The translations under genes were made by a program, and so were the position numbers. DNA of 64,000 nucleotides, taken from positions 32,001-96,000 of the forward strand of contig JASFYO010000003.1 of assembly GCA_045047305.1 (NCBI GenBank), in the 5' to 3' direction. Positions 1 to 64,000 of the stretch are shown here, one piece after another (positions within the stretch are counted from its first letter, which is position 1; every line of letters begins with the position of its first letter). Source of the stretch: Planctomycetota bacterium (GTDB lineage Bacteria > Planctomycetota > UBA1135). The notes beneath the pieces were generated by a model. The model was not told where the DNA came from and searched no databases. It saw only the letters and a program-made list of their open reading frames with translations.

Positions 1-1
1 A

Positions 2-1090
2 GGTTCGATCTCTCGTTTGGAACTGCGCACGGATCGTGGGCTCATGGGCAAGGTTGGCCGAAAACTTGTGGTGCCACAATTGCTGCCGGAAGACATCAGT
101 GGTGACGGGCGCCCAGACCTCACGGTGAGTGATGGCTTGCAAATTCGGCAGTTTGTACTTGGGGACTCAGGGTTTCCAAGTGAACCGACCCGGAGCCTAG
201 ACCTCTCTCGTTTTCGCGCCGACATGAATGATTTTGGCGTCGACCTTGGCAACCTAACCAGCTCGATTCGATACCTGGTGCAGGACAAGTGGGCGGATCT
301 CAATGGCGATGGCGCGATGGATTTACTAATCCTTGCGGATGGCCGCATTCGTGTTTTCCTCGGTGGTGAAGATGGTGTCGACCTCGCGCGTGAGCGCACC
401 CGACTGAAAGTGCGCGGGAATGTGTTTTACATTTACCCAGCGCGCATCGATAACGACAATATCCCCGACTTGGTGTTGGTGCGGGTCGAAGATTTGGGAC
501 TCGGTAAGCTTTTACGTGCAGCCTTGTTTTCTTGGGAGATCGAGTTCGATTTTTTGGTTTTCCGCGGCAAGGGTGACGGCGATTTTGAAAAACGGCCTTT
601 TCGCGAACGCTCAGCGAATTTAAAGGGTGATTCTCTGGTTTCTACTTACAAAGGCGAAAAAGACCAGTTTAATAGTTTGCGCCAGAATGTTGTGCGCATG
701 TGTGATTACGACGGCGATGGCATCCGCACAGACTTGGTCACTCTTGGTGCTGGAGGACGGCTACAGGTGTGGCTAAACCTAGTTTCCGATGAGTCGGTCC
801 TGCACGGAGCGATCGAGAAGTTTCTTCAGCAAACTCTCGCTGGGGATGGTGACCTTGATGTCGGAATATCCACTCTCACCCAGTGGACTCTTGGCCGTAC
901 TTCTGCCATGACCTCCATGACTCATGGGATTGAGCCGGACTTAGATATTCGTCTTGAAAACTGGGCGGAACCCCACGCCCTAACCATCCGCGATTTGGAT
1001 GGCGACGGGCGTGAGGAAGTTTTGGCCGTGCGCCTGGTCTCTCCCGACAAAGGCGAGAAAAGCCTGGTCGGGTATTTGCTGCGCTTCTAG
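2..1090 (+). CDS. FG-GAP/VCBS-repeat protein (5'-truncated at window edge)
   Basis: Repeated DxxGDGxxD motifs (DISGDGRPDL, DLNGDGAMDL, DYDGDGIRTDL, DLDGDGREEV); the frame is open from position 2. Confidence 0.8.
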   Translation, partial: GSISRLELRTDRGLMGKVGRKLVVPQLLPEDISGDGRPDLTVSDGLQIRQFVLGDSGFPSEPTRSLDLSRFRADMNDFGVDLGNLTSSIRYLVQDKWADLNGDGAMDLLILADGRIRVFLGGEDGVDLARERTRLKVRGNVFYIYPARIDNDNIPDLVLVRVEDLGLGKLLRAALFSWEIEFDFLVFRGKGDGDFEKRPFRERSANLKGDSLVSTYKGEKDQFNSLRQNVVRMCDYDGDGIRTDLVTLGAGGRLQVWLNLVSDESVLHGAIEKFLQQTLAGDGDLDVGISTLTQWTLGRTSAMTSMTHGIEPDLDIRLENWAEPHALTIRDLDGDGREEVLAVRLVSPDKGEKSLVGYLLRF

Positions 1091-2562
1091 TCGAGTTGTG
1101 TCCACAAGGCCTTGAGATAGCGGCCTTCGGGGAAGTCGATACGTACTGGGTGGTCTGGACCGGCTCCCGTTTCCCGCAGTACACGAATGGTGCGCAAACG
1201 CGCCGCGCGGCGGATGATTTCCTGAAAGGTGAGTGGTTCAAGGAGGCCGCTGCAGGAACAACTGATGAAGAAACCGCCATCCTTCACCAAAGGAATCGCA
1301 AGCTTGTTGATGTCGTTGTACTTCGCTTTTCCCTCTTCAAAGTCACGCCGGCTGCGAATGAACTTTGGCGGGTCCACGATCACAATGTCGAATTGCTTGC
1401 CGTTGTTGGCTAGCGTACGCAAGTAGCTGAATGCATCGGCATGGGTGAACTTGATGTTCTTCAGATGATTGATGTTCGCATTGCGCTTGGCTTGCTCAAT
1501 TGCTTTCTCATCCAGGTCGATACCGCGCACCTCACTTGCGCCAGCAGCAGCGGCATTCAGAGAGAAGCCTCCGGTGTAAGAACAAACGTCCAGCACCGAG
1601 GGTGGGTTGCCCGCATCCGCCAATCGCTTGACTAAGGCTGCAAGGCGTGCGCGGTTTTCACGTTGGTCACAGAAGAAGCCGGTCTTATGGCCTTCCGCCT
1701 GGAACACTTCATAGGTGATGGCGCCTTCTTCAAACTGAAAGCGTGGCGGACAGCCTGCCGAGCGCTTTTCAAAGGGGATTCCACCTTCGGCTCGCGCTGC
1801 TGTTTCATCGTAGACCACACGGTGCTCTTTGGTGCCAAGTACCTCGTGGAAGGTCGGAAGCACCAATTCGAAGATATCCGCCATGGGCTCGGAGTAAGCC
1901 TCGGCGACTAGAAGCTCTCCGTAACGGTCCATGGTTAGCGCTGGGAAATCATCGCCTTCTGCGTGCAGGATACGACAAACTTCATTTGGAATGTCAGGGT
2001 CTGCTATGCGGCGTTCTGCAGCAGCACGCGCGCGCTCATGCCAGAATTCTTCCGTTGGCTCGGAATTGTCACGCGTGACCAAGCGCACCGCAATGCGCGA
2101 GTGCGGGTGAAAAAAACCCCAACCGCGGAAGTCTTGGTACTGGTCATATACAGCAACCATAGTGCCAGCCTTATGCCGCGCGGAAGTGCGGTCGACATCG
2201 CCGGACCAAACGCGGGGGCCACGCATCGGACCACGCAAAGTCACCCACGGCTCCATGCGTTCGACTGTACGGCCGGATTCACGCTCCTTGTCGCGACGCC
2301 ATTGGCCGCCACCACTGCGTCCGGAGGATTCATGGCCACGTGCACCATGTCCCCCACGGTCGTCGCGGCCGTAGTTACGGCGCCCGTCATTGCGGTCATC
2401 ATCATCGCTGTCGCGGTCGCTGCGGTGGGTGTCGTCGGAGTCACGGCCGCCGCCGCGATATGAATCTCGTCCGCCACGATCATCGCGGCGAGAATCACGT
2501 TGTCCGCCATCTTGACGAGAATCGCGGTTGCCGCTGCCGGCGTTGTCCCAAGGGCTAGCCAT
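1087..2562 (-). CDS. RlmI-family class I SAM-dependent rRNA m5C methyltransferase with ~100-aa R/D/G-rich N-terminal extension
   Basis: GHKTGFFCDQRENR, VLDVCSYTGGF, FDIVIVDPPKF, SCSCSG and GPDHP...PEGRYLK motifs of RlmI/YwbD-type enzymes; PUA-like region. Confidence 0.85.
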   Translation of the reverse strand: MASPWDNAGSGNRDSRQDGGQRDSRRDDRGGRDSYRGGGRDSDDTHRSDRDSDDDDRNDGRRNYGRDDRGGHGARGHESSGRSGGGQWRRDKERESGRTVERMEPWVTLRGPMRGPRVWSGDVDRTSARHKAGTMVAVYDQYQDFRGWGFFHPHSRIAVRLVTRDNSEPTEEFWHERARAAAERRIADPDIPNEVCRILHAEGDDFPALTMDRYGELLVAEAYSEPMADIFELVLPTFHEVLGTKEHRVVYDETAARAEGGIPFEKRSAGCPPRFQFEEGAITYEVFQAEGHKTGFFCDQRENRARLAALVKRLADAGNPPSVLDVCSYTGGFSLNAAAAGASEVRGIDLDEKAIEQAKRNANINHLKNIKFTHADAFSYLRTLANNGKQFDIVIVDPPKFIRSRRDFEEGKAKYNDINKLAIPLVKDGGFFISCSCSGLLEPLTFQEIIRRAARLRTIRVLRETGAGPDHPVRIDFPEGRYLKALWTQLD

Positions 2563-2564
2563 GT

Positions 2565-2972
2565 TTATTTACCTCCGAGCTTTTTGAATTTCTCGAATTG
2601 AGTTTTATTCAGCGGCATCACGGAAAGCCGGGTTTGTTTGACTAGGGCTGATTCGGCCAAGGTTTTGTCGGCGCGTACTGTGGCCAAAGTCACGGGTTCT
2701 GCAAATGCGATTTGCACTTCAAGGTCCACCGCGGTCCAGTCACCATCGGTGGCAGTCGGGTCTGGATAACCTTCACCAATTACTTTGGCCGTGCCCATCG
2801 CGGACTTGAGCTTTCCCGAGTGGTAGAACACCACGCCGTCGCCCTTTTTCATTAAGCGAAGGTTGTTGCGCGCCTGATAATTACGCACGCCATCCCAACA
2901 GGTGCTGCCATCTTTGAGGAACATCTCAAAGGTGTATTTCGTGGGTTCTTCCTTTACCAGCCAGTATGCCAT
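2565..2972 (-). CDS. EVE domain protein
   Basis: MAYWLVKEEP...WDGVRNYQARNNLR...GDGVVFYHSG...RLSVMP is the EVE family signature. Confidence 0.92.
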   Translation of the reverse strand: MAYWLVKEEPTKYTFEMFLKDGSTCWDGVRNYQARNNLRLMKKGDGVVFYHSGKLKSAMGTAKVIGEGYPDPTATDGDWTAVDLEVQIAFAEPVTLATVRADKTLAESALVKQTRLSVMPLNKTQFEKFKKLGGK

Positions 2973-3032
2973 GGGGGGAATTCTAACCGCGTCGCGGGGG
3001 CTTAAGTAGGCGGGAGAGATAGACTAAGCATC

Positions 3033-3878
3033 ATGGGTGAACGCCTAGCCGATTACGACCGTTTGAAGCTCGAAGAGCTCAATTACAACAGCTACCTGAA
3101 GATTCCGGAGCTGACTTCGCTGCAGGAATTGCGTAGTGATCCGGTGCACCACGATGAAATGTTTTTCATCGTCATCCACCAGAGTTTTGAGCTCTGGTTT
3201 AAGGAGATGCTCCACGAAGCCGGTCTTATGGTCCAGTGCTTTGAAAAAGGAGACATCGCCCACTCGCTGAAGGTTCTAAAGCGCATTCAGGCCATTTTGA
3301 CCTGCCTGACGCAGCAGATTCAGCTGCTCGGCACGCTAACCCCAGAGGAGTTTGCTGGCTTTCGTGAGGCCTTAGGTACAGGCAGCGGCTTTCAGTCGGT
3401 ACAGTTTCGTGAAATGGAATTCGTCTGTGGTCAGCGGGATCCTTGGTTCTTCCAGTTTTTTGAGAATCAGCCGGATGAACTCGCCCGCTTGAGAGCACGC
3501 TTTGAGGCTCCAAGCCTGTATGATTTTTTCCTGCGCGCCATGGCGCGGGAGGGATATGCCGTCCCCCAAGCCATTCTGGAACGGGATTTGTCGGAGACCC
3601 ACAGCATGAACGATGAACTCGTCATCGTTTTTCGCGATCTCTACCAGAACCCTGGAAATAACTATCACTGGGTACTCGCCTGCGAAGCCCTTCTCGATCT
3701 CGACACCATGTGGTCAAACTTCCGCTCCGCGCACATCCTGATGGTATCGCGCACGATTGGCGGCAAGAAGGGCACTGGCGGGTCTAGTGGCGTCCCATTC
3801 CTGGAATCGCGTCTGCCGCTGCGCTTTTTCCCCGAGTTATGGGAAATGCGGAATGCCGAATGGAACACCAATAAGTAA
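3033..3878 (+). CDS. kynA: Tryptophan 2,3-dioxygenase
   Basis: YNSYLKI, HDEMFFIVIHQSFELWFK, FREALGTGSGFQSVQFR, IGGKKGTGGSSG motifs. Confidence 0.95.
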   Translation: MGERLADYDRLKLEELNYNSYLKIPELTSLQELRSDPVHHDEMFFIVIHQSFELWFKEMLHEAGLMVQCFEKGDIAHSLKVLKRIQAILTCLTQQIQLLGTLTPEEFAGFREALGTGSGFQSVQFREMEFVCGQRDPWFFQFFENQPDELARLRARFEAPSLYDFFLRAMAREGYAVPQAILERDLSETHSMNDELVIVFRDLYQNPGNNYHWVLACEALLDLDTMWSNFRSAHILMVSRTIGGKKGTGGSSGVPFLESRLPLRFFPELWEMRNAEWNTNK

Positions 3879-3882
3879 AACC

Positions 3883-4674
3883 GTGACACTCTCTCAATCT
3901 CTTAACGGCAAGCACGCATTGGTGTGTGGTGCAAGCTCTGGCATCGGACGTGAAATCGCCTTAGCCATGGCGGCGCAAGGTGCCCGTTTGTCCTTTTTTG
4001 CTCGTTCCGCCGAAAAGTTAACCGTGCTTGCTGAAGAGTGCCTCGCTGTAGGCGCCGAAACAGCTGTCGGTTTCCCTGTCGATCTCGAAGATGCCGACGC
4101 CCTCGCCTCCGCCACTGCCAGCGTCTTGCAGCAGGCAGGTCCGGTACACATTCTGATTAACAATAGTGGTGGGCCTCCTGGGGGGCCTTTGCTGAACGCT
4201 TTCGTGGAGGACTTCCTTGCGCCTTTGCGCCGGCATTTGTTTGCCGCACATTATTTGGTGCAGCAGCTTGTCGCCGGGATGCAGGAAGAGGGATACGGTC
4301 GTATTCTCAATATTATTTCGACTTCCGTGAAAGAGCCGATTGCTGGATTAGGCGTTTCCAACACGGTGCGTGGGGCGGTTGCGGCATGGGCTAAAACTTT
4401 GTCCAAGGAGTTGCCTACTTGCGTCACCATTAACAATCTCTTACCCGGTTTTACTGCTACCGACCGATTGGATTCCTTGCGTGAAACCGTCGCCGGGCGT
4501 CAGGGGATTTCGGCCGACGAAGTCGAAGCCAACTGGCTGGCCACCGTGCCTGCCGGACGCTTAGGCGATCCGCGAGAACTCGCCGCGCTTGCTGCATTTC
4601 TCGCCAGCCCAGCAGGTGCCTTTGTGCGTGGCCAATCGATTGCGGTCGACGGAGGCCGCCTCAACGGAATCTAG
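3883..4674 (+). CDS. SDR family oxidoreductase (atypical SNxxR in place of YxxxK)
   Basis: CGASSGIG Rossmann motif, ILINNSGGP, SNTVRGAV, GRLGDPRE; start moved to GTG at 3883, just after the kynA stop. Confidence 0.88.
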   Translation: MTLSQSLNGKHALVCGASSGIGREIALAMAAQGARLSFFARSAEKLTVLAEECLAVGAETAVGFPVDLEDADALASATASVLQQAGPVHILINNSGGPPGGPLLNAFVEDFLAPLRRHLFAAHYLVQQLVAGMQEEGYGRILNIISTSVKEPIAGLGVSNTVRGAVAAWAKTLSKELPTCVTINNLLPGFTATDRLDSLRETVAGRQGISADEVEANWLATVPAGRLGDPRELAALAAFLASPAGAFVRGQSIAVDGGRLNGI

Positions 4675-4682
4675 ACCCCATC

Positions 4683-5921
4683 ATGCATTTCGACGTCTTC
4701 TTCTCCATTTGCCAAACACCGGTTGCGGGGTACGCCCCCGATGAAGCGACCATGTTTCGCAACTTCTTTGACCAGGTGAAGGTTGCCGACGACTTGGGCT
4801 ACGAATGTGCATGGATCGCGGAGTCGCACCTCTCCACCGAAGTGCAGAAGACCAACCGTCGCCCGGTGGTGCCTCACTTTCAGGGCGAGGTCGGGCTCAA
4901 CGTCGATATCACCCAGTTGGCGCACAAGGTTTTTGCAACCACCAAAAATATCGAGGTGGGAGCTGCAGTGATGAACATCGTGTGTAACGGTGGCCCGATT
5001 GCTGCCGCAGAGCGTTTGGCCTGTTTCTGCGCTCTGCACGGTCTCGACCCCAAGGAAACCCGCCGTTTGCGCATTGGATTTTCCATGGGACGCTTTGAGT
5101 TCATGAACCGCGCCTATGCTGTGGATTACCGCGATGCCATCGAAGAAGCTGCATGGCCGGCGTACAAAGGCCAGATGTTCCGTGAGGCTTGCGAGGTATT
5201 CCTGCGGCTACTCCGCGGCGATGTCCTCGATAGCACGCAAACTCCAGATACTGTGCTGACTCGTGCAAACTTCCGTTCCGATGAGGATTGGAACCGCGTG
5301 CAGGAAGCGTGGAAGACTGTCCACGGCGAGGATGCGCCCGACGCCATCCTATTCGCAAAACGCTGGCCTTTTGAATCCATTAAATTGATCCCGCAGGAGT
5401 GGCGGCGCGAGTTGTTGGACTTGATTGTGGGCTCGCATGATCCCGCATTGCAAGAACAGTTGAATGCAATTGCCCCGGTGAAGGTGTTCAACCTTTCGAT
5501 TACTTCCGAGGAGATCATTCATAAAACGCACGAGCGTTTAGCCACCACCTATCACCAAGATGGGGGCGCTTGGCGGCGTGAATACATGCCGCGCACGGTG
5601 ATGGTATTCCTCAATAACGAGGAAGGATTAAGTGGAGCGGAACAATCAGCCGCGGCTTCCAAAGAGGCTGAAGCGGCACTCTCGGAATACTGGAATGCCT
5701 TGGAGGGTACGCTAGACCCGAAAAAAGTCGCCGCTGCCACCGAAAACGCTTTGGTCGGAAATGCGCAGGAAATTGCGCAGCAAGTGCAAGAGCGCTTCCA
5801 CGCGGATGATCGCCTCATGTTGTGGTTCGATTTCTATAACCATGATTCGGCTCGGGTGATGCGCAACATGGAAGCCTTTCAGCGCGTTGTGATTCCTGCC
5901 GTAGAAGGAGCAGCAAAGTGA
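4683..5921 (+). CDS. LLM-class (luciferase-like) flavin-dependent monooxygenase
   Basis: QVKVADDLGYECAWIAESH, TKNIEVGAAV, LVGNAQEIAQQV, FQRVVIPA are typical of the bacterial luciferase-like TIM barrel. Confidence 0.85.
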   Translation: MHFDVFFSICQTPVAGYAPDEATMFRNFFDQVKVADDLGYECAWIAESHLSTEVQKTNRRPVVPHFQGEVGLNVDITQLAHKVFATTKNIEVGAAVMNIVCNGGPIAAAERLACFCALHGLDPKETRRLRIGFSMGRFEFMNRAYAVDYRDAIEEAAWPAYKGQMFREACEVFLRLLRGDVLDSTQTPDTVLTRANFRSDEDWNRVQEAWKTVHGEDAPDAILFAKRWPFESIKLIPQEWRRELLDLIVGSHDPALQEQLNAIAPVKVFNLSITSEEIIHKTHERLATTYHQDGGAWRREYMPRTVMVFLNNEEGLSGAEQSAAASKEAEAALSEYWNALEGTLDPKKVAAATENALVGNAQEIAQQVQERFHADDRLMLWFDFYNHDSARVMRNMEAFQRVVIPAVEGAAK

Positions 5922-7027
5922 GTGCTCCTTCCGGTAAACCTGCACGCCCACGCGATGCCATGTATCCACCTTCCCCGTTGGGCGTGAAGGAGGAGGGCGT
6001 GCCGACCGGGCGCGATGTCGAATGGGAACCGCTGGTCGACTTCCGCCGCGCCGGTGTTTCCGAAACCACTATTCATGGTGCGGTGGCATGGGCCCACGGG
6101 GACGAGGTCTTCCATAGCTTTGGCGGCAACGTTCTGTGTTATGGGCGCTCGATGATGAAACCATTGATGATGAAGGTATTCACTCAAGAGTTGGAAGCCG
6201 ATTTGGATTGGCGTCAGCGCGCGATTGCGGTTGCCTCACACAACGGCGATGCGCAGCACGTGGAAGCGGCGCAGTCCATCCTTGCGGAAAAGGATTGGGG
6301 ACTGATGCAGACGCCCCTGGATGTGCCCTTGGTGCAGTTTGGGCGCCAAGTCCGGCGTCCACGTCGGTGGTTTCACACCTGCAGTGGTGAACATTCCGCA
6401 TTGATCCGTGGGTGCCAACTCAAGGGTTGGGAAGAGGTCGGTTATCTCTTGCCGCAACACCCATTCTTCCACGCCTACGTGGAGCAAATCCGTCGTTATC
6501 TCGGCAGTGACTGGCGCCCTCTGCGTGTGGCGCGCGACGGTTGTGGATTACCAACTTTATCCAACACGGTGGTCGAGCTTGCACAGCTTTACGCTGGACT
6601 CGCGCGCGACCGTGATGAAGATTGGATTTGGGAAGCCATGCAGCGCTATCCCGATTTGGTTGGTGGCTTCAATCGCCTGGATTCCACCATCTTGAAATCA
6701 GGCAAAGGTCTGGTGCTGGCGAAAGAGGGCGCCGATGGCCTGCTTGGTCTTTCCATCGTGCATCCGGATTACCCCAAGGGGCTTGGCATCGTGGTGAAAA
6801 TCGCACACGGCTGGAATTCGCAAGCCACTTGGTACATCGCACGTGGCTTGCTTGGTGTTCTTGGAATCGAGTTGCGCAACCCCTACGCATTGCATCGTCA
6901 GAAAGCCTTTTTGGTGCCAGGAATGGTGCCCGAATCCATGCTCGGTAAACTTGCCGAGATTCCAACTTGGGATGAATGGGATCCCGACCGTGAACGTTAC
7001 GACTTCGATTGGGAGCCTTACCTATGA
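5918..7027 (+). CDS. L-asparaginase II (Rhizobium etli-type, class 3) homolog
   Basis: GRSMMKP, ASHNG, TCSGEH, DGCGLP, AKEGADG match the RSxxKP / SHxG / NCSGKH / DGCxxP / KxGADG motif series; overlaps the upstream gene by 4 nt. Confidence 0.85.
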   Translation: MSAPSGKPARPRDAMYPPSPLGVKEEGVPTGRDVEWEPLVDFRRAGVSETTIHGAVAWAHGDEVFHSFGGNVLCYGRSMMKPLMMKVFTQELEADLDWRQRAIAVASHNGDAQHVEAAQSILAEKDWGLMQTPLDVPLVQFGRQVRRPRRWFHTCSGEHSALIRGCQLKGWEEVGYLLPQHPFFHAYVEQIRRYLGSDWRPLRVARDGCGLPTLSNTVVELAQLYAGLARDRDEDWIWEAMQRYPDLVGGFNRLDSTILKSGKGLVLAKEGADGLLGLSIVHPDYPKGLGIVVKIAHGWNSQATWYIARGLLGVLGIELRNPYALHRQKAFLVPGMVPESMLGKLAEIPTWDEWDPDRERYDFDWEPYL

Positions 7028-8430
7028 GCAGAACCACTGATAACTGGATTGATGGAGCGATGGCTGCGCCGGAGAGCGGTGCTTACTTGGACAACATCGA
7101 TCCGAAAACTGGAACCGTGTGCGGCAAGATTGCGCGCAGTGGTGCCGCCGACGTCGAGCGTGCGGTTACAGCAGCAGCAGCAGCTCCGCGCTTGTCTGTA
7201 AACGACCGCAGTGCATTGTTGATTGCGGTTGCCGATGCCGTCGCCAAGCGAATTCCAGAGTTTGCAGCTGCCGAAGCGGAAGATAGTGGCAAAACCTTGG
7301 CTGCAACCACCAACGGCGACATCCCTCGGGCTTTAGATAACTTGCGCTACTTTGCCGCCGCAGTGCGTAGTGATCAAACTGCTTGCCATCAAATGGAAGA
7401 TGGTTTGAACTACACATTACGGCAGCCTTTGGGGGTGATTGCAGCGATTACCCCGTGGAATTTCCCACTACACCTATTTACTTGGAAGCTTGCGCCGGCC
7501 ATCGCCATGGGCAATGCCGTGGTGGCAAAACCAAGCGAGATGACCCCGTCTACCGCCACCATGTTCGCCGAGGTGTTTTCCGAAGTCGGCGCACCGAACG
7601 GTTTATTGAACGTGGTGCATGGCCTTGGTGCGGAAGCGGGGGAGCCGTTGGTGACCGATCCCCGTATCAAGGCAGTCTCTTTCACGGGTGGAACTGCTAC
7701 TGGGAAACGTATTGCTAGCCAAGCTGCGCCATTGCTGAAAAAGGTGAGCCTTGAGCTCGGTGGCAAAAACCCAAGCTTAGTTTTTGCCGACTGCGATGTA
7801 CACAAAGCAGCTGCTGGTGTGGCACGTGCCGCTTTCTTCAACACTGGGCAAGTTTGCCTTTGCGGTTCGCGCCTTTTGGTGGAGGCTTCGATTCACGACG
7901 ATTTTGTGGAAGCCCTGAAACAGCAAGTTGAGAGCGGGGATTGGACTCCCGGTGGCTCCATGGGGTCGTTGATCTCCTTTGAACACCGTGAAAAGGTTGC
8001 CTCCTACGTCGACCTTGCGCGGCAAGAAGGTGGCACGGTTGTTTTTGGCGGCCATAAGGTTGGCCCTGAAGGCGGTGCTTTTTTTGAACCGACACTGATC
8101 ACTGGTTTGCCCATCGATTGTCGTACAGCTACCGAGGAAATCTTTGGGCCGGTGGTTACGGTACACCCTTTCAGCACTGAAGCCGAGGCCTTGTCGATGG
8201 CGAACGCCGTGGACTATGGACTAGCATCTTCCATTTGGACTCAGGACATCACTCGCGCGCACCGTCTTGCCGCCGATATTGAGTCTGGCATGGTGTGGAT
8301 TAACACTTGGAATAAACGCGACTTCCGGGTGCCCTTCGGTGGCATGAAACAAAGTGGCGTCGGCCGGGAAGGTGGACGCTACGCCATGGAGTTCTTCTCG
8401 CAAGACCGCAACATCTGCATTCAACTTTGA
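7024..8430 (+). CDS. amnC: Aldehyde dehydrogenase, probably 2-aminomuconate 6-semialdehyde dehydrogenase (AmnC/ALDH8-like)
   Basis: ITPWNFP, LELGGKNP, GQVCLCGSR, EEIFGPV, RDFRVPFGGMKQSG; context next to amnBA; ATG at 7024 overlaps the previous stop. Confidence 0.8.
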   Translation: MSRTTDNWIDGAMAAPESGAYLDNIDPKTGTVCGKIARSGAADVERAVTAAAAAPRLSVNDRSALLIAVADAVAKRIPEFAAAEAEDSGKTLAATTNGDIPRALDNLRYFAAAVRSDQTACHQMEDGLNYTLRQPLGVIAAITPWNFPLHLFTWKLAPAIAMGNAVVAKPSEMTPSTATMFAEVFSEVGAPNGLLNVVHGLGAEAGEPLVTDPRIKAVSFTGGTATGKRIASQAAPLLKKVSLELGGKNPSLVFADCDVHKAAAGVARAAFFNTGQVCLCGSRLLVEASIHDDFVEALKQQVESGDWTPGGSMGSLISFEHREKVASYVDLARQEGGTVVFGGHKVGPEGGAFFEPTLITGLPIDCRTATEEIFGPVVTVHPFSTEAEALSMANAVDYGLASSIWTQDITRAHRLAADIESGMVWINTWNKRDFRVPFGGMKQSGVGREGGRYAMEFFSQDRNICIQL

Positions 8431-8432
8431 TC

Positions 8433-9341
8433 ATGAATGAGCCAGGAAGAATCGTTACCGGATGCCTTGCCCCGCATCCACCACACCTCGTATACGCTTC
8501 GAATCCAGAGCAAAATGAGCCCAGGTCGAGTGGCGCTGGAGCCTGGAAACCGTTGTTGGATGGCTACGCGCGGCTACGTGAGAGCATTCAAAACCGTGAG
8601 TACGATGTCATCATTGTGCATACCCCGCACTGGAAGACCACGGTCGGGCACCATCTTTTGGGGGTGCCCCATTTCGAAGGACTGTCGGTAGATCCAATCT
8701 TCCCCAATCTGTTCCGTTTTCATTTCGACCTGAATGTCGATGTGGATCTCGCTGAGGCCATTTGCGCCGAGGCCGAAACCGAAGGCCTGGTGATGGGCAT
8801 GATGCGTAACCCCGAGTTTCGGGTGGACTATGGAACCATCACCTCGAGCTACTTGGTGCGCCCAGAATTCGATTTGCCGATTGTGGCGATTAGTTCGGCG
8901 CGGACCTATTTCGACTACAGCGATGAAGCCGGCGAACGGGAAATGCTTGCGCTTGGTGCTGCAACCAAACGTGCGGTGGAGAAGTCCGGCAAGAAAGCCT
9001 TGTTGCTTGCAAGTTGCTCCTTGAGCCATCGGCACTTCACCGATGAGCCGTCGGATCCGGAAGACCCAAGTTTTGAAGGCATCTATAACGCCAATCAAGG
9101 CAAGTGGGACCGCCACATGATGGCCATGATGGAGGCAGGGGACACCGCCCGATTGCTTGAGGAAATGCCAGACTTTATTGCCCAAGCGATTTCAGAATGT
9201 CGCGATGGCAGCCTTACATGGATGCTTGCCGCTATGGATATGCCAACCATCCCCGCAAAGATTCATGGTTATGGAACGGTGATTGGAACCGGCAATGCGG
9301 TCGTGGAGTGGGATTTAGAAGGCGCAGAGGTGAAGGCATGA
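8433..9341 (+). CDS. amnB: 2-aminophenol 1,6-dioxygenase beta (catalytic) subunit, LigB family
   Basis: LAPHPPHLVY.NP.QNEPRS, HTPHW, SVDPIFPNLFRF, MMRNPEFRVDYGTIT, LSHRHF, GYGTVIGTGNAVVEW closely match recalled AmnB/CnbCb; the Fe-ligand His/His/Glu appear retained. Confidence 0.9.
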   Translation: MNEPGRIVTGCLAPHPPHLVYASNPEQNEPRSSGAGAWKPLLDGYARLRESIQNREYDVIIVHTPHWKTTVGHHLLGVPHFEGLSVDPIFPNLFRFHFDLNVDVDLAEAICAEAETEGLVMGMMRNPEFRVDYGTITSSYLVRPEFDLPIVAISSARTYFDYSDEAGEREMLALGAATKRAVEKSGKKALLLASCSLSHRHFTDEPSDPEDPSFEGIYNANQGKWDRHMMAMMEAGDTARLLEEMPDFIAQAISECRDGSLTWMLAAMDMPTIPAKIHGYGTVIGTGNAVVEWDLEGAEVKA

Positions 9342-10273
9342 GCGAAGGCTATGTTGTAGGTGCCTACTTGGTGCCAAATCAGCCGCTGCCTCTCCTGGCG
9401 CCGGAACAATCCCCTGCGTGGCAGTCCTTGCATGATTCCTACGCTAAGGTACGTGAGGAAATAGAAGCCTCGGAAGCCGATTTGATTCTCATTTTCAGCA
9501 CGCGTTGGGTGAGCATCATTGGACATCAAATGCAGGCTGATCCAGAGCCTGATTTCTGGGTCGTGGACGAAGACTTTCATCAGTTTGGCAGCCTGCACTA
9601 CAAGCTTAAGATTGATGCCGGTTTCGCCAGCCTTTACCGCGATTGTGCCCAAGCGCGTGGCTTGGAAGCGCGCACTGTGGCTTACCAAGGGTTCCCCATC
9701 GATGTCGGCAGCATCACGGCCTTAAAGCTGCTTAACCCCGACAACCGCATCCCTGCAGGCATCGTTTCTTGCAATGTGTATTCCGACCGCGCCGAAACTT
9801 TGGTGCTTGGAAAGGCTGCTGCCGATGCGATTAAAAAGAGTGGACGCAAAGTTATTCTGCTCGGAGTTTCTGCATTGTCCAATCGCATGTTTACGGAGTG
9901 GATTGATCCAAAAGAGGACCACATTCATTCATTGAAGGACGATGAATGGAATCGCAAAATCCTAGAACTGCTAGGTGAAGGGCGTTTGGAAGATGTTTCG
10001 CAACTCTCTCGCGAGTTTAGCCGCCAGGCGAATGGCGATTCCAAGATGAAGGCGATTTGGTGGATGGCGTCTGCGATGGGCCAAAGCAATGACTATCGCG
10101 GCACGGTGTTTGACTATCAGCCGGTTTGGGGGACGGGCGCGGCACTCGTTGGATTAACTCCTGCCACCAAACTCGGCGGCGGCTTGGAGTACGATGAAGA
10201 CGACACTGAGTATTACCGCGGGGATCGCAATGTCCTTGCTAGCGTCAAGAAAGAAGAGGTAAATCCATCATGA
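9338..10273 (+). CDS. amnA: 2-aminophenol 1,6-dioxygenase alpha subunit
   Basis: VVGAYLVPNQPLP, VDEDFHQFG, YQGFPIDVGSITA, IDPKEDHI...DDEWNRKILEL match recalled AmnA/CnbCa; ATGA overlap with the amnB stop. Confidence 0.87.
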   Translation: MSEGYVVGAYLVPNQPLPLLAPEQSPAWQSLHDSYAKVREEIEASEADLILIFSTRWVSIIGHQMQADPEPDFWVVDEDFHQFGSLHYKLKIDAGFASLYRDCAQARGLEARTVAYQGFPIDVGSITALKLLNPDNRIPAGIVSCNVYSDRAETLVLGKAAADAIKKSGRKVILLGVSALSNRMFTEWIDPKEDHIHSLKDDEWNRKILELLGEGRLEDVSQLSREFSRQANGDSKMKAIWWMASAMGQSNDYRGTVFDYQPVWGTGAALVGLTPATKLGGGLEYDEDDTEYYRGDRNVLASVKKEEVNPS

Positions 10274-10698
10274 GCCATCCCATCCGCACTCATAAAGCGC
10301 CTGATCCAGTCGGTGCCTACCCACACGCCCGACGCCACGGCGACCTCCTCTTTCTTTCTGGAGTAGGGCCGCGCCAAGCTGGCACCAATGCTATCCCGGG
10401 TGGCCCCATCCACGACGCGGATGGCAATCCCAACGATTACGATATCCAAGCTCAAACCGAAGCCGTCATCGCCAACGTGAAAGCGGTGCTCGAAGCTTGC
10501 GGTGCGACCTTAGATGATGTTCTAGATGTCACCGTCTATCTGATTGACATGGACCGTGACTTCAAAGGTTACAATAAGGTCTACGCGAAGCACTTCACCA
10601 CGGTTCAGGCTGCACGTACCACCTTGGCGATTCGCGCCCTGCCAACACCGATTGCGGTGGAGTTCAAAGTCATTGCTCAAGCGCCTTCCGCAAAATGA
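10270..10698 (+). CDS. amnD: RidA/YjgF family protein, probably 2-aminomuconate deaminase
   Basis: PVGAYPHARRHGDLLFLSGVGPR, DVTVYLIDMDRDF, ARTT...LPTPIAVEFKVIA; operon context. Confidence 0.8.
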   Translation: MSHPIRTHKAPDPVGAYPHARRHGDLLFLSGVGPRQAGTNAIPGGPIHDADGNPNDYDIQAQTEAVIANVKAVLEACGATLDDVLDVTVYLIDMDRDFKGYNKVYAKHFTTVQAARTTLAIRALPTPIAVEFKVIAQAPSAK

Positions 10699-11312
10699 TT
10701 ATTGATATCAGCCCTGTGATTAGTGCCCGGATTGGCGTTTGGCCAGGGGATACGGGGTTTTCGCGGGAGGTTTGCCTGGATACGAATCAAGGCGATCACA
10801 TCACCTTAAGCGCGATTCAAACCACGTTGCACTTAGGGGCTCATGTCGATGCGCCAAACCATTATCGTGCCGGCGCCAAGGCCATCCATGAACGTGCCTT
10901 GGAGCGTTATTACGGCCCATGCCAAGTGGTGCACGTTGACTTGCCACGAGGTACACGGATCCGCCCGGAGCATTTGAAGGTAGCGATTGAGGCTCCAAGA
11001 GTCTTATTTCATACTGGGAGTTTTCCAAACCCAGAGTCTTGGAACTCGGATTTCAATGCACTGAGCAAAGAATTAGTAGATGACTTGCAGGCGCAAGGGG
11101 TCGACCTGATTGGAATTGATACGCCCTCCATTGATTTGCAAGACGACAAGGTGTTGCAGTCCCACCAAGCGATTGCCAATCATGATATGGCCATCCTTGA
11201 AGGCGTCGTTCTCACCTCTGTTGAGCCTGGCTTGTACACTTTGTGCGCTTTGCCGTTGCCGCTTGAAGGCGCCGATGCCTCGCCGGTCCGCGCCGTTCTC
11301 ATCCGCGACTAA
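10695..11312 (+). CDS. kynB: Kynurenine formamidase (cyclase family)
   Basis: IIDIS...VWPGDT, HLGAHVDAP, GIDTPSID, ILEG, ALPLPLEGADASPVRAVL. Confidence 0.88.
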   Translation: MIIDISPVISARIGVWPGDTGFSREVCLDTNQGDHITLSAIQTTLHLGAHVDAPNHYRAGAKAIHERALERYYGPCQVVHVDLPRGTRIRPEHLKVAIEAPRVLFHTGSFPNPESWNSDFNALSKELVDDLQAQGVDLIGIDTPSIDLQDDKVLQSHQAIANHDMAILEGVVLTSVEPGLYTLCALPLPLEGADASPVRAVLIRD

Positions 11313-11582
11313 CTAGCGAGTCGCGTCTTCGGGATCTTCGCGCCAAGAACCGACCACGCGCTTCATCACCTGCTCGAAGTCCTCGGGTAAATCGGAGGGC
11401 GCTGGGTGATCGGTAATTTCACGGACCTGCCGATATTGCTTTAGGTAGGCGCGGCATGGGGGACACATCATGAGGTGCCCGCTGACGAAAATGCGCTCCC
11501 AAAGGCTTACCTCTCTATCCAGATAGCGATCTAGGGCCGCATAGAGGTGATCGCAACGGAGTAGGAGGTCTTTAGAAGGCAT
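11313..11582 (-). CDS. zf-HC2 (zinc-binding anti-sigma) domain protein
   Basis: C...LDRYLDREV...HLMMCPPC (HxxxCxxC); start set at MPSKD. Confidence 0.78.
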   Translation of the reverse strand: MPSKDLLLRCDHLYAALDRYLDREVSLWERIFVSGHLMMCPPCRAYLKQYRQVREITDHPAPSDLPEDFEQVMKRVVGSWREDPEDATR

Positions 11583-11693
11583 GGTCTTCCATATCTTCGC
11601 ATTTCCAGCTTGGGCGTGACAGAGTTTCTGGCTTGAAAGCAATCGGGCTTCGGTTATCCTCGGGACACCCCCCAAATCTGATAAGAGCCCATC

Positions 11694-11816
11694 ATGAAAC
11701 TAAAAGCTTGTTTGTCCTTCTTGTTTTTGATCCTTGCACTTGGCGCTTGTTCGAGCGATTCTTCTGATGATACGGAAGGAAACGCTCAAAACGGGGTCGA
11801 CGAATTGGATTATTAA
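11694..11816 (+). CDS. Small 40-aa lipoprotein (below ORF-track cut-off)
   Basis: Hand translation MKLKACLSFLFLILALGACSSDSSDDTEGNAQNGVDELDY*: basic N-terminus, hydrophobic core, LGAC lipobox, acidic tail. Confidence 0.65.
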   Translation: MKLKACLSFLFLILALGACSSDSSDDTEGNAQNGVDELDY

Positions 11817-11952
11817 AACAGAAAATTCCCGCTTAAACCGTGTAATTACGCGGTAAAAAGAGGTGGATTGAGTTTTTTCTGTTAACCAACTGGGTGTCGT
11901 TCGTATGCTTCCACATACGGCCGGCTCCCTGGCCCGTTAATCACGTAAGCAG

Positions 11953-12564
11953 ATGAACACTCCAAAATTCAACTTAACCCTCCTTCTTCTTGGACTTGCG
12001 GCATTTGTCGCAACCCCATCTTCCTCTTTTGCACAAGAAGATAAAGGTGGTGTGGAATCAACCCAAGGGGTTGATACCGGCGAAGTCCAAGGCACCGTTG
12101 AGAAGATCAATCAAGATGCTGGCGAAGCCCAAGGCAAAGCTGGTAAGAAAGGCAAGAAAGGTCTTGGTGGCGGAAAAACCACCAAAGAGCAGCGCCAGTT
12201 GATGCACGCCGTTGCCGCAGAAATGGGCAAGTACCGCGCAAACACGGCACGCTTGGCTCAAGCCCGCAGCGTTGGCGAAAGGAAGAATAACGCCGACTTG
12301 ATCAAGAAGGCCAATGAGATGGCGCCGAAGTTGGAAGCCCAGCACAAGGAAGCTATGGATGCTTTACGCGCCAAATATGGCGAAAAAGAGGTGGCTGCAG
12401 TGGTCGAACGCCTGAATAGCCAATCCAAGTCCGACATCAAGAAACATAAAAAGTTTGCTGGCGATGCCACCAAGAAGGGCAATAAACAAGCCAAGGAAAC
12501 CAAAGGCAAAGGCAAGAAAAAGCAAAAGCACCGCGAAGGAAAAGAAGAAGGTTCTGACTCCTAA
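11953..12564 (+). CDS. Secreted Lys-rich helical hypothetical protein
   Basis: Signal peptide ending SFA-Q; K-rich low-complexity stretches. Confidence 0.7.
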   Translation: MNTPKFNLTLLLLGLAAFVATPSSSFAQEDKGGVESTQGVDTGEVQGTVEKINQDAGEAQGKAGKKGKKGLGGGKTTKEQRQLMHAVAAEMGKYRANTARLAQARSVGERKNNADLIKKANEMAPKLEAQHKEAMDALRAKYGEKEVAAVVERLNSQSKSDIKKHKKFAGDATKKGNKQAKETKGKGKKKQKHREGKEEGSDS

Positions 12565-12588
12565 ATAACCCCCAAACACAACAACACA

Positions 12589-12792
12589 ATGTCCAAACTG
12601 TTAACTCTTACCTGCCTTTTCGGCGCGCTGACATTTGCCAGTTGCTCCGGCGAGGAAAAACCTGCCGACATCACCACCACCGATGAAGCAGCAACTGTTA
12701 TTTCCGAAAGTGATGCCGCTGCAAACGCAGCAGAAGAAATCACCGACGAAGCAGCCGCGAATGCTGCACTAGACAGCATGCTTGACGGCTAA
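12589..12792 (+). CDS. Small acidic Ala-rich lipoprotein
   Basis: FASC lipobox; duplicated (D/E)AAANAA motif. Confidence 0.65.
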   Translation: MSKLLTLTCLFGALTFASCSGEEKPADITTTDEAATVISESDAAANAAEEITDEAAANAALDSMLDG

Positions 12793-12795
12793 ACC

Positions 12796-14895
12796 TTAGC
12801 TTCCACGTCGACGACGCCCACTGCTTCGACGACGTCGCTCTTTAGAAGCTGCAGTTCCCTCGGGAGCTGCAGCTTCTTCTTTTTCAATCTCAGCTTTGAC
12901 GGCTTCGGCACCGCCTTCCAAGCCGAGTTCGGCGCGAACGTCAATCGGGCCGCGGTAAAGGCATGCCACGGCCTCGTCGATGGTGGCAGTGAGGCGTGGG
13001 TCGGAGTCCCCCAATAACTTATACAGGTGGCGTAAGTACTGCACCGTCATGCGTGCAACGCGGACGAAATCGCCAGGAGCTGCACTGGTGAAGCGCGACA
13101 GCTCGGTGAATGGGCGTCCCATCGCGTATTCGTAGATTGCGGGGCTCATCGAAGGGTCAATCTGTTTTAGCGAGCCGACCAAACCGCAATCGGTTTCGCG
13201 TTCTATGGCATAATCAATCACCCGTGCAGCATGATTCAAGAAACCTTTCATCGGGCGCAGTGCCTGGCGTGGATACTCATCGCGACGCCGCCCCTCATGA
13301 ATCACCGAGCCAATCAATCCGCACAATGCGGGTGCGTCGATGTCTTCAAACACGCCTTCGTACAACATCTCAGTGAGTTGTATTTCATAGCCAAACAGGT
13401 GTAGGCAGGTCCGTCCGCGGGCGAGAATCTCGCGCTCGGGCTTGATGTAGCCCATTTGCTCGAGAAACTGGAATCGCTTGTTGAGTAGTGCACGGACTTG
13501 ACGTCGGTTGTGCTCCTCGCGTTTTTTGGAATGCTCACGTGCTTGGAAGGCGGCAAAACTGTTCTCCCAAACTTCGGCGGCGTACTGATTGCCGGCGATG
13601 CCATGCAGATGTACCAAGGAGGCATAGTCCAAGTTGAACCGCGATGTGATCGGTTCCACGCGCCCCGCTTGAATGCGGTTGATCGGGGCGTCCATCACGT
13701 CGTCGAAATCGAGTACGGAATAGACCAACCCTTCGGCATCCATGCCTAGGCGTCCGGCACGGCCTGCCATCTGCAGGTAGTCACGCGTGCGCATGTAGTC
13801 GAAATCAATGCCATCGAATTTGCATAAACTGTCGAACACCACCGCGCGCGCTGGCATGTTGATGCCTAAAGCGAAGGTCTCGGTGGTGTAGAGGATGCGC
13901 AAAAGCCCGGTAGCGAACATGCGCTCCACCATTTCCTTTTGTAACGGCAACATGCCCGCATGGTGATATCCCACGCCGCGCGCCAGCATGCCACGCAAGG
14001 TGCCCATGGGGCCTCTACGGTCGTCAAAGCCGAACTCGGCCTTGCCCGCATCCCATAATTTCTCGAAGGCGGCAACGCCATCACGGTCGAGCAACTTGCG
14101 CGAGCGCGAGGTTTTGAGTGCTTTGGATTCACACAGCTTGCGTGAAAAGCAAAAGTACAGAATCGGCAGGCGCTCCTCTTTGACGAGCTCATCGACTAAT
14201 TCGCGGTCGTCACGTTGTTTCCAGTCACGGTCCTTTTTGTGCTCCTTGAAACGATTGCGCACTGGCTTCAACCGACTCGGCGGGAAGATTCCAGCCTTGG
14301 GGTGAAACAGGTAATGCTTCAAAGGAACCGGGCGCTTGGTTTCTTCCACCACGGTCAACGGACGTTTGCGTACTCGTTCTAGCCAAGCTGCGAACTGCCC
14401 CAAATTGTCAATGGTTGCGGAAAGCGCCACAATCACCACATTCTCTGGAAGGAACATCAAGGTTTCTTCCCACACCGAACCACGCTCGGGGTCGTCCATG
14501 AAGTGCACTTCATCGAACACCACCACACCGACATCGTTCAACTGACTTGCGTCTTCCACTAAAGTGTTGCGCAAGATTTCCGTCGTCATCACCATCACGC
14601 GTCCATTTGGATTCAGAGTGATGTCACCGGTGCTAAGCCCCACGCTATCAATCTCTGGATCCTCGGTGAAGTCGCGGAACTTCTGGTTGCTCAGCGCCTT
14701 GATGGGGGCGGTGTACAGTGCTCGCGTTCCCTTCTTCTGCGCGAGATGAATCGCGTATTCCGCAACCAAGGTTTTGCCAGCGCCAGTGGGGGCAGCCACC
14801 AGGACATTGTGGTGCGTATCCAATGCCGCCGCGGCTTTCCTCTGGAAGGAGGAGAGCGTGAAACCTTTGAATTCGGTGGGGCCATGACCCGTCAT
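12796..14895 (-). CDS. Ski2/HelY-like DEAD/DEAH-box RNA helicase
   Basis: APTGAGKT, TAPIKALSNQK, DEVH, LSAT, HHAG, TETFALGINMPA, QMAGRAGR, DSHCT-like C-terminus; start at 14895 or 14901 rather than 15183. Confidence 0.9.
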   Translation of the reverse strand: MTGHGPTEFKGFTLSSFQRKAAAALDTHHNVLVAAPTGAGKTLVAEYAIHLAQKKGTRALYTAPIKALSNQKFRDFTEDPEIDSVGLSTGDITLNPNGRVMVMTTEILRNTLVEDASQLNDVGVVVFDEVHFMDDPERGSVWEETLMFLPENVVIVALSATIDNLGQFAAWLERVRKRPLTVVEETKRPVPLKHYLFHPKAGIFPPSRLKPVRNRFKEHKKDRDWKQRDDRELVDELVKEERLPILYFCFSRKLCESKALKTSRSRKLLDRDGVAAFEKLWDAGKAEFGFDDRRGPMGTLRGMLARGVGYHHAGMLPLQKEMVERMFATGLLRILYTTETFALGINMPARAVVFDSLCKFDGIDFDYMRTRDYLQMAGRAGRLGMDAEGLVYSVLDFDDVMDAPINRIQAGRVEPITSRFNLDYASLVHLHGIAGNQYAAEVWENSFAAFQAREHSKKREEHNRRQVRALLNKRFQFLEQMGYIKPEREILARGRTCLHLFGYEIQLTEMLYEGVFEDIDAPALCGLIGSVIHEGRRRDEYPRQALRPMKGFLNHAARVIDYAIERETDCGLVGSLKQIDPSMSPAIYEYAMGRPFTELSRFTSAAPGDFVRVARMTVQYLRHLYKLLGDSDPRLTATIDEAVACLYRGPIDVRAELGLEGGAEAVKAEIEKEEAAAPEGTAASKERRRRSSGRRRRGS

Positions 14896-14901
14896 AGGCA
14901 T

Positions 14902-14930
14902 AGCATGGGTGGATACGGAGAGCGGGTCAA
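14902..14930 (-). promoter_or_regulatory. Putative sigma70 promoter of the helicase gene
   Basis: TTGACC-17 nt-CATGCT on the minus strand, 6 nt before ATG 14895. Confidence 0.5.
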
Positions 14931-14945
14931 GGTAGAACAGGGAAC

Positions 14946-15827
14946 ATGGGCCTCGCCACGCGTCCTTACCTACCGCATCAAAACTTGCTTGCGCTCCTTT
15001 TGTTCGCCACTCTTCCTGCTTGCGGTGATGCTCAATCCATGCAGCAGCCGCGCGCTCTGTCGGATTATCGTATCGATCAGGTGCCTCAGCTCCCCGGTGG
15101 ATTTCCGCCGGCCTGGGCTGCTCGCTTTGACCAAGTTCTGGCCGACGCCCCCGACATTGCCCTCGGCGATCCCTTGGCGTCACAAGTGGTGCACGACTTG
15201 CTCGCTCAGGTGGAATGGATTGACCCTAAAACTATTGAGGTGGAGCTGGCCCTTCCGGAGGGGGTGCGGGTGAACTTCTTGCCCAAGATTCCGGTTTTCG
15301 CGATTGCACGTGGGCAGACCCCGATTGCAACCCTCGCCCGCGACGGCACCCTCATTCCAAGCGGCTTTTCGGAGGCGACCATGCGCAGCTTGTTGTTTGT
15401 GTCGCTGGATGCGGATAAGGATTTACCCGAAGTCGGCCAGCGCTTTGCCGACCCTGTGGTGCAGGAGGCTTTTCGCCTTTGGGTGGCGGCCGACACGATT
15501 TACACGCAAACTGGATTACCGATTATGTCGATTCAGCGCCGTTCAGACTATCCGCAGGCGTCGCCGGGTATCGCGCCAGCCATGTCCTTCATTTTGGCTA
15601 ATGGAGTGGAGATTTCATGGGGCCGTGCGAGCGGCACTGCCGACCCAGCTGCAGTCAATCGCGACGGCAAGCCGCTCTCTTCCGCGCGCAGGATGCAGAG
15701 GCTAGCCCTGGTCCTGCACGCGTACCCTATGTTGCAAGGGGTCGGGCGCTTGGTGCTCGACGATCCTTTGGTGAAGGTGTTCGATGAACAGGGTGCTCTT
15801 CTGCCCTTGCCCGCAACGATTCGGTGA
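14946..15827 (+). CDS. Lipoprotein with possible FtsQ/DivIB-like POTRA and C-terminal region
   Basis: LPAC lipobox; WIDPKTIEVELALPEGVRVNFLPKIPVFAI...LARDGTLIP resembles the FtsQ POTRA-beta junction by eye. Confidence 0.5.
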   Translation: MGLATRPYLPHQNLLALLLFATLPACGDAQSMQQPRALSDYRIDQVPQLPGGFPPAWAARFDQVLADAPDIALGDPLASQVVHDLLAQVEWIDPKTIEVELALPEGVRVNFLPKIPVFAIARGQTPIATLARDGTLIPSGFSEATMRSLLFVSLDADKDLPEVGQRFADPVVQEAFRLWVAADTIYTQTGLPIMSIQRRSDYPQASPGIAPAMSFILANGVEISWGRASGTADPAAVNRDGKPLSSARRMQRLALVLHAYPMLQGVGRLVLDDPLVKVFDEQGALLPLPATIR

Positions 15828-16819
15828 GCGACGACACGGCTAAGCTCCAAGGCTCTCTCTTTGCCCGCTTTTTTGCGTTAGGCCCCTATGCGCTTGCAGC
15901 CGTTTGGAGTGGCATGGCTCCGACCCAGGCGCTGATGCTAGCGCTCTTACTGGAGTTGCTTTCTCCGGCTGGAACGCAACCGTTGCGCATGGCGGTGCGC
16001 CATTTCGTGTTATGGGGCGTTTTGCTTTTGCTGCTGCCGGACCCATTCGCCTGGTGGTTGGCGCCGGCCTGGTGCTTGCTTTTGGTTGGCACTCATCGGT
16101 GGTGGTCACAGTCGCCACGCCTTGCAGGCCTCTTGGCAGCCATTCTGCTGTTGCCCGCCTTGCTCGACGTTATCGCCCGCCTTGACCCCTCGCATGCGGT
16201 TACGAGCGCAGGGGTGCGCAACCCTTGGGTGGCTCAGCCAGGTCACGAAAATTATGGGGCGCGTCTGGAACTCGCTGGGATGGGCATCGTGATTCCGGCT
16301 TCAGCAGAACCGTTGGCGCTGCAAGCAAGTGCCAAGGAGCGAGCCCGGGCATTAGGATTCCTTGCCGTTTCCATGCTGCTTTTACTTGCCCTAAGCCGAC
16401 GTCGGCATCCTGCGGCGAATCTCGTGGGATTGCTGCCGCTAGTGCTAGCCTATGCCTTATTCCGGCCAGCGCAAAATCAAAGTCTATGGCTGCAAGTGCA
16501 GGAGGATGGTGATTGGCAGGTCCTCACCTTCTCCTGGCCGCTCGAGGTAGAGGAAGGCAGTGGAAAGCTGATTTATGAGCAGCGGGCGCCTGTCGCGGGA
16601 GATTTGTGGCCCACGGCTGCCGTCGCGACGGTGGAACGTGGTCCGCTTTTGGCCCCCAAGGAGTCGGGGGAGGAGGGTATCCTGTCGCTCTTACGCCATT
16701 GGGCGGACGCCAGAATTGACCCTGGAGAGAGTTTCGGTACTGAAAATGTGCCCTCAGCAACGAAATCTAGCTGGGAAATAGATTCTCGGGGTGTTCTTGT
16801 GCTCCGGGCCTTGCCGTAA
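15824..16819 (+). CDS. Multi-pass membrane hypothetical protein
   Basis: Several long hydrophobic segments; 4-nt overlap with the upstream gene. Confidence 0.65.
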   Translation: MSDDTAKLQGSLFARFFALGPYALAAVWSGMAPTQALMLALLLELLSPAGTQPLRMAVRHFVLWGVLLLLLPDPFAWWLAPAWCLLLVGTHRWWSQSPRLAGLLAAILLLPALLDVIARLDPSHAVTSAGVRNPWVAQPGHENYGARLELAGMGIVIPASAEPLALQASAKERARALGFLAVSMLLLLALSRRRHPAANLVGLLPLVLAYALFRPAQNQSLWLQVQEDGDWQVLTFSWPLEVEEGSGKLIYEQRAPVAGDLWPTAAVATVERGPLLAPKESGEEGILSLLRHWADARIDPGESFGTENVPSATKSSWEIDSRGVLVLRALP

Positions 16820-16839
16820 GTCCTTGGCCGGCATAGAAT
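16811..16839 (+). promoter_or_regulatory. Putative sigma70 promoter of rplM-rpsI
   Basis: TTGCCG-17 nt-TAGAAT about 40 nt upstream of the rplM start. Confidence 0.6.
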
Positions 16840-16877
16840 GCTCGGCCGTTTGTGCGGATTACCGCCCGGAAAAGAAG

Positions 16878-17309
16878 ATGCGTCCCAAGACTCCTCATCT
16901 CAATTCGATGACCATTGCCCGTGAGTGGCATTTGGTTGATGCCGAGAACAAAGTTCTCGGTCACGTCGCCACCCAGATCGCCATGATCTTGATGGGTAAG
17001 CATAAGCCTACCCACTCAGACCATTTTGATTGCGGTGACAACATCGTTGTCGTTAACGCCCAGAAGGTCACTGTGACTGGCACCAAAGCCGAAGACAAGA
17101 CCTATCGTCGCCACACGGGTTATCCCGGCGGGCGTCGCGAGGATCGTTATAGCGATTGGATTGAAAGCCACCCTGAGCGCATCATCCTTAAGGCTGTGCA
17201 GCGCATGCTTCCGAAGAACAAGCTTGGTCGTCAACTGATCAAGAAACTCCACGTGTACGGTGGTGCGGATCATCCTCACACCGCTCAGCAGCCCCAGCCA
17301 CTCGCCTGA
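16878..17309 (+). CDS. rplM: 50S ribosomal protein L13
   Basis: REWHLVDAENKVLG, LMGKHKP, DCGDNIVVVNA, RHTGYPGG, MLPKNKLGR, HPHTAQQP. Confidence 0.97.
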   Translation: MRPKTPHLNSMTIAREWHLVDAENKVLGHVATQIAMILMGKHKPTHSDHFDCGDNIVVVNAQKVTVTGTKAEDKTYRRHTGYPGGRREDRYSDWIESHPERIILKAVQRMLPKNKLGRQLIKKLHVYGGADHPHTAQQPQPLA

Positions 17310-17318
17310 TCCTTAGCG

Positions 17319-17843
17319 ATGGAAGATAAAGATAAAAACGCAGAAGGGAACTCTCCTGTCCTTACTCTTGGCGCCGAAGATGGCACCACCAGCGAGGAAA
17401 CGGTAGAGGAACTGCCGCAGATTGACCCTCTTGGTCGCTTAGTCGACCTCATCCCAAACACTTATCACTGGGGTACCGGCCGTCGTAAGAATGCCGTCGC
17501 TCGTGTCCGGGTTCGCCCAGGCAGTGGTCAGTTCACCGTCAACGGCAAGACTCTTAACGATTACTTCCCACGCGGAGTCGATCAGAGTGCATGTCATGCA
17601 CCTTTGGTTTCACTTTCCGTGATGAAAAAGGTCGATGTCTTCGTGAATACTCACGGTGGTGGCAACACTGGGCAAGCTGGCGCAGTAAAAATGGGTTTAA
17701 GCCGCGCACTGTTGGCACTCTACCCAGATGCGCATGGTGTGCTTGCTGAAGCCGGTCACTTCACCCGTGACCCACGGATGGTGGAGCGCAAGAAATACGG
17801 TCGTCACGGCGCACGTCGTGGTCACCAGTGGGGCAAGCGCTAA
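17319..17843 (+). CDS. rpsI: 30S ribosomal protein S9 with acidic N-terminal extension
   Basis: GTGRRKNAVARV, GGGNTGQAGA, TRDPRMVERKKYG...KR. Confidence 0.97.
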   Translation: MEDKDKNAEGNSPVLTLGAEDGTTSEETVEELPQIDPLGRLVDLIPNTYHWGTGRRKNAVARVRVRPGSGQFTVNGKTLNDYFPRGVDQSACHAPLVSLSVMKKVDVFVNTHGGGNTGQAGAVKMGLSRALLALYPDAHGVLAEAGHFTRDPRMVERKKYGRHGARRGHQWGKR

Positions 17844-17863
17844 ATCCAGCCTTGGACCCTTTC

Positions 17864-17898
17864 AAGACCGCCGGTTTATACCGGCGGTCTTCGTTTTT
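17864..17898 (+). terminator. Rho-independent terminator after rpsI
   Basis: AAGACCGCCGGT-TTAT-ACCGGCGGTCTT stem followed by CGTTTTT. Confidence 0.85.
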
Positions 17899-17975
17899 AT
17901 GGGCAGCAAGGCTTTGGCCGCACCTGCCGACTGTGTAATCTGATAGCAGAAGTTCGAACTCGAACCCCTTAGAAC

Positions 17976-18704
17976 ATGGCAGGCCACTCTCACTGGGCAA
18001 ACATCCAGCGCAACAAATCGAAAGTCGATGCGAAGCGCGGGAAAGTTTTTAGCAAATGGGCAAAGCTCATTATGTCGGCAGCACGCACCGGCGGCAGCGA
18101 CCTCTCGATGAACCTGGCATTGCGCTATGCCGTTGACCGCGCCAAGGCAGATAACATGCCGAAGGATTCGATTGAGCGCGCGATTAAGAAAGGCGCAGGC
18201 GAACTCGATGGCCAAGCCTTGGAAGAGGTGGTTTACGAGGCCTATGCTCCTGGGGGGGTGGCCATCATCATTGAGGCGCTTACGGATAACCGTAATCGCA
18301 CCGCTCCGAACATTCGCACCATCTTTACCAAGCGTGGTGGAAGTATGGCCACATCTGGATCGGTCGCATTCATGTTCAAGAAGCGTGCCCTGTTCGCAAT
18401 GGAGCGCGGCACCATCGGCGAGGACGAGATGATGGACTTTGCCTTGGAAAACGGTGCTGATGATGTCACTACCGATGATCCTGAAATCTACGGCATTGAT
18501 GCGCCACCGGAAGAATACATGAACCTTGTCACGGCTTTTGCCGCTAAGGAATGGATACCGATGGATGCTGGCCTGCGCTTTGTCCCAGACAACTACATTC
18601 CCATCGACGCTGAAGCTGCTGAAAAACTTCAGACCATGATTGATCTCCTCGAAGACGACGAAGACGTTCAAGCTGTTCACCACAACGCCGAGTTCCCTGA
18701 GTAA
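17976..18704 (+). CDS. yebC: YebC/PmpR family protein
   Basis: MAGHSHWANI, NMPKDSIERAIKK, YEAYAPGG, LTDNRNRT, LEDDEDVQAVHHN. Confidence 0.95.
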   Translation: MAGHSHWANIQRNKSKVDAKRGKVFSKWAKLIMSAARTGGSDLSMNLALRYAVDRAKADNMPKDSIERAIKKGAGELDGQALEEVVYEAYAPGGVAIIIEALTDNRNRTAPNIRTIFTKRGGSMATSGSVAFMFKKRALFAMERGTIGEDEMMDFALENGADDVTTDDPEIYGIDAPPEEYMNLVTAFAAKEWIPMDAGLRFVPDNYIPIDAEAAEKLQTMIDLLEDDEDVQAVHHNAEFPE

Positions 18705-18708
18705 ACCT

Positions 18709-19620
18709 ATGCCTGCCCGCTCCCTGACCATCCTTTCCGCTGACGCCTCTGTCATCGCTGCTTGCCAAGAGGCTGCCCAAATCGCCGGCGCCGTTGTCGG
18801 TGAGGTGACTCATCACGCTGACACCGCTGCGCTTGCCACAGCGGGCACCATCGATGGACTGGTGGTAGTAGACCCCGCCTTCATGGCTCCATTGAGCATC
18901 CAGGAATGGGCCTTGGGTTTCCTGCGTGAACATCGCGTACTGCTATTTTTGCTCACCAATGGAAACGCTGCAGACGCCGATGGCCTAGCTCGTTTTGTGG
19001 GTGCGCAAGGCGCTTTGTCTTTGCCGCTGCAGGCCGATGCCTTGGCCAGTTACCTTGCTTCTCCATTCGGCGCGCCGACTGCCATGCGCCCTGAAAAACT
19101 GGAAGTCCCCGATGCCGCCACTCTAGGCGCCAGCATCGGCGAAATCCTCAAAGGTCGCGAGCCTGAAGCTCGTGAACGTTTCCTGTCTGCTGTGGCTGAT
19201 TCCGAGACTGGGCTACACACTCCAGAGTTCTGGGAGCACCGCCTCGAAGAAGAATTCAAGCGTTCCTCCCGTTTCCGTTTTCCGCTAGGCCTCGCTGCCT
19301 TCACTTGGGAGGGAGAAATCGATGACGATGCCATGCTCGATTTGGCCGGTATCCTGCTGCTCGACACCCGTGACGTCGATGTTGCCACCCGCATTGGTCA
19401 CCGGACCTTGGTTGCGATGCTGCCGCACACTGGGCCAGAAGGTACGCGCCTCTTTGCTGAGCGCGTCCTGCAGGGCATCCAAGGCCGCGGTTTGCGTGAC
19501 TTACTAGGCGAGAGCCTAGAGGTGTCCACTGCAGTCGCTGTGGCCCCAGACAGCAATCTAGCCAACTCTCACGCTTTCTTGGCTATGGTCCTGCCACAGG
19601 AAAGCGAAATGAGCGCCTAG
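18709..19620 (+). CDS. Degenerate GGDEF-domain protein with receiver-like N-terminus
   Basis: DSETGLHT...LEEEFKRSSRF precedes RDVDVATRIGHRTL (RxxD I-site, GHRTL instead of GGDEF) and LPHT...AER. Confidence 0.75.
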   Translation: MPARSLTILSADASVIAACQEAAQIAGAVVGEVTHHADTAALATAGTIDGLVVVDPAFMAPLSIQEWALGFLREHRVLLFLLTNGNAADADGLARFVGAQGALSLPLQADALASYLASPFGAPTAMRPEKLEVPDAATLGASIGEILKGREPEARERFLSAVADSETGLHTPEFWEHRLEEEFKRSSRFRFPLGLAAFTWEGEIDDDAMLDLAGILLLDTRDVDVATRIGHRTLVAMLPHTGPEGTRLFAERVLQGIQGRGLRDLLGESLEVSTAVAVAPDSNLANSHAFLAMVLPQESEMSA

Positions 19621-19641
19621 TTCAATGCTAAAGTGAAGGGC

Positions 19642-20634
19642 ATGAAACGTGCTCTTCTCTATGCAGCGGTGCTGGCTTTCGGGGCATCCGAAGCTTCTGC
19701 GCAATTGCCGGTCGGTGCCAAGGCACCGGAAATCGAAGCCAAGGCTTGGTTTAATGGACCAGCAGGTGAAAGCCTCTCAGATCTGCGTGGTCGGGTGGTC
19801 TTCATCGAAATGTGGGCGACTTGGTGAGGCCCTTGTACCAAACAGATCCCACACCTCGTTGAGGCATGGGCAGAGTTCGAACCCAAGGGACTAGTCATGT
19901 GGGCTTTGACCCGGGAATTCACTGGCATCGTGGAGAAGCACATTGAAACCCACGGGATGACCTATCCCATTGGTGCCGGCGCAAAGGGCATCGATAGTTA
20001 TGGCTCCAAAGGCATCCCACAAGCGTTCTTGGTTGACCACACGGGCACCATCATTTGGGTTGGGCGACCTTGGGATACCGATTGGCCTGAGCGTGTCGAC
20101 CGAGCTTTGGCGCAGGCTGCGCTGATGGCGGATGCATGGGTCATCGGTGAACACCCTGAGTTTCTCGACAAGGCCGCTGCACTTGCAGCCAAGGGCGAGA
20201 TGGGCAAGGCGTGGAAGGAAAGCGAAAGGCTGTTGGCGAATCAGGTTGAGTCGCCGCAGGAGATTGCCCACGTACGGAATTTCCAAACAAGCTTTGGAGT
20301 GCGCGTGGAAGCGCAAGACGGCTATATCGAGTCTCTCGGGGAGGAAGGCCGTTATCAGGAAGCCAGTGATTACCTGAAGGCGCGCATCAAGGTCTTTAAG
20401 GGAGCGCCCGCCGCTACGAAATGGACTGTTCAGCTAAAAGTTTGGGGCAAGGATTCCGCCATCAAAACCATGATGAAGTTGGATAAGAAGCGTCTTGATG
20501 CTTTAGAGAAAGCCTATGCCGGTGATGCCGATAAAGCGAAGAAGGCTTTACGCGCATTGATGGCCAAGGCGAAAGGTACGGCTTTGGAAGCAACTATGGA
20601 GAGCGCTTATCTCTTGGTTGCAGAAATGGAATAA
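19642..20634 (+). CDS. Secreted TlpA/thioredoxin-fold protein, probable selenoprotein (in-frame TGA at 19825-19827, WATW-U-GPC)
   Basis: ORFs 19633-19827 and 19897-20634 are in the same frame; read-through gives LRGRVVFIEMWATW*GPCTKQIPHL...GIPQAFLVDHTG, with TGA at the first Cys position of CxxC. Confidence 0.85.
19848..19870 (+). promoter_or_regulatory. Candidate bacterial SECIS hairpin
   Basis: CCCA-CA-CCTC-GTT-GAGG-CA-TGGG stem-loop; the apical loop starts with G, 30 nt after the UGA. Confidence 0.55.
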
Positions 20635-20664
20635 GCGCTACCGCACCACACCATCGCGGGCTTT

Positions 20665-21255
20665 CTACTCCTCTGGATGACGGAAGTCCGCGATTTTCCA
20701 TTCCGTCGCGAGTTCGAATCCGCTGATGTCAGGTTGGGCGCCAAGGCTGCGAATGGCGGAATCGCTGAGCTCGATGGATAGGCGCTTACCTTGGAGCTGA
20801 ATCAGTTCCTGCGGGGAGCGGCTCAGGATGGAGCCAGTGCGGCGGCCATCCGATTCGGTGACGTCGTAGAAGTATTGCGGGAGCATCCATAGTCCGACGA
20901 TTTCGCGCGATCCAACACCCCACCAAATGGTGACGCCGAGCTCGGCCTGCTCGATGCGTAACGGCTCGAGCAAGTGCGCACGGCCGGCGTAGGATCCAAG
21001 TTCTTCGCGAATTTCTGGGCGGGATAGCAGATAGAGGTCGAAGGTCGCCCCATAGCGAGTCTTAAGCTCTTCCCCGAGGCAGCGGTACTCAGCCGCGCCG
21101 TCGTTGCAGGACATGGCGGCAAAAAAGCTCTCACCTGCGCGTTCGGCATTGTGGAAATCCGGCGACAAGACCAAGGCTTGGGTCGCTGGAGGACATGCTT
21201 GGCAAGCTCCGGGAGCAAGAGCTAGCAGCAAGAGAAGCGGAAACGGGACACGCAC
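20665..21255 (-). CDS. Hypothetical lipoprotein
   Basis: Hydrophobic N-terminus ending APGAC; fills the gap between genes. Confidence 0.6.
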   Translation of the reverse strand: MRVPFPLLLLLALAPGACQACPPATQALVLSPDFHNAERAGESFFAAMSCNDGAAEYRCLGEELKTRYGATFDLYLLSRPEIREELGSYAGRAHLLEPLRIEQAELGVTIWWGVGSREIVGLWMLPQYFYDVTESDGRRTGSILSRSPQELIQLQGKRLSIELSDSAIRSLGAQPDISGFELATEWKIADFRHPEE

Positions 21256-21278
21256 CTAGTTATATTGGACAGTTCCTC

Positions 21279-22325
21279 ATGAAACGGCAATCCCTGCTTC
21301 CACGACTTTTTCAATTTCTTGCTCTGGCCTGCCTGAGTTTGCTTCCAGCCTGCACCGAGGAACCACCGCCGCAAGGGCTGAGCTTCGAGCAACCAATCCT
21401 GGATTTAGGTGAATTGTGGGCCGGGGAGGTGCTGGCTTTGGAGTTTCCGTTCCGTGTGACTGGAAGTGAGGCTCGAATCGACCGCGCCTTGCCTGATTGC
21501 GGTTGTTTACGCGCCCGCATTGAGGTCGATGGCAAGCCAGTGGCCTTTGGCACCACCCTCGCTGCAGGGACTAAGGGCGTCTTGGCAGTGGATTATCACA
21601 CTGCCGGCTTTCAGGGACGTAAGTTCACTGCGATGGAAGTCACTGGGGAGGGCGTCGGCCTGCCTCTAAAGCTGGAAGTACAAAGCTGGTTGCGGCCCTG
21701 GTTCGAGGCAACCCCACGTTTTGCGGATTTTGGTCAGGTCCAAGGTGATGTCGAGGAGGTGGTGCAAATCACCGTGGTGGGGCAAGAGCCCTTCAAAATC
21801 ACCGAGATTCTGGGTACGGCGCCTCCGCTTCAGGTGCGTGGTTTGCCCAGTCTAGAATCGAGCTTGGAACACACCTTTTCGGTGGTTCTGCCCCCAACCA
21901 CTGCGGAGGGGCAACATTACGGGGTGTTAAACTTTGGAACCGACCGTGAAGGCTTTACCTTTACGGTGCCCGCAAGCTATCGGGTGGCGGGGCTTTTGTG
22001 GACGATTCCAGACGACAAGGTCCTACTCGGCCAGCTGCATGAGGGAGTAGAGTTTTTCACTCAAGTGGAGGTAGGGGTGCGCGCCGGGCACCTAGATGTG
22101 CCTCAGGTAGTGACTAAGGGGCTCCCTGGCGCAGTAGTTCGGATAGAAACCGTGGTGGCAGGTAGCCGTTATCGGGTACAGTTAGGCCTAACCCCAGAAG
22201 CCAAGAACATCGGTGGTGAGCTCATCCTTAGTTTGCCCTATACCGATCACACGGGGAAATTAGAGATGCGTGAACGCCGCCTACGCGTTTATGCTGCCGT
22301 TGAAAAAAACAAAGAAGATGAATAA
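21279..22325 (+). CDS. DUF1573 (Ig-like) domain lipoprotein 1
   Basis: LPAC lipobox; LDLGEL...FPFRVTG...PDCGC pattern. Confidence 0.75.
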   Translation: MKRQSLLPRLFQFLALACLSLLPACTEEPPPQGLSFEQPILDLGELWAGEVLALEFPFRVTGSEARIDRALPDCGCLRARIEVDGKPVAFGTTLAAGTKGVLAVDYHTAGFQGRKFTAMEVTGEGVGLPLKLEVQSWLRPWFEATPRFADFGQVQGDVEEVVQITVVGQEPFKITEILGTAPPLQVRGLPSLESSLEHTFSVVLPPTTAEGQHYGVLNFGTDREGFTFTVPASYRVAGLLWTIPDDKVLLGQLHEGVEFFTQVEVGVRAGHLDVPQVVTKGLPGAVVRIETVVAGSRYRVQLGLTPEAKNIGGELILSLPYTDHTGKLEMRERRLRVYAAVEKNKEDE

Positions 22326-23493
22326 GCGTCACCTGTTAAGCCTCGTCCTGCTGGGACTGTTGCCGTTTTTGCCTTCCTGTGGGGCAGATGCGAAAGATGC
22401 TACTCCAACCGCAGTCGCCCAGGACGGCGGTAGTCATGCAGGCCATGATCATGCTACAGGCGAACAAGAGCCGCTCGAGCCTTTGCTCGGTAGTGGGTCC
22501 AGGAGTGACCTCGTTTTCGATGCGCTTGAAGTGGACCTTGGTGGCGTTTATCAGCATCACACCTACCCGCTGGAATTCCCGTTTGTGGTAGACGGTCCAG
22601 ACCCTGTTTTATTGACCGAGTTGGATACTTCTTGTGGTTGCACCGAAGCCTTCACACGGCCCGATTGGGATTTAGAGGTAGAAGGCGAGAAGTGGCCTTT
22701 GAATAAGGAGATTCCGGCAGGTGCACGTGGCGCGATTGCTGCCACCTTTGATGCCGGCCGTTATAAAGATGAAAAGGCATCCACGATTACGGTGCGTGGA
22801 AACTTTTTGTCGCGGCGCATCACCTTGGGGGTGAAAGCCAACATTACTCCTGTGTTTGAAATGGAGCCACGGATTGTTCAGTTTGGCGACATTCTCTCTG
22901 GCACTTTACGCGAAGGAAATCCAACCCGAGAGGTCCGCGTCACTGCGATGAAGGACTTTAGTATCACGCGTTGGAAACGTACCCCTCCAGGTGTTTTGAT
23001 CAAGAAGAAAGACGTTTCAGAAGTGATGGAGGACGGGCGTGTCGTGCACACCTTTATCGTGACCGCTGGCCCCGATATGCAGGAAGGTCGCATGGCCTCA
23101 AGCTTTATCGGTGAAACTGATTTAGGCATTGAGCTGGAGTTCATGGTCAATGCCTCGGTGCTTGGAGCGGTTAAATACGCGCCTGCCACCCGGGTTGCGT
23201 TTGGCATTTTTGACCAAGGCACTGCAAAGCATCGGACCATCAAAATTGAGTCGACCCAAGGTGCAATCAAGCTTCCCGCGCCGCGCTTAGAAGTGGTCGG
23301 CGATGCGGCAGACGTCATCCAGGCGGAACTAGAAACGGTCACTGCGGAGCAGCACTACACCGTGCGTCTGACGATCCCTGAAGAGGCACCCTTTGGGAGC
23401 TACAACGGCGTACTACGCATCATTTATCCGGAAGGCTCCGGCATCGCGCAAAAGGAAGTGATGCTGAACGCCCGGATTCGCAAGCCTAGGTGA
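22318..23493 (+). CDS. DUF1573 domain lipoprotein 2
   Basis: LPSC lipobox; His-rich linker HAGHDH; VDLGGV...FPFVVDG...TSCGCT. Confidence 0.78.
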   Translation: MNKRHLLSLVLLGLLPFLPSCGADAKDATPTAVAQDGGSHAGHDHATGEQEPLEPLLGSGSRSDLVFDALEVDLGGVYQHHTYPLEFPFVVDGPDPVLLTELDTSCGCTEAFTRPDWDLEVEGEKWPLNKEIPAGARGAIAATFDAGRYKDEKASTITVRGNFLSRRITLGVKANITPVFEMEPRIVQFGDILSGTLREGNPTREVRVTAMKDFSITRWKRTPPGVLIKKKDVSEVMEDGRVVHTFIVTAGPDMQEGRMASSFIGETDLGIELEFMVNASVLGAVKYAPATRVAFGIFDQGTAKHRTIKIESTQGAIKLPAPRLEVVGDAADVIQAELETVTAEQHYTVRLTIPEEAPFGSYNGVLRIIYPEGSGIAQKEVMLNARIRKPR

Positions 23494-24563
23494 AATTTAG
23501 AGTCTGCGCGGTGGTTTTCACGCTGGGAGCGCTTGTCCATTCCAGTTGCCAAGTTCCGCTGCAGCATCCTGCTGAGCATGCTTCTGACACGCAGGGCAGC
23601 TTGCGTTTTGAGCATACGTTGATGGATCTTGGTGATGTCTTTCAGCATCACCAGTATGTCGTGCGCTTTCCCTTTACCGTGGTAGGGGAAGGCCCCGTGC
23701 GATTCTCCGCACTAGAGGCCGGCGTTGGACTGACAGACGCCTTTGGCGCCCCCGAAAAAAAGCTCCACCAATGGCTGCCGTTGGGATACCAAGGTGAAAT
23801 CGTGGCGACCTTTGATGCTGGCCGCTACCAGAATAGGAAGGCATCGCATCTTTTGGTGCGCGGGGATTTTGAAGCTCAGACGGTGGTTCTGACGGTCGAG
23901 GCCTACGTGCACCCCGTTTTCCGCGTGTCGCCCCGGATACTTCAGTTTGGAGATGTACTGAAGTCGGATTGGAAAGAAACCCCTCCTGAACGCATCGTGG
24001 CCATCGAGGCCATCCGTGATTTTGAGGTCCTGGAATGGATTCGCAAACCACCTGGAATGCGCATTGAAGATGCGGGGAAAACGATTTCGGGTGAAAATGG
24101 GAGCGTGATGCAGAGATACCGCGTCTCGCTAAGCCCCAACATCGCTGAAGGCCGCAGCTCCAGTAGTTTCCTTGCTGAGACTAGCCTGGGCGTAAGACTG
24201 GAATTTTTGGTGAACGCCAACATCCTGGGCCATGTGAAGTACAGCCCGAACTCTAGGATTGCGTTTGGGATTTTTGATCAAGGTGCTGCCAGGAAGCGCA
24301 CCATGCGGGTGGAGTCGACTCCCTTGCTTCAGCCCAATATGCTGCCCAAGCCCGAAGTGGAAATACTCGGGGATGCTGCCAAAGTCATGCAAGTGGAAGT
24401 GATGACGGTAAATGAGGATAGCTGGTATGAAATCACGGTGAACATAGGTGATCAGGCCCCAGCGGGAAGCTATAACGGCGTACTGCGCTTGACGTACCCC
24501 GAAGGTTCGGGGCTAGCGCCGAAAGAAATGATTCTGAACGCCCGCATCCGGCTCCCACGTTGA
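23490..24563 (+). CDS. DUF1573-like lipoprotein 3 (close paralog of protein 2, lacking CGC)
   Basis: Shares YQHH/FQHH, ATFDAGRY, RIAFGIFDQG and GSYNGVLR..YPEGSG..KE..LNARIR.PR with protein 2. Confidence 0.75.
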   Translation: MKFRVCAVVFTLGALVHSSCQVPLQHPAEHASDTQGSLRFEHTLMDLGDVFQHHQYVVRFPFTVVGEGPVRFSALEAGVGLTDAFGAPEKKLHQWLPLGYQGEIVATFDAGRYQNRKASHLLVRGDFEAQTVVLTVEAYVHPVFRVSPRILQFGDVLKSDWKETPPERIVAIEAIRDFEVLEWIRKPPGMRIEDAGKTISGENGSVMQRYRVSLSPNIAEGRSSSSFLAETSLGVRLEFLVNANILGHVKYSPNSRIAFGIFDQGAARKRTMRVESTPLLQPNMLPKPEVEILGDAAKVMQVEVMTVNEDSWYEITVNIGDQAPAGSYNGVLRLTYPEGSGLAPKEMILNARIRLPR

Positions 24564-26269
24564 GAAAATTGCTTGGTGAAATCCTCATCGCCTCCAAGGC
24601 GATTACCGAGGATCAATTGCGTGGTGCCTTGGCATTGCAAAACCAACGCACCGTGCTGATTGGCCAGGCGCTGATTGAGCAAGGCGCTACGGATGAGACC
24701 ACGGTGTTCCGCGCATTGGCGAAGCAGGCGGTGTTGCCTTTCGTGGATGTCTCCGAGCGCACTCCGCCTGAGCGCCTGACTAGCTTGCTGGATGGCAAAG
24801 CAGCCTGGGAGCTCGAAGCTTTGCCCGTGGCGGAGAAAGGCGAAAGGCTAGTGGTTGCGGTCGCGGATCCACAAAAGGCGGTGGTCGTCGACACGCTGAA
24901 CTTCCTCCTCGACCGCGAAGTGATGCTAGCCCTCACTACGCCAGAAGGCCTGAAATCAGCACTGACTCGGGTTTACGGCGAGTCTGAAATCGGTGCCGGT
25001 GCGGTGAAAGCGATACGGCTGGATGATTCCGGCGAAGAATCTCCTATTGTGCGTTTGGTGAATAAAATGTTCGAGGACGCGCTCACGCAGAGAGCCTCCG
25101 ACATTCACATCGAACCATTTTCGGATCGAACGCGCATCCGCTACCGTATTGATGGCAAGTTGAAAATCGCCGCTGAGCATCCGGTCGACGTCTTCGCCCC
25201 GTTGATTAGCCACCTTAAAGTGACTGGCGGTCTGGACATTGCGGAAAAACGTCGTCCACAAGACGGTCGCATCGAACACACTAGTCTCGGTCGTAAATTA
25301 GATGTCCGGGTCTCCATGTTGCCAACCAATAATGGCCAGACCTGTGTCATGCGTTTGCTCGACAGCGAGGCCAACCTGATTTCGTTGCCGGAGTTGGGGT
25401 TGAATCCAGAGTCGCATGATTGGTTCCGCAAACTTATTGAGCGTCCACACGGAATCTTTTTGGTGACCGGCCCTACGGGTTCTGGAAAGACCACCACCTT
25501 GTATGCCGCGCTACAAACGCTGAATCGCCCAGATAAGAAGATCCTCACGGTGGAGGACCCGGTGGAATATCGCATCCCGGGCATCAATCAAGTCCAGGTG
25601 CATCCGCATATCGGTTTGGATTTCTCACGAGTACTACGCGCTTTCTTGCGCCAGGCTCCGAACGTGGTGCTGGTTGGCGAAATTCGTGACCGCGAAACCG
25701 CAGAAGTTGCGATCCAAGCATCGCTTACTGGGCACATCGTGTTCAGCACGGTGCACACCAATGATGCACCCAGTGCAGTGACTCGTTTGCTCGACATGGG
25801 GGTGCCGCCATTTCTCATCGCCACCTCACTGCAGGGGGTGCTGGCGCAAAGGTTAATGCGCCGCCTCTGTACCGAGTGCTCCGAGCTAGAAGCATCCAGC
25901 CTGCTCGACCAACAAATCCTTGGGGTTGGCCCTGCGGATCAAGTGCAGCGTCCTCGGGGATGTCGTAAGTGTAATGGCACTGGATACCGCGGTCGGGTGG
26001 GTGCCTTCGGATGGATGGATATGAAGGAGGAATTGCGTGAAGCTCTTTTTCACGCAACGGACCCCAACGATTTCGTCCGCGCCGCAGGAAAATCAGAGCA
26101 TTGGACTCCGATTGCCATCGATGCGGTGGCGAAGGCAAAGGCTGGTCTAACTTCGGTGGAAGAGGTATTGCGCATCACCAAGGTCGCAGCTCAAGCCGAA
26201 GATGAAGAGGAAACAGCTGGTGCCTCCACTAGTTCCGTAAGTTCGAATCAGGAAACAAGTCATGAGTGA
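24560..26269 (+). CDS. pilB: PilB/GspE family ATPase with N-terminal MshEN-like domain
   Basis: ASDIHIEP, RRPQDGR, GPTGSGKTT, TVEDPVE, GEIRD, HTNDAP, CxxC...CxxC; N-terminus LLGEILI...QL..AL..Q. Confidence 0.88.
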   Translation: MRKLLGEILIASKAITEDQLRGALALQNQRTVLIGQALIEQGATDETTVFRALAKQAVLPFVDVSERTPPERLTSLLDGKAAWELEALPVAEKGERLVVAVADPQKAVVVDTLNFLLDREVMLALTTPEGLKSALTRVYGESEIGAGAVKAIRLDDSGEESPIVRLVNKMFEDALTQRASDIHIEPFSDRTRIRYRIDGKLKIAAEHPVDVFAPLISHLKVTGGLDIAEKRRPQDGRIEHTSLGRKLDVRVSMLPTNNGQTCVMRLLDSEANLISLPELGLNPESHDWFRKLIERPHGIFLVTGPTGSGKTTTLYAALQTLNRPDKKILTVEDPVEYRIPGINQVQVHPHIGLDFSRVLRAFLRQAPNVVLVGEIRDRETAEVAIQASLTGHIVFSTVHTNDAPSAVTRLLDMGVPPFLIATSLQGVLAQRLMRRLCTECSELEASSLLDQQILGVGPADQVQRPRGCRKCNGTGYRGRVGAFGWMDMKEELREALFHATDPNDFVRAAGKSEHWTPIAIDAVAKAKAGLTSVEEVLRITKVAAQAEDEEETAGASTSSVSSNQETSHE

Positions 26270-27341
26270 AGTCTTAATCCATAGCCAGCTAGATGAGTGG
26301 CTTCAGTCCGTCGCAACCGTGGAGGCATCTGACCTTCACATTGGTGCCCGACGTCGTCCGATGATGCGTGTCTCTGGAACTTTGGAGCCGCTGTCAGAAA
26401 TGATCTTGACTACGGAAATGACCGAGGAAATTTGTCTCGGTACAGTCCCGGTGAAGAAGCGCCAAGAGGCGTTAGACACTGGATCCTGTGACTTCAGTTT
26501 TGAACATGGAGCAGACCGCTATCGTGCTAACGTTTTTCGTCAGCGTGAATCATGGGCCATGGTTTGTCGGCGCTTGCCATCGGATCGTCTGACTTTCGAC
26601 CAAATCGGAGCACCACCGGTCTTACGTGCCTTGGCACATCTGCCGCGCGGATTGATTTTGATTACGGGGCCAACGGGTTCGGGCAAAACCACCACGCTCG
26701 CCGCGCTGATTCACGAGATCAACGCCGCGCGTTCCGAACATATCATTACCTTGGAGGACCCGATTGAATTCCTCCACGATTCGATGAAGTCGGTGGTGAA
26801 CCAACGTGAAATCGGCGAAGACACGACTTCCTTTTCAGAAGCGCTGCGCCGGGTTTTGCGCCAAGACCCCGACGTCATCATGTTGGGCGAGATGCGTGAC
26901 CTAGAGACTACGGCGGCTGCGATTACGGCTGCAGAGACCGGGCACTTAGTGTTTGGAACTTTGCACACCACGGGTGCTGCGCGCACGGTGGACCGTATCA
27001 TTGACCAGTATCCAAAGGAATCGCAGGAGCAAGTGCGTGCACAGCTTTCGGTTTCATTGCAAGCGGTGGTCTCACAAGTTTTGGTGAAACGCGCCGATGG
27101 CAACGGCCGCATCAGTGTGTTTGAGATTATGGTGCGTAACTCTGCGATTGAAAACCACATTCGAAAGGGCGAAACTTTCAAGATCCCATCGGTCATGCAA
27201 ACCCAACGTCGGATTGGAATGCAATTGTTAGATGACCACCTGTTCGAGTTGGTCAATGCCGGCACCATCACCAGAGAAACGGCGATGATGTATGCACAGC
27301 TGCCCAATGATTTGAATCAACGCCTCTCGATGGGCGGTTAA
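26262..27341 (+). CDS. pilT: Type IV pilus retraction ATPase
   Basis: ASDLHI, GPTGSGKTT, EDPIEF, QREIG.DT, RQDPD, AAETGHLVFGTLHT, AIENHIRKG (AIRNLIRE-like). Confidence 0.92.
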   Translation: MSEVLIHSQLDEWLQSVATVEASDLHIGARRRPMMRVSGTLEPLSEMILTTEMTEEICLGTVPVKKRQEALDTGSCDFSFEHGADRYRANVFRQRESWAMVCRRLPSDRLTFDQIGAPPVLRALAHLPRGLILITGPTGSGKTTTLAALIHEINAARSEHIITLEDPIEFLHDSMKSVVNQREIGEDTTSFSEALRRVLRQDPDVIMLGEMRDLETTAAAITAAETGHLVFGTLHTTGAARTVDRIIDQYPKESQEQVRAQLSVSLQAVVSQVLVKRADGNGRISVFEIMVRNSAIENHIRKGETFKIPSVMQTQRRIGMQLLDDHLFELVNAGTITRETAMMYAQLPNDLNQRLSMGG

Positions 27342-27347
27342 ATCAGC

Positions 27348-28976
27348 ATGTCAGAGACACATCAACTGCTTGGCAAAATCCTAGTGGACCTCGGCGTCCT
27401 TGGGATGGGGCAAGTGCAAGCGGCGCTGGCAGAACAGCGGCGCATGGGCGGACGTATTGGTGAGATTCTTTTAGCCAAAGAAGCCATTACCGACGAAGAC
27501 CTTTCGCGCGCACTTGCCATTCAACAAGGGTTGGAGTGGGTGCCGGCGGCGGATTTACGCCCGGAGGAAGATGCTGTTTCCTTGCTCGACGGGGGCACAG
27601 CACGGGCTTTTGGCGCATTGCCCCTGAGTCAGGCGAATGGAGTCTTGCGCGTTGCGATTGCCGATCCGGACACTCTGCCACTGTTGAGTGACTTGGAGAG
27701 CATTAGCGGATGCCGCATTGAGGTCGTTTTGGCCGCACCTGAAGCGCTCGCCGAGGCGGTAGAGAATGCATACCGTGCCGTTACAGAAGCAAAGGCTGCC
27801 GCGGAAGTAGAAGCTAGCGAAGCAGCGCCGATTGTGCGCTTATTGGAGTCCATCCTCACCCGCGCCGTGCGTGACCGCGCCGCCGACATCCACTTTGAGC
27901 CTTATCAAAACGGTTTTCGTATTCGGATGCGTTCCGACGGAGTGCTCTATGAAATTGATCCACCGCCGGCTCACTTAGCTGTGGCCATTGTGTCGCGGAT
28001 TAAGGTGCTTGCCAACCTCGACATCTCGGAGACGCGGATGCCGCAAGATGGTCGCATTGATTTGGTGTTGGATAACCACCGCATTGATTTTCGTGTTTCG
28101 ACGGTGCCGACCCAAGGTGGAGAGAGTGTAGTTTTACGCTTGCTTGACCGCCGCAATTTGCAGTTAGACCTTGGCGCACTCGGTTTGGCACCCGAGGAAG
28201 ATAAGCAGCTGCGCGAGTTTATTGCTATGCCTCACGGCATCGTTTTGGTGACCGGACCAACCGGGTCTGGAAAAACTACTACTCTGTACTCTTTACTTTC
28301 GCAAGTGAATGATCCAGAGACCAAGGTTCTCACGGTGGAGGATCCCGTGGAATATGATTTGGATGGCATCATTCAGGTTCCGGTAAACGATGAAATCGGA
28401 GTCAACTACTCGCGGATTTTGCGCACCATGCTGCGGCAGGATCCGGACATCATCATGATCGGTGAAATCCGCGATCCAGAGACGGCTCAAATCGCCGTCG
28501 AGGCAGCACTCACTGGGCACTTGGTGTTGAGCACTTTACACACTAACGATGCTCCTTCCACCGTGACTCGCATGGTGGATCTCGGAGTCGAGCCCTTTCT
28601 GCTTGCTGCCACCATGGAGGGCATCGTCGCCCAACGTCTGGTGCGCTGCGTGTGCCAAAAGTGCACCGAATCCTACATCCCAGACGAGGAGCTTTGCCAG
28701 CGGGTCGGTATCGCGCATGGAGATCAGTTCCAACGTGGCTCCGGTTGCGCGGACTGTCACTTCACCGGTTACTCTGGGCGTACTGCCATCTATGAAGTAC
28801 TACCTCTGGATGCCGATATGAAGGAGGAATTCCTCAAGAACCCGACCACCTTGGTCTTGCGTGAAGAGGCCCGTAAGCGGAAGATGCGGACCTTGCGTGA
28901 ACGTGGTATCGCTCTCGCCCGTGAGGGGAAGACCACGCTCGAGGAAGTTCTCCACGGCACGCAGGGAGAAGACTAG
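27348..28976 (+). CDS. pilB: Second PilB/GspE family ATPase with MshEN-like N-terminus
   Basis: RIGEILL...L.RALA.Q, AADIHFEP, PQDGR, GPTGSGKTT, RQDPD, HTNDAP, tetracysteine motif. Confidence 0.88.
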   Translation: MSETHQLLGKILVDLGVLGMGQVQAALAEQRRMGGRIGEILLAKEAITDEDLSRALAIQQGLEWVPAADLRPEEDAVSLLDGGTARAFGALPLSQANGVLRVAIADPDTLPLLSDLESISGCRIEVVLAAPEALAEAVENAYRAVTEAKAAAEVEASEAAPIVRLLESILTRAVRDRAADIHFEPYQNGFRIRMRSDGVLYEIDPPPAHLAVAIVSRIKVLANLDISETRMPQDGRIDLVLDNHRIDFRVSTVPTQGGESVVLRLLDRRNLQLDLGALGLAPEEDKQLREFIAMPHGIVLVTGPTGSGKTTTLYSLLSQVNDPETKVLTVEDPVEYDLDGIIQVPVNDEIGVNYSRILRTMLRQDPDIIMIGEIRDPETAQIAVEAALTGHLVLSTLHTNDAPSTVTRMVDLGVEPFLLAATMEGIVAQRLVRCVCQKCTESYIPDEELCQRVGIAHGDQFQRGSGCADCHFTGYSGRTAIYEVLPLDADMKEEFLKNPTTLVLREEARKRKMRTLRERGIALAREGKTTLEEVLHGTQGED

Positions 28977-28982
28977 AACCCG

Positions 28983-30128
28983 ATGGCCCGAATCCAGCGC
29001 AAGGTACCCGCAGCATCCCGCCCCAAAGGTGGGGGCTCTCAGGCCGATGGCCCCGCCAACGACAGCACCGTATTGGTCAAGCGCAAGGTGCCGCTCAAGC
29101 ACATTGTGCAGTTCACCCGCATGTTGGCCACCATGACCGAGGCCGGTCTACCGATTCTGCGTAACTTGCGGATTCTGGCCGAACAATGGCCTGAGGGACG
29201 GTTCAAGGATTCGATATTGGATGCTGGCGATTTGGTGGAAGAGGGGCAGCCTCTTTCCGATGCGCTCGCACAGTCGCCGGAAGTTTTTGATGAGCTTTAC
29301 GTCAACATGGCCCGCGCTGGTGAAGCCGGTGGTGTGTTGGATAAGGTGTTTGATCGTCTGGCCAATTTTTTGGAACGTGCCCAGGCTGTACGTGATAAGA
29401 CCAAATCGGCACTCACTTATCCGATTGTGATTTTCGTGGTCGCGATTTCCGTGGTGTCAGCCTTGATGCTATTCGTGATTCCAAAGTTCGCAGAGCTTTA
29501 CGTGGACATGGATATGGAGCTACCGAAGCTCACCCAGTTCATGATTAACCTGAGTGAGTTCTTGCAGACTTACTGGTACGTCCTAGCCTTGCCGGTCCTG
29601 ATGTGGTTTGGACACATGCTGATGTACCGCCGCGCCTACGGATATCGACGCAGCTGCCACGCAATCGCTTTGCGCATGCCAGTCATCGGTCCTTTGGCGG
29701 AGAAGAGTCAGGTTTCGCGTTTCGCAACCACCTTTGGCACTTTGATTGCCAGTGGCGTGCCGCACCTCGAAGCATTCGATATCACCCGTGGTGCTCTGAC
29801 CAATGAGGTCTACCGCGAGTCCATCGATGACATTCAAGAAGAAGTGCGTGAGGGTGAAGCGATTGCAAGTTCTTTGGCTTCCTCAGGACGTTTTGATGAT
29901 CTTGTCGTCGCCATGGTGGAAGTCGGTGAAGAAACCGGTGAGTTGGATCGCATGTGCATGCGCATTGGAGATAGTTACGAAGAGCAGTACACGCGTGCGC
30001 TCGACAACATGTTGAAGCTCATTGAGCCGATCATGTTGATCGTTTTAGCTGGTCTAGTTGGCTCCATCGCACTGGCGCTCTTTTTGCCACTGTTCAAGCT
30101 GCTGGAGGAATTCGGCGCCCAGGCATGA
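28983..30128 (+). CDS. pilC: PilC/GspF inner-membrane platform protein
   Basis: FTRMLATM.EAGLP, AGEAGGVLD, ALTYP, VGEETGELD, LIEP...ALFLPLF. Confidence 0.92.
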   Translation: MARIQRKVPAASRPKGGGSQADGPANDSTVLVKRKVPLKHIVQFTRMLATMTEAGLPILRNLRILAEQWPEGRFKDSILDAGDLVEEGQPLSDALAQSPEVFDELYVNMARAGEAGGVLDKVFDRLANFLERAQAVRDKTKSALTYPIVIFVVAISVVSALMLFVIPKFAELYVDMDMELPKLTQFMINLSEFLQTYWYVLALPVLMWFGHMLMYRRAYGYRRSCHAIALRMPVIGPLAEKSQVSRFATTFGTLIASGVPHLEAFDITRGALTNEVYRESIDDIQEEVREGEAIASSLASSGRFDDLVVAMVEVGEETGELDRMCMRIGDSYEEQYTRALDNMLKLIEPIMLIVLAGLVGSIALALFLPLFKLLEEFGAQA

Positions 30129-31645
30129 GCCTGCGCCTGCGGCTGGTTCTCGGCCTTGTGCTGGTCAACGCGATGGTGTTGGGTAGCTTGGCCTGGTGGG
30201 TTGCAGGTCGCGAAACAGAACGGCAGGGCCAAGAGGAAGCGCGGCTCCACAGCCTCGGTGACCGCTTGTCGCAACTTGCGATTCCGCGATTTCGGCCATC
30301 CGAAATCGGCGATTTGGCGAAAATGCTCGACTGGCCATTATGGACTCAGTTTGAAGATGCCATCATCATTGATACGCGCGTGCTTGACCTAGGTGGTGAA
30401 AAAGTGCCGATTGGCACCTTTCTCAATCCGCGTGGCCGACGTCATCGTAAGGCTGATTTCCCATTAGCTGAAATCACCAATGCGGTGGTCGCGGCAACCG
30501 AGCAGAATCGCCCGATTCCTGTGGCTGATGGCATGGCTATCCCACTCTCAGCGTATCAACCATTTGCGCAAGTCCAGCGTCCTTGGGGCGGTCTATATGT
30601 GGATTTGCGTTTGCGTGGTGGCGGCGAAAGTTTGATTAGTAAGGTTTTGTTCGCAGCTATCGCCAGCACTTTGGCTGCCGGATTTTTGATGGTTTGGATG
30701 TTAAGCCGCGCGGTTTTACGCCCGGTAGAACGACTCGCTAAAGCAACCCAGAGTTTTGATGGCGGCGGCAACGGGAGTCCTTTGGAATTGCCGCATGAAG
30801 GCGCAGCGGAAGTGGTGCACCTCAGTCGTTCCTTTGGCGCCATGATGGAGCGCATCCGTGGATTCCAAGATGAATTGGAGTCAGAAGTGGCAACCGCAAC
30901 GGAACGCGCCGTGGCTGCGGACCGTTTGGTTGCACATCGCGAGCGTATGGCTGCCATGGGGACACTCGCAGCTGGTGTAGCGCATGAAATCAATAGTCCT
31001 TTGGCGGGGGCCTTGTTCGGCCTCGAAGTTTTGCGTCGCGATGCCAAAGGCCCGGAGGCTGAGCAGTATGGCGAGTTGATGCAGGAAGCATTGGAGAGGA
31101 TCCAAGATTTGGTGCAGCGTTTGTTGCAGTTATCACCAGGCAAAGCAGAAGCCTCGCAGTGTAATGTTGTTTCTCTAGTTGAAGATTTACGCATTTTCCT
31201 CGCCAGCCGGGTCGATGGCATCCAATTCGAAGTGGATTTTGAAAAGGAAGAGTTCCTGGTGCCAGCTGCGCGTGGCGATCTCTTCCCATTATTGTTGAAC
31301 CTGTTGCAGAACGCCTTTGATGCTCTTGATTTACCGCATGCGAAAAAGCTGGGCGTCATCCAAGTGAAGGGGCGGCAATTGGCAGATGGCTCCGCGCGCC
31401 TGACTCTCAGCGATAACGGCCCAGGTGCTCCGGAAGACATTTTGCCGCACCTTTTTGAGCCATTCTTTACCTCCAAAGAAGTTGGACGGGGCACCGGTCT
31501 TGGGCTTGCTTTAGCCCATGCCGCCATGCGCCGTTTGGGTGGCAGCATTGCGGCACGCAATCTACCGGAGGCCGGATTCGAAGTGGTACTTGAGTTCCCA
31601 TCCGCTGAGCAAGATTCGAAATCGGTAGAATCGGCACACGCATGA
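30125..31645 (+). CDS. HAMP-domain sensor histidine kinase (PilS/NtrB-like)
   Basis: Two TM helices, HAMP, GVAHEINSPL H-box, NLLQNA, DNGPG, FEPFFTSK, GTGLGL. Confidence 0.9.
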   Translation: MSLRLRLVLGLVLVNAMVLGSLAWWVAGRETERQGQEEARLHSLGDRLSQLAIPRFRPSEIGDLAKMLDWPLWTQFEDAIIIDTRVLDLGGEKVPIGTFLNPRGRRHRKADFPLAEITNAVVAATEQNRPIPVADGMAIPLSAYQPFAQVQRPWGGLYVDLRLRGGGESLISKVLFAAIASTLAAGFLMVWMLSRAVLRPVERLAKATQSFDGGGNGSPLELPHEGAAEVVHLSRSFGAMMERIRGFQDELESEVATATERAVAADRLVAHRERMAAMGTLAAGVAHEINSPLAGALFGLEVLRRDAKGPEAEQYGELMQEALERIQDLVQRLLQLSPGKAEASQCNVVSLVEDLRIFLASRVDGIQFEVDFEKEEFLVPAARGDLFPLLLNLLQNAFDALDLPHAKKLGVIQVKGRQLADGSARLTLSDNGPGAPEDILPHLFEPFFTSKEVGRGTGLGLALAHAAMRRLGGSIAARNLPEAGFEVVLEFPSAEQDSKSVESAHA

Positions 31646-32835
31646 GCTCTTCTTTACTCGGCATGCTTGGGTTGTTGTTGACCTCGGCTTGCTTCTCTGG
31701 CGCGGAAGCTTCCCTGTTTACCTTAGCGGCGGAAGGCGGTCGGAATCGTAAAGTGCCACGTGTCGCCAAACGCTTACTGGAAGATCAGGTCGGCGTGCTC
31801 ACCACCATCTTGTTGGTGAACTTGGTGGTCAACTTAGGCTTTTTCGCCGCAACGCATCATTGGGCGGAGCCATTTGCTACCACCCAAGCCACCTTGATTG
31901 AAGTTGGTGCGGTGTTGGCCATTGTTTTATTCGGCGAGATTCTGCCCAAAGTATTAGCGCATCGTTTCCCAAATTTTAGCGGACAGATCTTGCTGGTCCC
32001 GGTCGCTGCATTCCATCTTCTTCTAGGCCCACTTTTGCGTCCATTCGGCCGTAGTTGGGCGCGGCATGTGGAACGCCAGAAGCCGCTCGACTCGAGCGAG
32101 GCCGCCGACCTACTGGAGGAGGAACACCAAGAGGTTTTGGGCCGCGCCGAGCTGCAGTTGGTGACCCATTTGTTGGAGTTGGGTGAGTTGCGCGCAGGAG
32201 CATTGCGCCGACCGTTGGCGAAGGTGCCGCAAGTGTCGCCGAGTCGACCTCTAGGTCTGGCTTTGCGCCAAATGGAGCAGGACAAAACTCCATGGGCTGC
32301 AGTGGTGGCAGAAGATGGTGAGGTCCAAGGCATTCTGGATCGCGCACGTTTGCCGCAAGGTGCCGTGGTGCGCGATGCCATGCGTCCGGTCCCAATTCTT
32401 CCCGAAGTCGCGCCGGTAGCCAATGGTGTCCAATTACTCAGCCAGAGCGGTGACCCTTTTATTCTTTTGGTGGACGAATATGGCATGTCGGTCGGCATCA
32501 TTCAGCGCGGACGTTGGGCAGATACCTTGCTCGATCGTTTGGTGCTTTCTGAGGAGAGCGGACACCCACCGATTCGCCCGGCCAGTGATGGCGCCTGGGA
32601 AGTTGACGCTGCCTTGCCGTTGCATGATTTTCATGATCGCTTCGGGGATCCGGGTTTATCCGACGTCCGCGTCGACACCATTGGCGGTTTGGTTGCGGAA
32701 AAGCTGGAACGTATGGCGGAGGTCGGCGATGAAGTCGTGCTCCAGCATGAAGGTCGGCGTTATGTCATCAGCGTGATCGAGTGTTCCGAGACGCGCCCTT
32801 TGTTGCTGCGCGTGACCGTGGGGGTATGCACTTGA
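31642..32835 (+). CDS. CNNM/DUF21-CBS-CorC (hemolysin-like) protein
   Basis: SACFSGAEAS, ILLVNLVVN, FGEILPK, VDEYG, DTIGGLV. Confidence 0.85.
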   Translation: MSSSLLGMLGLLLTSACFSGAEASLFTLAAEGGRNRKVPRVAKRLLEDQVGVLTTILLVNLVVNLGFFAATHHWAEPFATTQATLIEVGAVLAIVLFGEILPKVLAHRFPNFSGQILLVPVAAFHLLLGPLLRPFGRSWARHVERQKPLDSSEAADLLEEEHQEVLGRAELQLVTHLLELGELRAGALRRPLAKVPQVSPSRPLGLALRQMEQDKTPWAAVVAEDGEVQGILDRARLPQGAVVRDAMRPVPILPEVAPVANGVQLLSQSGDPFILLVDEYGMSVGIIQRGRWADTLLDRLVLSEESGHPPIRPASDGAWEVDAALPLHDFHDRFGDPGLSDVRVDTIGGLVAEKLERMAEVGDEVVLQHEGRRYVISVIECSETRPLLLRVTVGVCT

Positions 32836-33776
32836 CGGTCCTGATTTTAATGCTGCTGCTAGCGATTGCCGCCTCTGCCATGTTTGCCGGTTCCGAAACC
32901 GGATTCTATGGCATCAATCGATTGCGTTTGCGGCATGAAGCACGGCGCTCCCGCACTGCTGCCTTGCTTGCCCGGGTCGTGCGTTCGCCAAGTGCCTTCC
33001 TTGCCACTTTGCTCATCGGCAACAACCTCGCCAACGATGCTGCGGTCAAGGCCGCCGGTGACCTCTGTACTCAATTCGGTTTGGATGGCGCACAGTTCTG
33101 GGGAGCGCTTCTGCTCACGCCGCTAATTTTTATTTTTGGCGAAGTCCTGCCGAAACAATTGTTGCTTGCCGCGCCGCGACGTCTTCTGCATCTCGCCGCA
33201 CCGCTAGCCTTAGCGCGAATTTTATTCTGGCCCTTGACTGCCCCCTTAGCCTGGCTCGCTGCCGCCTTGGAGGGTGGAGAAGGTGCACCGGTTTTAGCCC
33301 GACGTCAGTTCGAAGCCTTGTTGCAAGAAGGGGAGCAACATGCTCCTGGTGAGGCACGAGTGATGTCGGCCGCTTTGCGTGCGCTTGATTCCCGCGGTAA
33401 AGGCCTATATTCATTCCTGCGTTTTGACCTCCCGCACTTTGAGCCCAGCCTGAGCCCGGACGTCGCGCGCAGGCGCTTAGCCAGTTGCACCGACACCCTG
33501 GCGTTGGTGCGTAACCCCAATGGCCCGCCTGGACTGCTGTTGGGTTCTCATCTCGCTGTTGCGGGCACTCAAAGGACTCTCCCCGACCTCACCCAGCCCT
33601 TGCCGACTCTGCCAGCCGATCTTGACCTGGCGGGGGCATTGACTAGGCTCCGCGCACTTGGCGTCGCCTTTGCCTGGGTCGAGAAACCAGGCGAGTGGGC
33701 GGGACTATGTGATCTCGAATATGCTTTGGCCCGGCTGCTCGAGCCAAGCCCCCTCCCAACTGCCCAAAAACGATGA
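32826..33776 (+). CDS. Second CNNM/DUF21 domain protein with degenerate CBS region
   Basis: SAMFAGSETG, LLIGNNLAN, IFGEVLPK. Confidence 0.8.
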   Translation: MHLTVLILMLLLAIAASAMFAGSETGFYGINRLRLRHEARRSRTAALLARVVRSPSAFLATLLIGNNLANDAAVKAAGDLCTQFGLDGAQFWGALLLTPLIFIFGEVLPKQLLLAAPRRLLHLAAPLALARILFWPLTAPLAWLAAALEGGEGAPVLARRQFEALLQEGEQHAPGEARVMSAALRALDSRGKGLYSFLRFDLPHFEPSLSPDVARRRLASCTDTLALVRNPNGPPGLLLGSHLAVAGTQRTLPDLTQPLPTLPADLDLAGALTRLRALGVAFAWVEKPGEWAGLCDLEYALARLLEPSPLPTAQKR

Positions 33777-34150
33777 AATCCTTCCTCGCCCGCACTCTTG
33801 TTCTGTTGCTCGCATTCCTTATGGGTGCCGTCAGCCTTCGTCTTTTGACTGCCGATACGGCCGAAGCTTCCTTCGCAGACAGCGGCAAGCGCTATGTGGC
33901 GGTCACAGGGCCTTATCAAGCGGGAGTTGCGCTGCTCTATGTGCTGGATCAAGAAACGCAGCATCTGGCCGTTTATGAGGCTCGTGGCGGAGCTACGAAT
34001 TCCCATCGCCTGCAATTTGTGGGTGCGCGCAACATTGAGCTGGACACCATGCTTGATGGTTACCACGACGAATCGGATTACACCCACAAAGAGCTTGAGG
34101 CCGAGTTCCTGAAATCTGGCATTCTCGAGCCGGAAGACAGCACAAAGTAG
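33773..34150 (+). CDS. Membrane-anchored hypothetical protein
   Basis: N-terminal TM helix; LYVLD...LAVY...ARNIELD; 4-nt overlap with the upstream gene. Confidence 0.7.
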   Translation: MKSFLARTLVLLLAFLMGAVSLRLLTADTAEASFADSGKRYVAVTGPYQAGVALLYVLDQETQHLAVYEARGGATNSHRLQFVGARNIELDTMLDGYHDESDYTHKELEAEFLKSGILEPEDSTK

Positions 34151-34166
34151 TCGAGATACCGTATCC

Positions 34167-34195
34167 TTGGCTCCGCGCCCCGCTACAGCTATGCT
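34167..34195 (+). promoter_or_regulatory. Putative sigma70 promoter
   Basis: TTGGCT-17 nt-TATGCT upstream of 34247. Confidence 0.4.
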
Positions 34196-34246
34196 TGGGG
34201 AGCAGGAACCCTTCTTCCTAGACCCACAGTCCCAGAACCTGATCAC

Positions 34247-34801
34247 GTGAGCGAAAGCGAATTTTCATCCTTCGACGAAGCCCTCAAGAAACTCGAGCTC
34301 GAGGAAGAGGATCTCAAACGTCTAATTTCGGCCGGTGAGATTCGCGCATTCCGCGAAGGCTCTAACATGCGCTTGCGCGTGGAAGACGTTTCTAAGGTCG
34401 CCGATCAACTTGGTATTGGTGGATCGGTTGCAGAAGCCGACGCCGGTGAAGTCCTCGAGGTCGAAGATCTCGTGCTCGACGAAGCCGACGACGATGGCAT
34501 GGCAACCACCCAACTTTCCGAGGAAGACACTCTGCTTGACGATGAGGTGGAAGAGCTGGAAGTCGCTGCTGCAGCGGCACCTGTGCGTCGTTCCGCTGGA
34601 GCGAAAGGTGTTTCCGGTGCGCGTCGCGGTGCTGCAGCTGCAGCCTCGGCCGCATCGACCGATGAAGGTGGCGGCATGCGTGCAGCCATTTTGTGCACCA
34701 GCATTTTGATGTTGTTTGGCATTGCCTTCGCCATCGATATGGTTTCCGGCCACAAGAGCGGAGTCACCTCCAGCGTGGTCGACATGGTCCACGGCGAGTA
34801 G
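34247..34801 (+). CDS. Excisionase/MerR-like HTH protein with acidic linker and C-terminal TM helix
   Basis: FDEALKKLEL...LKRLISAGEIRAFREG..MRLRVEDV; D/E-rich linker; hydrophobic C-terminal segment. Confidence 0.7.
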   Translation: MSESEFSSFDEALKKLELEEEDLKRLISAGEIRAFREGSNMRLRVEDVSKVADQLGIGGSVAEADAGEVLEVEDLVLDEADDDGMATTQLSEEDTLLDDEVEELEVAAAAAPVRRSAGAKGVSGARRGAAAAASAASTDEGGGMRAAILCTSILMLFGIAFAIDMVSGHKSGVTSSVVDMVHGE

Positions 34802-34826
34802 TCTGAACACGAACCCGTCTGGTCGT

Positions 34827-35600
34827 ATGAACCGACAGGCCCTGCTCCTGATGCTTTTGCTCGGGGTCGGGGCCTGTACTCGTTCTGCAGTGCAGCCTCT
34901 TCCGGAAGAGCTTGCGCGCCTGGAGCACCTGGTGTTGTTGTCGCCGGCTCCGTTTCAAAGCGCATGGTCTTTGGCCGGACGTTATGAAGTCACCGAAGAA
35001 GAGTTTGGGCTTCCGGGGCGCGATGGCGACTTAGTGTTGCCGGTTGCCATGGTGAGTTACCTTGAGGCAGAGGCGTGGTGCACTGAGCATCACTTGCGCC
35101 TCCCCACCGTGTGGGAGTGGTCTCATTTAGCCACCTCGGGGCGCGATGATTTTGAGTTGCCAGAAACCTCTCTGAATGGACTTGAGCTAGGGCTTCGCCG
35201 ACGTCTGCCGGTTGGGGTCTTCGAGCGCGGTCGCACTGCCCTCGGGGCCTACGATGTGCTCGGCAATGTGCGCGAGTGGAGTTCGGACCCAAGCACTGGC
35301 CGTTTCTACGCATGTGGTGGTTCCTTTGCCACCCGCGATGCGGATTCTGGTGTATCTGCCCAATTGGAGATGTTGCCCGATGAACGTGCAGAGGATATTG
35401 GCTTTCGCTACTTCGTGGATGCCGACGTCTATCTCATGGAAGTCGTGTTGCCGCTATGGCCGGAACTTACCGCCGAGGAAAAAACTCAGGTAATGACCTA
35501 TATGCAGGCCTGGCGCGCAAACTATCGCAGTGGGCTAGCCGATGAACTACTTGCCCTTGGTGCGCCTAAATATTTTTGTAAACAACTGGTCAAGCCATGA
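34827..35600 (+). CDS. FGE-sulfatase (SUMF1/EgtB/PvdO-like) domain lipoprotein
   Basis: VGAC lipobox; RYEVT, LRLPTVWEW, GAYDVLGNVREW, GGSF, IGFR. Confidence 0.8.
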   Translation: MNRQALLLMLLLGVGACTRSAVQPLPEELARLEHLVLLSPAPFQSAWSLAGRYEVTEEEFGLPGRDGDLVLPVAMVSYLEAEAWCTEHHLRLPTVWEWSHLATSGRDDFELPETSLNGLELGLRRRLPVGVFERGRTALGAYDVLGNVREWSSDPSTGRFYACGGSFATRDADSGVSAQLEMLPDERAEDIGFRYFVDADVYLMEVVLPLWPELTAEEKTQVMTYMQAWRANYRSGLADELLALGAPKYFCKQLVKP

Positions 35601-36442
35601 AGCTAGGCGATCTGCGTGATTTACTTGCGGCGCATGGGTTGCGCCCGAACCCTCGTTTTGGCCAGAACTTTCTGGTTGATCCAGCCTTGCTTAGGCGAAT
35701 CCCGGTCGATGCAGAGGTGGAGGCCGGAGATTCCGTACTGGAGGTCGGCCCAGGTGCTGGCTCCTTAACTCACGAGCTCATTCAAGCCGGCGCCAAGGTG
35801 CTTGCGGTGGAGCTTGATCATGGTCTGCTGCGTTTGCTGCGTGAGCGCTTTGAGGAGGAACTGGCGGATGGCCGTCTGACTTTGGTGGAAGGCGACATTC
35901 TCGGCCCCAAGGAGACCATGCACCCAGAAGTGGAGACTTGGTGGTCGGGATTGGAGAAACCGCCGCGTTTGGTCGCAAACTTGCCCTACGCCATTTCCGG
36001 CCCCTTCCTCGGACGTCTTCCCGGGCGCCCCATTCTCGGCGCGACGCTCCTATTGCAGCGCGAGGTTGCGGACAAAGCTGCCGGCCCGGCGCCAAAGGAA
36101 GAATGGAGCCCGCTATCCATCCGCCTACATTTCGCCTTTGAAGCGCAAACCGGCCGCCGTCTTCCCCCGGAAGTCTTCTGGCCGCGGCCCAAGATTGATT
36201 CTGCCTTTCTCCAGCTGCGGCCTAAGACCACGGCTTTGCCAGCGGCCCAGGAGTTCATGCTTGCCACGGTTTTAAGGTTCGCTTTTGGCCAACGGCGTAA
36301 GACCTTGCTGGGGCGCCTACGTAAGCAATTCCCGTTATGGGCCGACGCGCTCGAAGCGGAAGGGGTGGATACGAAGGCGCGTCCAGGCTCGATTGTCCCT
36401 CCTGTGTGGCGCGCTGCATTGGAGCGAGTCGACGCTGTCTAG
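35597..36442 (+). CDS. rsmA: 16S rRNA adenine dimethyltransferase
   Basis: FGQNFLVD, VLEVGPGAG, VANLPY, FWPRPKIDSA, FGQRRKTL. Confidence 0.93.
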   Translation: MKLGDLRDLLAAHGLRPNPRFGQNFLVDPALLRRIPVDAEVEAGDSVLEVGPGAGSLTHELIQAGAKVLAVELDHGLLRLLRERFEEELADGRLTLVEGDILGPKETMHPEVETWWSGLEKPPRLVANLPYAISGPFLGRLPGRPILGATLLLQREVADKAAGPAPKEEWSPLSIRLHFAFEAQTGRRLPPEVFWPRPKIDSAFLQLRPKTTALPAAQEFMLATVLRFAFGQRRKTLLGRLRKQFPLWADALEAEGVDTKARPGSIVPPVWRAALERVDAV

Positions 36443-36494
36443 ACCCTAGGCAAATGTTAGATTATTGGGTCGGGAATCCCCCTTCCCTGATGCC

Positions 36495-38246
36495 ATGAGC
36501 GAACTGCAATCTTTCCTCGACGACCTCAAAGAGCGTATCCCCATCGAAACGGTGGTGGGGCAGAAGGTGCAACTCACCCGCAAAGGCAATCGTTACTGGG
36601 GATTGTGTCCCTTCCACGCAGAGAAGACGCCTTCTTTTAGCGTGAACCCGGGGCGTAATTCCTTCAAATGTTTCGGCTGTGGCGTCGGTGGTGACTCGAT
36701 TACTTTTGTGCGCGAGACCGAAGGCTTAGAGTTTTTCGAAGCTCTTCGTGTGCTGGCCGATATGGGTGGAATGACGATGCCGCAAAAGTTCAGCGGCGGA
36801 CGTCCAGAGGAGCGCACCGAGCGCGAAGAAGCGCGCGAAGCCCTGCAGTGGGCACGCAAGTTTTTTAGTGATAAGTTGCTCACCCCAGATGGGGAAGGTG
36901 CGCGTAAATATTTGCTCGACCGTTGCATCCCCGAATCTAGTTGGAGTGAATTCGGTATCGGTTGGGCACCACGCGGGCGGCAGGAGTTGTTGTCGTATCT
37001 ACGCAGTAACAAAGTGAGCGATCAGGGCATGCTCACCGCCGGTCTTGCTTTGGAAGATGAAAACACGCGGCAAATGAAATCACGGTTTTGGGAACGGCTC
37101 ATGTTCCCGGTGCTGGATGCTGGAAGTCGCACTTTAGGATTCGGTGGACGTTTCCTTCCCGGCTCCTTTGCCGAAGAAAAGCAAATGGGGAAGTACATCA
37201 ACTCCCCGGAAGGACCGTTGTTTCCGAAACGTCGTTTGCTTTATGGCATTGAAAAAATGTCGCATAGTTTGCGCGATTTCCCCGATGCGCCCATCATCGT
37301 TTCGGAAGGTTATTTAGATGTCATCCAGCTGCATCGAGCCGGCGTGCAACCTTGCGTTGCTGCATTAGGCACAGCCTTCACCGACGACCATGCCAGGCGC
37401 CTAAAACGCACCGAGCGCCGTGTGGTCCTGTTGCTCGACCCCGACGAAGCCGGGCGCAAGGCTGCCGCAAAGGCCGCTCGACTGCTGGTTGCGGAAGGAA
37501 TCGACGTCCGCGTTGCCGAACTTCCCGATGGTCATGACCCCGCCGATATGGTCGCAGAAGGGCGTCTGGAGGAACTCTCCGGCTTCATCGCCGATTCTTG
37601 GGATATACTCCGTTGGCGTTTAAAGACGTGGTCCCAAAAAGCGGATTTGTCTGTGCCTGCGGTCGTCCATCAGGCTGCATCGGAGATGGCGGAGTGGATA
37701 GCAACCACCCCAAGTCCCGTTGTAGCAGAGGCTTGGGCGAATCAGGCTCAGTCTGCTTTGGGGGTCTCGGCCGACGCCCTACGTCGTCTCACTCATCCGA
37801 AGAATTCTGCTGCTGCAGGTCCTAGAGATGGGGGTGGCTATGCAGAATCGCCCCAAACCCCATCACTCACTAACCCCGAGGAGGTCCTTCGAAGAAACGA
37901 ACGAGAAATCATCGCCGCCATCCTTCATGATCCAAGCGCATATCCGCGCTTCCGTAAAGAGCTCGACACGATAGAATTGCAGGATTCCGTCGCCCAGAGA
38001 GTCCTTACTTGGTGTCGTCAGCAGCGTGAATCTGAGCAGGGGTTTGACCTCGTTACTGCTCTCATCGCGTTTCAGAATCAGGAACCAGCCGCATGGTTGG
38101 ATCAGGTTCGCCATCAACGACCCACGGATCCCTGTCTGGCATTAGAACGGTCTCTGGAAGTGCTCCCCGGCAATACAGAAAAAGCGACCGATAGCGATGA
38201 CCTTCATTCCTTCTTACGAAGGATCAGCATCTCTCCGAACGACTGA
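36495..38246 (+). CDS. dnaG: DNA primase
   Basis: [11 protein letters not shown]...KCFGCG zinc finger, RLMFP, FGGR, KYINSPE, EGYLDV, LGTA, DPDEAG, DPAD. Confidence 0.95.
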
Positions 38247-38269
38247 ATCCCGAATCAGCTCCCATTCCC

Positions 38270-40084
38270 ATGACAACTAAGTCGTTAGACAAAAAGACAG
38301 AAGCATCTCTCGAGACCCTCATTGCGAAGGGTCAGGTAACTGGCAGCCTTCCTTTCGAGGAACTGCAAAGTGCTTTGCCAGCCGACAAGCTCGGCGACAT
38401 TGAGATCTTGCAAGAAGTCATTGACCGTTTGGAGGTTTCCGGCATTGTGCTCGGTGACTCTACAACGGAAAACGCTGCCCAATTTGCGGGCGGCACCGCA
38501 CCGATTCCCGTCACTCCGAAACCACTTTCTACACTTAGTGTGCGTGGTGGTGGACGTGCAACTCCAGCTGTGTTGGAGAAGATTGATGACCCGGTGCGCA
38601 TGTACCTCACCCAGATGGGTGAAATTCCTTTGCTTACCAGGGAAGAGGAAATCTCTCTGGCGAAGACTACGGAAGTCTCGCGTAAGATTTTCCGTCGCTT
38701 GGTGCTGGAGTCTGGTCTCGCACTGGATATGGCATTGGATGTGCTGCAGCAAGTCAAGGATGGCGAGCTCGCATTTGACCGCACCTTGAAGGTAAACCCT
38801 TCGGCGCAAGCAAACTCGAGCTTTGCGGTCTTGCACTTCAACCGACGCCTGAAGAAGCAGGCTGCGGAAGAGGGGGCCGATGAAGGTACTTCGTCCAACA
38901 TCGATGGTGGTGCTGGCTATGAGCTCACCAAGCAAGATTTGGAGCAACGTTTGGGCGGCCACATTGCCGACCTCACCAACTTGCGCGATACTGCGCGGGT
39001 TGGATACGAAGTGCAGTTGGATGGTCGTCTGAAAGCAGACGAGCGTGCGCTGTTCCGTCGCACCATGCGTGCACGTCAACGCTGCATTGCAGTGATGGTG
39101 GAGGAATTGCACTTCCAGGTAAACATCTTGCAGGACTTTATTCGCGTGCTGGAAAGTAAGGCGCGTGCATGGAATGCTGTCGCCCGCGAAGCCGCAAGCT
39201 TTGATGGCGCTCGTAAACGCAGCAATGCTGGCAAGGAAGAGTATGCGGTGTTGCAAGCGCAACTGCGCGAATGGGAAGTCAAAGCCATGGAGCCATTGGA
39301 GTCCTTCCAGCGCCGCATGGAATTGCTTTACCGTGCCATGGACACTTATGAGGGTGCCAAGAAGGGCTTGTCTTCGGGTAACTTGCGCTTGGTGGTTTCG
39401 ATTGCCAAGAAGTACCGTAACCGTGGCTTGAGCTTCCTCGACTTGATTCAGGAAGGCAATACCGGATTGATGAAGGCTGTGGAGAAGTACGAGTATCGCC
39501 GTGGTTATAAGTTCTCAACTTATGCCACATGGTGGATTCGTCAGGCCATCACACGTTCCATCGCAGATCAGGCGCGGACTATCCGCATTCCTGTGCACAT
39601 GATTGAAACCATGTCGAAGCTGCGCGCCGTGCAAAAGCGCCTGCTGCAGAACCTCGGCCGCGAACCTTCGATTGAGGAAATGTCGGAAGCTGCTGACATT
39701 GCAGTCGACGAAGCCACGCGGGTGATGAAGATTGCCAAGCACCCGATTTCTTTGGATCGCCCGATTGGTGATTCGGAGGACTCCTACTTCGGCGATTTCA
39801 TCGAAGACGAGTCTTCTGAAAACCCGGTCGAACGGGCTGGTCAGGAAATGCTCAAAGAACGCATCGACGATGTGCTGGAGTCTCTCACCTTCCGTGAGCG
39901 CGAGATCATCAAGCTGCGTTATGGCATAGGAGACGGGTATACCTACACCCTTGAAGAGGTTGGCAGGATTTTCCGCGTGACGCGCGAGCGTGTGCGTCAG
40001 ATTGAGGCCAAGGCGATTCGTAAGTTGCAGCACCCAATCAGGGCACGCAAGCTGGCGGGTTTCCTAGATGGCACAACTCCTTAA
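38270..40084 (+). CDS. rpoD: Primary sigma factor sigma70
   Basis: [68 protein letters not shown]. Confidence 0.97.
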
Positions 40085-40093
40085 TCAAACTCT

Positions 40094-40164
40094 GGCGGCT
40101 TCCGCCTAATACCTGATAACAATCAGGGAATCGCAGCCCAGATGGTGTATCCATCTGGGCTGCG
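40094..40164. other. Three consecutive inverted repeats in the rpoD-downstream intergenic region
   Basis: GGCGG-CTT-CCGCC (40094-40106); CCTGAT-AACA-ATCAGG (40112-40127); CGCAGCCCAGATGG-TGTAT-CCATCTGGGCTGCG (40132-40164). Confidence 0.7.
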
Positions 40165-40184
40165 CTACGTTGTAATGATGTGCA

Positions 40185-40919
40185 GTGGAAGCCATCCTCG
40201 CCCATCTCATTCGCGCTCAACAGGTCGACAAACGATTGACCACTTTGGCACGTCGCCTGGAGTCTCTTCCAGTAGAGCTGGGGGAACGCGAATCCACCAT
40301 GGCGGCGCTGGAAGCCGAAGCAGAAGAGCTAGAGTCGGAGAAGAAAGCTTGCCTAGTGCGCTCCACTAAGTTGGAGAACGAATGCGGCACCCGCGAGGAG
40401 CGTATCAACAAGCTTGAGAAGCAGGCGGTTGAGGCACGTGATCCCTCTGCCGTGCAGATTGCGCAACATGAGGCGGCTACGCATCGTCAAGAAAACTCCG
40501 ATGCTCAGGAGGAAGCGCTTGAGTTATTAGAACGCGCCGATGGTCTAACCGCCAAACGCGAGGCCATGAACTCTCGCTTAGACGAAGCCAAGGAATCTTT
40601 AGATGCCATGCGCGCGAGTGTCGAGACCGATACTGCTGATTTGCAGGCCGAGGTCGACACCTTGAACGCCGAACGTGAAGGCTTAGTCGCCGAGGTCAAC
40701 TCGACCGTGCGCAGTGTGTTTCAGATTCTTGCTGAAAAGCATCCAGGCAAAGCAGTGGTGCCTCTGAAGGGCGATTCCTGCGGCGGTTGCGGCACCAACC
40801 TGACCGCCAACGATCGTGTGCGCGTGCAAGGCTCCAAGTCGATGATTCGTTGTCCTTCTTGCACCCGAATCCTGGTTACCCAGGAATTGTGGTCGAAGGT
40901 AAGCGAGCCGGTGCAATAA
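40185..40919 (+). CDS. Coiled-coil protein with C4 zinc ribbon (DUF164/CT398-like)
   Basis: Long coiled coil, then SCGGC...RCPSCTRIL; commonly found after rpoD. Confidence 0.85.
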   Translation: MEAILAHLIRAQQVDKRLTTLARRLESLPVELGERESTMAALEAEAEELESEKKACLVRSTKLENECGTREERINKLEKQAVEARDPSAVQIAQHEAATHRQENSDAQEEALELLERADGLTAKREAMNSRLDEAKESLDAMRASVETDTADLQAEVDTLNAEREGLVAEVNSTVRSVFQILAEKHPGKAVVPLKGDSCGGCGTNLTANDRVRVQGSKSMIRCPSCTRILVTQELWSKVSEPVQ

Positions 40920-40961
40920 GGCACCGACTCGCTTAGGATTCCGTTACGCAACAGTTTCGTG

Positions 40962-43013
40962 TTATTGAATCGTTGCTGTCACCGTATTGGATTTGATCGA
41001 GTTCACTCCGCCGAGACCGCGCGGAATCACCACCTGTATGTGGACGTCAATCAATGGAGCTAATGCTGGCACCTGAATGGTTAGGGCAGCGATTCCGCTT
41101 CCATTCGCGATAGCATTTCCAGCTATCGTAACTGGTGAGAGAAGGTCGAGGCAAAGCCCGCCGAGTGCGACTGGGCATGGGCCAGCTCCTGTTCCCACTA
41201 AACTGTAAGCAAAGGTCAAGGTCTCTGCAGGCACGGCGCCATCGGCAGTCAGGGTGGCGGATTGTGCACGCAGGAGCGGGCTCACATTGAGAGTTAGGCC
41301 TCCTGGGACATCGGAAAGGCATGCAGAAAGCTCCGAAGTATTGCCGCTGCTTTGCTGCGTTGCGGTGGCGGTGATAAACCAACCGCTTGGAGTCGTGATT
41401 GGGAATGAGGTATGAAAGGACGCTTGCCCTGAAGAGTCGGTTGTGACTGAAATCGTTCCAAGGAAGACTTCGCTTTCTCCGAAGCCGGATGGGTCGCACT
41501 GCGAAGAGCTAAAGAAATCTAGGTCGAAACTTAATGACGCCCTGCTGTTTAGCGTTCCCATCACGGTGGTGGAGTTGGTTTGGAAAGTCACTTGTTGCAG
41601 AACTGGGTAGTTTTGCAAGCCATTCGCGCCGCCATCCGAATCACCGGGATCGTTGGTGGTCGGGCCTGGTGTGCCAAGGCCAACTAAGAGGTCGATGCCC
41701 AAGGCTCCGTTATCGTGCATGCGGTTGCCGCGTAAGGAAGCACCTTCGATTGCTGAGTCCACTTGAATCCCCGAAGTCTCCGAGAAAGCAATGATGTTTG
41801 CCTCTCCAGGAAGAATTCCACCTACAGTGATTGGAGAAGAAGAAAACGGCCAGCGATCGATGAAGATGCCTTGCCGGTTGGGTAAAGGCAGTAAGCCACT
41901 TGCATCGGTTCCAATGATGTTTCCTTGAAAGATGGAGGCATCACAGGATCCATAAACATGGATGGCATTTCCAAATCGAATCCCGGCGGAGTGGTTAATC
42001 CCGACCACAAAAATGCCGCTAATCAGGTTGTCACGCACGATAGTGCCGGGAGATTCTCTAACTTGAATACCAGTTGCTCCAAGTTGCTGGGTTGGGATAC
42101 TCACACCATCCGCATTCACTCCAATGTAGTTGCCTTCAATCAGGGTATCGAAGGAGTATTCGACATTCACCATGCCGCCGGTGGGGAAGCCCTCGGAACT
42201 GTATTCTCCAGCACCACGAATGACATTGCGTTCGGCGACGGAAGGGCCTCCAATGCGATTGTTGATGGCATCGTTATTCGGGCAACAAGTTGGTGTCCGC
42301 ACTTCCACTGCGAAACCATTTCCTGACAAGGTGTTGGCAATCACAACATTGTCGCGCGCCGGGCCATCGATGCGCACGCCAGCATTCCCTGAAGATAAAA
42401 TGTTGCCTTCCCCGGGATTGGTACCGCCAATAATATTCCCGGTGGCAGGTGGACCGCCAAACAATCCCGTGATGTAGACCGCAGCAAAATTAGCTCCCCA
42501 AATATTGCAGCCAATCACCTGGTTGTTATTGCCACCAATACGAATGCCATAGCCATGCAGGATCACGCGATCAAGGCCAATGATGACGCAACTATCCCCA
42601 CCAATATAAATCGCGGCTGCACCAGCTGCTGGTGGGGTGGTTCGAATTCCAACTTCATTGCCGAATGGATTGGTGTTGCCAGTGAACACTGTTTGGGTGC
42701 TAAAGTCGACGGTAGTTTGGTCGTCGGAAAGGAAAAAAGAATCGAAATCCATGAATAGAATGGCCACGCCTCCACTCCATTCGTTGCTCGCCGTGTTTGG
42801 AATCGCAAAGGCAATCGTTTGCGGCCCAGGAGTATTGTTGGCCGCGGTGCAGGCTTCACGGAAGGAAACTAAGCCATCTGGGCCAGGCAGGTCGGCCAGT
42901 TGCTGAGCGCCGCCAAAGTCAACAAAATCGTCGGTCATGGTGACAGTTGCGGTTTGTGCGCTTACTGACGAGGCGCCAAGCAGCCCAAAAAGAAGGGGGA
43001 GAATGATTTTCAT
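40962..43013 (-). CDS. Secreted right-handed beta-helix protein (CSLREA-like start)
   Basis: Signal peptide; VSFREACTAAN; repeated NxIGG/GNxIG; NGALGIDL...NDPGDSDGGANGLQNYP; ITATAT..SGNTSE.S. Confidence 0.8.
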   Translation of the reverse strand: MKIILPLLFGLLGASSVSAQTATVTMTDDFVDFGGAQQLADLPGPDGLVSFREACTAANNTPGPQTIAFAIPNTASNEWSGGVAILFMDFDSFFLSDDQTTVDFSTQTVFTGNTNPFGNEVGIRTTPPAAGAAAIYIGGDSCVIIGLDRVILHGYGIRIGGNNNQVIGCNIWGANFAAVYITGLFGGPPATGNIIGGTNPGEGNILSSGNAGVRIDGPARDNVVIANTLSGNGFAVEVRTPTCCPNNDAINNRIGGPSVAERNVIRGAGEYSSEGFPTGGMVNVEYSFDTLIEGNYIGVNADGVSIPTQQLGATGIQVRESPGTIVRDNLISGIFVVGINHSAGIRFGNAIHVYGSCDASIFQGNIIGTDASGLLPLPNRQGIFIDRWPFSSSPITVGGILPGEANIIAFSETSGIQVDSAIEGASLRGNRMHDNGALGIDLLVGLGTPGPTTNDPGDSDGGANGLQNYPVLQQVTFQTNSTTVMGTLNSRASLSFDLDFFSSSQCDPSGFGESEVFLGTISVTTDSSGQASFHTSFPITTPSGWFITATATQQSSGNTSELSACLSDVPGGLTLNVSPLLRAQSATLTADGAVPAETLTFAYSLVGTGAGPCPVALGGLCLDLLSPVTIAGNAIANGSGIAALTIQVPALAPLIDVHIQVVIPRGLGGVNSIKSNTVTATIQ

Positions 43014-43115
43014 GGTAAAGAGGTGTTCTGAGGGGATAAGCGTGCGCCCGGCGGGGTTTCCCCCATGGATTCGAAGATTCTCCCCAGGTAGAACGACTGC
43101 TAAACTGCCGCTTCC

Positions 43116-46100
43116 ATGCTTTTCCTTTCCGCTCTTCTACTTTACGCCCTGCCGCAGCAGTCCCTAGAGGGTCAGCTGCCGAAGCAGGACCTCGGGGTCG
43201 CCGCGTTTTTGGCTGCGCACCCGGAATACGATGGTCGTGGCATTCGTGTTGCGGTGCTCGACACCGGCATTGACCCTGGCCACCCGTTCTTGCAAAAGAC
43301 ACCGGATGGGCGACGCAAGTTGGTCGACTGGTACGACGCCACCACCGATGGTCGCATGGACACCAGCATGGTGGTTGAGTTAGATGGCAACGGCAAAACC
43401 ATCGGACTTAGTGGTCGTGAGCTAGATCTTGGCCATTATCAAAGTTCTGGCTCGGTGCACCTCGGTCGTATCGGTGCGGAGTTTTTACCGGGTGGCTTGA
43501 GTGGTCGCATGAACGCACAACGCAAAGCCAAGTGGCAGGTTGAGGCGAATAAGTACGAGGAAGCGGTCACCCGTTTGGAAGCGAATGGTACCTCGGTCGA
43601 TGAGGAGTCCGCTTCTGAAACCGAAGCCCAACGTCATTTTGATTCATTTACGGATCCCGGTGTGGTTTACGACGTTGTCGTCTTCAAACAAGCGGGCAAA
43701 TGGAAAGTCGTCATCGACTCCGATGAAGATGGCGACCTCGATGAGGAAACCGCGCTCGGAGGTTTCCGCGAAACCGGAGACTGGGCTACGCTCGGTGATT
43801 CTTCTAATATGAATTACGCGGTGAAGGTTTCCGAAGATGGAAATCTCACTACCTTGCTGTTTGACACCCATGGTCATGGCACCCACGTGGCAGGCATTAT
43901 TGGAAGTTATGAGGGACCGAATGGTCGTTTGAATGGCATCGCTCCTGGAGTGGAACTCGTCGCGATTAAAATTGGAGATGGCAAGTTTGGCGGCAGTACC
44001 AGCGGTTTTGCAGTAGCCAAAGCCATGGATATTGCAGTGGAGGCCGGTTGCCAAATCGCCAACATGTCTTTCGGTGGACCAAGCTTTTACGCGGATGGCA
44101 ATGAACCCGACGCCTGGGTGATTGATGAAGCAGCTAAGCGTGGATTGATTTTGGTGACGTCGGCCGGCAACGAAGGCCCCGCGCTCTCCACGGTTGGGGC
44201 ACCTGGAACGACTGAATCGGCATTTTCGATTGCAGCCGCGGTTTGGCCCGACACCCAGAAGGTGAACTACGGTTCTTTGAATCCTAGCCAGCCGGTGCTG
44301 TTCGATTTCTCATCGCGTGGGCCACTGCCCAACGGCGATCTCGGCGTGGACTTTACCGCTCCAGGCGCCGCACTCAGCTCGCTCCCATCTTGGACTTTGT
44401 CCAAGGGTGAAAACTGGAACGGCACATCGATGGCCGCTCCACAAATGGCCGGCTGCGTTGCGCTACTGCGTTGTGCAGCAACTCAAGAAGGGCTCGCGCA
44501 AACTCCCGCGCGCATTTACCGCGCTATGCGTTTGGCAGCAGAAAAACTGCCGCAACACGATTGGGTGGAAGTCGGGCATGGTGCCATCGACATGGAACGT
44601 AGTTTGGTTGCCTTACGCAATCTTGCCGAAGGTGCAGAAGGGGAGCAGTCCTTTACCGTCAGCATTAACAATCCCTTCGGAATTGGCGAGGGCATTTACC
44701 TGCGTGGGTTGCCATCCACGGAGCCTTTTGAGCGTCGGATTAACATTACTCCAGATTTTGATTTAGAAGACAGCAACGCCAGCCGTTCCGATTTCCTGCG
44801 CACCTTTCGTTTGGTTTCGGAATCCGATTGGGTGCAGGTGCCCGATGCCATGTACACCAGCTCACATGGTTCCGGCTTCAACGCGCGCATAAACCCTGAA
44901 GGTTTAGAGCATGGCCTTTACAGCACCCGTATTCTCGCTTACGACGATGCGAAGCCTGAAAACGCCGGTCCAGATTTAGTCATTCCAGTCACCGTGGTCG
45001 TTCCGATGGAAGCCGATGAACTCGGCGAAGCCTGGAATAGTTTTGAGCTTGGCCCCGGCGATCTCGGCCGCACTTTTTTGCAAGTGCCGCAAGGTGCAAG
45101 CGTGGTGCATTTGCGCGTCACGCAGCACGGTGGTGGCGACAATGAGTTTCGCACCGGCGCTGGTTCGGTCAGCGGTTTTCTATACTCCGGGGATCGTCAA
45201 CGTCGTGGCCGTTTTATCTTGAGCGACAACGAAAGCTACGAAACCACGATTCCGGTCGAAGCCGGAACCGTGTTCGAATATGCCATGGGTGCACGTTGGG
45301 CGACCAACATACAAACGGAAGTCGAGTTGCATTTCCGTTTTGAAGGAGTGCAGCCGCAATACGCAGAGTTTGAAGTGCCAGCTGGTCAAGACACCGGCTT
45401 CTTCGGTTTTGCCTCTTACTTGCGTGATGCTAACGGCCTTCGCGTTGCGGCATCAATTGATGGCGTGGCATCGCCCGTGGTCGCAGAAATGAAAATCATT
45501 GAGGATCCAATCCGCAGCACCATCATGGGGGGATACGGAATGTTCCAGGGCATTGTTGAATGGAGTGCCGAAGTGCCAGAGGGGACCAGTAAAGTTTCCT
45601 TGTACACTCCGCGTTCGATTCAAACCACCGAGTGGCGTGAGGACCTTGCCTTAGAAATCTTCGACGAGGCCGATGCCGTGGTGGGGCGTTTCATCGCTTA
45701 TGAAACCGAAACCGATTTGGGCCATTTGGATCCCGGCAAGTACCACTTTCGTTTGAGTTACCCTAGTCTTGGCGCCGCTGCTTTGCATGCGCGCTTTGCC
45801 GGTGCCGAACTTCGTTTCTACGACAGTCCGGGCGCAATGACTTTGTACCCGAATCTGACTTCGGCCATTGCCGAGTCTGGCGCAAGTAGTCGCATGAATA
45901 TTCCCTTTGGAGGAGCACGCAGCGTGTTTGCACGTTTGCCGGAACTCGAGGATCTGGAGAATGGACAGCGCTACTTCGGTTCGGTGAGCGTGAAGTCGGG
46001 CGACCACACCTTGCTTTCGGTACCGCTTTCGATTGCACGCCCAACCGCTCCACAGACTGGGCCCAAGGATTGGGCTCTCACCGAAGCCGATGAACCTTGC

Positions 46101-46343
46101 GAGGAGCATGCCAAGTGGTCAGAGGCTAAGTCTGCTGGCGAAACCAAGCCGGTGGCATGGATTTCTGCTGCTCGCGATTGGGCAAGCGCCGAGCCGCTCA
46201 ACTTCGAAGCCACCCTCGCGGTTTACGAAGCCTTGGTCAGCGCAGGCCTGCCGGAAGTCGCCAAGCGCGATGCTGTCGGATTCCTTGCTAGCTTCCCCAA
46301 CCGCGTCGAAGAGTTTCGCGCAGCTGCTAAGAGCTGGAACTAA
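43116..46343 (+). CDS. S8 serine peptidase, tripeptidyl-peptidase II-like
   Basis: LPKQDLGVAAFLAAHPEYDGRGIRVAVLDTG.DP matches the TPPII N-terminus; HGTHVAGI after a long D-H insert; SAGNEGP; NGTSMAAP. Confidence 0.88.
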   Translation: MLFLSALLLYALPQQSLEGQLPKQDLGVAAFLAAHPEYDGRGIRVAVLDTGIDPGHPFLQKTPDGRRKLVDWYDATTDGRMDTSMVVELDGNGKTIGLSGRELDLGHYQSSGSVHLGRIGAEFLPGGLSGRMNAQRKAKWQVEANKYEEAVTRLEANGTSVDEESASETEAQRHFDSFTDPGVVYDVVVFKQAGKWKVVIDSDEDGDLDEETALGGFRETGDWATLGDSSNMNYAVKVSEDGNLTTLLFDTHGHGTHVAGIIGSYEGPNGRLNGIAPGVELVAIKIGDGKFGGSTSGFAVAKAMDIAVEAGCQIANMSFGGPSFYADGNEPDAWVIDEAAKRGLILVTSAGNEGPALSTVGAPGTTESAFSIAAAVWPDTQKVNYGSLNPSQPVLFDFSSRGPLPNGDLGVDFTAPGAALSSLPSWTLSKGENWNGTSMAAPQMAGCVALLRCAATQEGLAQTPARIYRAMRLAAEKLPQHDWVEVGHGAIDMERSLVALRNLAEGAEGEQSFTVSINNPFGIGEGIYLRGLPSTEPFERRINITPDFDLEDSNASRSDFLRTFRLVSESDWVQVPDAMYTSSHGSGFNARINPEGLEHGLYSTRILAYDDAKPENAGPDLVIPVTVVVPMEADELGEAWNSFELGPGDLGRTFLQVPQGASVVHLRVTQHGGGDNEFRTGAGSVSGFLYSGDRQRRGRFILSDNESYETTIPVEAGTVFEYAMGARWATNIQTEVELHFRFEGVQPQYAEFEVPAGQDTGFFGFASYLRDANGLRVAASIDGVASPVVAEMKIIEDPIRSTIMGGYGMFQGIVEWSAEVPEGTSKVSLYTPRSIQTTEWREDLALEIFDEADAVVGRFIAYETETDLGHLDPGKYHFRLSYPSLGAAALHARFAGAELRFYDSPGAMTLYPNLTSAIAESGASSRMNIPFGGARSVFARLPELEDLENGQRYFGSVSVKSGDHTLLSVPLSIARPTAPQTGPKDWALTEADEPCEEHAKWSEAKSAGETKPVAWISAARDWASAEPLNFEATLAVYEALVSAGLPEVAKRDAVGFLASFPNRVEEFRAAAKSWN

Positions 46344-46350
46344 AGCGCAA

Positions 46351-47484
46351 ATGCAACCGCGTCTAGCCCTGTGTGGGAATGTGTTTCCTGCGGATGGGCC
46401 GGGCGCGGTTTTAGCTGCATTGCGCGGACCGGTACGCGCGTGGACCGATGGTCTTAAAGAGGAAGGGCAAACTGGACCATTCGGTTTTGGCCTTCATTTC
46501 TCCGCGCGTGCAGCTGCTGAAATCGCCGCATCGAAACCACTGCTTCTTGAAATCAAGCAAGCGATGGCGGATGCCGATGTCATAGCATGGACTGCCAATG
46601 CATTTCCCTTTGGCGATTTCCATGCAAGCTTGGTGAAGGAGTCCGCCTTCCTCCCGGACTGGAGTTCGCCGCAACGATCCGAGTTCACCATGCAAGTGGC
46701 GCATCTACTTGCCGAGCTCGCTCCGGACGATGACCGCCCCTTATCCATTTCCACCTGCCCGATCGGATATGGAACTGCAGCACTCGAGCACCCGGATACG
46801 CTCAAGCATTTACTGTTCACCGCTGCGTGCTTGCAACATTTAGGCAAGCAATACCGTCGCGATTTCATCCTCGCGATTGAGCCCGAGCCCGATGGCAACT
46901 TTGAGCGCGTCAGTGATTTAGCGAACTGGTTGTACCACCACATACCGGCGGACTTACTTCCACAACTCGGCGTGTGCTGGGATTTATGTCACGGAGCCGT
47001 TGTGGGAGAATCCGCAGCCGAGGTTTTGGAGACTCTGCACAACACTGGAGTGCGCGTTGGCAAGGTGCAGATCTCTTCGGCGCTGGCAATCCCCGGCAAC
47101 CCAAGCGCAGAATCACTCGCGCTTTTGCAGTCGCTCACCGCCGATCCATATCTGCATCAAGTCAGAGGAGATAACTCGGAGGGGGTGGCGTCGTCCATGC
47201 CCGACATGCCAGCCTTCCTGGAGCTCCCAGACGCCTCCCAGTGGTCGAACCTCCGCGTGCATTGCCACGTTCCAGTTTCGCGCTCCGAGTACCCCGGAGG
47301 CCTTCAAGGGACGCCGTGGAAAGAGGCCGTGGGCCAATGCTTGAACGCCGGCATCCGCGACTTCGAGCTCGAAACTTACACCCTGCCGGTGCTGCCGGCG
47401 GAGTTTCTGGCCGAACGTGGGCAGGTCGGCACCATGGTCGATGAAAGTTTGTCGTGTATTCAGGCTCTCACGCTTGACACTTAA
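46351..47484 (+). CDS. eboE: EboE-like xylose-isomerase TIM-barrel protein
   Basis: LALCGNVFP, TANAFPFGDFH..VKE..F.PDW, SIST.P, IEPEP, WDLCH.AV, GKVQISSA, PYLHQ, RVHCHVP, ELETYT. Confidence 0.8.
   Translation: MQPRLALCGNVFPADGPGAVLAALRGPVRAWTDGLKEEGQTGPFGFGLHFSARAAAEIAASKPLLLEIKQAMADADVIAWTANAFPFGDFHASLVKESAFLPDWSSPQRSEFTMQVAHLLAELAPDDDRPLSISTCPIGYGTAALEHPDTLKHLLFTAACLQHLGKQYRRDFILAIEPEPDGNFERVSDLANWLYHHIPADLLPQLGVCWDLCHGAVVGESAAEVLETLHNTGVRVGKVQISSALAIPGNPSAESLALLQSLTADPYLHQVRGDNSEGVASSMPDMPAFLELPDASQWSNLRVHCHVPVSRSEYPGGLQGTPWKEAVGQCLNAGIRDFELETYTLPVLPAEFLAERGQVGTMVDESLSCIQALTLDT
47344..47480 (+). repeat. Direct repeat copy 1 (3' end of eboE), 137 bp
   Basis: Matches 52789-52925 with 3 substitutions by manual comparison. 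Confidence 0.92.
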
Positions 47485-47575
47485 GGCTTGCAACTACGTG
47501 TAGGCAGAATGGAGGGCAAAAGAATCAGCCAATTCCATGAAATTGTTGATATTTCAAGTGTAGACTTCAACTGTT

Positions 47576-49186
47576 ATGCCGGGAACCATTAGCCACCTAA
47601 GTATTCTTTGCTCCGTATTCTTGTTGGTGCAAAGCCTTTCTGCCCAGGTTTATCAGTTTGAATTAGAACTTCCGAACCCAATTCCATTAGCCCAACTTTC
47701 CGATATTGATGGGGATGGCATCCCTGAGTATCTGGCGCAAGGATTGAATGCCCAAGGCGTGTTGAGCGGCCAGATTTACTCGATTGCTCGGGAAGAGGTT
47801 TTAGTGGAGTGGGCAACGCTGGATACAGATGGCATGGTTCTTTCTGGTTTGGGAGATGGCTACGATTTAAATGGCGACGGTTTTTTTGATGTGGTTTTTG
47901 CGGAGAGTAACGGCTTGACTGGTGAGGCCGAATTAGAAGCTCGTGATGGCCGTACCGGTGCAGTGCTTTGGCACCGCAGTGATTTTCATCTTCCTGCTCG
48001 ATTGCTTCGAACGCCAGCTGCAATAGGTGATCGCAACGGAGACGGAGTCATCGACTTCGTCCAACCTATCGCTGGTGGTGAAGTTGTCCACTTTTCTGGG
48101 GCAGACGGCACTACCTTGCAACGCAATCCAAGTGGATTCTTCAATGCTGCCGACGAATACACCAAAGCTGGGGACCTGGATCGCGACGGCATACCTGATT
48201 ATTTTGCCCAATTCTTTTTTTCTACTTGGGCCTTTTCAGGAGCTACCGATCAAATACTTTTCTCAATTCCAATTGTGCGCATTTTAGAAAGTTTAGCTTA
48301 CGTTGGAGATACCAATGGCGACGGCTTCGACGATTTTGCTTACTATCGGGTCGGTGCCAACGGCGAAGCGGAACCCATGGAGATTTGGACGGGCTCAGGT
48401 CCCGTGAAGTTAGGAGAGATTCCTGGCCATCATCCTGGCGAAAATTCCCACGCTTTTCCGATTCTTCATTATGACTGGGACGGAGACGGCACCCAGGATC
48501 TAGTGAGTTGGGGTTTAGAGGGAAGCATTCCTTATTCTTCTCCAGCTCCTCCTTATTTTCGCATCCATTCTTTTTCGCGTGGAGAAGATTTAGTGGTCTT
48601 GCCGGTGGGGCATGTTCCTAGTATTTACAACCATACTTTCGTCTACTTCCAAGAAGATTATGATGGGGATTCGAAGCCGGACCCTATTTATGGAACCAAT
48701 TCTCAGGGGGGCTTGGTGGACGTCGTTTCCCTGAAAGAGCATCTCACAGCAAATGTACCTTCCATCTCACAATCGGCTGGGGGAGTGATTGATTTTACTG
48801 TCGATGTCACCCCGCGCTTTGCTTTCCACGACGGTCTATTGCTTGTGGGAGTTGACGGTAGATACACGGGGAATGAAGTCTTTAATTCCAGCGAGTTTTG
48901 GCTTAAGTTCGGAGTTCGTTATGAATTAGCCTTGCCATTTGGTCGAGCACTTTTTACCAATCAAATTTGGCGCCTCCGCGGTAGCGGAAGATCCAAAGAA
49001 AGCCGCTTCACCCTAACTTTCGATGCCATGGGCCAAGGGCACTTAACCCTGGCTATTGCCCCTGGAGAAATCCCGTTGGATCAAGTCGGCCATAAGCTTA
49101 AGTTCGCATTCCTGTTGCCAGATGTAGATGACCCACAGTTTCCCGAAGGCACAACGGAAGCTGTCGCGATTGAGGTATTGCCTTAA
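47576..49186 (+). CDS. Secreted FG-GAP repeat protein
   Basis: Signal peptide; DIDGDGIPE, DLNGDGFFD, DRNGDGVID, DLDRDGIPD, DTNGDGFDD, DWDGDGTQD, DYDGDSKPD. Confidence 0.85.
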   Translation: MPGTISHLSILCSVFLLVQSLSAQVYQFELELPNPIPLAQLSDIDGDGIPEYLAQGLNAQGVLSGQIYSIAREEVLVEWATLDTDGMVLSGLGDGYDLNGDGFFDVVFAESNGLTGEAELEARDGRTGAVLWHRSDFHLPARLLRTPAAIGDRNGDGVIDFVQPIAGGEVVHFSGADGTTLQRNPSGFFNAADEYTKAGDLDRDGIPDYFAQFFFSTWAFSGATDQILFSIPIVRILESLAYVGDTNGDGFDDFAYYRVGANGEAEPMEIWTGSGPVKLGEIPGHHPGENSHAFPILHYDWDGDGTQDLVSWGLEGSIPYSSPAPPYFRIHSFSRGEDLVVLPVGHVPSIYNHTFVYFQEDYDGDSKPDPIYGTNSQGGLVDVVSLKEHLTANVPSISQSAGGVIDFTVDVTPRFAFHDGLLLVGVDGRYTGNEVFNSSEFWLKFGVRYELALPFGRALFTNQIWRLRGSGRSKESRFTLTFDAMGQGHLTLAIAPGEIPLDQVGHKLKFAFLLPDVDDPQFPEGTTEAVAIEVLP

Positions 49187-49216
49187 TCGCATTTCTTTTT
49201 CGAAACCCATTCCATC

Positions 49217-52200
49217 ATGATTTTAGCAGCCCTTTTTTCGTCTGCCTTTCTAACCCTTTCGTGCCCGCAAGCCGAATTCTCATTTGAAGACTCGACGGTA
49301 GATGTAAAGCTTCGCGATACGAGTTCACTAATCATCAATAGTCGCTACACCTCTCAAACCCAAGACTCGCACATTATTGGCGGATCCTTTGTGGACCTCA
49401 ATGGTGACGGGTTTCCGGAATTGATTTTGCCTGCCCAGCGAAACGTTGGTTTTCCTCATTTACAGGATGAAGGTGGATTCCTAATCCTTGCTAACCTCCC
49501 GGACCCACAAAATCCGCAGGTACGTATTTTTGATAACTCTCCCTTGGAGCACGCCCCGAGTAATCCCAACTTTTTTGACACCCCGTTCCCAGGCTCTCGC
49601 GCCCACGAGGTTCAAGGAATCCTCGCCGGTGATTACAATAACGATGGCAAACTAGACTTACTGATCGTGTGTGGAGGTGAGTACAAAGCCACTCCTGGCT
49701 CGCCCACCGACATGAGCATTTTCGAAGGAGTCGTTGGTGCCGATAGCCCTGTCGACAAACCATTAAGAAACCTTCTGTATATCAATATGACAGAAACAGA
49801 AGCCGAGGTGCTTGGGGGAGGGGGCACGTTTAATCCTGCCGAATTCTCCTTTGGTTTAGTCAATTACGGAGATACGGACCCCAATGCGAATGGCGCCTTT
49901 CAGGCCTTTGATGGTCACGGAATCCAATATACGCAGGAACCATCTTCGGTAATCCCTGCCTACCAAACAACACCTTCTCAGCCGGAAGATTTTGATGTCC
50001 ATGGGATTTTGGTGAGGGATAAAACGATCTTCCCAACTCATTCTTCTGTTGCCGCTGCATCGGACATGAATCGCGATGGTCGCCTGGACCTCTTTATTGG
50101 TTCTCATCATTCTGGTGGAGGAGCAGGTGGGGGGTACAGGTCCGGCCAAATGAATGGTCTGTACTTGAACGTTGGGAATGTCGGGAAAGTCGTGACGAAG
50201 TACACCGTAATAAACGGTGCTCTTCAGGGAGGTGGAGTTTCCGTGTCTGCACTGGTTCCGCAGTTTGTAGACATCACCTATGACAGAAACAATTACCCGG
50301 AGGCTTTTCCTCCTCCGCCGGGTGGTCAGCCAGTAATCTCGACGGACTTAATTGCTTGGCAAGACTACTTGCCCCTCTTTGGTTTACAAGGGCGGTGCAA
50401 CTGCCGAGACTCCTATCTCATCCCTTGCAGTGACCCGATTAAGCGGTTCTCGGCTTTGAATTCGGTTGTCTTTACCGATGTCAATAATGATAACTGGCCA
50501 GATATGATTTTGGGTAATAAAGGATTTGGTGCAAGTTCCTTTTTCGGGCCGATTCATAGTGAATTTCCTGGAGTTGGTGGACTTTTCCCATCTTACAAAT
50601 GGATGGATCCTGATTCTATTTACATTAATCGTGGATCTCGTCTGAATCCTGCTACTGGAATCTATGAATGGCTGGGGTATTGGAATCGTGGTTGGGACCT
50701 ATTGGAATCAAGCCCCACTCCTTACCAAACCAATGCTCCAATGGGAATTGCAGTCGCTGACTACGATATGGATGGCGACATGGACTTCTATCTCTCCGAC
50801 GTCTCTTTTGACTTAGGTGAAATCGAAGATCTTTATCAGCTTGTTGGCGACCAACACATGAGCATGGGAGGGTGGTTTTTCCGAAATGAAACCCAGGTCG
50901 CTGAAGGACAATTTGAGCAGACCGATATTGCGTTTCAGTTCTCAGGCGGTGATCTCGTAGAGCCCAATGGTGCAGGTGGAGGCCAACTAGATTTACGAGG
51001 CACCTCGGTAACTCCCATGTGGTTTGGTTGGGGAGGAGCGTTTGGCGACTTTGACATGGATGGAGATATGGATTTATATGCTGGCGCTCACGGAGACCTT
51101 GGACGGCCAGACGGGGATCGCTTTCTAGAAGCCATATTCTCAGGGTCTCCCGCCTTTACGGATCCCATCAGCGGACTTCTTGTTCCCATGGAGGCCATGT
51201 GGGATAGAGTTTTCGAGAACACGCGGGCCGGAACAGATGCAGCGACCTTTAACTCTTCTGGGCATATCCAAATGGTTGATTACAATCCAGCAGAGGCTCA
51301 TGCGCCACTTTTAGATTTCCCCAACAACTATTTAGCTCCAGAAATTACCCGGCGCAACGTCACCACCAATGTTCTGTCTGGGGATTACGACCAAGATGGC
51401 TTCATTGACCTGGTGGTGCTGCCCGGAAGCTCTAGCGCTAACGGTCTTCGCTCCATGCAAGTTTTCCATGGTCTAGGCAATACGCAAGGTGCCCCTAACG
51501 GGCGACTGACGATTCGCCTTGACGGGGGAACTAGCTGTGCCTCATGTACTCAGCACGCGATTGGAGCCAAGGTCATGTTGACGGCATGGTTAGATGGCAC
51601 AACCCCCATGACGCAAACTCGTGAGTTGCGGATCGGTGGCGCCAATGGTGCAACCACAGACAGCCTTCCGTTGGAGTTTGGTGTTGGTTTGCATCCCGTT
51701 GGAACGTCGATTGGTTACACCGTGTTATGGCCCTGCGGGTCTGAGGAAAGCGGAACGCTCACTGGGTCTGCAACCATCACGCACACCACTTGTCCTCCTC
51801 CGATTGCTTGGGATGTGTTTGTCGCAGTGCCTCCTTTCCAACCTTTCGATGTGAGTGATGCCACAGTTCCAATCCAAGTGATGGCTCAGCTCTCGGTTTC
51901 CGGAGGCGGTGGGCTTGAGGCTTTAGGCATTGCTGCTTCTGAGTTGTCGATGCGTAATAGTGGTAGTGGAGATTCCTTCTTTCCTGTCGGAATGGACCAT
52001 CTATTCACGGATTTCACCGGGTCGCAATCCGGTCCATTGGGGCTTCCGCAAGGAGGGTATTTCCGCTTTGATGTAACACCAATTCGTTATCCGGTTGATT
52101 TGGATGCCCAGGGCTTCCCCATTGCAACCGATTACGATTTGCGGGTTCGTTCTTGGAACCGAGCTTTGGATTCTTCGGAAGCCGATTCCTCTACCGGGCT

Positions 52201-52651
52201 TGGTCCAATCACGATTATCCCTGAGTTGAATGACACGGATTTTGGGAATCCAATCTGGAGCCGAGTGAATACTTCTGACCCCGGAGCAGGTATTGGCACT
52301 GTCCTAGAAATCGACCCAGGCAATGGGACTGGACCTGGAAGGGTTTGGAAGGATTTCGGCTTTCCTGCTGACACGGACTTTTCTGAGTACTACATAGTTT
52401 ATGATGTCTTGGTTTCTCCAGGAAATGTTGGAAGTACTCATGAAATCTCTCTTTCCTGTCCGGACAACCCAAGCATCGGCGATGTCGTTGCAACTTTTAC
52501 CGATTCTGGCCGCATCATGGTAGTTCTAGATGGTGTCCCTCCTTTTGAGCGCAGCACACTCCTTGAACTTGCCATTGTGAATTCAGGTTCAATAGATTTC
52601 GTTTTGAATTCAGTAGAGCGTTCTCATGCACCTGCGTTGTGTGCGAATTGA
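49217..52651 (+). CDS. CRTAC1-like FG-GAP/ASPIC-UnbV secreted protein
   Basis: DLNGDG, DYNNDGKLD, DYDMDGDMD, DFDMDGDMD repeats followed by AIGAKV...QTREL.IGG...LEFGVG...WPCG. Confidence 0.85.
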   Translation: MILAALFSSAFLTLSCPQAEFSFEDSTVDVKLRDTSSLIINSRYTSQTQDSHIIGGSFVDLNGDGFPELILPAQRNVGFPHLQDEGGFLILANLPDPQNPQVRIFDNSPLEHAPSNPNFFDTPFPGSRAHEVQGILAGDYNNDGKLDLLIVCGGEYKATPGSPTDMSIFEGVVGADSPVDKPLRNLLYINMTETEAEVLGGGGTFNPAEFSFGLVNYGDTDPNANGAFQAFDGHGIQYTQEPSSVIPAYQTTPSQPEDFDVHGILVRDKTIFPTHSSVAAASDMNRDGRLDLFIGSHHSGGGAGGGYRSGQMNGLYLNVGNVGKVVTKYTVINGALQGGGVSVSALVPQFVDITYDRNNYPEAFPPPPGGQPVISTDLIAWQDYLPLFGLQGRCNCRDSYLIPCSDPIKRFSALNSVVFTDVNNDNWPDMILGNKGFGASSFFGPIHSEFPGVGGLFPSYKWMDPDSIYINRGSRLNPATGIYEWLGYWNRGWDLLESSPTPYQTNAPMGIAVADYDMDGDMDFYLSDVSFDLGEIEDLYQLVGDQHMSMGGWFFRNETQVAEGQFEQTDIAFQFSGGDLVEPNGAGGGQLDLRGTSVTPMWFGWGGAFGDFDMDGDMDLYAGAHGDLGRPDGDRFLEAIFSGSPAFTDPISGLLVPMEAMWDRVFENTRAGTDAATFNSSGHIQMVDYNPAEAHAPLLDFPNNYLAPEITRRNVTTNVLSGDYDQDGFIDLVVLPGSSSANGLRSMQVFHGLGNTQGAPNGRLTIRLDGGTSCASCTQHAIGAKVMLTAWLDGTTPMTQTRELRIGGANGATTDSLPLEFGVGLHPVGTSIGYTVLWPCGSEESGTLTGSATITHTTCPPPIAWDVFVAVPPFQPFDVSDATVPIQVMAQLSVSGGGGLEALGIAASELSMRNSGSGDSFFPVGMDHLFTDFTGSQSGPLGLPQGGYFRFDVTPIRYPVDLDAQGFPIATDYDLRVRSWNRALDSSEADSSTGLGPITIIPELNDTDFGNPIWSRVNTSDPGAGIGTVLEIDPGNGTGPGRVWKDFGFPADTDFSEYYIVYDVLVSPGNVGSTHEISLSCPDNPSIGDVVATFTDSGRIMVVLDGVPPFERSTLLELAIVNSGSIDFVLNSVERSHAPALCAN

Positions 52652-52693
52652 GAGGCATCGGCTTCTAGGGGAGTAAGCTAACCGCCTCCTTTT

Positions 52694-52724
52694 GAGCCTG
52701 GACAAAGATTGTCCAGGCTCTTTT
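52694..52724 (+). terminator. Rho-independent terminator after the CRTAC1-like gene
   Basis: GAGCCTGGACAA-AGA-TTGTCCAGGCTC followed by TTTT. Confidence 0.8.
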
Positions 52725-52788
52725 CGTTTGCCCGGAGGGTAGCTCCTAGGCTCGCTGGGGGAGGCGTGTCCCCGTTGACCATTGCATA

Positions 52789-52932
52789 AACGCCGGCATT
52801 CGCGATTTCGAGCTCGAAACTTACACCCTTCCGGTGCTGCCGGCGGAGTTTCTGGCCGAACGTGGGCAGGTCGGCACCATGGTCGATGAAAGTTTGTCGT
52901 GTATTCAGGCTCTCACGCTTGACACGAGGTAG
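52789..52932 (+). repeat. Direct repeat copy 2: orphaned eboE 3' fragment (NAGIRDFELETY...LTLDTR*)
   Basis: 137-bp near-identical copy (52789-52925) plus its own TAG stop at 52930-52932; weaker homology extends about 20 nt upstream. Confidence 0.9.
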
Positions 52933-52947
52933 GACGGCCTTTATCTT
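52919..52947 (+). promoter_or_regulatory. Sigma70 promoter of tRNA-Glu
   Basis: TTGACA-17 nt-TATCTT, 27 nt upstream of the tRNA. Confidence 0.7.
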
Positions 52948-52974
52948 TCTCGCCGGTTTGCCCGTTGGGCACCC

Positions 52975-53052
52975 GGTCCCATCGTCTAGTCTGGCCTAGG
53001 ACACCAGGTTTTCATCCTGGCAACAGGGGTTCGAATCCCCTTGGGATCACCA
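52975..53052 (+). tRNA. tRNA-Glu(TTC)
   Basis: Acceptor GGTCCCA/TGGGATC, anticodon arm CCAGG-TT-TTC-AT-CCTGG, T-arm AGGGG-TTCGAAT-CCCCT, encoded CCA. Confidence 0.97.
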
Positions 53053-53057
53053 AGCAG

Positions 53058-53092
53058 CCCGTCAATTTCTCACGAAATTGGCGGGTTTTTTT
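53058..53092 (+). terminator. Rho-independent terminator after tRNA-Glu (may also serve xerC)
   Basis: CCCGTCAATTTC-TCAC-GAAATTGGCGGG followed by T7. Confidence 0.85.
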
Positions 53093-53097
53093 ATGCC

Positions 53098-54003
53098 TCA
53101 ATCGGCAAGCGGATGCGCCTGCTGATACAGCTTGCGCAAGCCTTCCACCGAGACGTGGGTGTAGATCTGCGTGCTGCCCAAACTGGCGTGCCCGAGCAGC
53201 TCCTGAACGCTGCGTAAATCCGCGCCACGGCTGAGCAAATGGGTGGCAAAACTATGCCGCAAAGTGTGCGGCGAACAATGCCGATGGATGCCAGCGCGTT
53301 GTAAACACTTCTCCAAAATCCGTCGCACCGAACGGTCGGTTAGGCGAGTGCCAAAACGATTCAGGAACAAGGTTCCGCGGTCCAGTTGCATGATGCCCTT
53401 ATGCACAAAGTAGCGCTCCAGGGCCTGGCATGCCGGTTTGCCCAGCATGCCCAAGCGCTCCTTGCGTCCCTTGCCTTGCAGACGCGTCAGCCCGCGGCGC
53501 AAGTCCACATCGTGCTCATTCAGTGCCACCAACTCGGCAACACGACAGCCAGTGGAGTAAAGCACCTCCAATAGCGCGCGGTCGCGATACTCCTCGGCAT
53601 CCTCTGCACAGGGGGCCGCCAGCAGGCGTTCAATTTCCTCTTCTTCCAGGAAGCGTGGCAGCCGCCGGCCTTTGCGCGGTCCGCGCAACGCAGATGCCGG
53701 ATTGGTTTGGATATGCCCCACCTCTTCCATCCACGCAAAGAAAATGCGCAGGGTACTCAGATGGCGTGCCAAGGTCGATGGGCTTAAGCCTTCTTCGGTC
53801 AAGGTGCCTAAATAAAGCCGCAGTCGTGCTGTGCGGAGCTCCATCGGCGGGGGTAGCGGCAGTTCTTCTGGCTGCGGGGCAAGGTAGGCAAAGAAGCGCA
53901 CCAAATCCCTCTGGTAAGCGTTCAGAGTGTTGGGGCTGACCTGCCGCACATCGCGCAAATGGCCCATGAAGGCGTCGCGCAGCTGGAGGAGGTCATGGGG
54001 CAT
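53098..54003 (-). CDS. xerC: Tyrosine recombinase XerC/XerD family
   Basis: SPNTLNAYQRDL, RDRALLEVLYSTGCRVAEL, GKGRKER, SPHTLRHSFATHLL, QELLGHASLGSTQIYTHV. Confidence 0.88.
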   Translation of the reverse strand: MPHDLLQLRDAFMGHLRDVRQVSPNTLNAYQRDLVRFFAYLAPQPEELPLPPPMELRTARLRLYLGTLTEEGLSPSTLARHLSTLRIFFAWMEEVGHIQTNPASALRGPRKGRRLPRFLEEEEIERLLAAPCAEDAEEYRDRALLEVLYSTGCRVAELVALNEHDVDLRRGLTRLQGKGRKERLGMLGKPACQALERYFVHKGIMQLDRGTLFLNRFGTRLTDRSVRRILEKCLQRAGIHRHCSPHTLRHSFATHLLSRGADLRSVQELLGHASLGSTQIYTHVSVEGLRKLYQQAHPLAD

Positions 54004-54047
54004 AGAGCCATCATACTCTTAGGGCAAAGGCCTCGACTGCTTGCGGA

Positions 54048-55028
54048 CTACTTCATCTTCCCGAGTAGACGCGCACGCACACGCGGGTGCAGTTGGAGAA
54101 TGGGTGATAGTGGCGGAGTTTCTTCGGTAGCCTTTTTTACGGATTCAAATACGGGAGCCCGGCCGATGGAAAGCAGAAATGCATCCAGGGTGCTGGTGAA
54201 TAATGGCCGGGCTTTTTTGTGTTCCAAAATGCCAGCCGTGGTTGCCATGATATGCGCCAATAAGAGTGCATCACGGTCTTTGGAAAAGGACAGGATGGTC
54301 CCGGCATCGTAATAAGCCTGGGCGCTCTTTAAGCATCCTTTAGCAATCCAGGCCTGTGTTTCTTGGAGCATAGCTTGCCACTTGGCTAATCCTTTCTCGT
54401 CTTTTGCCGCAGAAGCCTTTTTCGCTTTCTTAGCAGTGCTTTTCAAATACTTCTCCGCTGCCTTGATGGACTTTTTGTTCCGCGTATTTCCTTTAAGAGG
54501 GGTGCCCGTTAATCCGCTGGCGTCTCCTCGATACAACGCAACGATTGCGTCGCTTAATAAAGCAGAAGTATCCCCCAAATCCAAACCGGCCTCGTCGAAT
54601 GTTTGTGAGCCAAAGCGTTGCGGCATATCGACATAACCCAAAAAACGGTCGAGTGCCGCGGCGGCCATGAAATAGGCTTCATCCATTTGCTCCATGGAAG
54701 CAGTCGAAGCCAAAATATGCGCCATCAAGAAATCGTCGGTGCCGGTGCCGTGCTGTAAAAGCCAAGCCGCATAGTTGTAGTCCTTGGGGGTGCTCATGAG
54801 ACCCGCAGCGACTAAGGCCGTAACCCGTGTATGGCGCTCGTCAGAACGCTTGGCGAGTTCCTCTTCCGAAACCTCGCCCCATAAGTTTTGATCTTCTTGG
54901 TCAGCTTGGTAAAGCGCAGCTAATTCCACGCTTGCTCTCTGTAGTTCCTTTTTACTGACCTTTTTCTGTGCTAATGCTGGAGACAGAAGGAGGAAGCTGG
55001 CGAGTAAGATTGAGAGGTAGGTTCGCAT
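54048..55028 (-). CDS. Secreted helical hypothetical protein with internal duplication
   Basis: Signal peptide MRTYLSILL...ALA-Q; LYQADQEDQ; repeated Y..A..L......D.L.AHI.A.TA......A.....LD.FL pattern. Confidence 0.7.
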   Translation of the reverse strand: MRTYLSILLASFLLLSPALAQKKVSKKELQRASVELAALYQADQEDQNLWGEVSEEELAKRSDERHTRVTALVAAGLMSTPKDYNYAAWLLQHGTGTDDFLMAHILASTASMEQMDEAYFMAAAALDRFLGYVDMPQRFGSQTFDEAGLDLGDTSALLSDAIVALYRGDASGLTGTPLKGNTRNKKSIKAAEKYLKSTAKKAKKASAAKDEKGLAKWQAMLQETQAWIAKGCLKSAQAYYDAGTILSFSKDRDALLLAHIMATTAGILEHKKARPLFTSTLDAFLLSIGRAPVFESVKKATEETPPLSPILQLHPRVRARLLGKMK

Positions 55029-55139
55029 GAGGTTTAGGCCGTAGTCTGGTCCGCGTTGAGCGTAAGCCATCGTTATCTTGAATAGCGTAGAATAAGCTCC
55101 TCTTGGACAGGAGATTTCGATTTCTCGCCGAACCACCTC

Positions 55140-56510
55140 ATGACCACCCTCCGCGTCACCTGCCTTGCACGGTCCCGCAACTTGCCCTCGCCCGCGGTTT
55201 GCCTGCAGGCTTTGGATGGTGGTATGGAGCCCATGTTGCTGGAGAGTTCCAGTGGAGATGGATTCACCGTGCTTGCGTGGTCGCCTGATCGGCATTTGCG
55301 AGGCAATGTCCATCCCGACGGCCGCGATGACCACGCTTGGCCTCTTGCCTCCACCGACCCGGCACAGTTGCTGGAAGACGCCTCGGCCGATGAATCGTGG
55401 GAGTTCGAAGCCGGTTTGCCTCATGTTGGAGTTGGTTGGATTGGCTGGTTCGGCTTTGAGTGCGGTCATGCTTTTGAAAACTTCCCGTGGAATCCTCCAT
55501 ACCCAGACGGCTGGCCTGATTACCACTTTGCCCGCTACCGCCAGGCATTAGTTTGGTTACCGGATGGCGAGTGTTTGTTGTTGCAGGCCCAGGTGCAAGG
55601 CAATGAAGACCGTGCGCGCGCTTTGCAGTGGTTCGAGAAGTTACAACAGGTTCAGCCGGAAGCGGAAAAGGAAAACTCCACGCTTGACCTCACGCAATTG
55701 AGCGCTGAAATCGGAGAACATCGGTTCTGCGCCGACGTCACTCGCTTGCGTGACTGGATTGGCGAAGGCGAACTATTCCAAGCGAACCTTTCGCATTTCC
55801 TCAGCGGCCCCTTCCGCCATGCCGCGCGCGCGCTTTATGCCCAGCTGCGCGAATCCCAGCCGACTGCGATGAGTGCTTACTGGGAAGATGCGCGGGGCCA
55901 CGCCTTGGTTTCGCATTCGCCGGAACGTTTTCTCCAAGTGCGTGGTGCATCTCTTCTTACCGAACCGATTAAGGGCACGGCAAAACGCGGCGCAAGTGCT
56001 GAGGAAGATGTACAAATTGCCGCTGACTTAGAAGTCGATCAAAAGGAAGTCGCCGAGTTGACTATGATTGTGGATATGGCGCGCAATGATTTAGGCCGCA
56101 TAGCGGAAGTCGGGGCGGTGGAAGTGCCGTCTGCGGGGGAAGTGGAAAGTTACCCCACCTTGTTTCATCGCATAGCAACGGTGCGTGCGCGCTGGAATCC
56201 TGAAAAAGGCCTTGCCGCGCTCCTACGCGCCACATTCCCTCCGGCATCGGTGACAGGCGCTCCCAAAGTGCGTGCGCTGCAGGCCATTGCGGAGCTGGAA
56301 CGTCGTGCGCGGGGACCTTATTGCGGATGCCTCGGCTATTGGATCCCTGGCCCAGAACCGCATGCCGATTTCTCGGTGTTGATTCGCACTGCCACGCTAT
56401 CGCGCGAACGACTACGCCTAGCGGTAGGCGCCGGCATCGTATGGGATTCCGATCCCGAACGAGAATGGCATGAGACCTTGCTCAAGGGACGTTACCTTAC
56501 CGGCGCATGA
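55140..56510 (+). CDS. pabB: Aminodeoxychorismate synthase component I / anthranilate synthase I family
   Basis: MLLES, GELFQANLS, SPERFL, PIKGT, MIVDMARNDLGR, FPPASVTGAPK, RGPYCG, GAGIVWDS; paired with a class IV aminotransferase. Confidence 0.82.
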   Translation: MTTLRVTCLARSRNLPSPAVCLQALDGGMEPMLLESSSGDGFTVLAWSPDRHLRGNVHPDGRDDHAWPLASTDPAQLLEDASADESWEFEAGLPHVGVGWIGWFGFECGHAFENFPWNPPYPDGWPDYHFARYRQALVWLPDGECLLLQAQVQGNEDRARALQWFEKLQQVQPEAEKENSTLDLTQLSAEIGEHRFCADVTRLRDWIGEGELFQANLSHFLSGPFRHAARALYAQLRESQPTAMSAYWEDARGHALVSHSPERFLQVRGASLLTEPIKGTAKRGASAEEDVQIAADLEVDQKEVAELTMIVDMARNDLGRIAEVGAVEVPSAGEVESYPTLFHRIATVRARWNPEKGLAALLRATFPPASVTGAPKVRALQAIAELERRARGPYCGCLGYWIPGPEPHADFSVLIRTATLSRERLRLAVGAGIVWDSDPEREWHETLLKGRYLTGA

Positions 56511-57349
56511 AGCCCGTCCAGGACCCAACCCGCATCCTCATGTTGGATGGTGCCATCTATGATGCCGAGCAACCCTCGCTGCTTGCAAGTTGGCCGGGCG
56601 TGTTGCGCGGAGAAGGCATATTTGAAACCTTTTTGGTGCGTGGCGGGGTGCCATCGCCCATGCTGCCGCAACACGATGCCCGCTTGGTTCACAGCGCCAA
56701 ACTCACCGGCTTCAGCGTTGCGGCGGGAGACCTCACTGCTCAGTATCAGAAGTTCGCGCAGCTCTTGGATGACAGCAATTGGAGGGTGCGCCTTACGGTT
56801 CTGCGCGGCCTAGAAAACCAGCAGCATTTCATGTGGACTGCTGGGGCGGAACCGGCGCAAAAGGAGTGCGTCACGCTACAAATCTCTGACCATCGGCTCG
56901 ACCCGCTGGACCCGATAGCAGGGGCAAAAACCGTGTCCCGCATAGGCCTTCAGGTCGCGCGTAAGAAGGCTCAGGATCTCGGCGCTTACGATGCCATTCT
57001 GCGCACCATCGATGGCGATTTGGCCGAAGGCACCTCCACCAACCTCTTCCTGTGGATGGACGATGCCCTCCACACGCCGAGCCTAGATCGGGGCATTTTG
57101 GGTGGCGTTACCCGTCAAACGGTGCTGAAGGCCTGTAGAGCGGCCGACATTCCAGTTTTTGAGCGAAGAATCGAGTTAAAGGAGCTGGCCTCGGCCGTAG
57201 AGGTATATATCACCAATGCAGTGATTGGCGTGACTCCGGTTGCGAGTATCCTGCAGTGGAGAGACCAGCTTCCCGGCCCCAAGGGCCCCGCCCTCCAGCG
57301 GATTCGGCAAGCTTATGTCGCTTACCTCGCGTCAATGACCCCAGCCTGA
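56507..57349 (+). CDS. pabC: Aminotransferase class IV, probably 4-amino-4-deoxychorismate lyase
   Basis: GEGIFET, H.ARL..SA, GAKT, EGTSTNLF, GILGGVTR, TNAVIG. Confidence 0.78.
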   Translation: MKPVQDPTRILMLDGAIYDAEQPSLLASWPGVLRGEGIFETFLVRGGVPSPMLPQHDARLVHSAKLTGFSVAAGDLTAQYQKFAQLLDDSNWRVRLTVLRGLENQQHFMWTAGAEPAQKECVTLQISDHRLDPLDPIAGAKTVSRIGLQVARKKAQDLGAYDAILRTIDGDLAEGTSTNLFLWMDDALHTPSLDRGILGGVTRQTVLKACRAADIPVFERRIELKELASAVEVYITNAVIGVTPVASILQWRDQLPGPKGPALQRIRQAYVAYLASMTPA

Positions 57350-57357
57350 TGGACCCC

Positions 57358-58215
57358 ATGCTCGCACTTCTCACTCTTACTTTTCTTTCTGCTCCACTGA
57401 ATCTCGAAACTTCTGTTTCTGAGGTGCCTGTACTGCATACCCAGGAACCAGAGTTGAAAGAGGCGTTTAAGCGTTTCGACAAAATTCTAAAAAGCAAAAC
57501 CAACGAGGGGGAAGCCATCAGCATGATGGATACTTTCGTTGGGCGTTACCGTACGGCTCAAGAGCGTATCGATAGTATTGATGACTCCATCTCTATTGAT
57601 GAGGGAGATAAGAAGCTCTTGTTGAAGGAACGCAAGGGGCTGCGCAAGGTGCAAAACTCCCTGGCGGAAACGGTTTATTCTTCGATGACCCATAAAGGGC
57701 GTAAAGCCATCACCGAACCGAATCTACAGTTGTTTCGTGCCGCCGCCTACAGCCTTGGACAAATGGGCTCGGTGGGTGCGCATTATTTATGGAAGGGTTT
57801 CGAAAATAAAAAGTTTAAGGACAACCCAGACTTTCGCGGTCTTTGCCTTGAGCAAATCGGCTATACCCATGCTTATGAAGAATTTACTGAAGAGTTGGTC
57901 GATCTTCTCGATCATCATGAGTACTTGTTCATTGCGAAGGCCAGTGAAGCCTTAGCGCAATTTAGTGGTGCGCCAGGCCGTTTACGCAGGGATGCAGTCG
58001 AACGCCTGACCCAGTTGTTGTCGCAAAACTGGGAAGCCACGATTAGCAATAAGACCGACGAAGAAGCGCAGAAAAAATACCGCAAAACGGGGCAACCGAT
58101 GCGCAATGCGCTCGAAGCTCTTACCGGCGTAAGCCAAAGTGACCCACAAGCTTGGACCACCTGGTGGAACAAGAACAAGAAGGACAAAGAGATTTGGTCC
58201 AACCACGAGGATTAA
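57358..58215 (+). CDS. Secreted HEAT-like repeat hypothetical protein
   Basis: Hydrophobic N-terminus; helical repeats; C-terminal ALEALTG...W..WW..N motif. Confidence 0.7.
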   Translation: MLALLTLTFLSAPLNLETSVSEVPVLHTQEPELKEAFKRFDKILKSKTNEGEAISMMDTFVGRYRTAQERIDSIDDSISIDEGDKKLLLKERKGLRKVQNSLAETVYSSMTHKGRKAITEPNLQLFRAAAYSLGQMGSVGAHYLWKGFENKKFKDNPDFRGLCLEQIGYTHAYEEFTEELVDLLDHHEYLFIAKASEALAQFSGAPGRLRRDAVERLTQLLSQNWEATISNKTDEEAQKKYRKTGQPMRNALEALTGVSQSDPQAWTTWWNKNKKDKEIWSNHED

Positions 58216-58823
58216 ACTCCACTGCGATTTGCTTTGCGGCGCTACTCAGTTCGGCACTTCTGCTGCCGGCTTGTGGGCGCGGTGAGGCCGGGGATCAAGC
58301 TTTAGGTCCGGCAGCAAATATCCATTTAGAGGGTCGACGCGCTTGGACCGGTGGCCAGGAAGGCGGCCCCTTTCTGCTGGTGGAGGAAATGAGTCAAGCA
58401 GCGCATGCCAGTGCGACCATTGGCGGTGAGGAAGAACTCTTTCGCTTCACTTTTTCGATACCAGCCGACACTCGGCTTCTGCGCGTCCAACTCATGGCCG
58501 ATGAACCAGGTCAGACGCTCGGCGAAGTCCTGGTCGACGGCATCGTATTTACACCTCTTGGGAATCCTCCGGAAGAGGTCGATGCACGCGCACGTCTGTA
58601 TTGGAATGGCGTCACTTCTGGCGTTCAGAAATACTTGTCCAAGTCCAGCCGAGCAACGCGAGCGACTTACTTAATCGCTGCACCTAGTGCGCCTGCGGTC
58701 GCTCCGGATGCCACACTGCAATGGCACCGCGGAGAGACTAGGATAGACCTTTCAGCACGTAACTGGAGTGAGCCGCAACGTCGCGCCTACCTGGATGCAC
58801 CTGCCGATTTTACCGATGAGTGA
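58194..58823 (+). CDS. Hypothetical lipoprotein (start uncertain)
   Basis: LLLPAC lipobox; TTG at 58194 is the nearest plausible start. Confidence 0.6.
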   Translation: MVQPRGLNSTAICFAALLSSALLLPACGRGEAGDQALGPAANIHLEGRRAWTGGQEGGPFLLVEEMSQAAHASATIGGEEELFRFTFSIPADTRLLRVQLMADEPGQTLGEVLVDGIVFTPLGNPPEEVDARARLYWNGVTSGVQKYLSKSSRATRATYLIAAPSAPAVAPDATLQWHRGETRIDLSARNWSEPQRRAYLDAPADFTDE

Positions 58824-60246
58824 TTCTCTCGAACCAATCCCCGATCAGGACCAGCAGCTCGCGCGTCAAACAGCGCCCCAAGCTGGATCACTTTTGCGTC
58901 TGCGCGATGTCCAAGCGTTAAATCGCTCCTTTCGACGGCTCGCAGAAGTCCAGGAAGCCCTGCTTGACCGCTTGGAGACCCTGGAAGAGGAGAAGGCGAC
59001 ACAAGCAAAGATGAATGGGCCGTTGATGGCAATGGGCGGTGTGGTCATTGGATGTGGCTTGGCACTGCTGGCCTTTGTGATGTGGCAAGACAAAGCTGCT
59101 GAACAGCAACCTTTGTTGGTGCAACAAGAGCCGGCCGTGGTGAATGTGCCGCCCGCAGAAATCATCGTGCAGGGCCCGGATAACACCCAGTTGGTAGCAG
59201 CCTTCGATGCCATGAATGCCAACATGGAAAAGGTCATCGCAGCACAGGCGACTGATCGTCAGCAGTTGGGTGAGTTAACTCAGAAGTTGCTATTGTCGGA
59301 AGAGGAAAAGTTGAACTTGATGAAGGAGTTTGCGCTTGCCGAGGAACAGTATCGCACCGATTTGGTGAAGGCCTCGGAGGTGGAAACGGCCAAGTCCTTG
59401 CCACCAGTTGATCTGCAGTTGCCAGGTGAATCCCAACGTGCGGCGCCGGTTGGAGCGGTTGCGGAAGTGGTGGCTCCAGAAAAAACTTGGGTGAGCGTTA
59501 TCAATGGCCTGCTTGCTGCGGATGGCTACAGCGCGCTGCGGTTGCAAAAGGCTGCGCGGGTTGCCAATCAGGCGGCATTATCCGATGTCACCTGGATGTC
59601 CTGGAATCGCGAAGGCCTGGTCGATTCTATCATTCATGCGGATCGTCTCGAATTTGAGATGCATCGCATGAGTGGAAATCTAGTTTTGCGTTTCTTTGAT
59701 GGCGCGCGCACTTCCAATGGGTTGCGTACCTCCTTGCCGAAAGAAGGCTTGCGCTTAGATTTGGAGAGCCAAAACCTAGATGCTTGGGTGGAGCATTTCC
59801 CCGAACTGCGGGAAACCTCCTTGTCTGCAGTTGCTGAGAACGCTAATCCTGCAAATGCAGAGACTTCTTCGCCTCCGCCGGTCGACAACTTCTTGCGTGA
59901 TGCACGCAAGGTGCGGGTGGCTCTCGATGACCTCATTTCTCCCCGAGGTTCCTTCAGCTTCTATCGCTTGTCCTCGCTGGAATCGGTCGACGGTCGCCTG
60001 TTGCGTTTCGTGCAGATCAACTGGCACGATAACTCTGGCCGCTTGGTGAAAACCATCGAGGCAGACTCCCTTGAAGTTATTTTGCATAGCAACAATTCTG
60101 TGGAACTGCTGTTGCGTAACGGTGCCTTCCTTGATGGAACTAAGAAGAGCCCATTCTCTTCGGATCGGTTTAGCCTGCATCTTCCGCGTCAAGATATGGC
60201 TGCATGGCGTGCCTCCGGTGTGCCATACACTGAGGCTACAAGGTAA
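58816..60246 (+). CDS. Bitopic membrane coiled-coil hypothetical protein with duplicated C-terminal domain
   Basis: One TM helix, coiled coil, two similar repeats (GLVDSIIHADRLE...LRFFDG / GRLVKTIEADSLE...LLLRNG). Confidence 0.7.
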   Translation: MSDSLEPIPDQDQQLARQTAPQAGSLLRLRDVQALNRSFRRLAEVQEALLDRLETLEEEKATQAKMNGPLMAMGGVVIGCGLALLAFVMWQDKAAEQQPLLVQQEPAVVNVPPAEIIVQGPDNTQLVAAFDAMNANMEKVIAAQATDRQQLGELTQKLLLSEEEKLNLMKEFALAEEQYRTDLVKASEVETAKSLPPVDLQLPGESQRAAPVGAVAEVVAPEKTWVSVINGLLAADGYSALRLQKAARVANQAALSDVTWMSWNREGLVDSIIHADRLEFEMHRMSGNLVLRFFDGARTSNGLRTSLPKEGLRLDLESQNLDAWVEHFPELRETSLSAVAENANPANAETSSPPPVDNFLRDARKVRVALDDLISPRGSFSFYRLSSLESVDGRLLRFVQINWHDNSGRLVKTIEADSLEVILHSNNSVELLLRNGAFLDGTKKSPFSSDRFSLHLPRQDMAAWRASGVPYTEATR

Positions 60247-60249
60247 GTC

Positions 60250-61599
60250 ATGGTTGGCGCGCAGCGTGCGCCCGATGGCCGGCGCATCCTTAATGTAAGC
60301 GGTTTGCTCGAAGCCGGACGTTCCGTATTGGAGTCCGGGATCGGTTCTGTCTGGGTGGAAGCCGAGGTCTTTGAATATCGCGGAGCGCATCGTGGTAGTG
60401 GACACCGCTACTTCAAGTTGCGCGATGATCACGCCTCCTTGAGCGCCATTTTGTGGCGCGGTGTGGCGGAACGTGCTCTCACCTGCGAGTTGCGCGATGG
60501 CCAAAAGGTGTTGGTGCGCGGAAGTTTTGATATCTATGCCGCCCGCGGCACCTTGAGCTTCGTTTTAGATCATGTGGAAGACCGTGGTGCTGGGAATCTG
60601 GCGCAACGCTTTGAGATGATGAAACAGAAAATGCAGGCCGAGGGCTTGTTTGATACGGAGCGTAAATGCCCGCTTCCACAACGCACCCGGCAAGTGGTTT
60701 TGATTACTGGTGCAGGTTCTGCTGCAGAAGCAGATGTACTGCATGTCTTCGCTCAGCACCGCCATCCAGTGCAGGTTTTAGTGCGTCACGCACGCGTGCA
60801 AGGCGATGCTGCGGTTCCCGACTTGATTGCTGCTCTACAGGAGGCGCAGTCTATTCACCCAGATCTCATCATGCTCAGTCGTGGCGGTGGTTCCATGGAA
60901 GATCTTTGGGCCTTCAACGAAGAAGAGTTGGTTCGCGCCGTGGCCGCATGCAAAGTGCCAATTCTTTCTGCGGTCGGACATGAAGTCGATTTTACTCTCT
61001 GCGATTTCGTTGCGGATGAACGAGCCATCACCCCAACGGCAGGTGCCCAGCGCATCATCGCGCCTTGGCTAGCGGCCTTGGAGGATATGGCTTCCTTGGG
61101 CGCAAGACTAGGACGATGCGCGCGTCAGTTGACTGGGGGTGCTGTAACGTCCTTGCGCCATCAAGCCGATTTAGAAGGGGCTATGCGTCGGTTTTTACGT
61201 GAGAAGAAAACGGGGTTTGAGCAAGGTATGCAGCGTTTGTTAGCGCAACAACCTCAACAACGTCTGCAGCGGCAAGGATTGCGTTTGCATCATGTCGAAC
61301 AACGATTGCTTGCGGCTGTCGATGGCGGTTTGCATAAGAAGCAGGCGCGGTTGCAGCAAACAGCACGCGGATTGGCCGCTGCAAGTCCGGCCACTGCTAT
61401 ACGTTTGCGCCGTGCGGGCTTGGACAAGGCCTCGGCCAGGTTGGAAGCGGGAAACCCAGAAGGGCTTTTGCACCGCGGCTACGCTCTGATTAAGGCGGAA
61501 GGGCAAGACGGCTACTTGCGCGACCCTTCTGCGGCCCCCGAAGGTACCGCATTACGCATTCAAGTAGCCAAGGGCGAGTTACGGGCGCGGGTAGAATAG
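60250..61599 (+). CDS. xseA: Exodeoxyribonuclease VII large subunit
   Basis: VWVEAEV, SGHRYFKLRD, RGGGSMEDLWAFNEE, SAVGHEVDFTLCDFVAD.RA.TPTA, RGYA. Confidence 0.95.
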   Translation: MVGAQRAPDGRRILNVSGLLEAGRSVLESGIGSVWVEAEVFEYRGAHRGSGHRYFKLRDDHASLSAILWRGVAERALTCELRDGQKVLVRGSFDIYAARGTLSFVLDHVEDRGAGNLAQRFEMMKQKMQAEGLFDTERKCPLPQRTRQVVLITGAGSAAEADVLHVFAQHRHPVQVLVRHARVQGDAAVPDLIAALQEAQSIHPDLIMLSRGGGSMEDLWAFNEEELVRAVAACKVPILSAVGHEVDFTLCDFVADERAITPTAGAQRIIAPWLAALEDMASLGARLGRCARQLTGGAVTSLRHQADLEGAMRRFLREKKTGFEQGMQRLLAQQPQQRLQRQGLRLHHVEQRLLAAVDGGLHKKQARLQQTARGLAAASPATAIRLRRAGLDKASARLEAGNPEGLLHRGYALIKAEGQDGYLRDPSAAPEGTALRIQVAKGELRARVE

Positions 61600-61603
61600 A
61601 CGC

Positions 61604-61855
61604 GTGGCCGCTAAGAAGAAGAAACCTGGGTTCGAGCAGCAGCTCGAGAAATTAGAGGAACTCGTTGAGGGCCTTGAGAATGGAGACTTGGAACTCGAGG
61701 AAGGCGTTGAGCGTTATCGCGAGGGTGTCACCTTGCTAAAGAGCCTGAACCAAACCTTGGCGGGTGCCGAGCAAAAGGTAGAGGAGCTCACAGCAACGTT
61801 ACGTGCTGAGCTCCAGGAACTGGAACAAAATGGCGACGACCTTGACCTCGACTGA
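61604..61855 (+). CDS. xseB: Exodeoxyribonuclease VII small subunit
   Basis: FEQQLEKLEELVEGLENGDLELEE...Y.EG..L...L..AEQKV. Confidence 0.93.
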   Translation: MAAKKKKPGFEQQLEKLEELVEGLENGDLELEEGVERYREGVTLLKSLNQTLAGAEQKVEELTATLRAELQELEQNGDDLDLD

Positions 61856-62735
61856 TTCGAGTTTCCGCAATTGGCTAGCTGCGGTTGGCCCGGAAGTGGA
61901 AGCGGCTCTAGCTTCTGCCGTTTCCAGGGAGGCACTCGTAGAGAGCCCACTTCGCCTGCGCAATGCCATGGCACATGCGCTATTAGGTGGTGGCAAACGC
62001 ATTCGTCCCGCGCTTAGTCTGTTGGCCGCGGAAGCATGTGGCTCGGACCGTGCCCGCGCTTTGCCTGGTGCCGTAGCCTGCGAGATGATCCATGCCTATT
62101 CCTTGGTGCATGATGATTTGCCTTGCATGGATAACGACGTCCTGCGTCGCGGTAAGCCAACCACCCATGTTGAGTTTGGTGAAGCCACTGCTGTCCTCGC
62201 CGGCGACGCCCTGCAGGCACTCGCTTTTGCCACTCTGGCGCAGCAAAAGGATGCCGCCCTTGGCCTGCAGCAGGTCCAGCTTCTGGCCTATGCCGCAGGT
62301 GCTGCTGGCATGGTCGGAGGCCAGCAAATGGATATGGATGGTGAAGGGCAACAGCTTTCGCTCGAGGCTATTCTCGCTATGCATGCTGGCAAGACCGGCG
62401 CCCTGCTCGGTGCTTCCTTGTTGCTTGGTGTGGCTTCTGCCGGCGCCGACTTGGCCCCCTGGCGGCTTTATGCCGCTGCCGTTGGTCGCCTCTTCCAAAT
62501 CTCAGATGATGTCCTTGATGCCACGCGTAGCACCGAAGAGCTCGGCAAGACGGCGGGCAAGGACCTGGCCTCTGAGAAATCGACCGTGGTGGGGGCTTTG
62601 GGCTTGGATGGTGCGCGGCAGTTGATGGCCGCAGAAGTGCAGAATGCGCTTGCTGCCATGGATAAGATGCAGTTGGTCTGTCATCACCAAGAGCTTGCTG
62701 ACTTGCCTGTTTTCTTGGGCTCGCGCAGTGCTTAA
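61830..62735 (+). CDS. ispA: Polyprenyl (farnesyl) diphosphate synthase
   Basis: GGKRIRP, HAYSLVHDDLPCMDNDVLRRG, AGDAL, GGQ..D, KTG, FQISDDVLD. Confidence 0.93.
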   Translation: MATTLTSTDSSFRNWLAAVGPEVEAALASAVSREALVESPLRLRNAMAHALLGGGKRIRPALSLLAAEACGSDRARALPGAVACEMIHAYSLVHDDLPCMDNDVLRRGKPTTHVEFGEATAVLAGDALQALAFATLAQQKDAALGLQQVQLLAYAAGAAGMVGGQQMDMDGEGQQLSLEAILAMHAGKTGALLGASLLLGVASAGADLAPWRLYAAAVGRLFQISDDVLDATRSTEELGKTAGKDLASEKSTVVGALGLDGARQLMAAEVQNALAAMDKMQLVCHHQELADLPVFLGSRSA

Positions 62736-62778
62736 TCGCTGCTAGAATTCCCAAGGCTTCCTGCCGTCCTCCAAATCC

Positions 62779-64000
62779 ATGTCGCCCCTCCATCTTGCTC
62801 AGCTGCAATCGCCTGCGGAACTGAAAGGCCGCTCCACTGAAGAGTTGGAATCCTTGTGCGCCGAGATCCGTGCAGCCTTGGTGGAGAAGGTGCTGAAGAC
62901 CGGCGGGCACCTCGGGAGCAACCTTGGCGTGGTTGAGTTGACGGTGGCTTTGCATACCGTTTTTGACTTTCTCAAAGACCGCATCGTTTTCGACGTGAGT
63001 CACCAGTGCTATGTGCACAAAATGCTTACCGGACGCCTTGAAGGTTTCGATAACCTTCGCCGCACCGATGGCATGTCGGGTTTTATTTGCCGCAAGGAAT
63101 CTCCCTATGACCTTTTGACTGCCGGGCACGCAGGCACCGCGATTTCCTTTGCTTCCGGACTGGCAGAAGGACTCAAAGGAGTAGGCGGAGGCGAAGACGG
63201 TGGCGATCCTTGGTCGGTTGCTTTTGTTGGCGATTCCGGATTTGGCGCTGGGGTTAGCTTTGAGGGCTTAAACCAAGCAGCCGATCAAAATGCCCGTTTG
63301 TTGGTCATTTTGAATGACAACGAATGGTCCATCGCACGCTCCGTAGGTGCACTTGCGCGTTATCTCTCGCGCTTGCGTTCCTCACGCACCTTGCATCGCG
63401 GTTATGAACGGATAAAAACTTTGACTAAAAACCTTCCAGTGGTTGGCAGCCGCATGGAGGAGCTGGGAGAAGTCATTCGTCATGTATTGATCCCCGGTCA
63501 CGTCTTTGAAGAACTTGGTGTGAATTACATCGGTCCTTTAGATGGACATGATTTGGCTGGTTCCATCGAGGCGATTCAGCGCGCACGCCGCATCGAGGGC
63601 GTGACTTTATTGCACTTCCTGACCGAAAAAGGAAAGGGTTATGAGCCCGCGAGCAGTGACCCAGAACGTGCGCACGGTATTAGTCCACCTCCGTTTAAGG
63701 TTCCTGCGCCTAAGCTAGATCTTGCTGGGCAAGCAGCGGCGCCACGTAAGGCCTACACCAAATCCTTCGGTCAAATCCTGTGCAAGATTGCCGAGCGCGA
63801 TCAACGCGTACACGCGATTACCGCAGCGATGCCGTCTGGTACCGGTCTTTCCAGTTTCGCCGAAAAATTCCCAGAGCGCTTTCACGATACTGGTATCACT
63901 GAACAGCATGCTGTCGCGATGGCAGGGGGGCTAGCGACTACAGGCAAGCGGCCGGTGGTGGCGATTTACAGCACCTTCTTGCAGCGCGGCTACGACCAGG
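62779..64000 (+). CDS. dxs: 1-deoxy-D-xylulose-5-phosphate synthase (3'-truncated; absent from ORF track)
   Basis: Hand translation: MSPLHLAQLQSPAELK...GGHLGSNLGVVELTVALH...FDVSHQCYVHKMLTGR...AGHAGT...LNDNEWSI...AAMPSGTGL...DTGITEQHAV...YSTFLQRGYDQ. Confidence 0.95.
   Translation, partial: MSPLHLAQLQSPAELKGRSTEELESLCAEIRAALVEKVLKTGGHLGSNLGVVELTVALHTVFDFLKDRIVFDVSHQCYVHKMLTGRLEGFDNLRRTDGMSGFICRKESPYDLLTAGHAGTAISFASGLAEGLKGVGGGEDGGDPWSVAFVGDSGFGAGVSFEGLNQAADQNARLLVILNDNEWSIARSVGALARYLSRLRSSRTLHRGYERIKTLTKNLPVVGSRMEELGEVIRHVLIPGHVFEELGVNYIGPLDGHDLAGSIEAIQRARRIEGVTLLHFLTEKGKGYEPASSDPERAHGISPPPFKVPAPKLDLAGQAAAPRKAYTKSFGQILCKIAERDQRVHAITAAMPSGTGLSSFAEKFPERFHDTGITEQHAVAMAGGLATTGKRPVVAIYSTFLQRGYDQ

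Follow-up and report, generated by a model that had tools for sequence, protein, structure and literature searches.

A candidate kynureninase-independent route for tryptophan breakdown encoded by a nine-gene operon in a marine planctomycete

A compact operon occupies positions 3033 to 11312 (+ strand) of the window, that is, of the whole 64,000-nucleotide stretch of DNA that was analyzed. The first-pass annotation had described nine same-strand genes with overlapping or near-adjacent stop and start codons; the ORF coordinates (all nine ORFs lie where it had placed them), family matches, and a reading of the junctions bear this out. The operon opens with kynA (3033 to 3878), encoding a tryptophan 2,3-dioxygenase (TDO) of the short bacterial form (281 aa), with matches to PF03301 (175 bits) and TIGR03036 (277 bits, under the cutoff of 391). 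Next is a tyrosine-less SDR (3853 to 4674; adh_short/adh_short_C2), whose ORF is open from 3757 and whose likely start is ATG 3853 or GTG 3883. The third gene (4683 to 5921) encodes LLM, a divergent luciferase-like (group C flavin) monooxygenase of 412 aa that scores only 35.6 bits against PF00296 (cutoff, 27.9), and the fourth (5918 to 7027) encodes AsnII, a class-3-asparaginase homolog of 369 aa (PF06089, 156 bits). The 2-aminomuconate 6-semialdehyde dehydrogenase gene amnC follows (7024 to 8430; ALDH family; TIGR03216, 532 bits, below the cutoff); its ORF opens at TTG 7009, while ATG 7024 overlaps the AsnII stop. Two LigB proteins, the catalytic beta and the alpha subunits of 2-aminophenol 1,6-dioxygenase, are encoded by amnB (8427 to 9341) and amnA (9338 to 10273), respectively. 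The last two genes encode an amnD-like, RidA-family 2-aminomuconate deaminase (10270 to 10698; PF01042, 85 bits) and the arylformamidase (kynurenine formamidase) KynB (10695 to 11312; PF04199, 62 bits; TIGR03035, 204 bits against a cutoff of 223).

Five 4-nucleotide start/stop overlaps tie these genes together, namely, GTGA at the LLM/AsnII junction and ATGA at the AsnII/amnC, amnB/amnA, amnA/RidA, and RidA/kynB junctions. The amnC and amnB genes overlap by 4 nucleotides if the TTG start of amnB is used or are separated by 2 nucleotides if ATG 8433 is used, and an 8-nucleotide spacer lies between the SDR and LLM genes. Scanning for consensus promoters and terminators gave counts no higher than the chance level. 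The arrangement is not a product of chance, as the same gene order recurs in other phyla (see below).

The identities proposed earlier for amnC, amnB, amnA, and the RidA gene held up, as each product best matches solved enzymes of the 2-aminophenol pathway, and we regard these assignments as well supported by homology. AmnB is closest to 8ihg_A (348 bits, E = 5e-103), with 3vsg_B at E = 2e-101; AmnA matches 7txy_A (E = 2e-55) and 3vsg_A (E = 1e-46). The best solved relatives of AmnC are 2-aminomuconate 6-semialdehyde dehydrogenases (4i1w; 438 bits, E = 3e-130), and that of the RidA protein is the 2-aminomuconate deaminase 6izh (E = 1e-26). In 69 of 160 related loci, amnA and the RidA gene form a single in-frame fusion. 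As far as homology can indicate, the ring-cleavage substrate is pinned down by the match of AmnB to a solved 2-aminophenol 1,6-dioxygenase. All four proteins are clear homologs of those in the meta-cleavage pathway for 2-aminophenol, known as amn in Pseudomonas sp. AP-3 and Burkholderia xenovorans LB400 and as cnb in Comamonas (AmnAB/CnbCaCb structures 8ihg, 3vsg, and 7txy), and both systems also have the four genes side by side on the same strand, in the operon as amnC-amnB-amnA-RidA. The amn/cnb pathway receives 2-aminophenols from nitrobenzene and aniline derivatives, whereas in the operon the substrate would come from tryptophan. The lower amn/cnb genes (decarboxylase, hydratase, and aldolase) are absent from the operon, where the SDR takes their place.

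The luciferase family includes enzymes whose flavin peroxide attacks carbonyls, among them luciferase itself and the type II Baeyer-Villiger monooxygenases (BVMOs) of the diketocamphane kind; to our knowledge, no signature within the fold tells BVMOs from hydroxylases. By a Foldseek search with its AlphaFold2 model (pLDDT, 84.5), LLM has the luciferase fold, matching 2i7g, luciferase (1luc), RslO1 (7bip), and the type II BVMO 4uwm (∼12% identical), although it is only 12 to 16% identical to any solved enzyme. Across 79 orthologs, conservation reaches 97% or more at 116 of the 412 positions. We infer that LLM is a Baeyer-Villiger oxygenase of kynurenine or N-formylkynurenine. The cluster has no flavin reductase gene, and a housekeeping enzyme is therefore assumed; among the flavin-reductase-type families searched, the window's genome yielded two nitroreductase-family genes and no member of PF01613 or PF03358.

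AsnII belongs to the same Pfam family as ReAV (7os3) and ReAIV (8cly), the class 3 L-asparaginases of Rhizobium etli, with matches to these structures at E = 4e-15 and a best domain alignment (8cly) of only 58 bits. Both Ser-Lys tandems (S78, K81, S107, and K269) are invariant in 57/57 sequences, so that the catalytic apparatus is kept, and both metal-binding cysteines (C155 and C209) are present in 54/57. In contrast, the zinc-binding Lys138 of ReAV is replaced by Glu (E158) in 54/57 sequences, so that metal binding by AsnII is not assured. AsnII further differs from ReAV and ReAIV by N- and C-terminal extensions and forms a separate, very conserved subfamily, with conservation of at least 97% across phyla at 146 of 369 positions. 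Within the same phylum, identity to the next AsnII-family proteins is no higher than 35%. Published work on ReAV describes Ser48 as the nucleophile and a metal that anchors the alpha-amino and alpha-carboxy groups of the substrate (PMC8602277, PMC12951835). By analogy, kynurenine with an inserted oxygen would present its ester carbonyl at the position of the amide carbonyl of asparagine, and AsnII may be a beta-aspartyl aryl ester/amide hydrolase that frees L-aspartate and 2-aminophenol.

The first-pass annotation had asked whether LLM, AsnII, and the amn genes travel together across genomes. In 301 Planctomycetota genomes drawn irrespective of the feature, orthologs of LLM (E ≤ 1e-166), AsnII (≥61% identity), and AmnB (≥52% identity) share one phyletic profile, being found in exactly the same 11 genomes from 7 families; all remaining AsnII-family matches in this sample were ≤35% identical. 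In a second phylum (that of genome G035), LLM and AsnII again occur in the same genomes (15/116), and 46 of 50 LLM-bearing genomes of several phyla carry an AsnII ortholog at 65 to 95% identity. The four genomes lacking AsnII altogether are MAGs, as are all of the 7/44 loci with enough flanking sequence in which AsnII is not nearby. All carriers seen are uncultured. The order SDR-LLM-AsnII-amnC-amnB-amnA-RidA-kynB is kept across phyla: AsnII starts within 200 nucleotides of the LLM stop in 47/70 loci, and AsnII, amnC, amnB, and amnA all lie downstream of LLM in 32/44. LLM also lies directly upstream of AsnII in 65/65 cases among metagenome loci on archaeal-type contigs (n = 80).

The same survey links the core genes to kynB and, in Planctomycetota, to kynA as well. 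Of 60 loci whose upstream sequence extends for 2 kb or more, 26 have a kynA ortholog opening the cluster upstream of SDR-LLM, and of 44 whose downstream flank is 7 kb or longer, 28 have kynB as the final gene. TDO is encoded in 11/11 genomes with the LLM-AsnII-AmnB cluster, compared with 139/301 Planctomycetota overall. The first-pass annotation had further asked whether kynureninase is missing from such genomes, and no match above the cutoff was found in the 11 cluster genomes (29/301 in Planctomycetota), the 15 LLM- and AsnII-bearing genomes of the second phylum (22/116 in that phylum), or the 50 LLM-bearing genomes of several phyla. Within one family of 10 genomes (f24), 3 carry LLM and the other 7 carry kynureninase. 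The anticorrelation is statistically weak, because the overlap expected by chance is only ∼1/301 and ∼3/116 and because genomes that are related cannot count as independent observations. The first-pass annotation had also noted that the operon lacks KynU, Kmo, and 3-hydroxyanthranilate dioxygenase, and this now extends to the window's genome. Neither kynureninase (TIGR01814) nor 3-hydroxyanthranilate dioxygenase (TIGR03037) was found there by profile, and tblastn queries taken from a related genome (its KMO, KynU, ACMSD, and HAAO-like proteins) gave no match; as the assembly is 87.66% complete, absence of these genes is not proven.

Taken together, gene content and synteny indicate that this marine planctomycete most likely breaks down tryptophan with LLM and AsnII instead of kynureninase. 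The operon probably encodes a complete route that turns tryptophan into a C6 dicarboxylate and in which kynurenine would be split into aspartate and 2-aminophenol. By strong homology, KynA would open the indole ring to give N-formylkynurenine, and KynB would remove formate from it. The simplest chemistry that fits the next steps, and one that we think has somewhat better than even prospects, is a predicted Baeyer-Villiger oxygenation followed by ester or amide hydrolysis. With O2 and a reduced flavin, LLM would place an oxygen atom between the aryl ring of kynurenine or N-formylkynurenine and its ketone carbon, yielding a 2-aminophenyl ester at the beta-carboxyl of aspartate. AsnII, as a Ser-Lys hydrolase whose two retained cysteines belong to the site that holds the alpha-amino-acid head group in ReAV, would cleave this ester to L-aspartate and 2-aminophenol. 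Alternatively, it may act on N4-(2-hydroxyphenyl)asparagine formed by an O-to-N acyl shift, with the same products; this shift is optional, since direct ester hydrolysis would suffice. The mass balance closes arithmetically (kynurenine + O + H2O = aspartate + 2-aminophenol). From strong homology, AmnAB would then form 2-aminomuconate semialdehyde, AmnC would oxidize it to 2-aminomuconate, and the RidA-type deaminase would yield 2-oxohex-3-enedioate (4-oxalocrotonate). The SDR may reduce 2-oxohex-3-enedioate or 2-aminomuconate at its C=C bond, leading toward 2-oxoadipate and standing in for the usual decarboxylase/hydratase/aldolase branch. A route from kynurenine to aspartate and 2-aminophenol was not found in the literature searched.

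The classical bacterial kynurenine pathway (KynA, KynB, KMO, KynU, HAAO, ACMSD, AMSDH, and deaminase), as in Burkholderia cenocepacia and genome G216, has in common with the operon the KynA/KynB entry and the AMSDH/2-aminomuconate deaminase/SDR exit. Its four middle enzymes have LLM, AsnII, and AmnAB as their counterparts. The common phyletic profile, the lack of kynureninase, the kept gene order, and the amn matches support the view that, on the way from kynurenine to 2-aminomuconate semialdehyde, these proteins replace KMO, KynU, HAAO, and ACMSD. The side chain would be released as aspartate and not as alanine plus CO2. If the route is correct, 3-hydroxyanthranilate would never be formed, and hence no quinolinate for NAD. 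The same logic, from aryl ketone to aryl ester to a phenol for ring cleavage, underlies the route of 4-hydroxyacetophenone monooxygenase (HAPMO) and arylesterase. HAPMO, however, is a FAD/NADPH type I enzyme, unlike LLM, which shares its fold with the type II BVMOs, and the hydrolase of the operon is a class-3-asparaginase homolog rather than an alpha/beta esterase.

Other readings of the core genes account for parts of these data. LLM might be a nonhomologous kynurenine 3-hydroxylase, with AmnAB cleaving the ring of 3-hydroxykynurenine (itself an o-aminophenol) and AsnII hydrolyzing the ring-opened product at its acyl C-C bond to aspartate and 2-aminomuconate semialdehyde. The stoichiometry, gene set, and phyletic pattern would be the same, and the scissile carbonyl would be as far from the alpha-carbon as in asparagine. 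We nevertheless consider this scheme unlikely, as AmnB is near enzymes acting on small 2-aminophenols, enzymes of the luciferase-like class do not usually hydroxylate aromatic rings, and we know of no C-C hydrolysis by the Ser-Lys glutaminase/beta-lactamase-like fold. Still less credible, indeed very improbable, is that AsnII is a PLP-free kynureninase producing anthranilate and alanine, with LLM converting anthranilate to 2-aminophenol by a decarboxylating hydroxylation like that of salicylate by salicylate hydroxylase. This would cover the gene set and the missing kynureninase, but C-beta to C-gamma cleavage needs the carbanion stabilization that PLP supplies in kynureninase and for which a Ser-Lys hydrolase has no means; decarboxylating hydroxylases are, moreover, group A flavoenzymes and not LLMs. 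The LLM-AsnII-AmnCBA-RidA core could instead degrade another N-acylated or esterified aminophenol, a natural product or xenobiotic, with AsnII as an aryl acylamidase and kynA and kynB as mere neighbors. The archaeal-type contigs carry the core with kynA or kynB homologs within 10 kb in 0/80 loci, and there its tie to tryptophan is putative only; classical amn clusters serve xenobiotic pathways (PMC3790839). Against this reading, to which we give little credence, are the presence of TDO in every planctomycete carrier, the position of kynB at the cluster end and its ATGA overlap with RidA in the window, and the lack of kynureninase in the carriers, where the KynA/KynB product would therefore otherwise be a dead end. 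The classical kynurenine pathway of G216 uses the same SDR-amnC-RidA module.

The SDR, left unexplained by the first-pass annotation, proves on the evidence of its gene neighborhoods to belong to the lower pathway common to both cluster types. At the expected YxxxK position it has S169-N170-x-x-R173, a motif conserved in 58 sequences and shared by its best solved relatives, 5va8, 5vps, and 5idx, which carry no function annotation. The nearest characterized relatives, BacG/YwfH (3u49) and the SDR 6jh7, reduce conjugated C=C bonds with NADPH, and a role as an NAD(P)H-dependent reductase is predicted for the SDR, with 2-oxohex-3-enedioate or 2-aminomuconate as the differing substrate. A function as LLM's partner NAD(P)H:flavin reductase, for which one could cite the SDR end lying within 200 nucleotides of the LLM start in 47/68 loci, the failure to find PF01613 and PF03358 in the genome, and the loss of the Tyr and Lys used in carbonyl reduction, seems doubtful at best. 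One SDR ortholog each (44 to 63% identity) occurs in 25 of 28 kynureninase-bearing genomes, none of these 28 being among the 12 genomes with an LLM match in the Planctomycetota sample, and 17 of these 25 orthologs directly adjoin an amnC-like ALDH gene. A lower-pathway role also agrees with the window's genome yielding no 4-hydroxy-2-oxovalerate aldolase in our search. In G216, SDR-amnC-RidA adjoins KMO-KynU-ACMSD and stands far from that genome's LLM paralogue.

In general, the operon proved to be laid out as the first-pass annotation had described it. ORF calls and profile searches recovered all nine plus-strand genes claimed at 3033 to 11312, in the order kynA, SDR, LLM, AsnII, amnC, amnB, amnA, RidA, and kynB, where LLM is a divergent luciferase-like monooxygenase and AsnII is a class 3 asparaginase homolog. 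The kynA product is a tryptophan 2,3-dioxygenase (TDO; PF03301, 175 bits) whose NCBIfam equivalog score of 277 lies below the cut-off of 391, and kynB encodes an arylformamidase (PF04199, 62 bits) that falls slightly below its TIGR03035 cut-off (204 versus 223 bits). LLM is a weak match to PF00296 (35.6 bits; cut-off, 27.9), and AsnII matches Asparaginase_II, PF06089, with 156 bits (cut-off, 25). The remaining profile matches were to an aldehyde dehydrogenase (ALDH), two LigB-type proteins, and a RidA protein. The ORF of the SDR (3853 to 4674) opens at 3757, within kynA, and its true start is probably ATG at 3853 or GTG at 3883. As read from the sequence, start and stop codons overlap by GTGA at LLM/AsnII and by ATGA at AsnII/amnC, amnB/amnA, amnA/RidA, and RidA/kynB, and a spacer of 8 nt separates the SDR from LLM. 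Both flanks are unrelated opposite-strand genes, coding for an EVE-domain protein and an anti-sigma factor; the latter, of the zf-HC2 type (11313 to 11675, minus strand), abuts kynB. A scan of the operon for consensus promoters and terminators returned counts at chance level. No RNA sequencing run containing 3033 to 11312 was listed, and one run of unknown kind contained a fraction of 0.28 of its words.

The gene identities claimed for the amn portion held up, as the best solved relative of each product is an enzyme of the 2-aminophenol pathway. AmnB aligned with the beta chain of 2-aminophenol 1,6-dioxygenase (8ihg_A) over residues 7 to 299 (348 bits, E 5e-103), and AmnA aligned with the alpha chain (7txy_A, E 2e-55). 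AmnC is closest to 2-aminomuconate 6-semialdehyde dehydrogenases (4i1w, 438 bits), and RidA is closest to 2-aminomuconate deaminase (6izh, E 1e-26). The stretches APHPPH, PHW, SH.HF, and E..(S/D)G..TWM of AmnB align with 8ihg_A, and we take the His/His/Glu iron-site regions to lie within them. AmnA is encoded separately, directly adjoining amnB, and is presumably the noncatalytic alpha subunit to a catalytic beta subunit, AmnB. Because all four proteins are closest to solved amn enzymes, the ring-cleavage genes are best identified, on sequence grounds, as a true 2-aminophenol module. The cluster differs from the known amn lower pathway in that the decarboxylase, hydratase, and aldolase genes are all missing, as judged by profile searches of the cluster. 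Within the whole genome, 4-hydroxy-2-oxovalerate aldolase (TIGR03217) likewise had no match above cut-off (best score, 49 bits).

Both entry enzymes of the classical kynurenine pathway, TDO and arylformamidase, are present in the window's genome, each scoring below its NCBIfam cut-off. The same genome, which is 87.66% complete, gave no match to kynureninase (KynU; TIGR01814) or 3-hydroxyanthranilate dioxygenase (TIGR03037), and nothing was retrieved from it by tblastn with the KMO, KynU, ACMSD, and HAAO-like proteins of the kynureninase-bearing genome G216. The first-pass annotation had proposed that kynurenine is processed without kynureninase, and no kynU or kmo that would speak against this was found elsewhere in the genome at this level of completeness.

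The nine proteins of the operon served as tblastn queries against 80 genome loci collected around LLM homologs. At the 44 loci with at least 7 kb downstream of LLM, AsnII was found in 37, amnC in 39, amnB in 33, amnA in 32, RidA in 29, and kynB in 28, with all six present in 24. At 47/70 loci, the AsnII start and the LLM stop lay no more than 200 nt apart, as did the SDR end and the LLM start at 47/68. Upstream, kynA was present at 26 of 60 loci, chiefly in Planctomycetota, and a long-form TDO was present at five more. Clustering of the 598 other ORFs in the 80 loci revealed no further gene common across phyla; the inserts consisted of helicases, TPR proteins, and similar genes. The operon is real and conserved.

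Phyletic profiles bore out the co-occurrence of LLM, AsnII, and amn genes, together with the absence of kynU from the same genomes, on which the earlier proposal turned. In an even sample of 301 Planctomycetota genomes, LLM profile matches occurred in 12, AsnII orthologs of at least 61% identity in 11 (14 others had only relatives of at most 35%), and AmnB in 11. The same 11 genomes, from seven families, recur in the LLM, AsnII, and AmnB searches. TDO was found in 139 genomes, including all 11 with the cluster. Kynureninase scored above cut-off in 29 of the 301; the 11 gave no such score, nor any match at an E value of 1e-40 or below; within one genome family (f24), three genomes carried the LLM set and the seven others carried kynureninase. 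G216, the twelfth genome with an LLM match, also has kynureninase within a full classical cluster. It was considered as a counterexample and rejected, because the LLM match is to a 43% paralogue with different neighbors and the genome has no AsnII or AmnB ortholog. That paralogue (locus L083, contig C41, 4954 to 9417) lies between an FAD monooxygenase gene and genes for a cNMP-binding protein and an aminotransferase. A kynureninase-like gene scoring 140 to 170 bits against the TIGR01814 cut-off of 246 was seen in 31 Planctomycetota genomes, none among the 11 cluster genomes; most or all of the 31 also have TDO (lists compared by eye), and these genes may form a divergent kynureninase clade.

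A second sample comprised 116 genomes from the phylum of G035, a genome that was itself picked via LLM. LLM and AsnII were each present in 15 of them, and the two sets are identical; no additional genome had AsnII even at an E value of 1e-20 or below. Kynureninase was present in 22, with zero overlap with the 15. The overlaps of LLM and kynureninase expected by chance are small, about 1 genome among the 301 and about 3 among the 116. In 50 LLM-bearing genomes of mixed phyla, an AsnII ortholog was found in 46 and kynureninase above cut-off in none (best score, 45 bits). Related genomes are not independent in any of these counts, and most are incomplete metagenome-assembled genomes. Taken together, the co-occurrence of LLM, AsnII, and AmnB is a strong signal, and the anticorrelation with kynureninase is only supportive.

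AsnII orthologs of 71 to 76% identity carry the source names Myxococcota, Alphaproteobacteria, "Candidatus Poseidoniaceae," and Thermoplasmatota. We examined 80 metagenome loci centered on P0170, a protein with the source name Poseidoniaceae. LLM lay directly upstream of AsnII at 65/65 loci; amnC and amnB were each present at 48/48, amnA and RidA each at 47/48, and the SDR at 35/48. Homologs of kynA and kynB were found at none of the 80 loci.

At the position of the YxxxK motif, the SDR has neither Tyr nor Lys but reads S169-N170-T-V-R173, conserved in 58 orthologs. Its nearest solved relatives (5va8, 5vps, and 5idx) carry the same motif, followed by the ene-reductase BacG. One ortholog each (44 to 63% identity) occurs in 25 of 28 kynureninase-bearing Planctomycetota genomes; in 17 of these 25 it directly adjoins an amnC-like ALDH gene, and in one it adjoins kynA (loci L085 to L110). 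In the classical cluster of G216 (L085), the order SDR-amnC-RidA adjoins kynB-kynA-KMO-KynU-ACMSD. Because it is common in kynureninase-type clusters, the SDR is not specific to LLM and belongs to the portion of the pathway shared by both routes. Since the aldolase branch is missing, it is best read as a reductase of 2-oxohex-3-enedioate or 2-aminomuconate towards 2-oxoadipate, and it is a candidate for this unassigned reduction.

AsnII aligns with the class 3 asparaginases of Rhizobium etli, ReAV and ReAIV (E 4e-15 in the 8cly alignment). Residues S78, K81, S107, and K269 are invariant in 57/57 orthologs and correspond to Ser48, Lys51, Ser80, and Lys263 of ReAV, so that both Ser-Lys tandems of the class 3 enzyme (Ser48-Lys51 and Ser80-Lys263) are kept. 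The zinc site of ReAV (Cys135, Lys138, and Cys189) is retained in part: each of the two metal cysteines is kept in 54/57 orthologs, but the metal lysine is replaced by Glu158 in 54/57. Two papers give Ser48 as the ReAV nucleophile (PMC8602277) and the metal as anchoring asparagine by its alpha-amino and alpha-carboxy groups (PMC12951835). With the catalytic residues and metal cysteines kept and their roles in ReAV known, AsnII looks like a competent hydrolase for a substrate with an aspartyl or asparaginyl head group, and its genomic context argues for a physiological substrate other than free L-asparagine. NCBIfam models gave no match to AsnII. The subfamily comprises 1621 clusters at an E value of 1e-50 or below, one of which holds 2097 member sequences.

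LLM had no informative relative among solved structures by sequence, the sole match being a weak one to the luciferase 8cbb (E 6e-4). Its AlphaFold2 model (pLDDT, 84.5) has the luciferase TIM-barrel fold, and Foldseek matched it with a probability of 1.00 to 2i7g, bacterial luciferase (1luc), RslO1 (7bip), 3fgc, and others; an OX domain was also among the matches, and identities were 12 to 16%. LLM shares both the fold and the family profile PF00296 of luciferase-like (group C) flavin monooxygenases. Among type II Baeyer-Villiger monooxygenases (diketocamphane type), the enzyme 4uwm ranked 48th (E 1e-9, 12% identity), a similarity at the fold level only. No flavin reductase is encoded in the cluster, and PF01613 (HpaC type) and PF03358 (FMN_red type) were not found in the window's genome, in which two nitroreductase-family genes occur elsewhere. 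The LLM family is large, with members 58 to 98% identical, chiefly from uncultured Planctomycetota and Myxococcota; a search at an E value of 0.001 or below retrieved 5348 clusters, general LLMs counted in. An ESM Atlas search returned unnamed LLM clusters only, with Thermoplasmatota among the look-alike clusters.

Both cluster types have KynA and KynB at the top and the SDR, AmnC, and RidA at the bottom. From kynurenine to 2-aminomuconate semialdehyde, one type has KMO, KynU, HAAO, and ACMSD and the other has LLM, AsnII, and AmnAB. The substrate required by AmnAB is a 2-aminophenol, so LLM and AsnII would have to produce it from kynurenine, and the atom balance closes (kynurenine + O + H2O = aspartate + 2-aminophenol). 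We consider it quite likely that the cluster channels carbon from tryptophan through 2-aminophenol with no need of kynureninase. In the shortest chemistry, which we favor with more reserve, a flavin peroxide of LLM would attack the aryl ketone of kynurenine, with migration of the aryl group giving an aspartyl beta-ester; hydrolysis of this ester, or of the amide after an acyl shift, would then yield aspartate and 2-aminophenol. A parallel is the known conversion of hydroxyacetophenone to hydroquinone via an aryl ester. The pathway logic is well supported, and the chemistry is hypothetical.

Other, less likely readings of the same genes compete with Baeyer-Villiger cleavage. Kynurenine might be hydroxylated at position 3 and the resulting 3-hydroxykynurenine then cleaved. 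The substrate of the cluster might instead be some other aminophenol conjugate; kynA and kynB stand within the window's operon, and the metagenome loci have neither. A PLP-free kynureninase might also act with a decarboxylating hydroxylase.

Within the coverage of our literature search, which left out subscription journals and preprint supplements, no such route, no Baeyer-Villiger reaction of kynurenine, and no amnB-kynA/kynB cluster was found. By term search, an mBio paper on an actinobacterial 2-aminophenol microcompartment makes no mention of kynurenine or tryptophan. We regard the cluster as a new kynurenine-pathway variant, assembled from enzyme families already known, in which two or three enzyme functions would be new. 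If confirmed, kynurenine cleavage by LLM and AsnII would be a fourth bacterial way of disposing of kynurenine, besides the anthranilate, kynurenate, and 3-hydroxyanthranilate routes. It would add two enzyme activities, fill one gene-less step (the long-missing reduction of the ring-opened product to 2-oxoadipate, supplied by the SDR), and assign functions for the first time to a large, highly conserved LLM subfamily and to an asparaginase-II subfamily. The "xenobiotic" 2-aminophenol pathway would thereby have a physiological role in nature, which would account for the frequent occurrence in ocean microbes of 2-aminophenol dioxygenases, enzymes known from degraders of pollutants. The route would give aspartate rather than alanine and no NAD synthesis via quinolinate, which bears on metabolic models of uncultured marine heterotrophs. 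The broadest version is tentative, and we place it a little short of even chances: that a widespread route bypasses kynureninase in marine bacteria from several phyla and, judging by source names, in Marine Group II archaea, with LLM performing a Baeyer-Villiger reaction on kynurenine, a repurposed class 3 asparaginase releasing aspartate and 2-aminophenol, and the SDR leading to 2-oxoadipate.

Finally, individual loci depart from the common layout. No in-frame fusion of LLM and AsnII was seen in 160 loci. A single longer LLM form was found, P0241, a eukprot gene model of Andalucia godoyi (1501 aa) with an LLM domain at the N terminus, 44% identical to LLM of the window, and then GATase-like and ApbE FMN-transferase domains. 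This eukaryotic protein is unrelated to the cluster and may result from the merging of gene models. In G021, one of the 15 LLM-bearing genomes of the second sample, LLM has an in-frame TAG and is followed by only an 84-residue piece of AsnII (locus L033, contig C85, 9519 to 11005), which may reflect gene decay or a misassembly. In 69/160 loci, AmnA and RidA form a single in-frame ORF of about 465 aa (including L012, L016, L018, and L113 to L178); the window has two separate genes with the ATGA overlap. Downstream of the cluster, a Ski2-like DEAD/DSHCT helicase gene (12796 to 15183, minus strand) is conserved among the nearest Planctomycetota relatives, at 8 loci (L001 to L004, L007, L009, L015, and L032). 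In archaeal-type contigs (L113, 16429 to 19955; L137, 6178 to 8698 and 17249 to 18646), a TPR-like ORF of about 280 aa lies directly upstream of LLM, with an amino acid permease, which has EF-hands in L113, also nearby; the 273-aa ORF at this position in L113 was considered as a hidden TDO and set aside, being TPR-like and not KynA-like (BLASTP E 0.05). A BD-FAE/Abhydrolase_3 hydrolase adjoins the SDR in such contigs and could be a nonhomologous formamidase.
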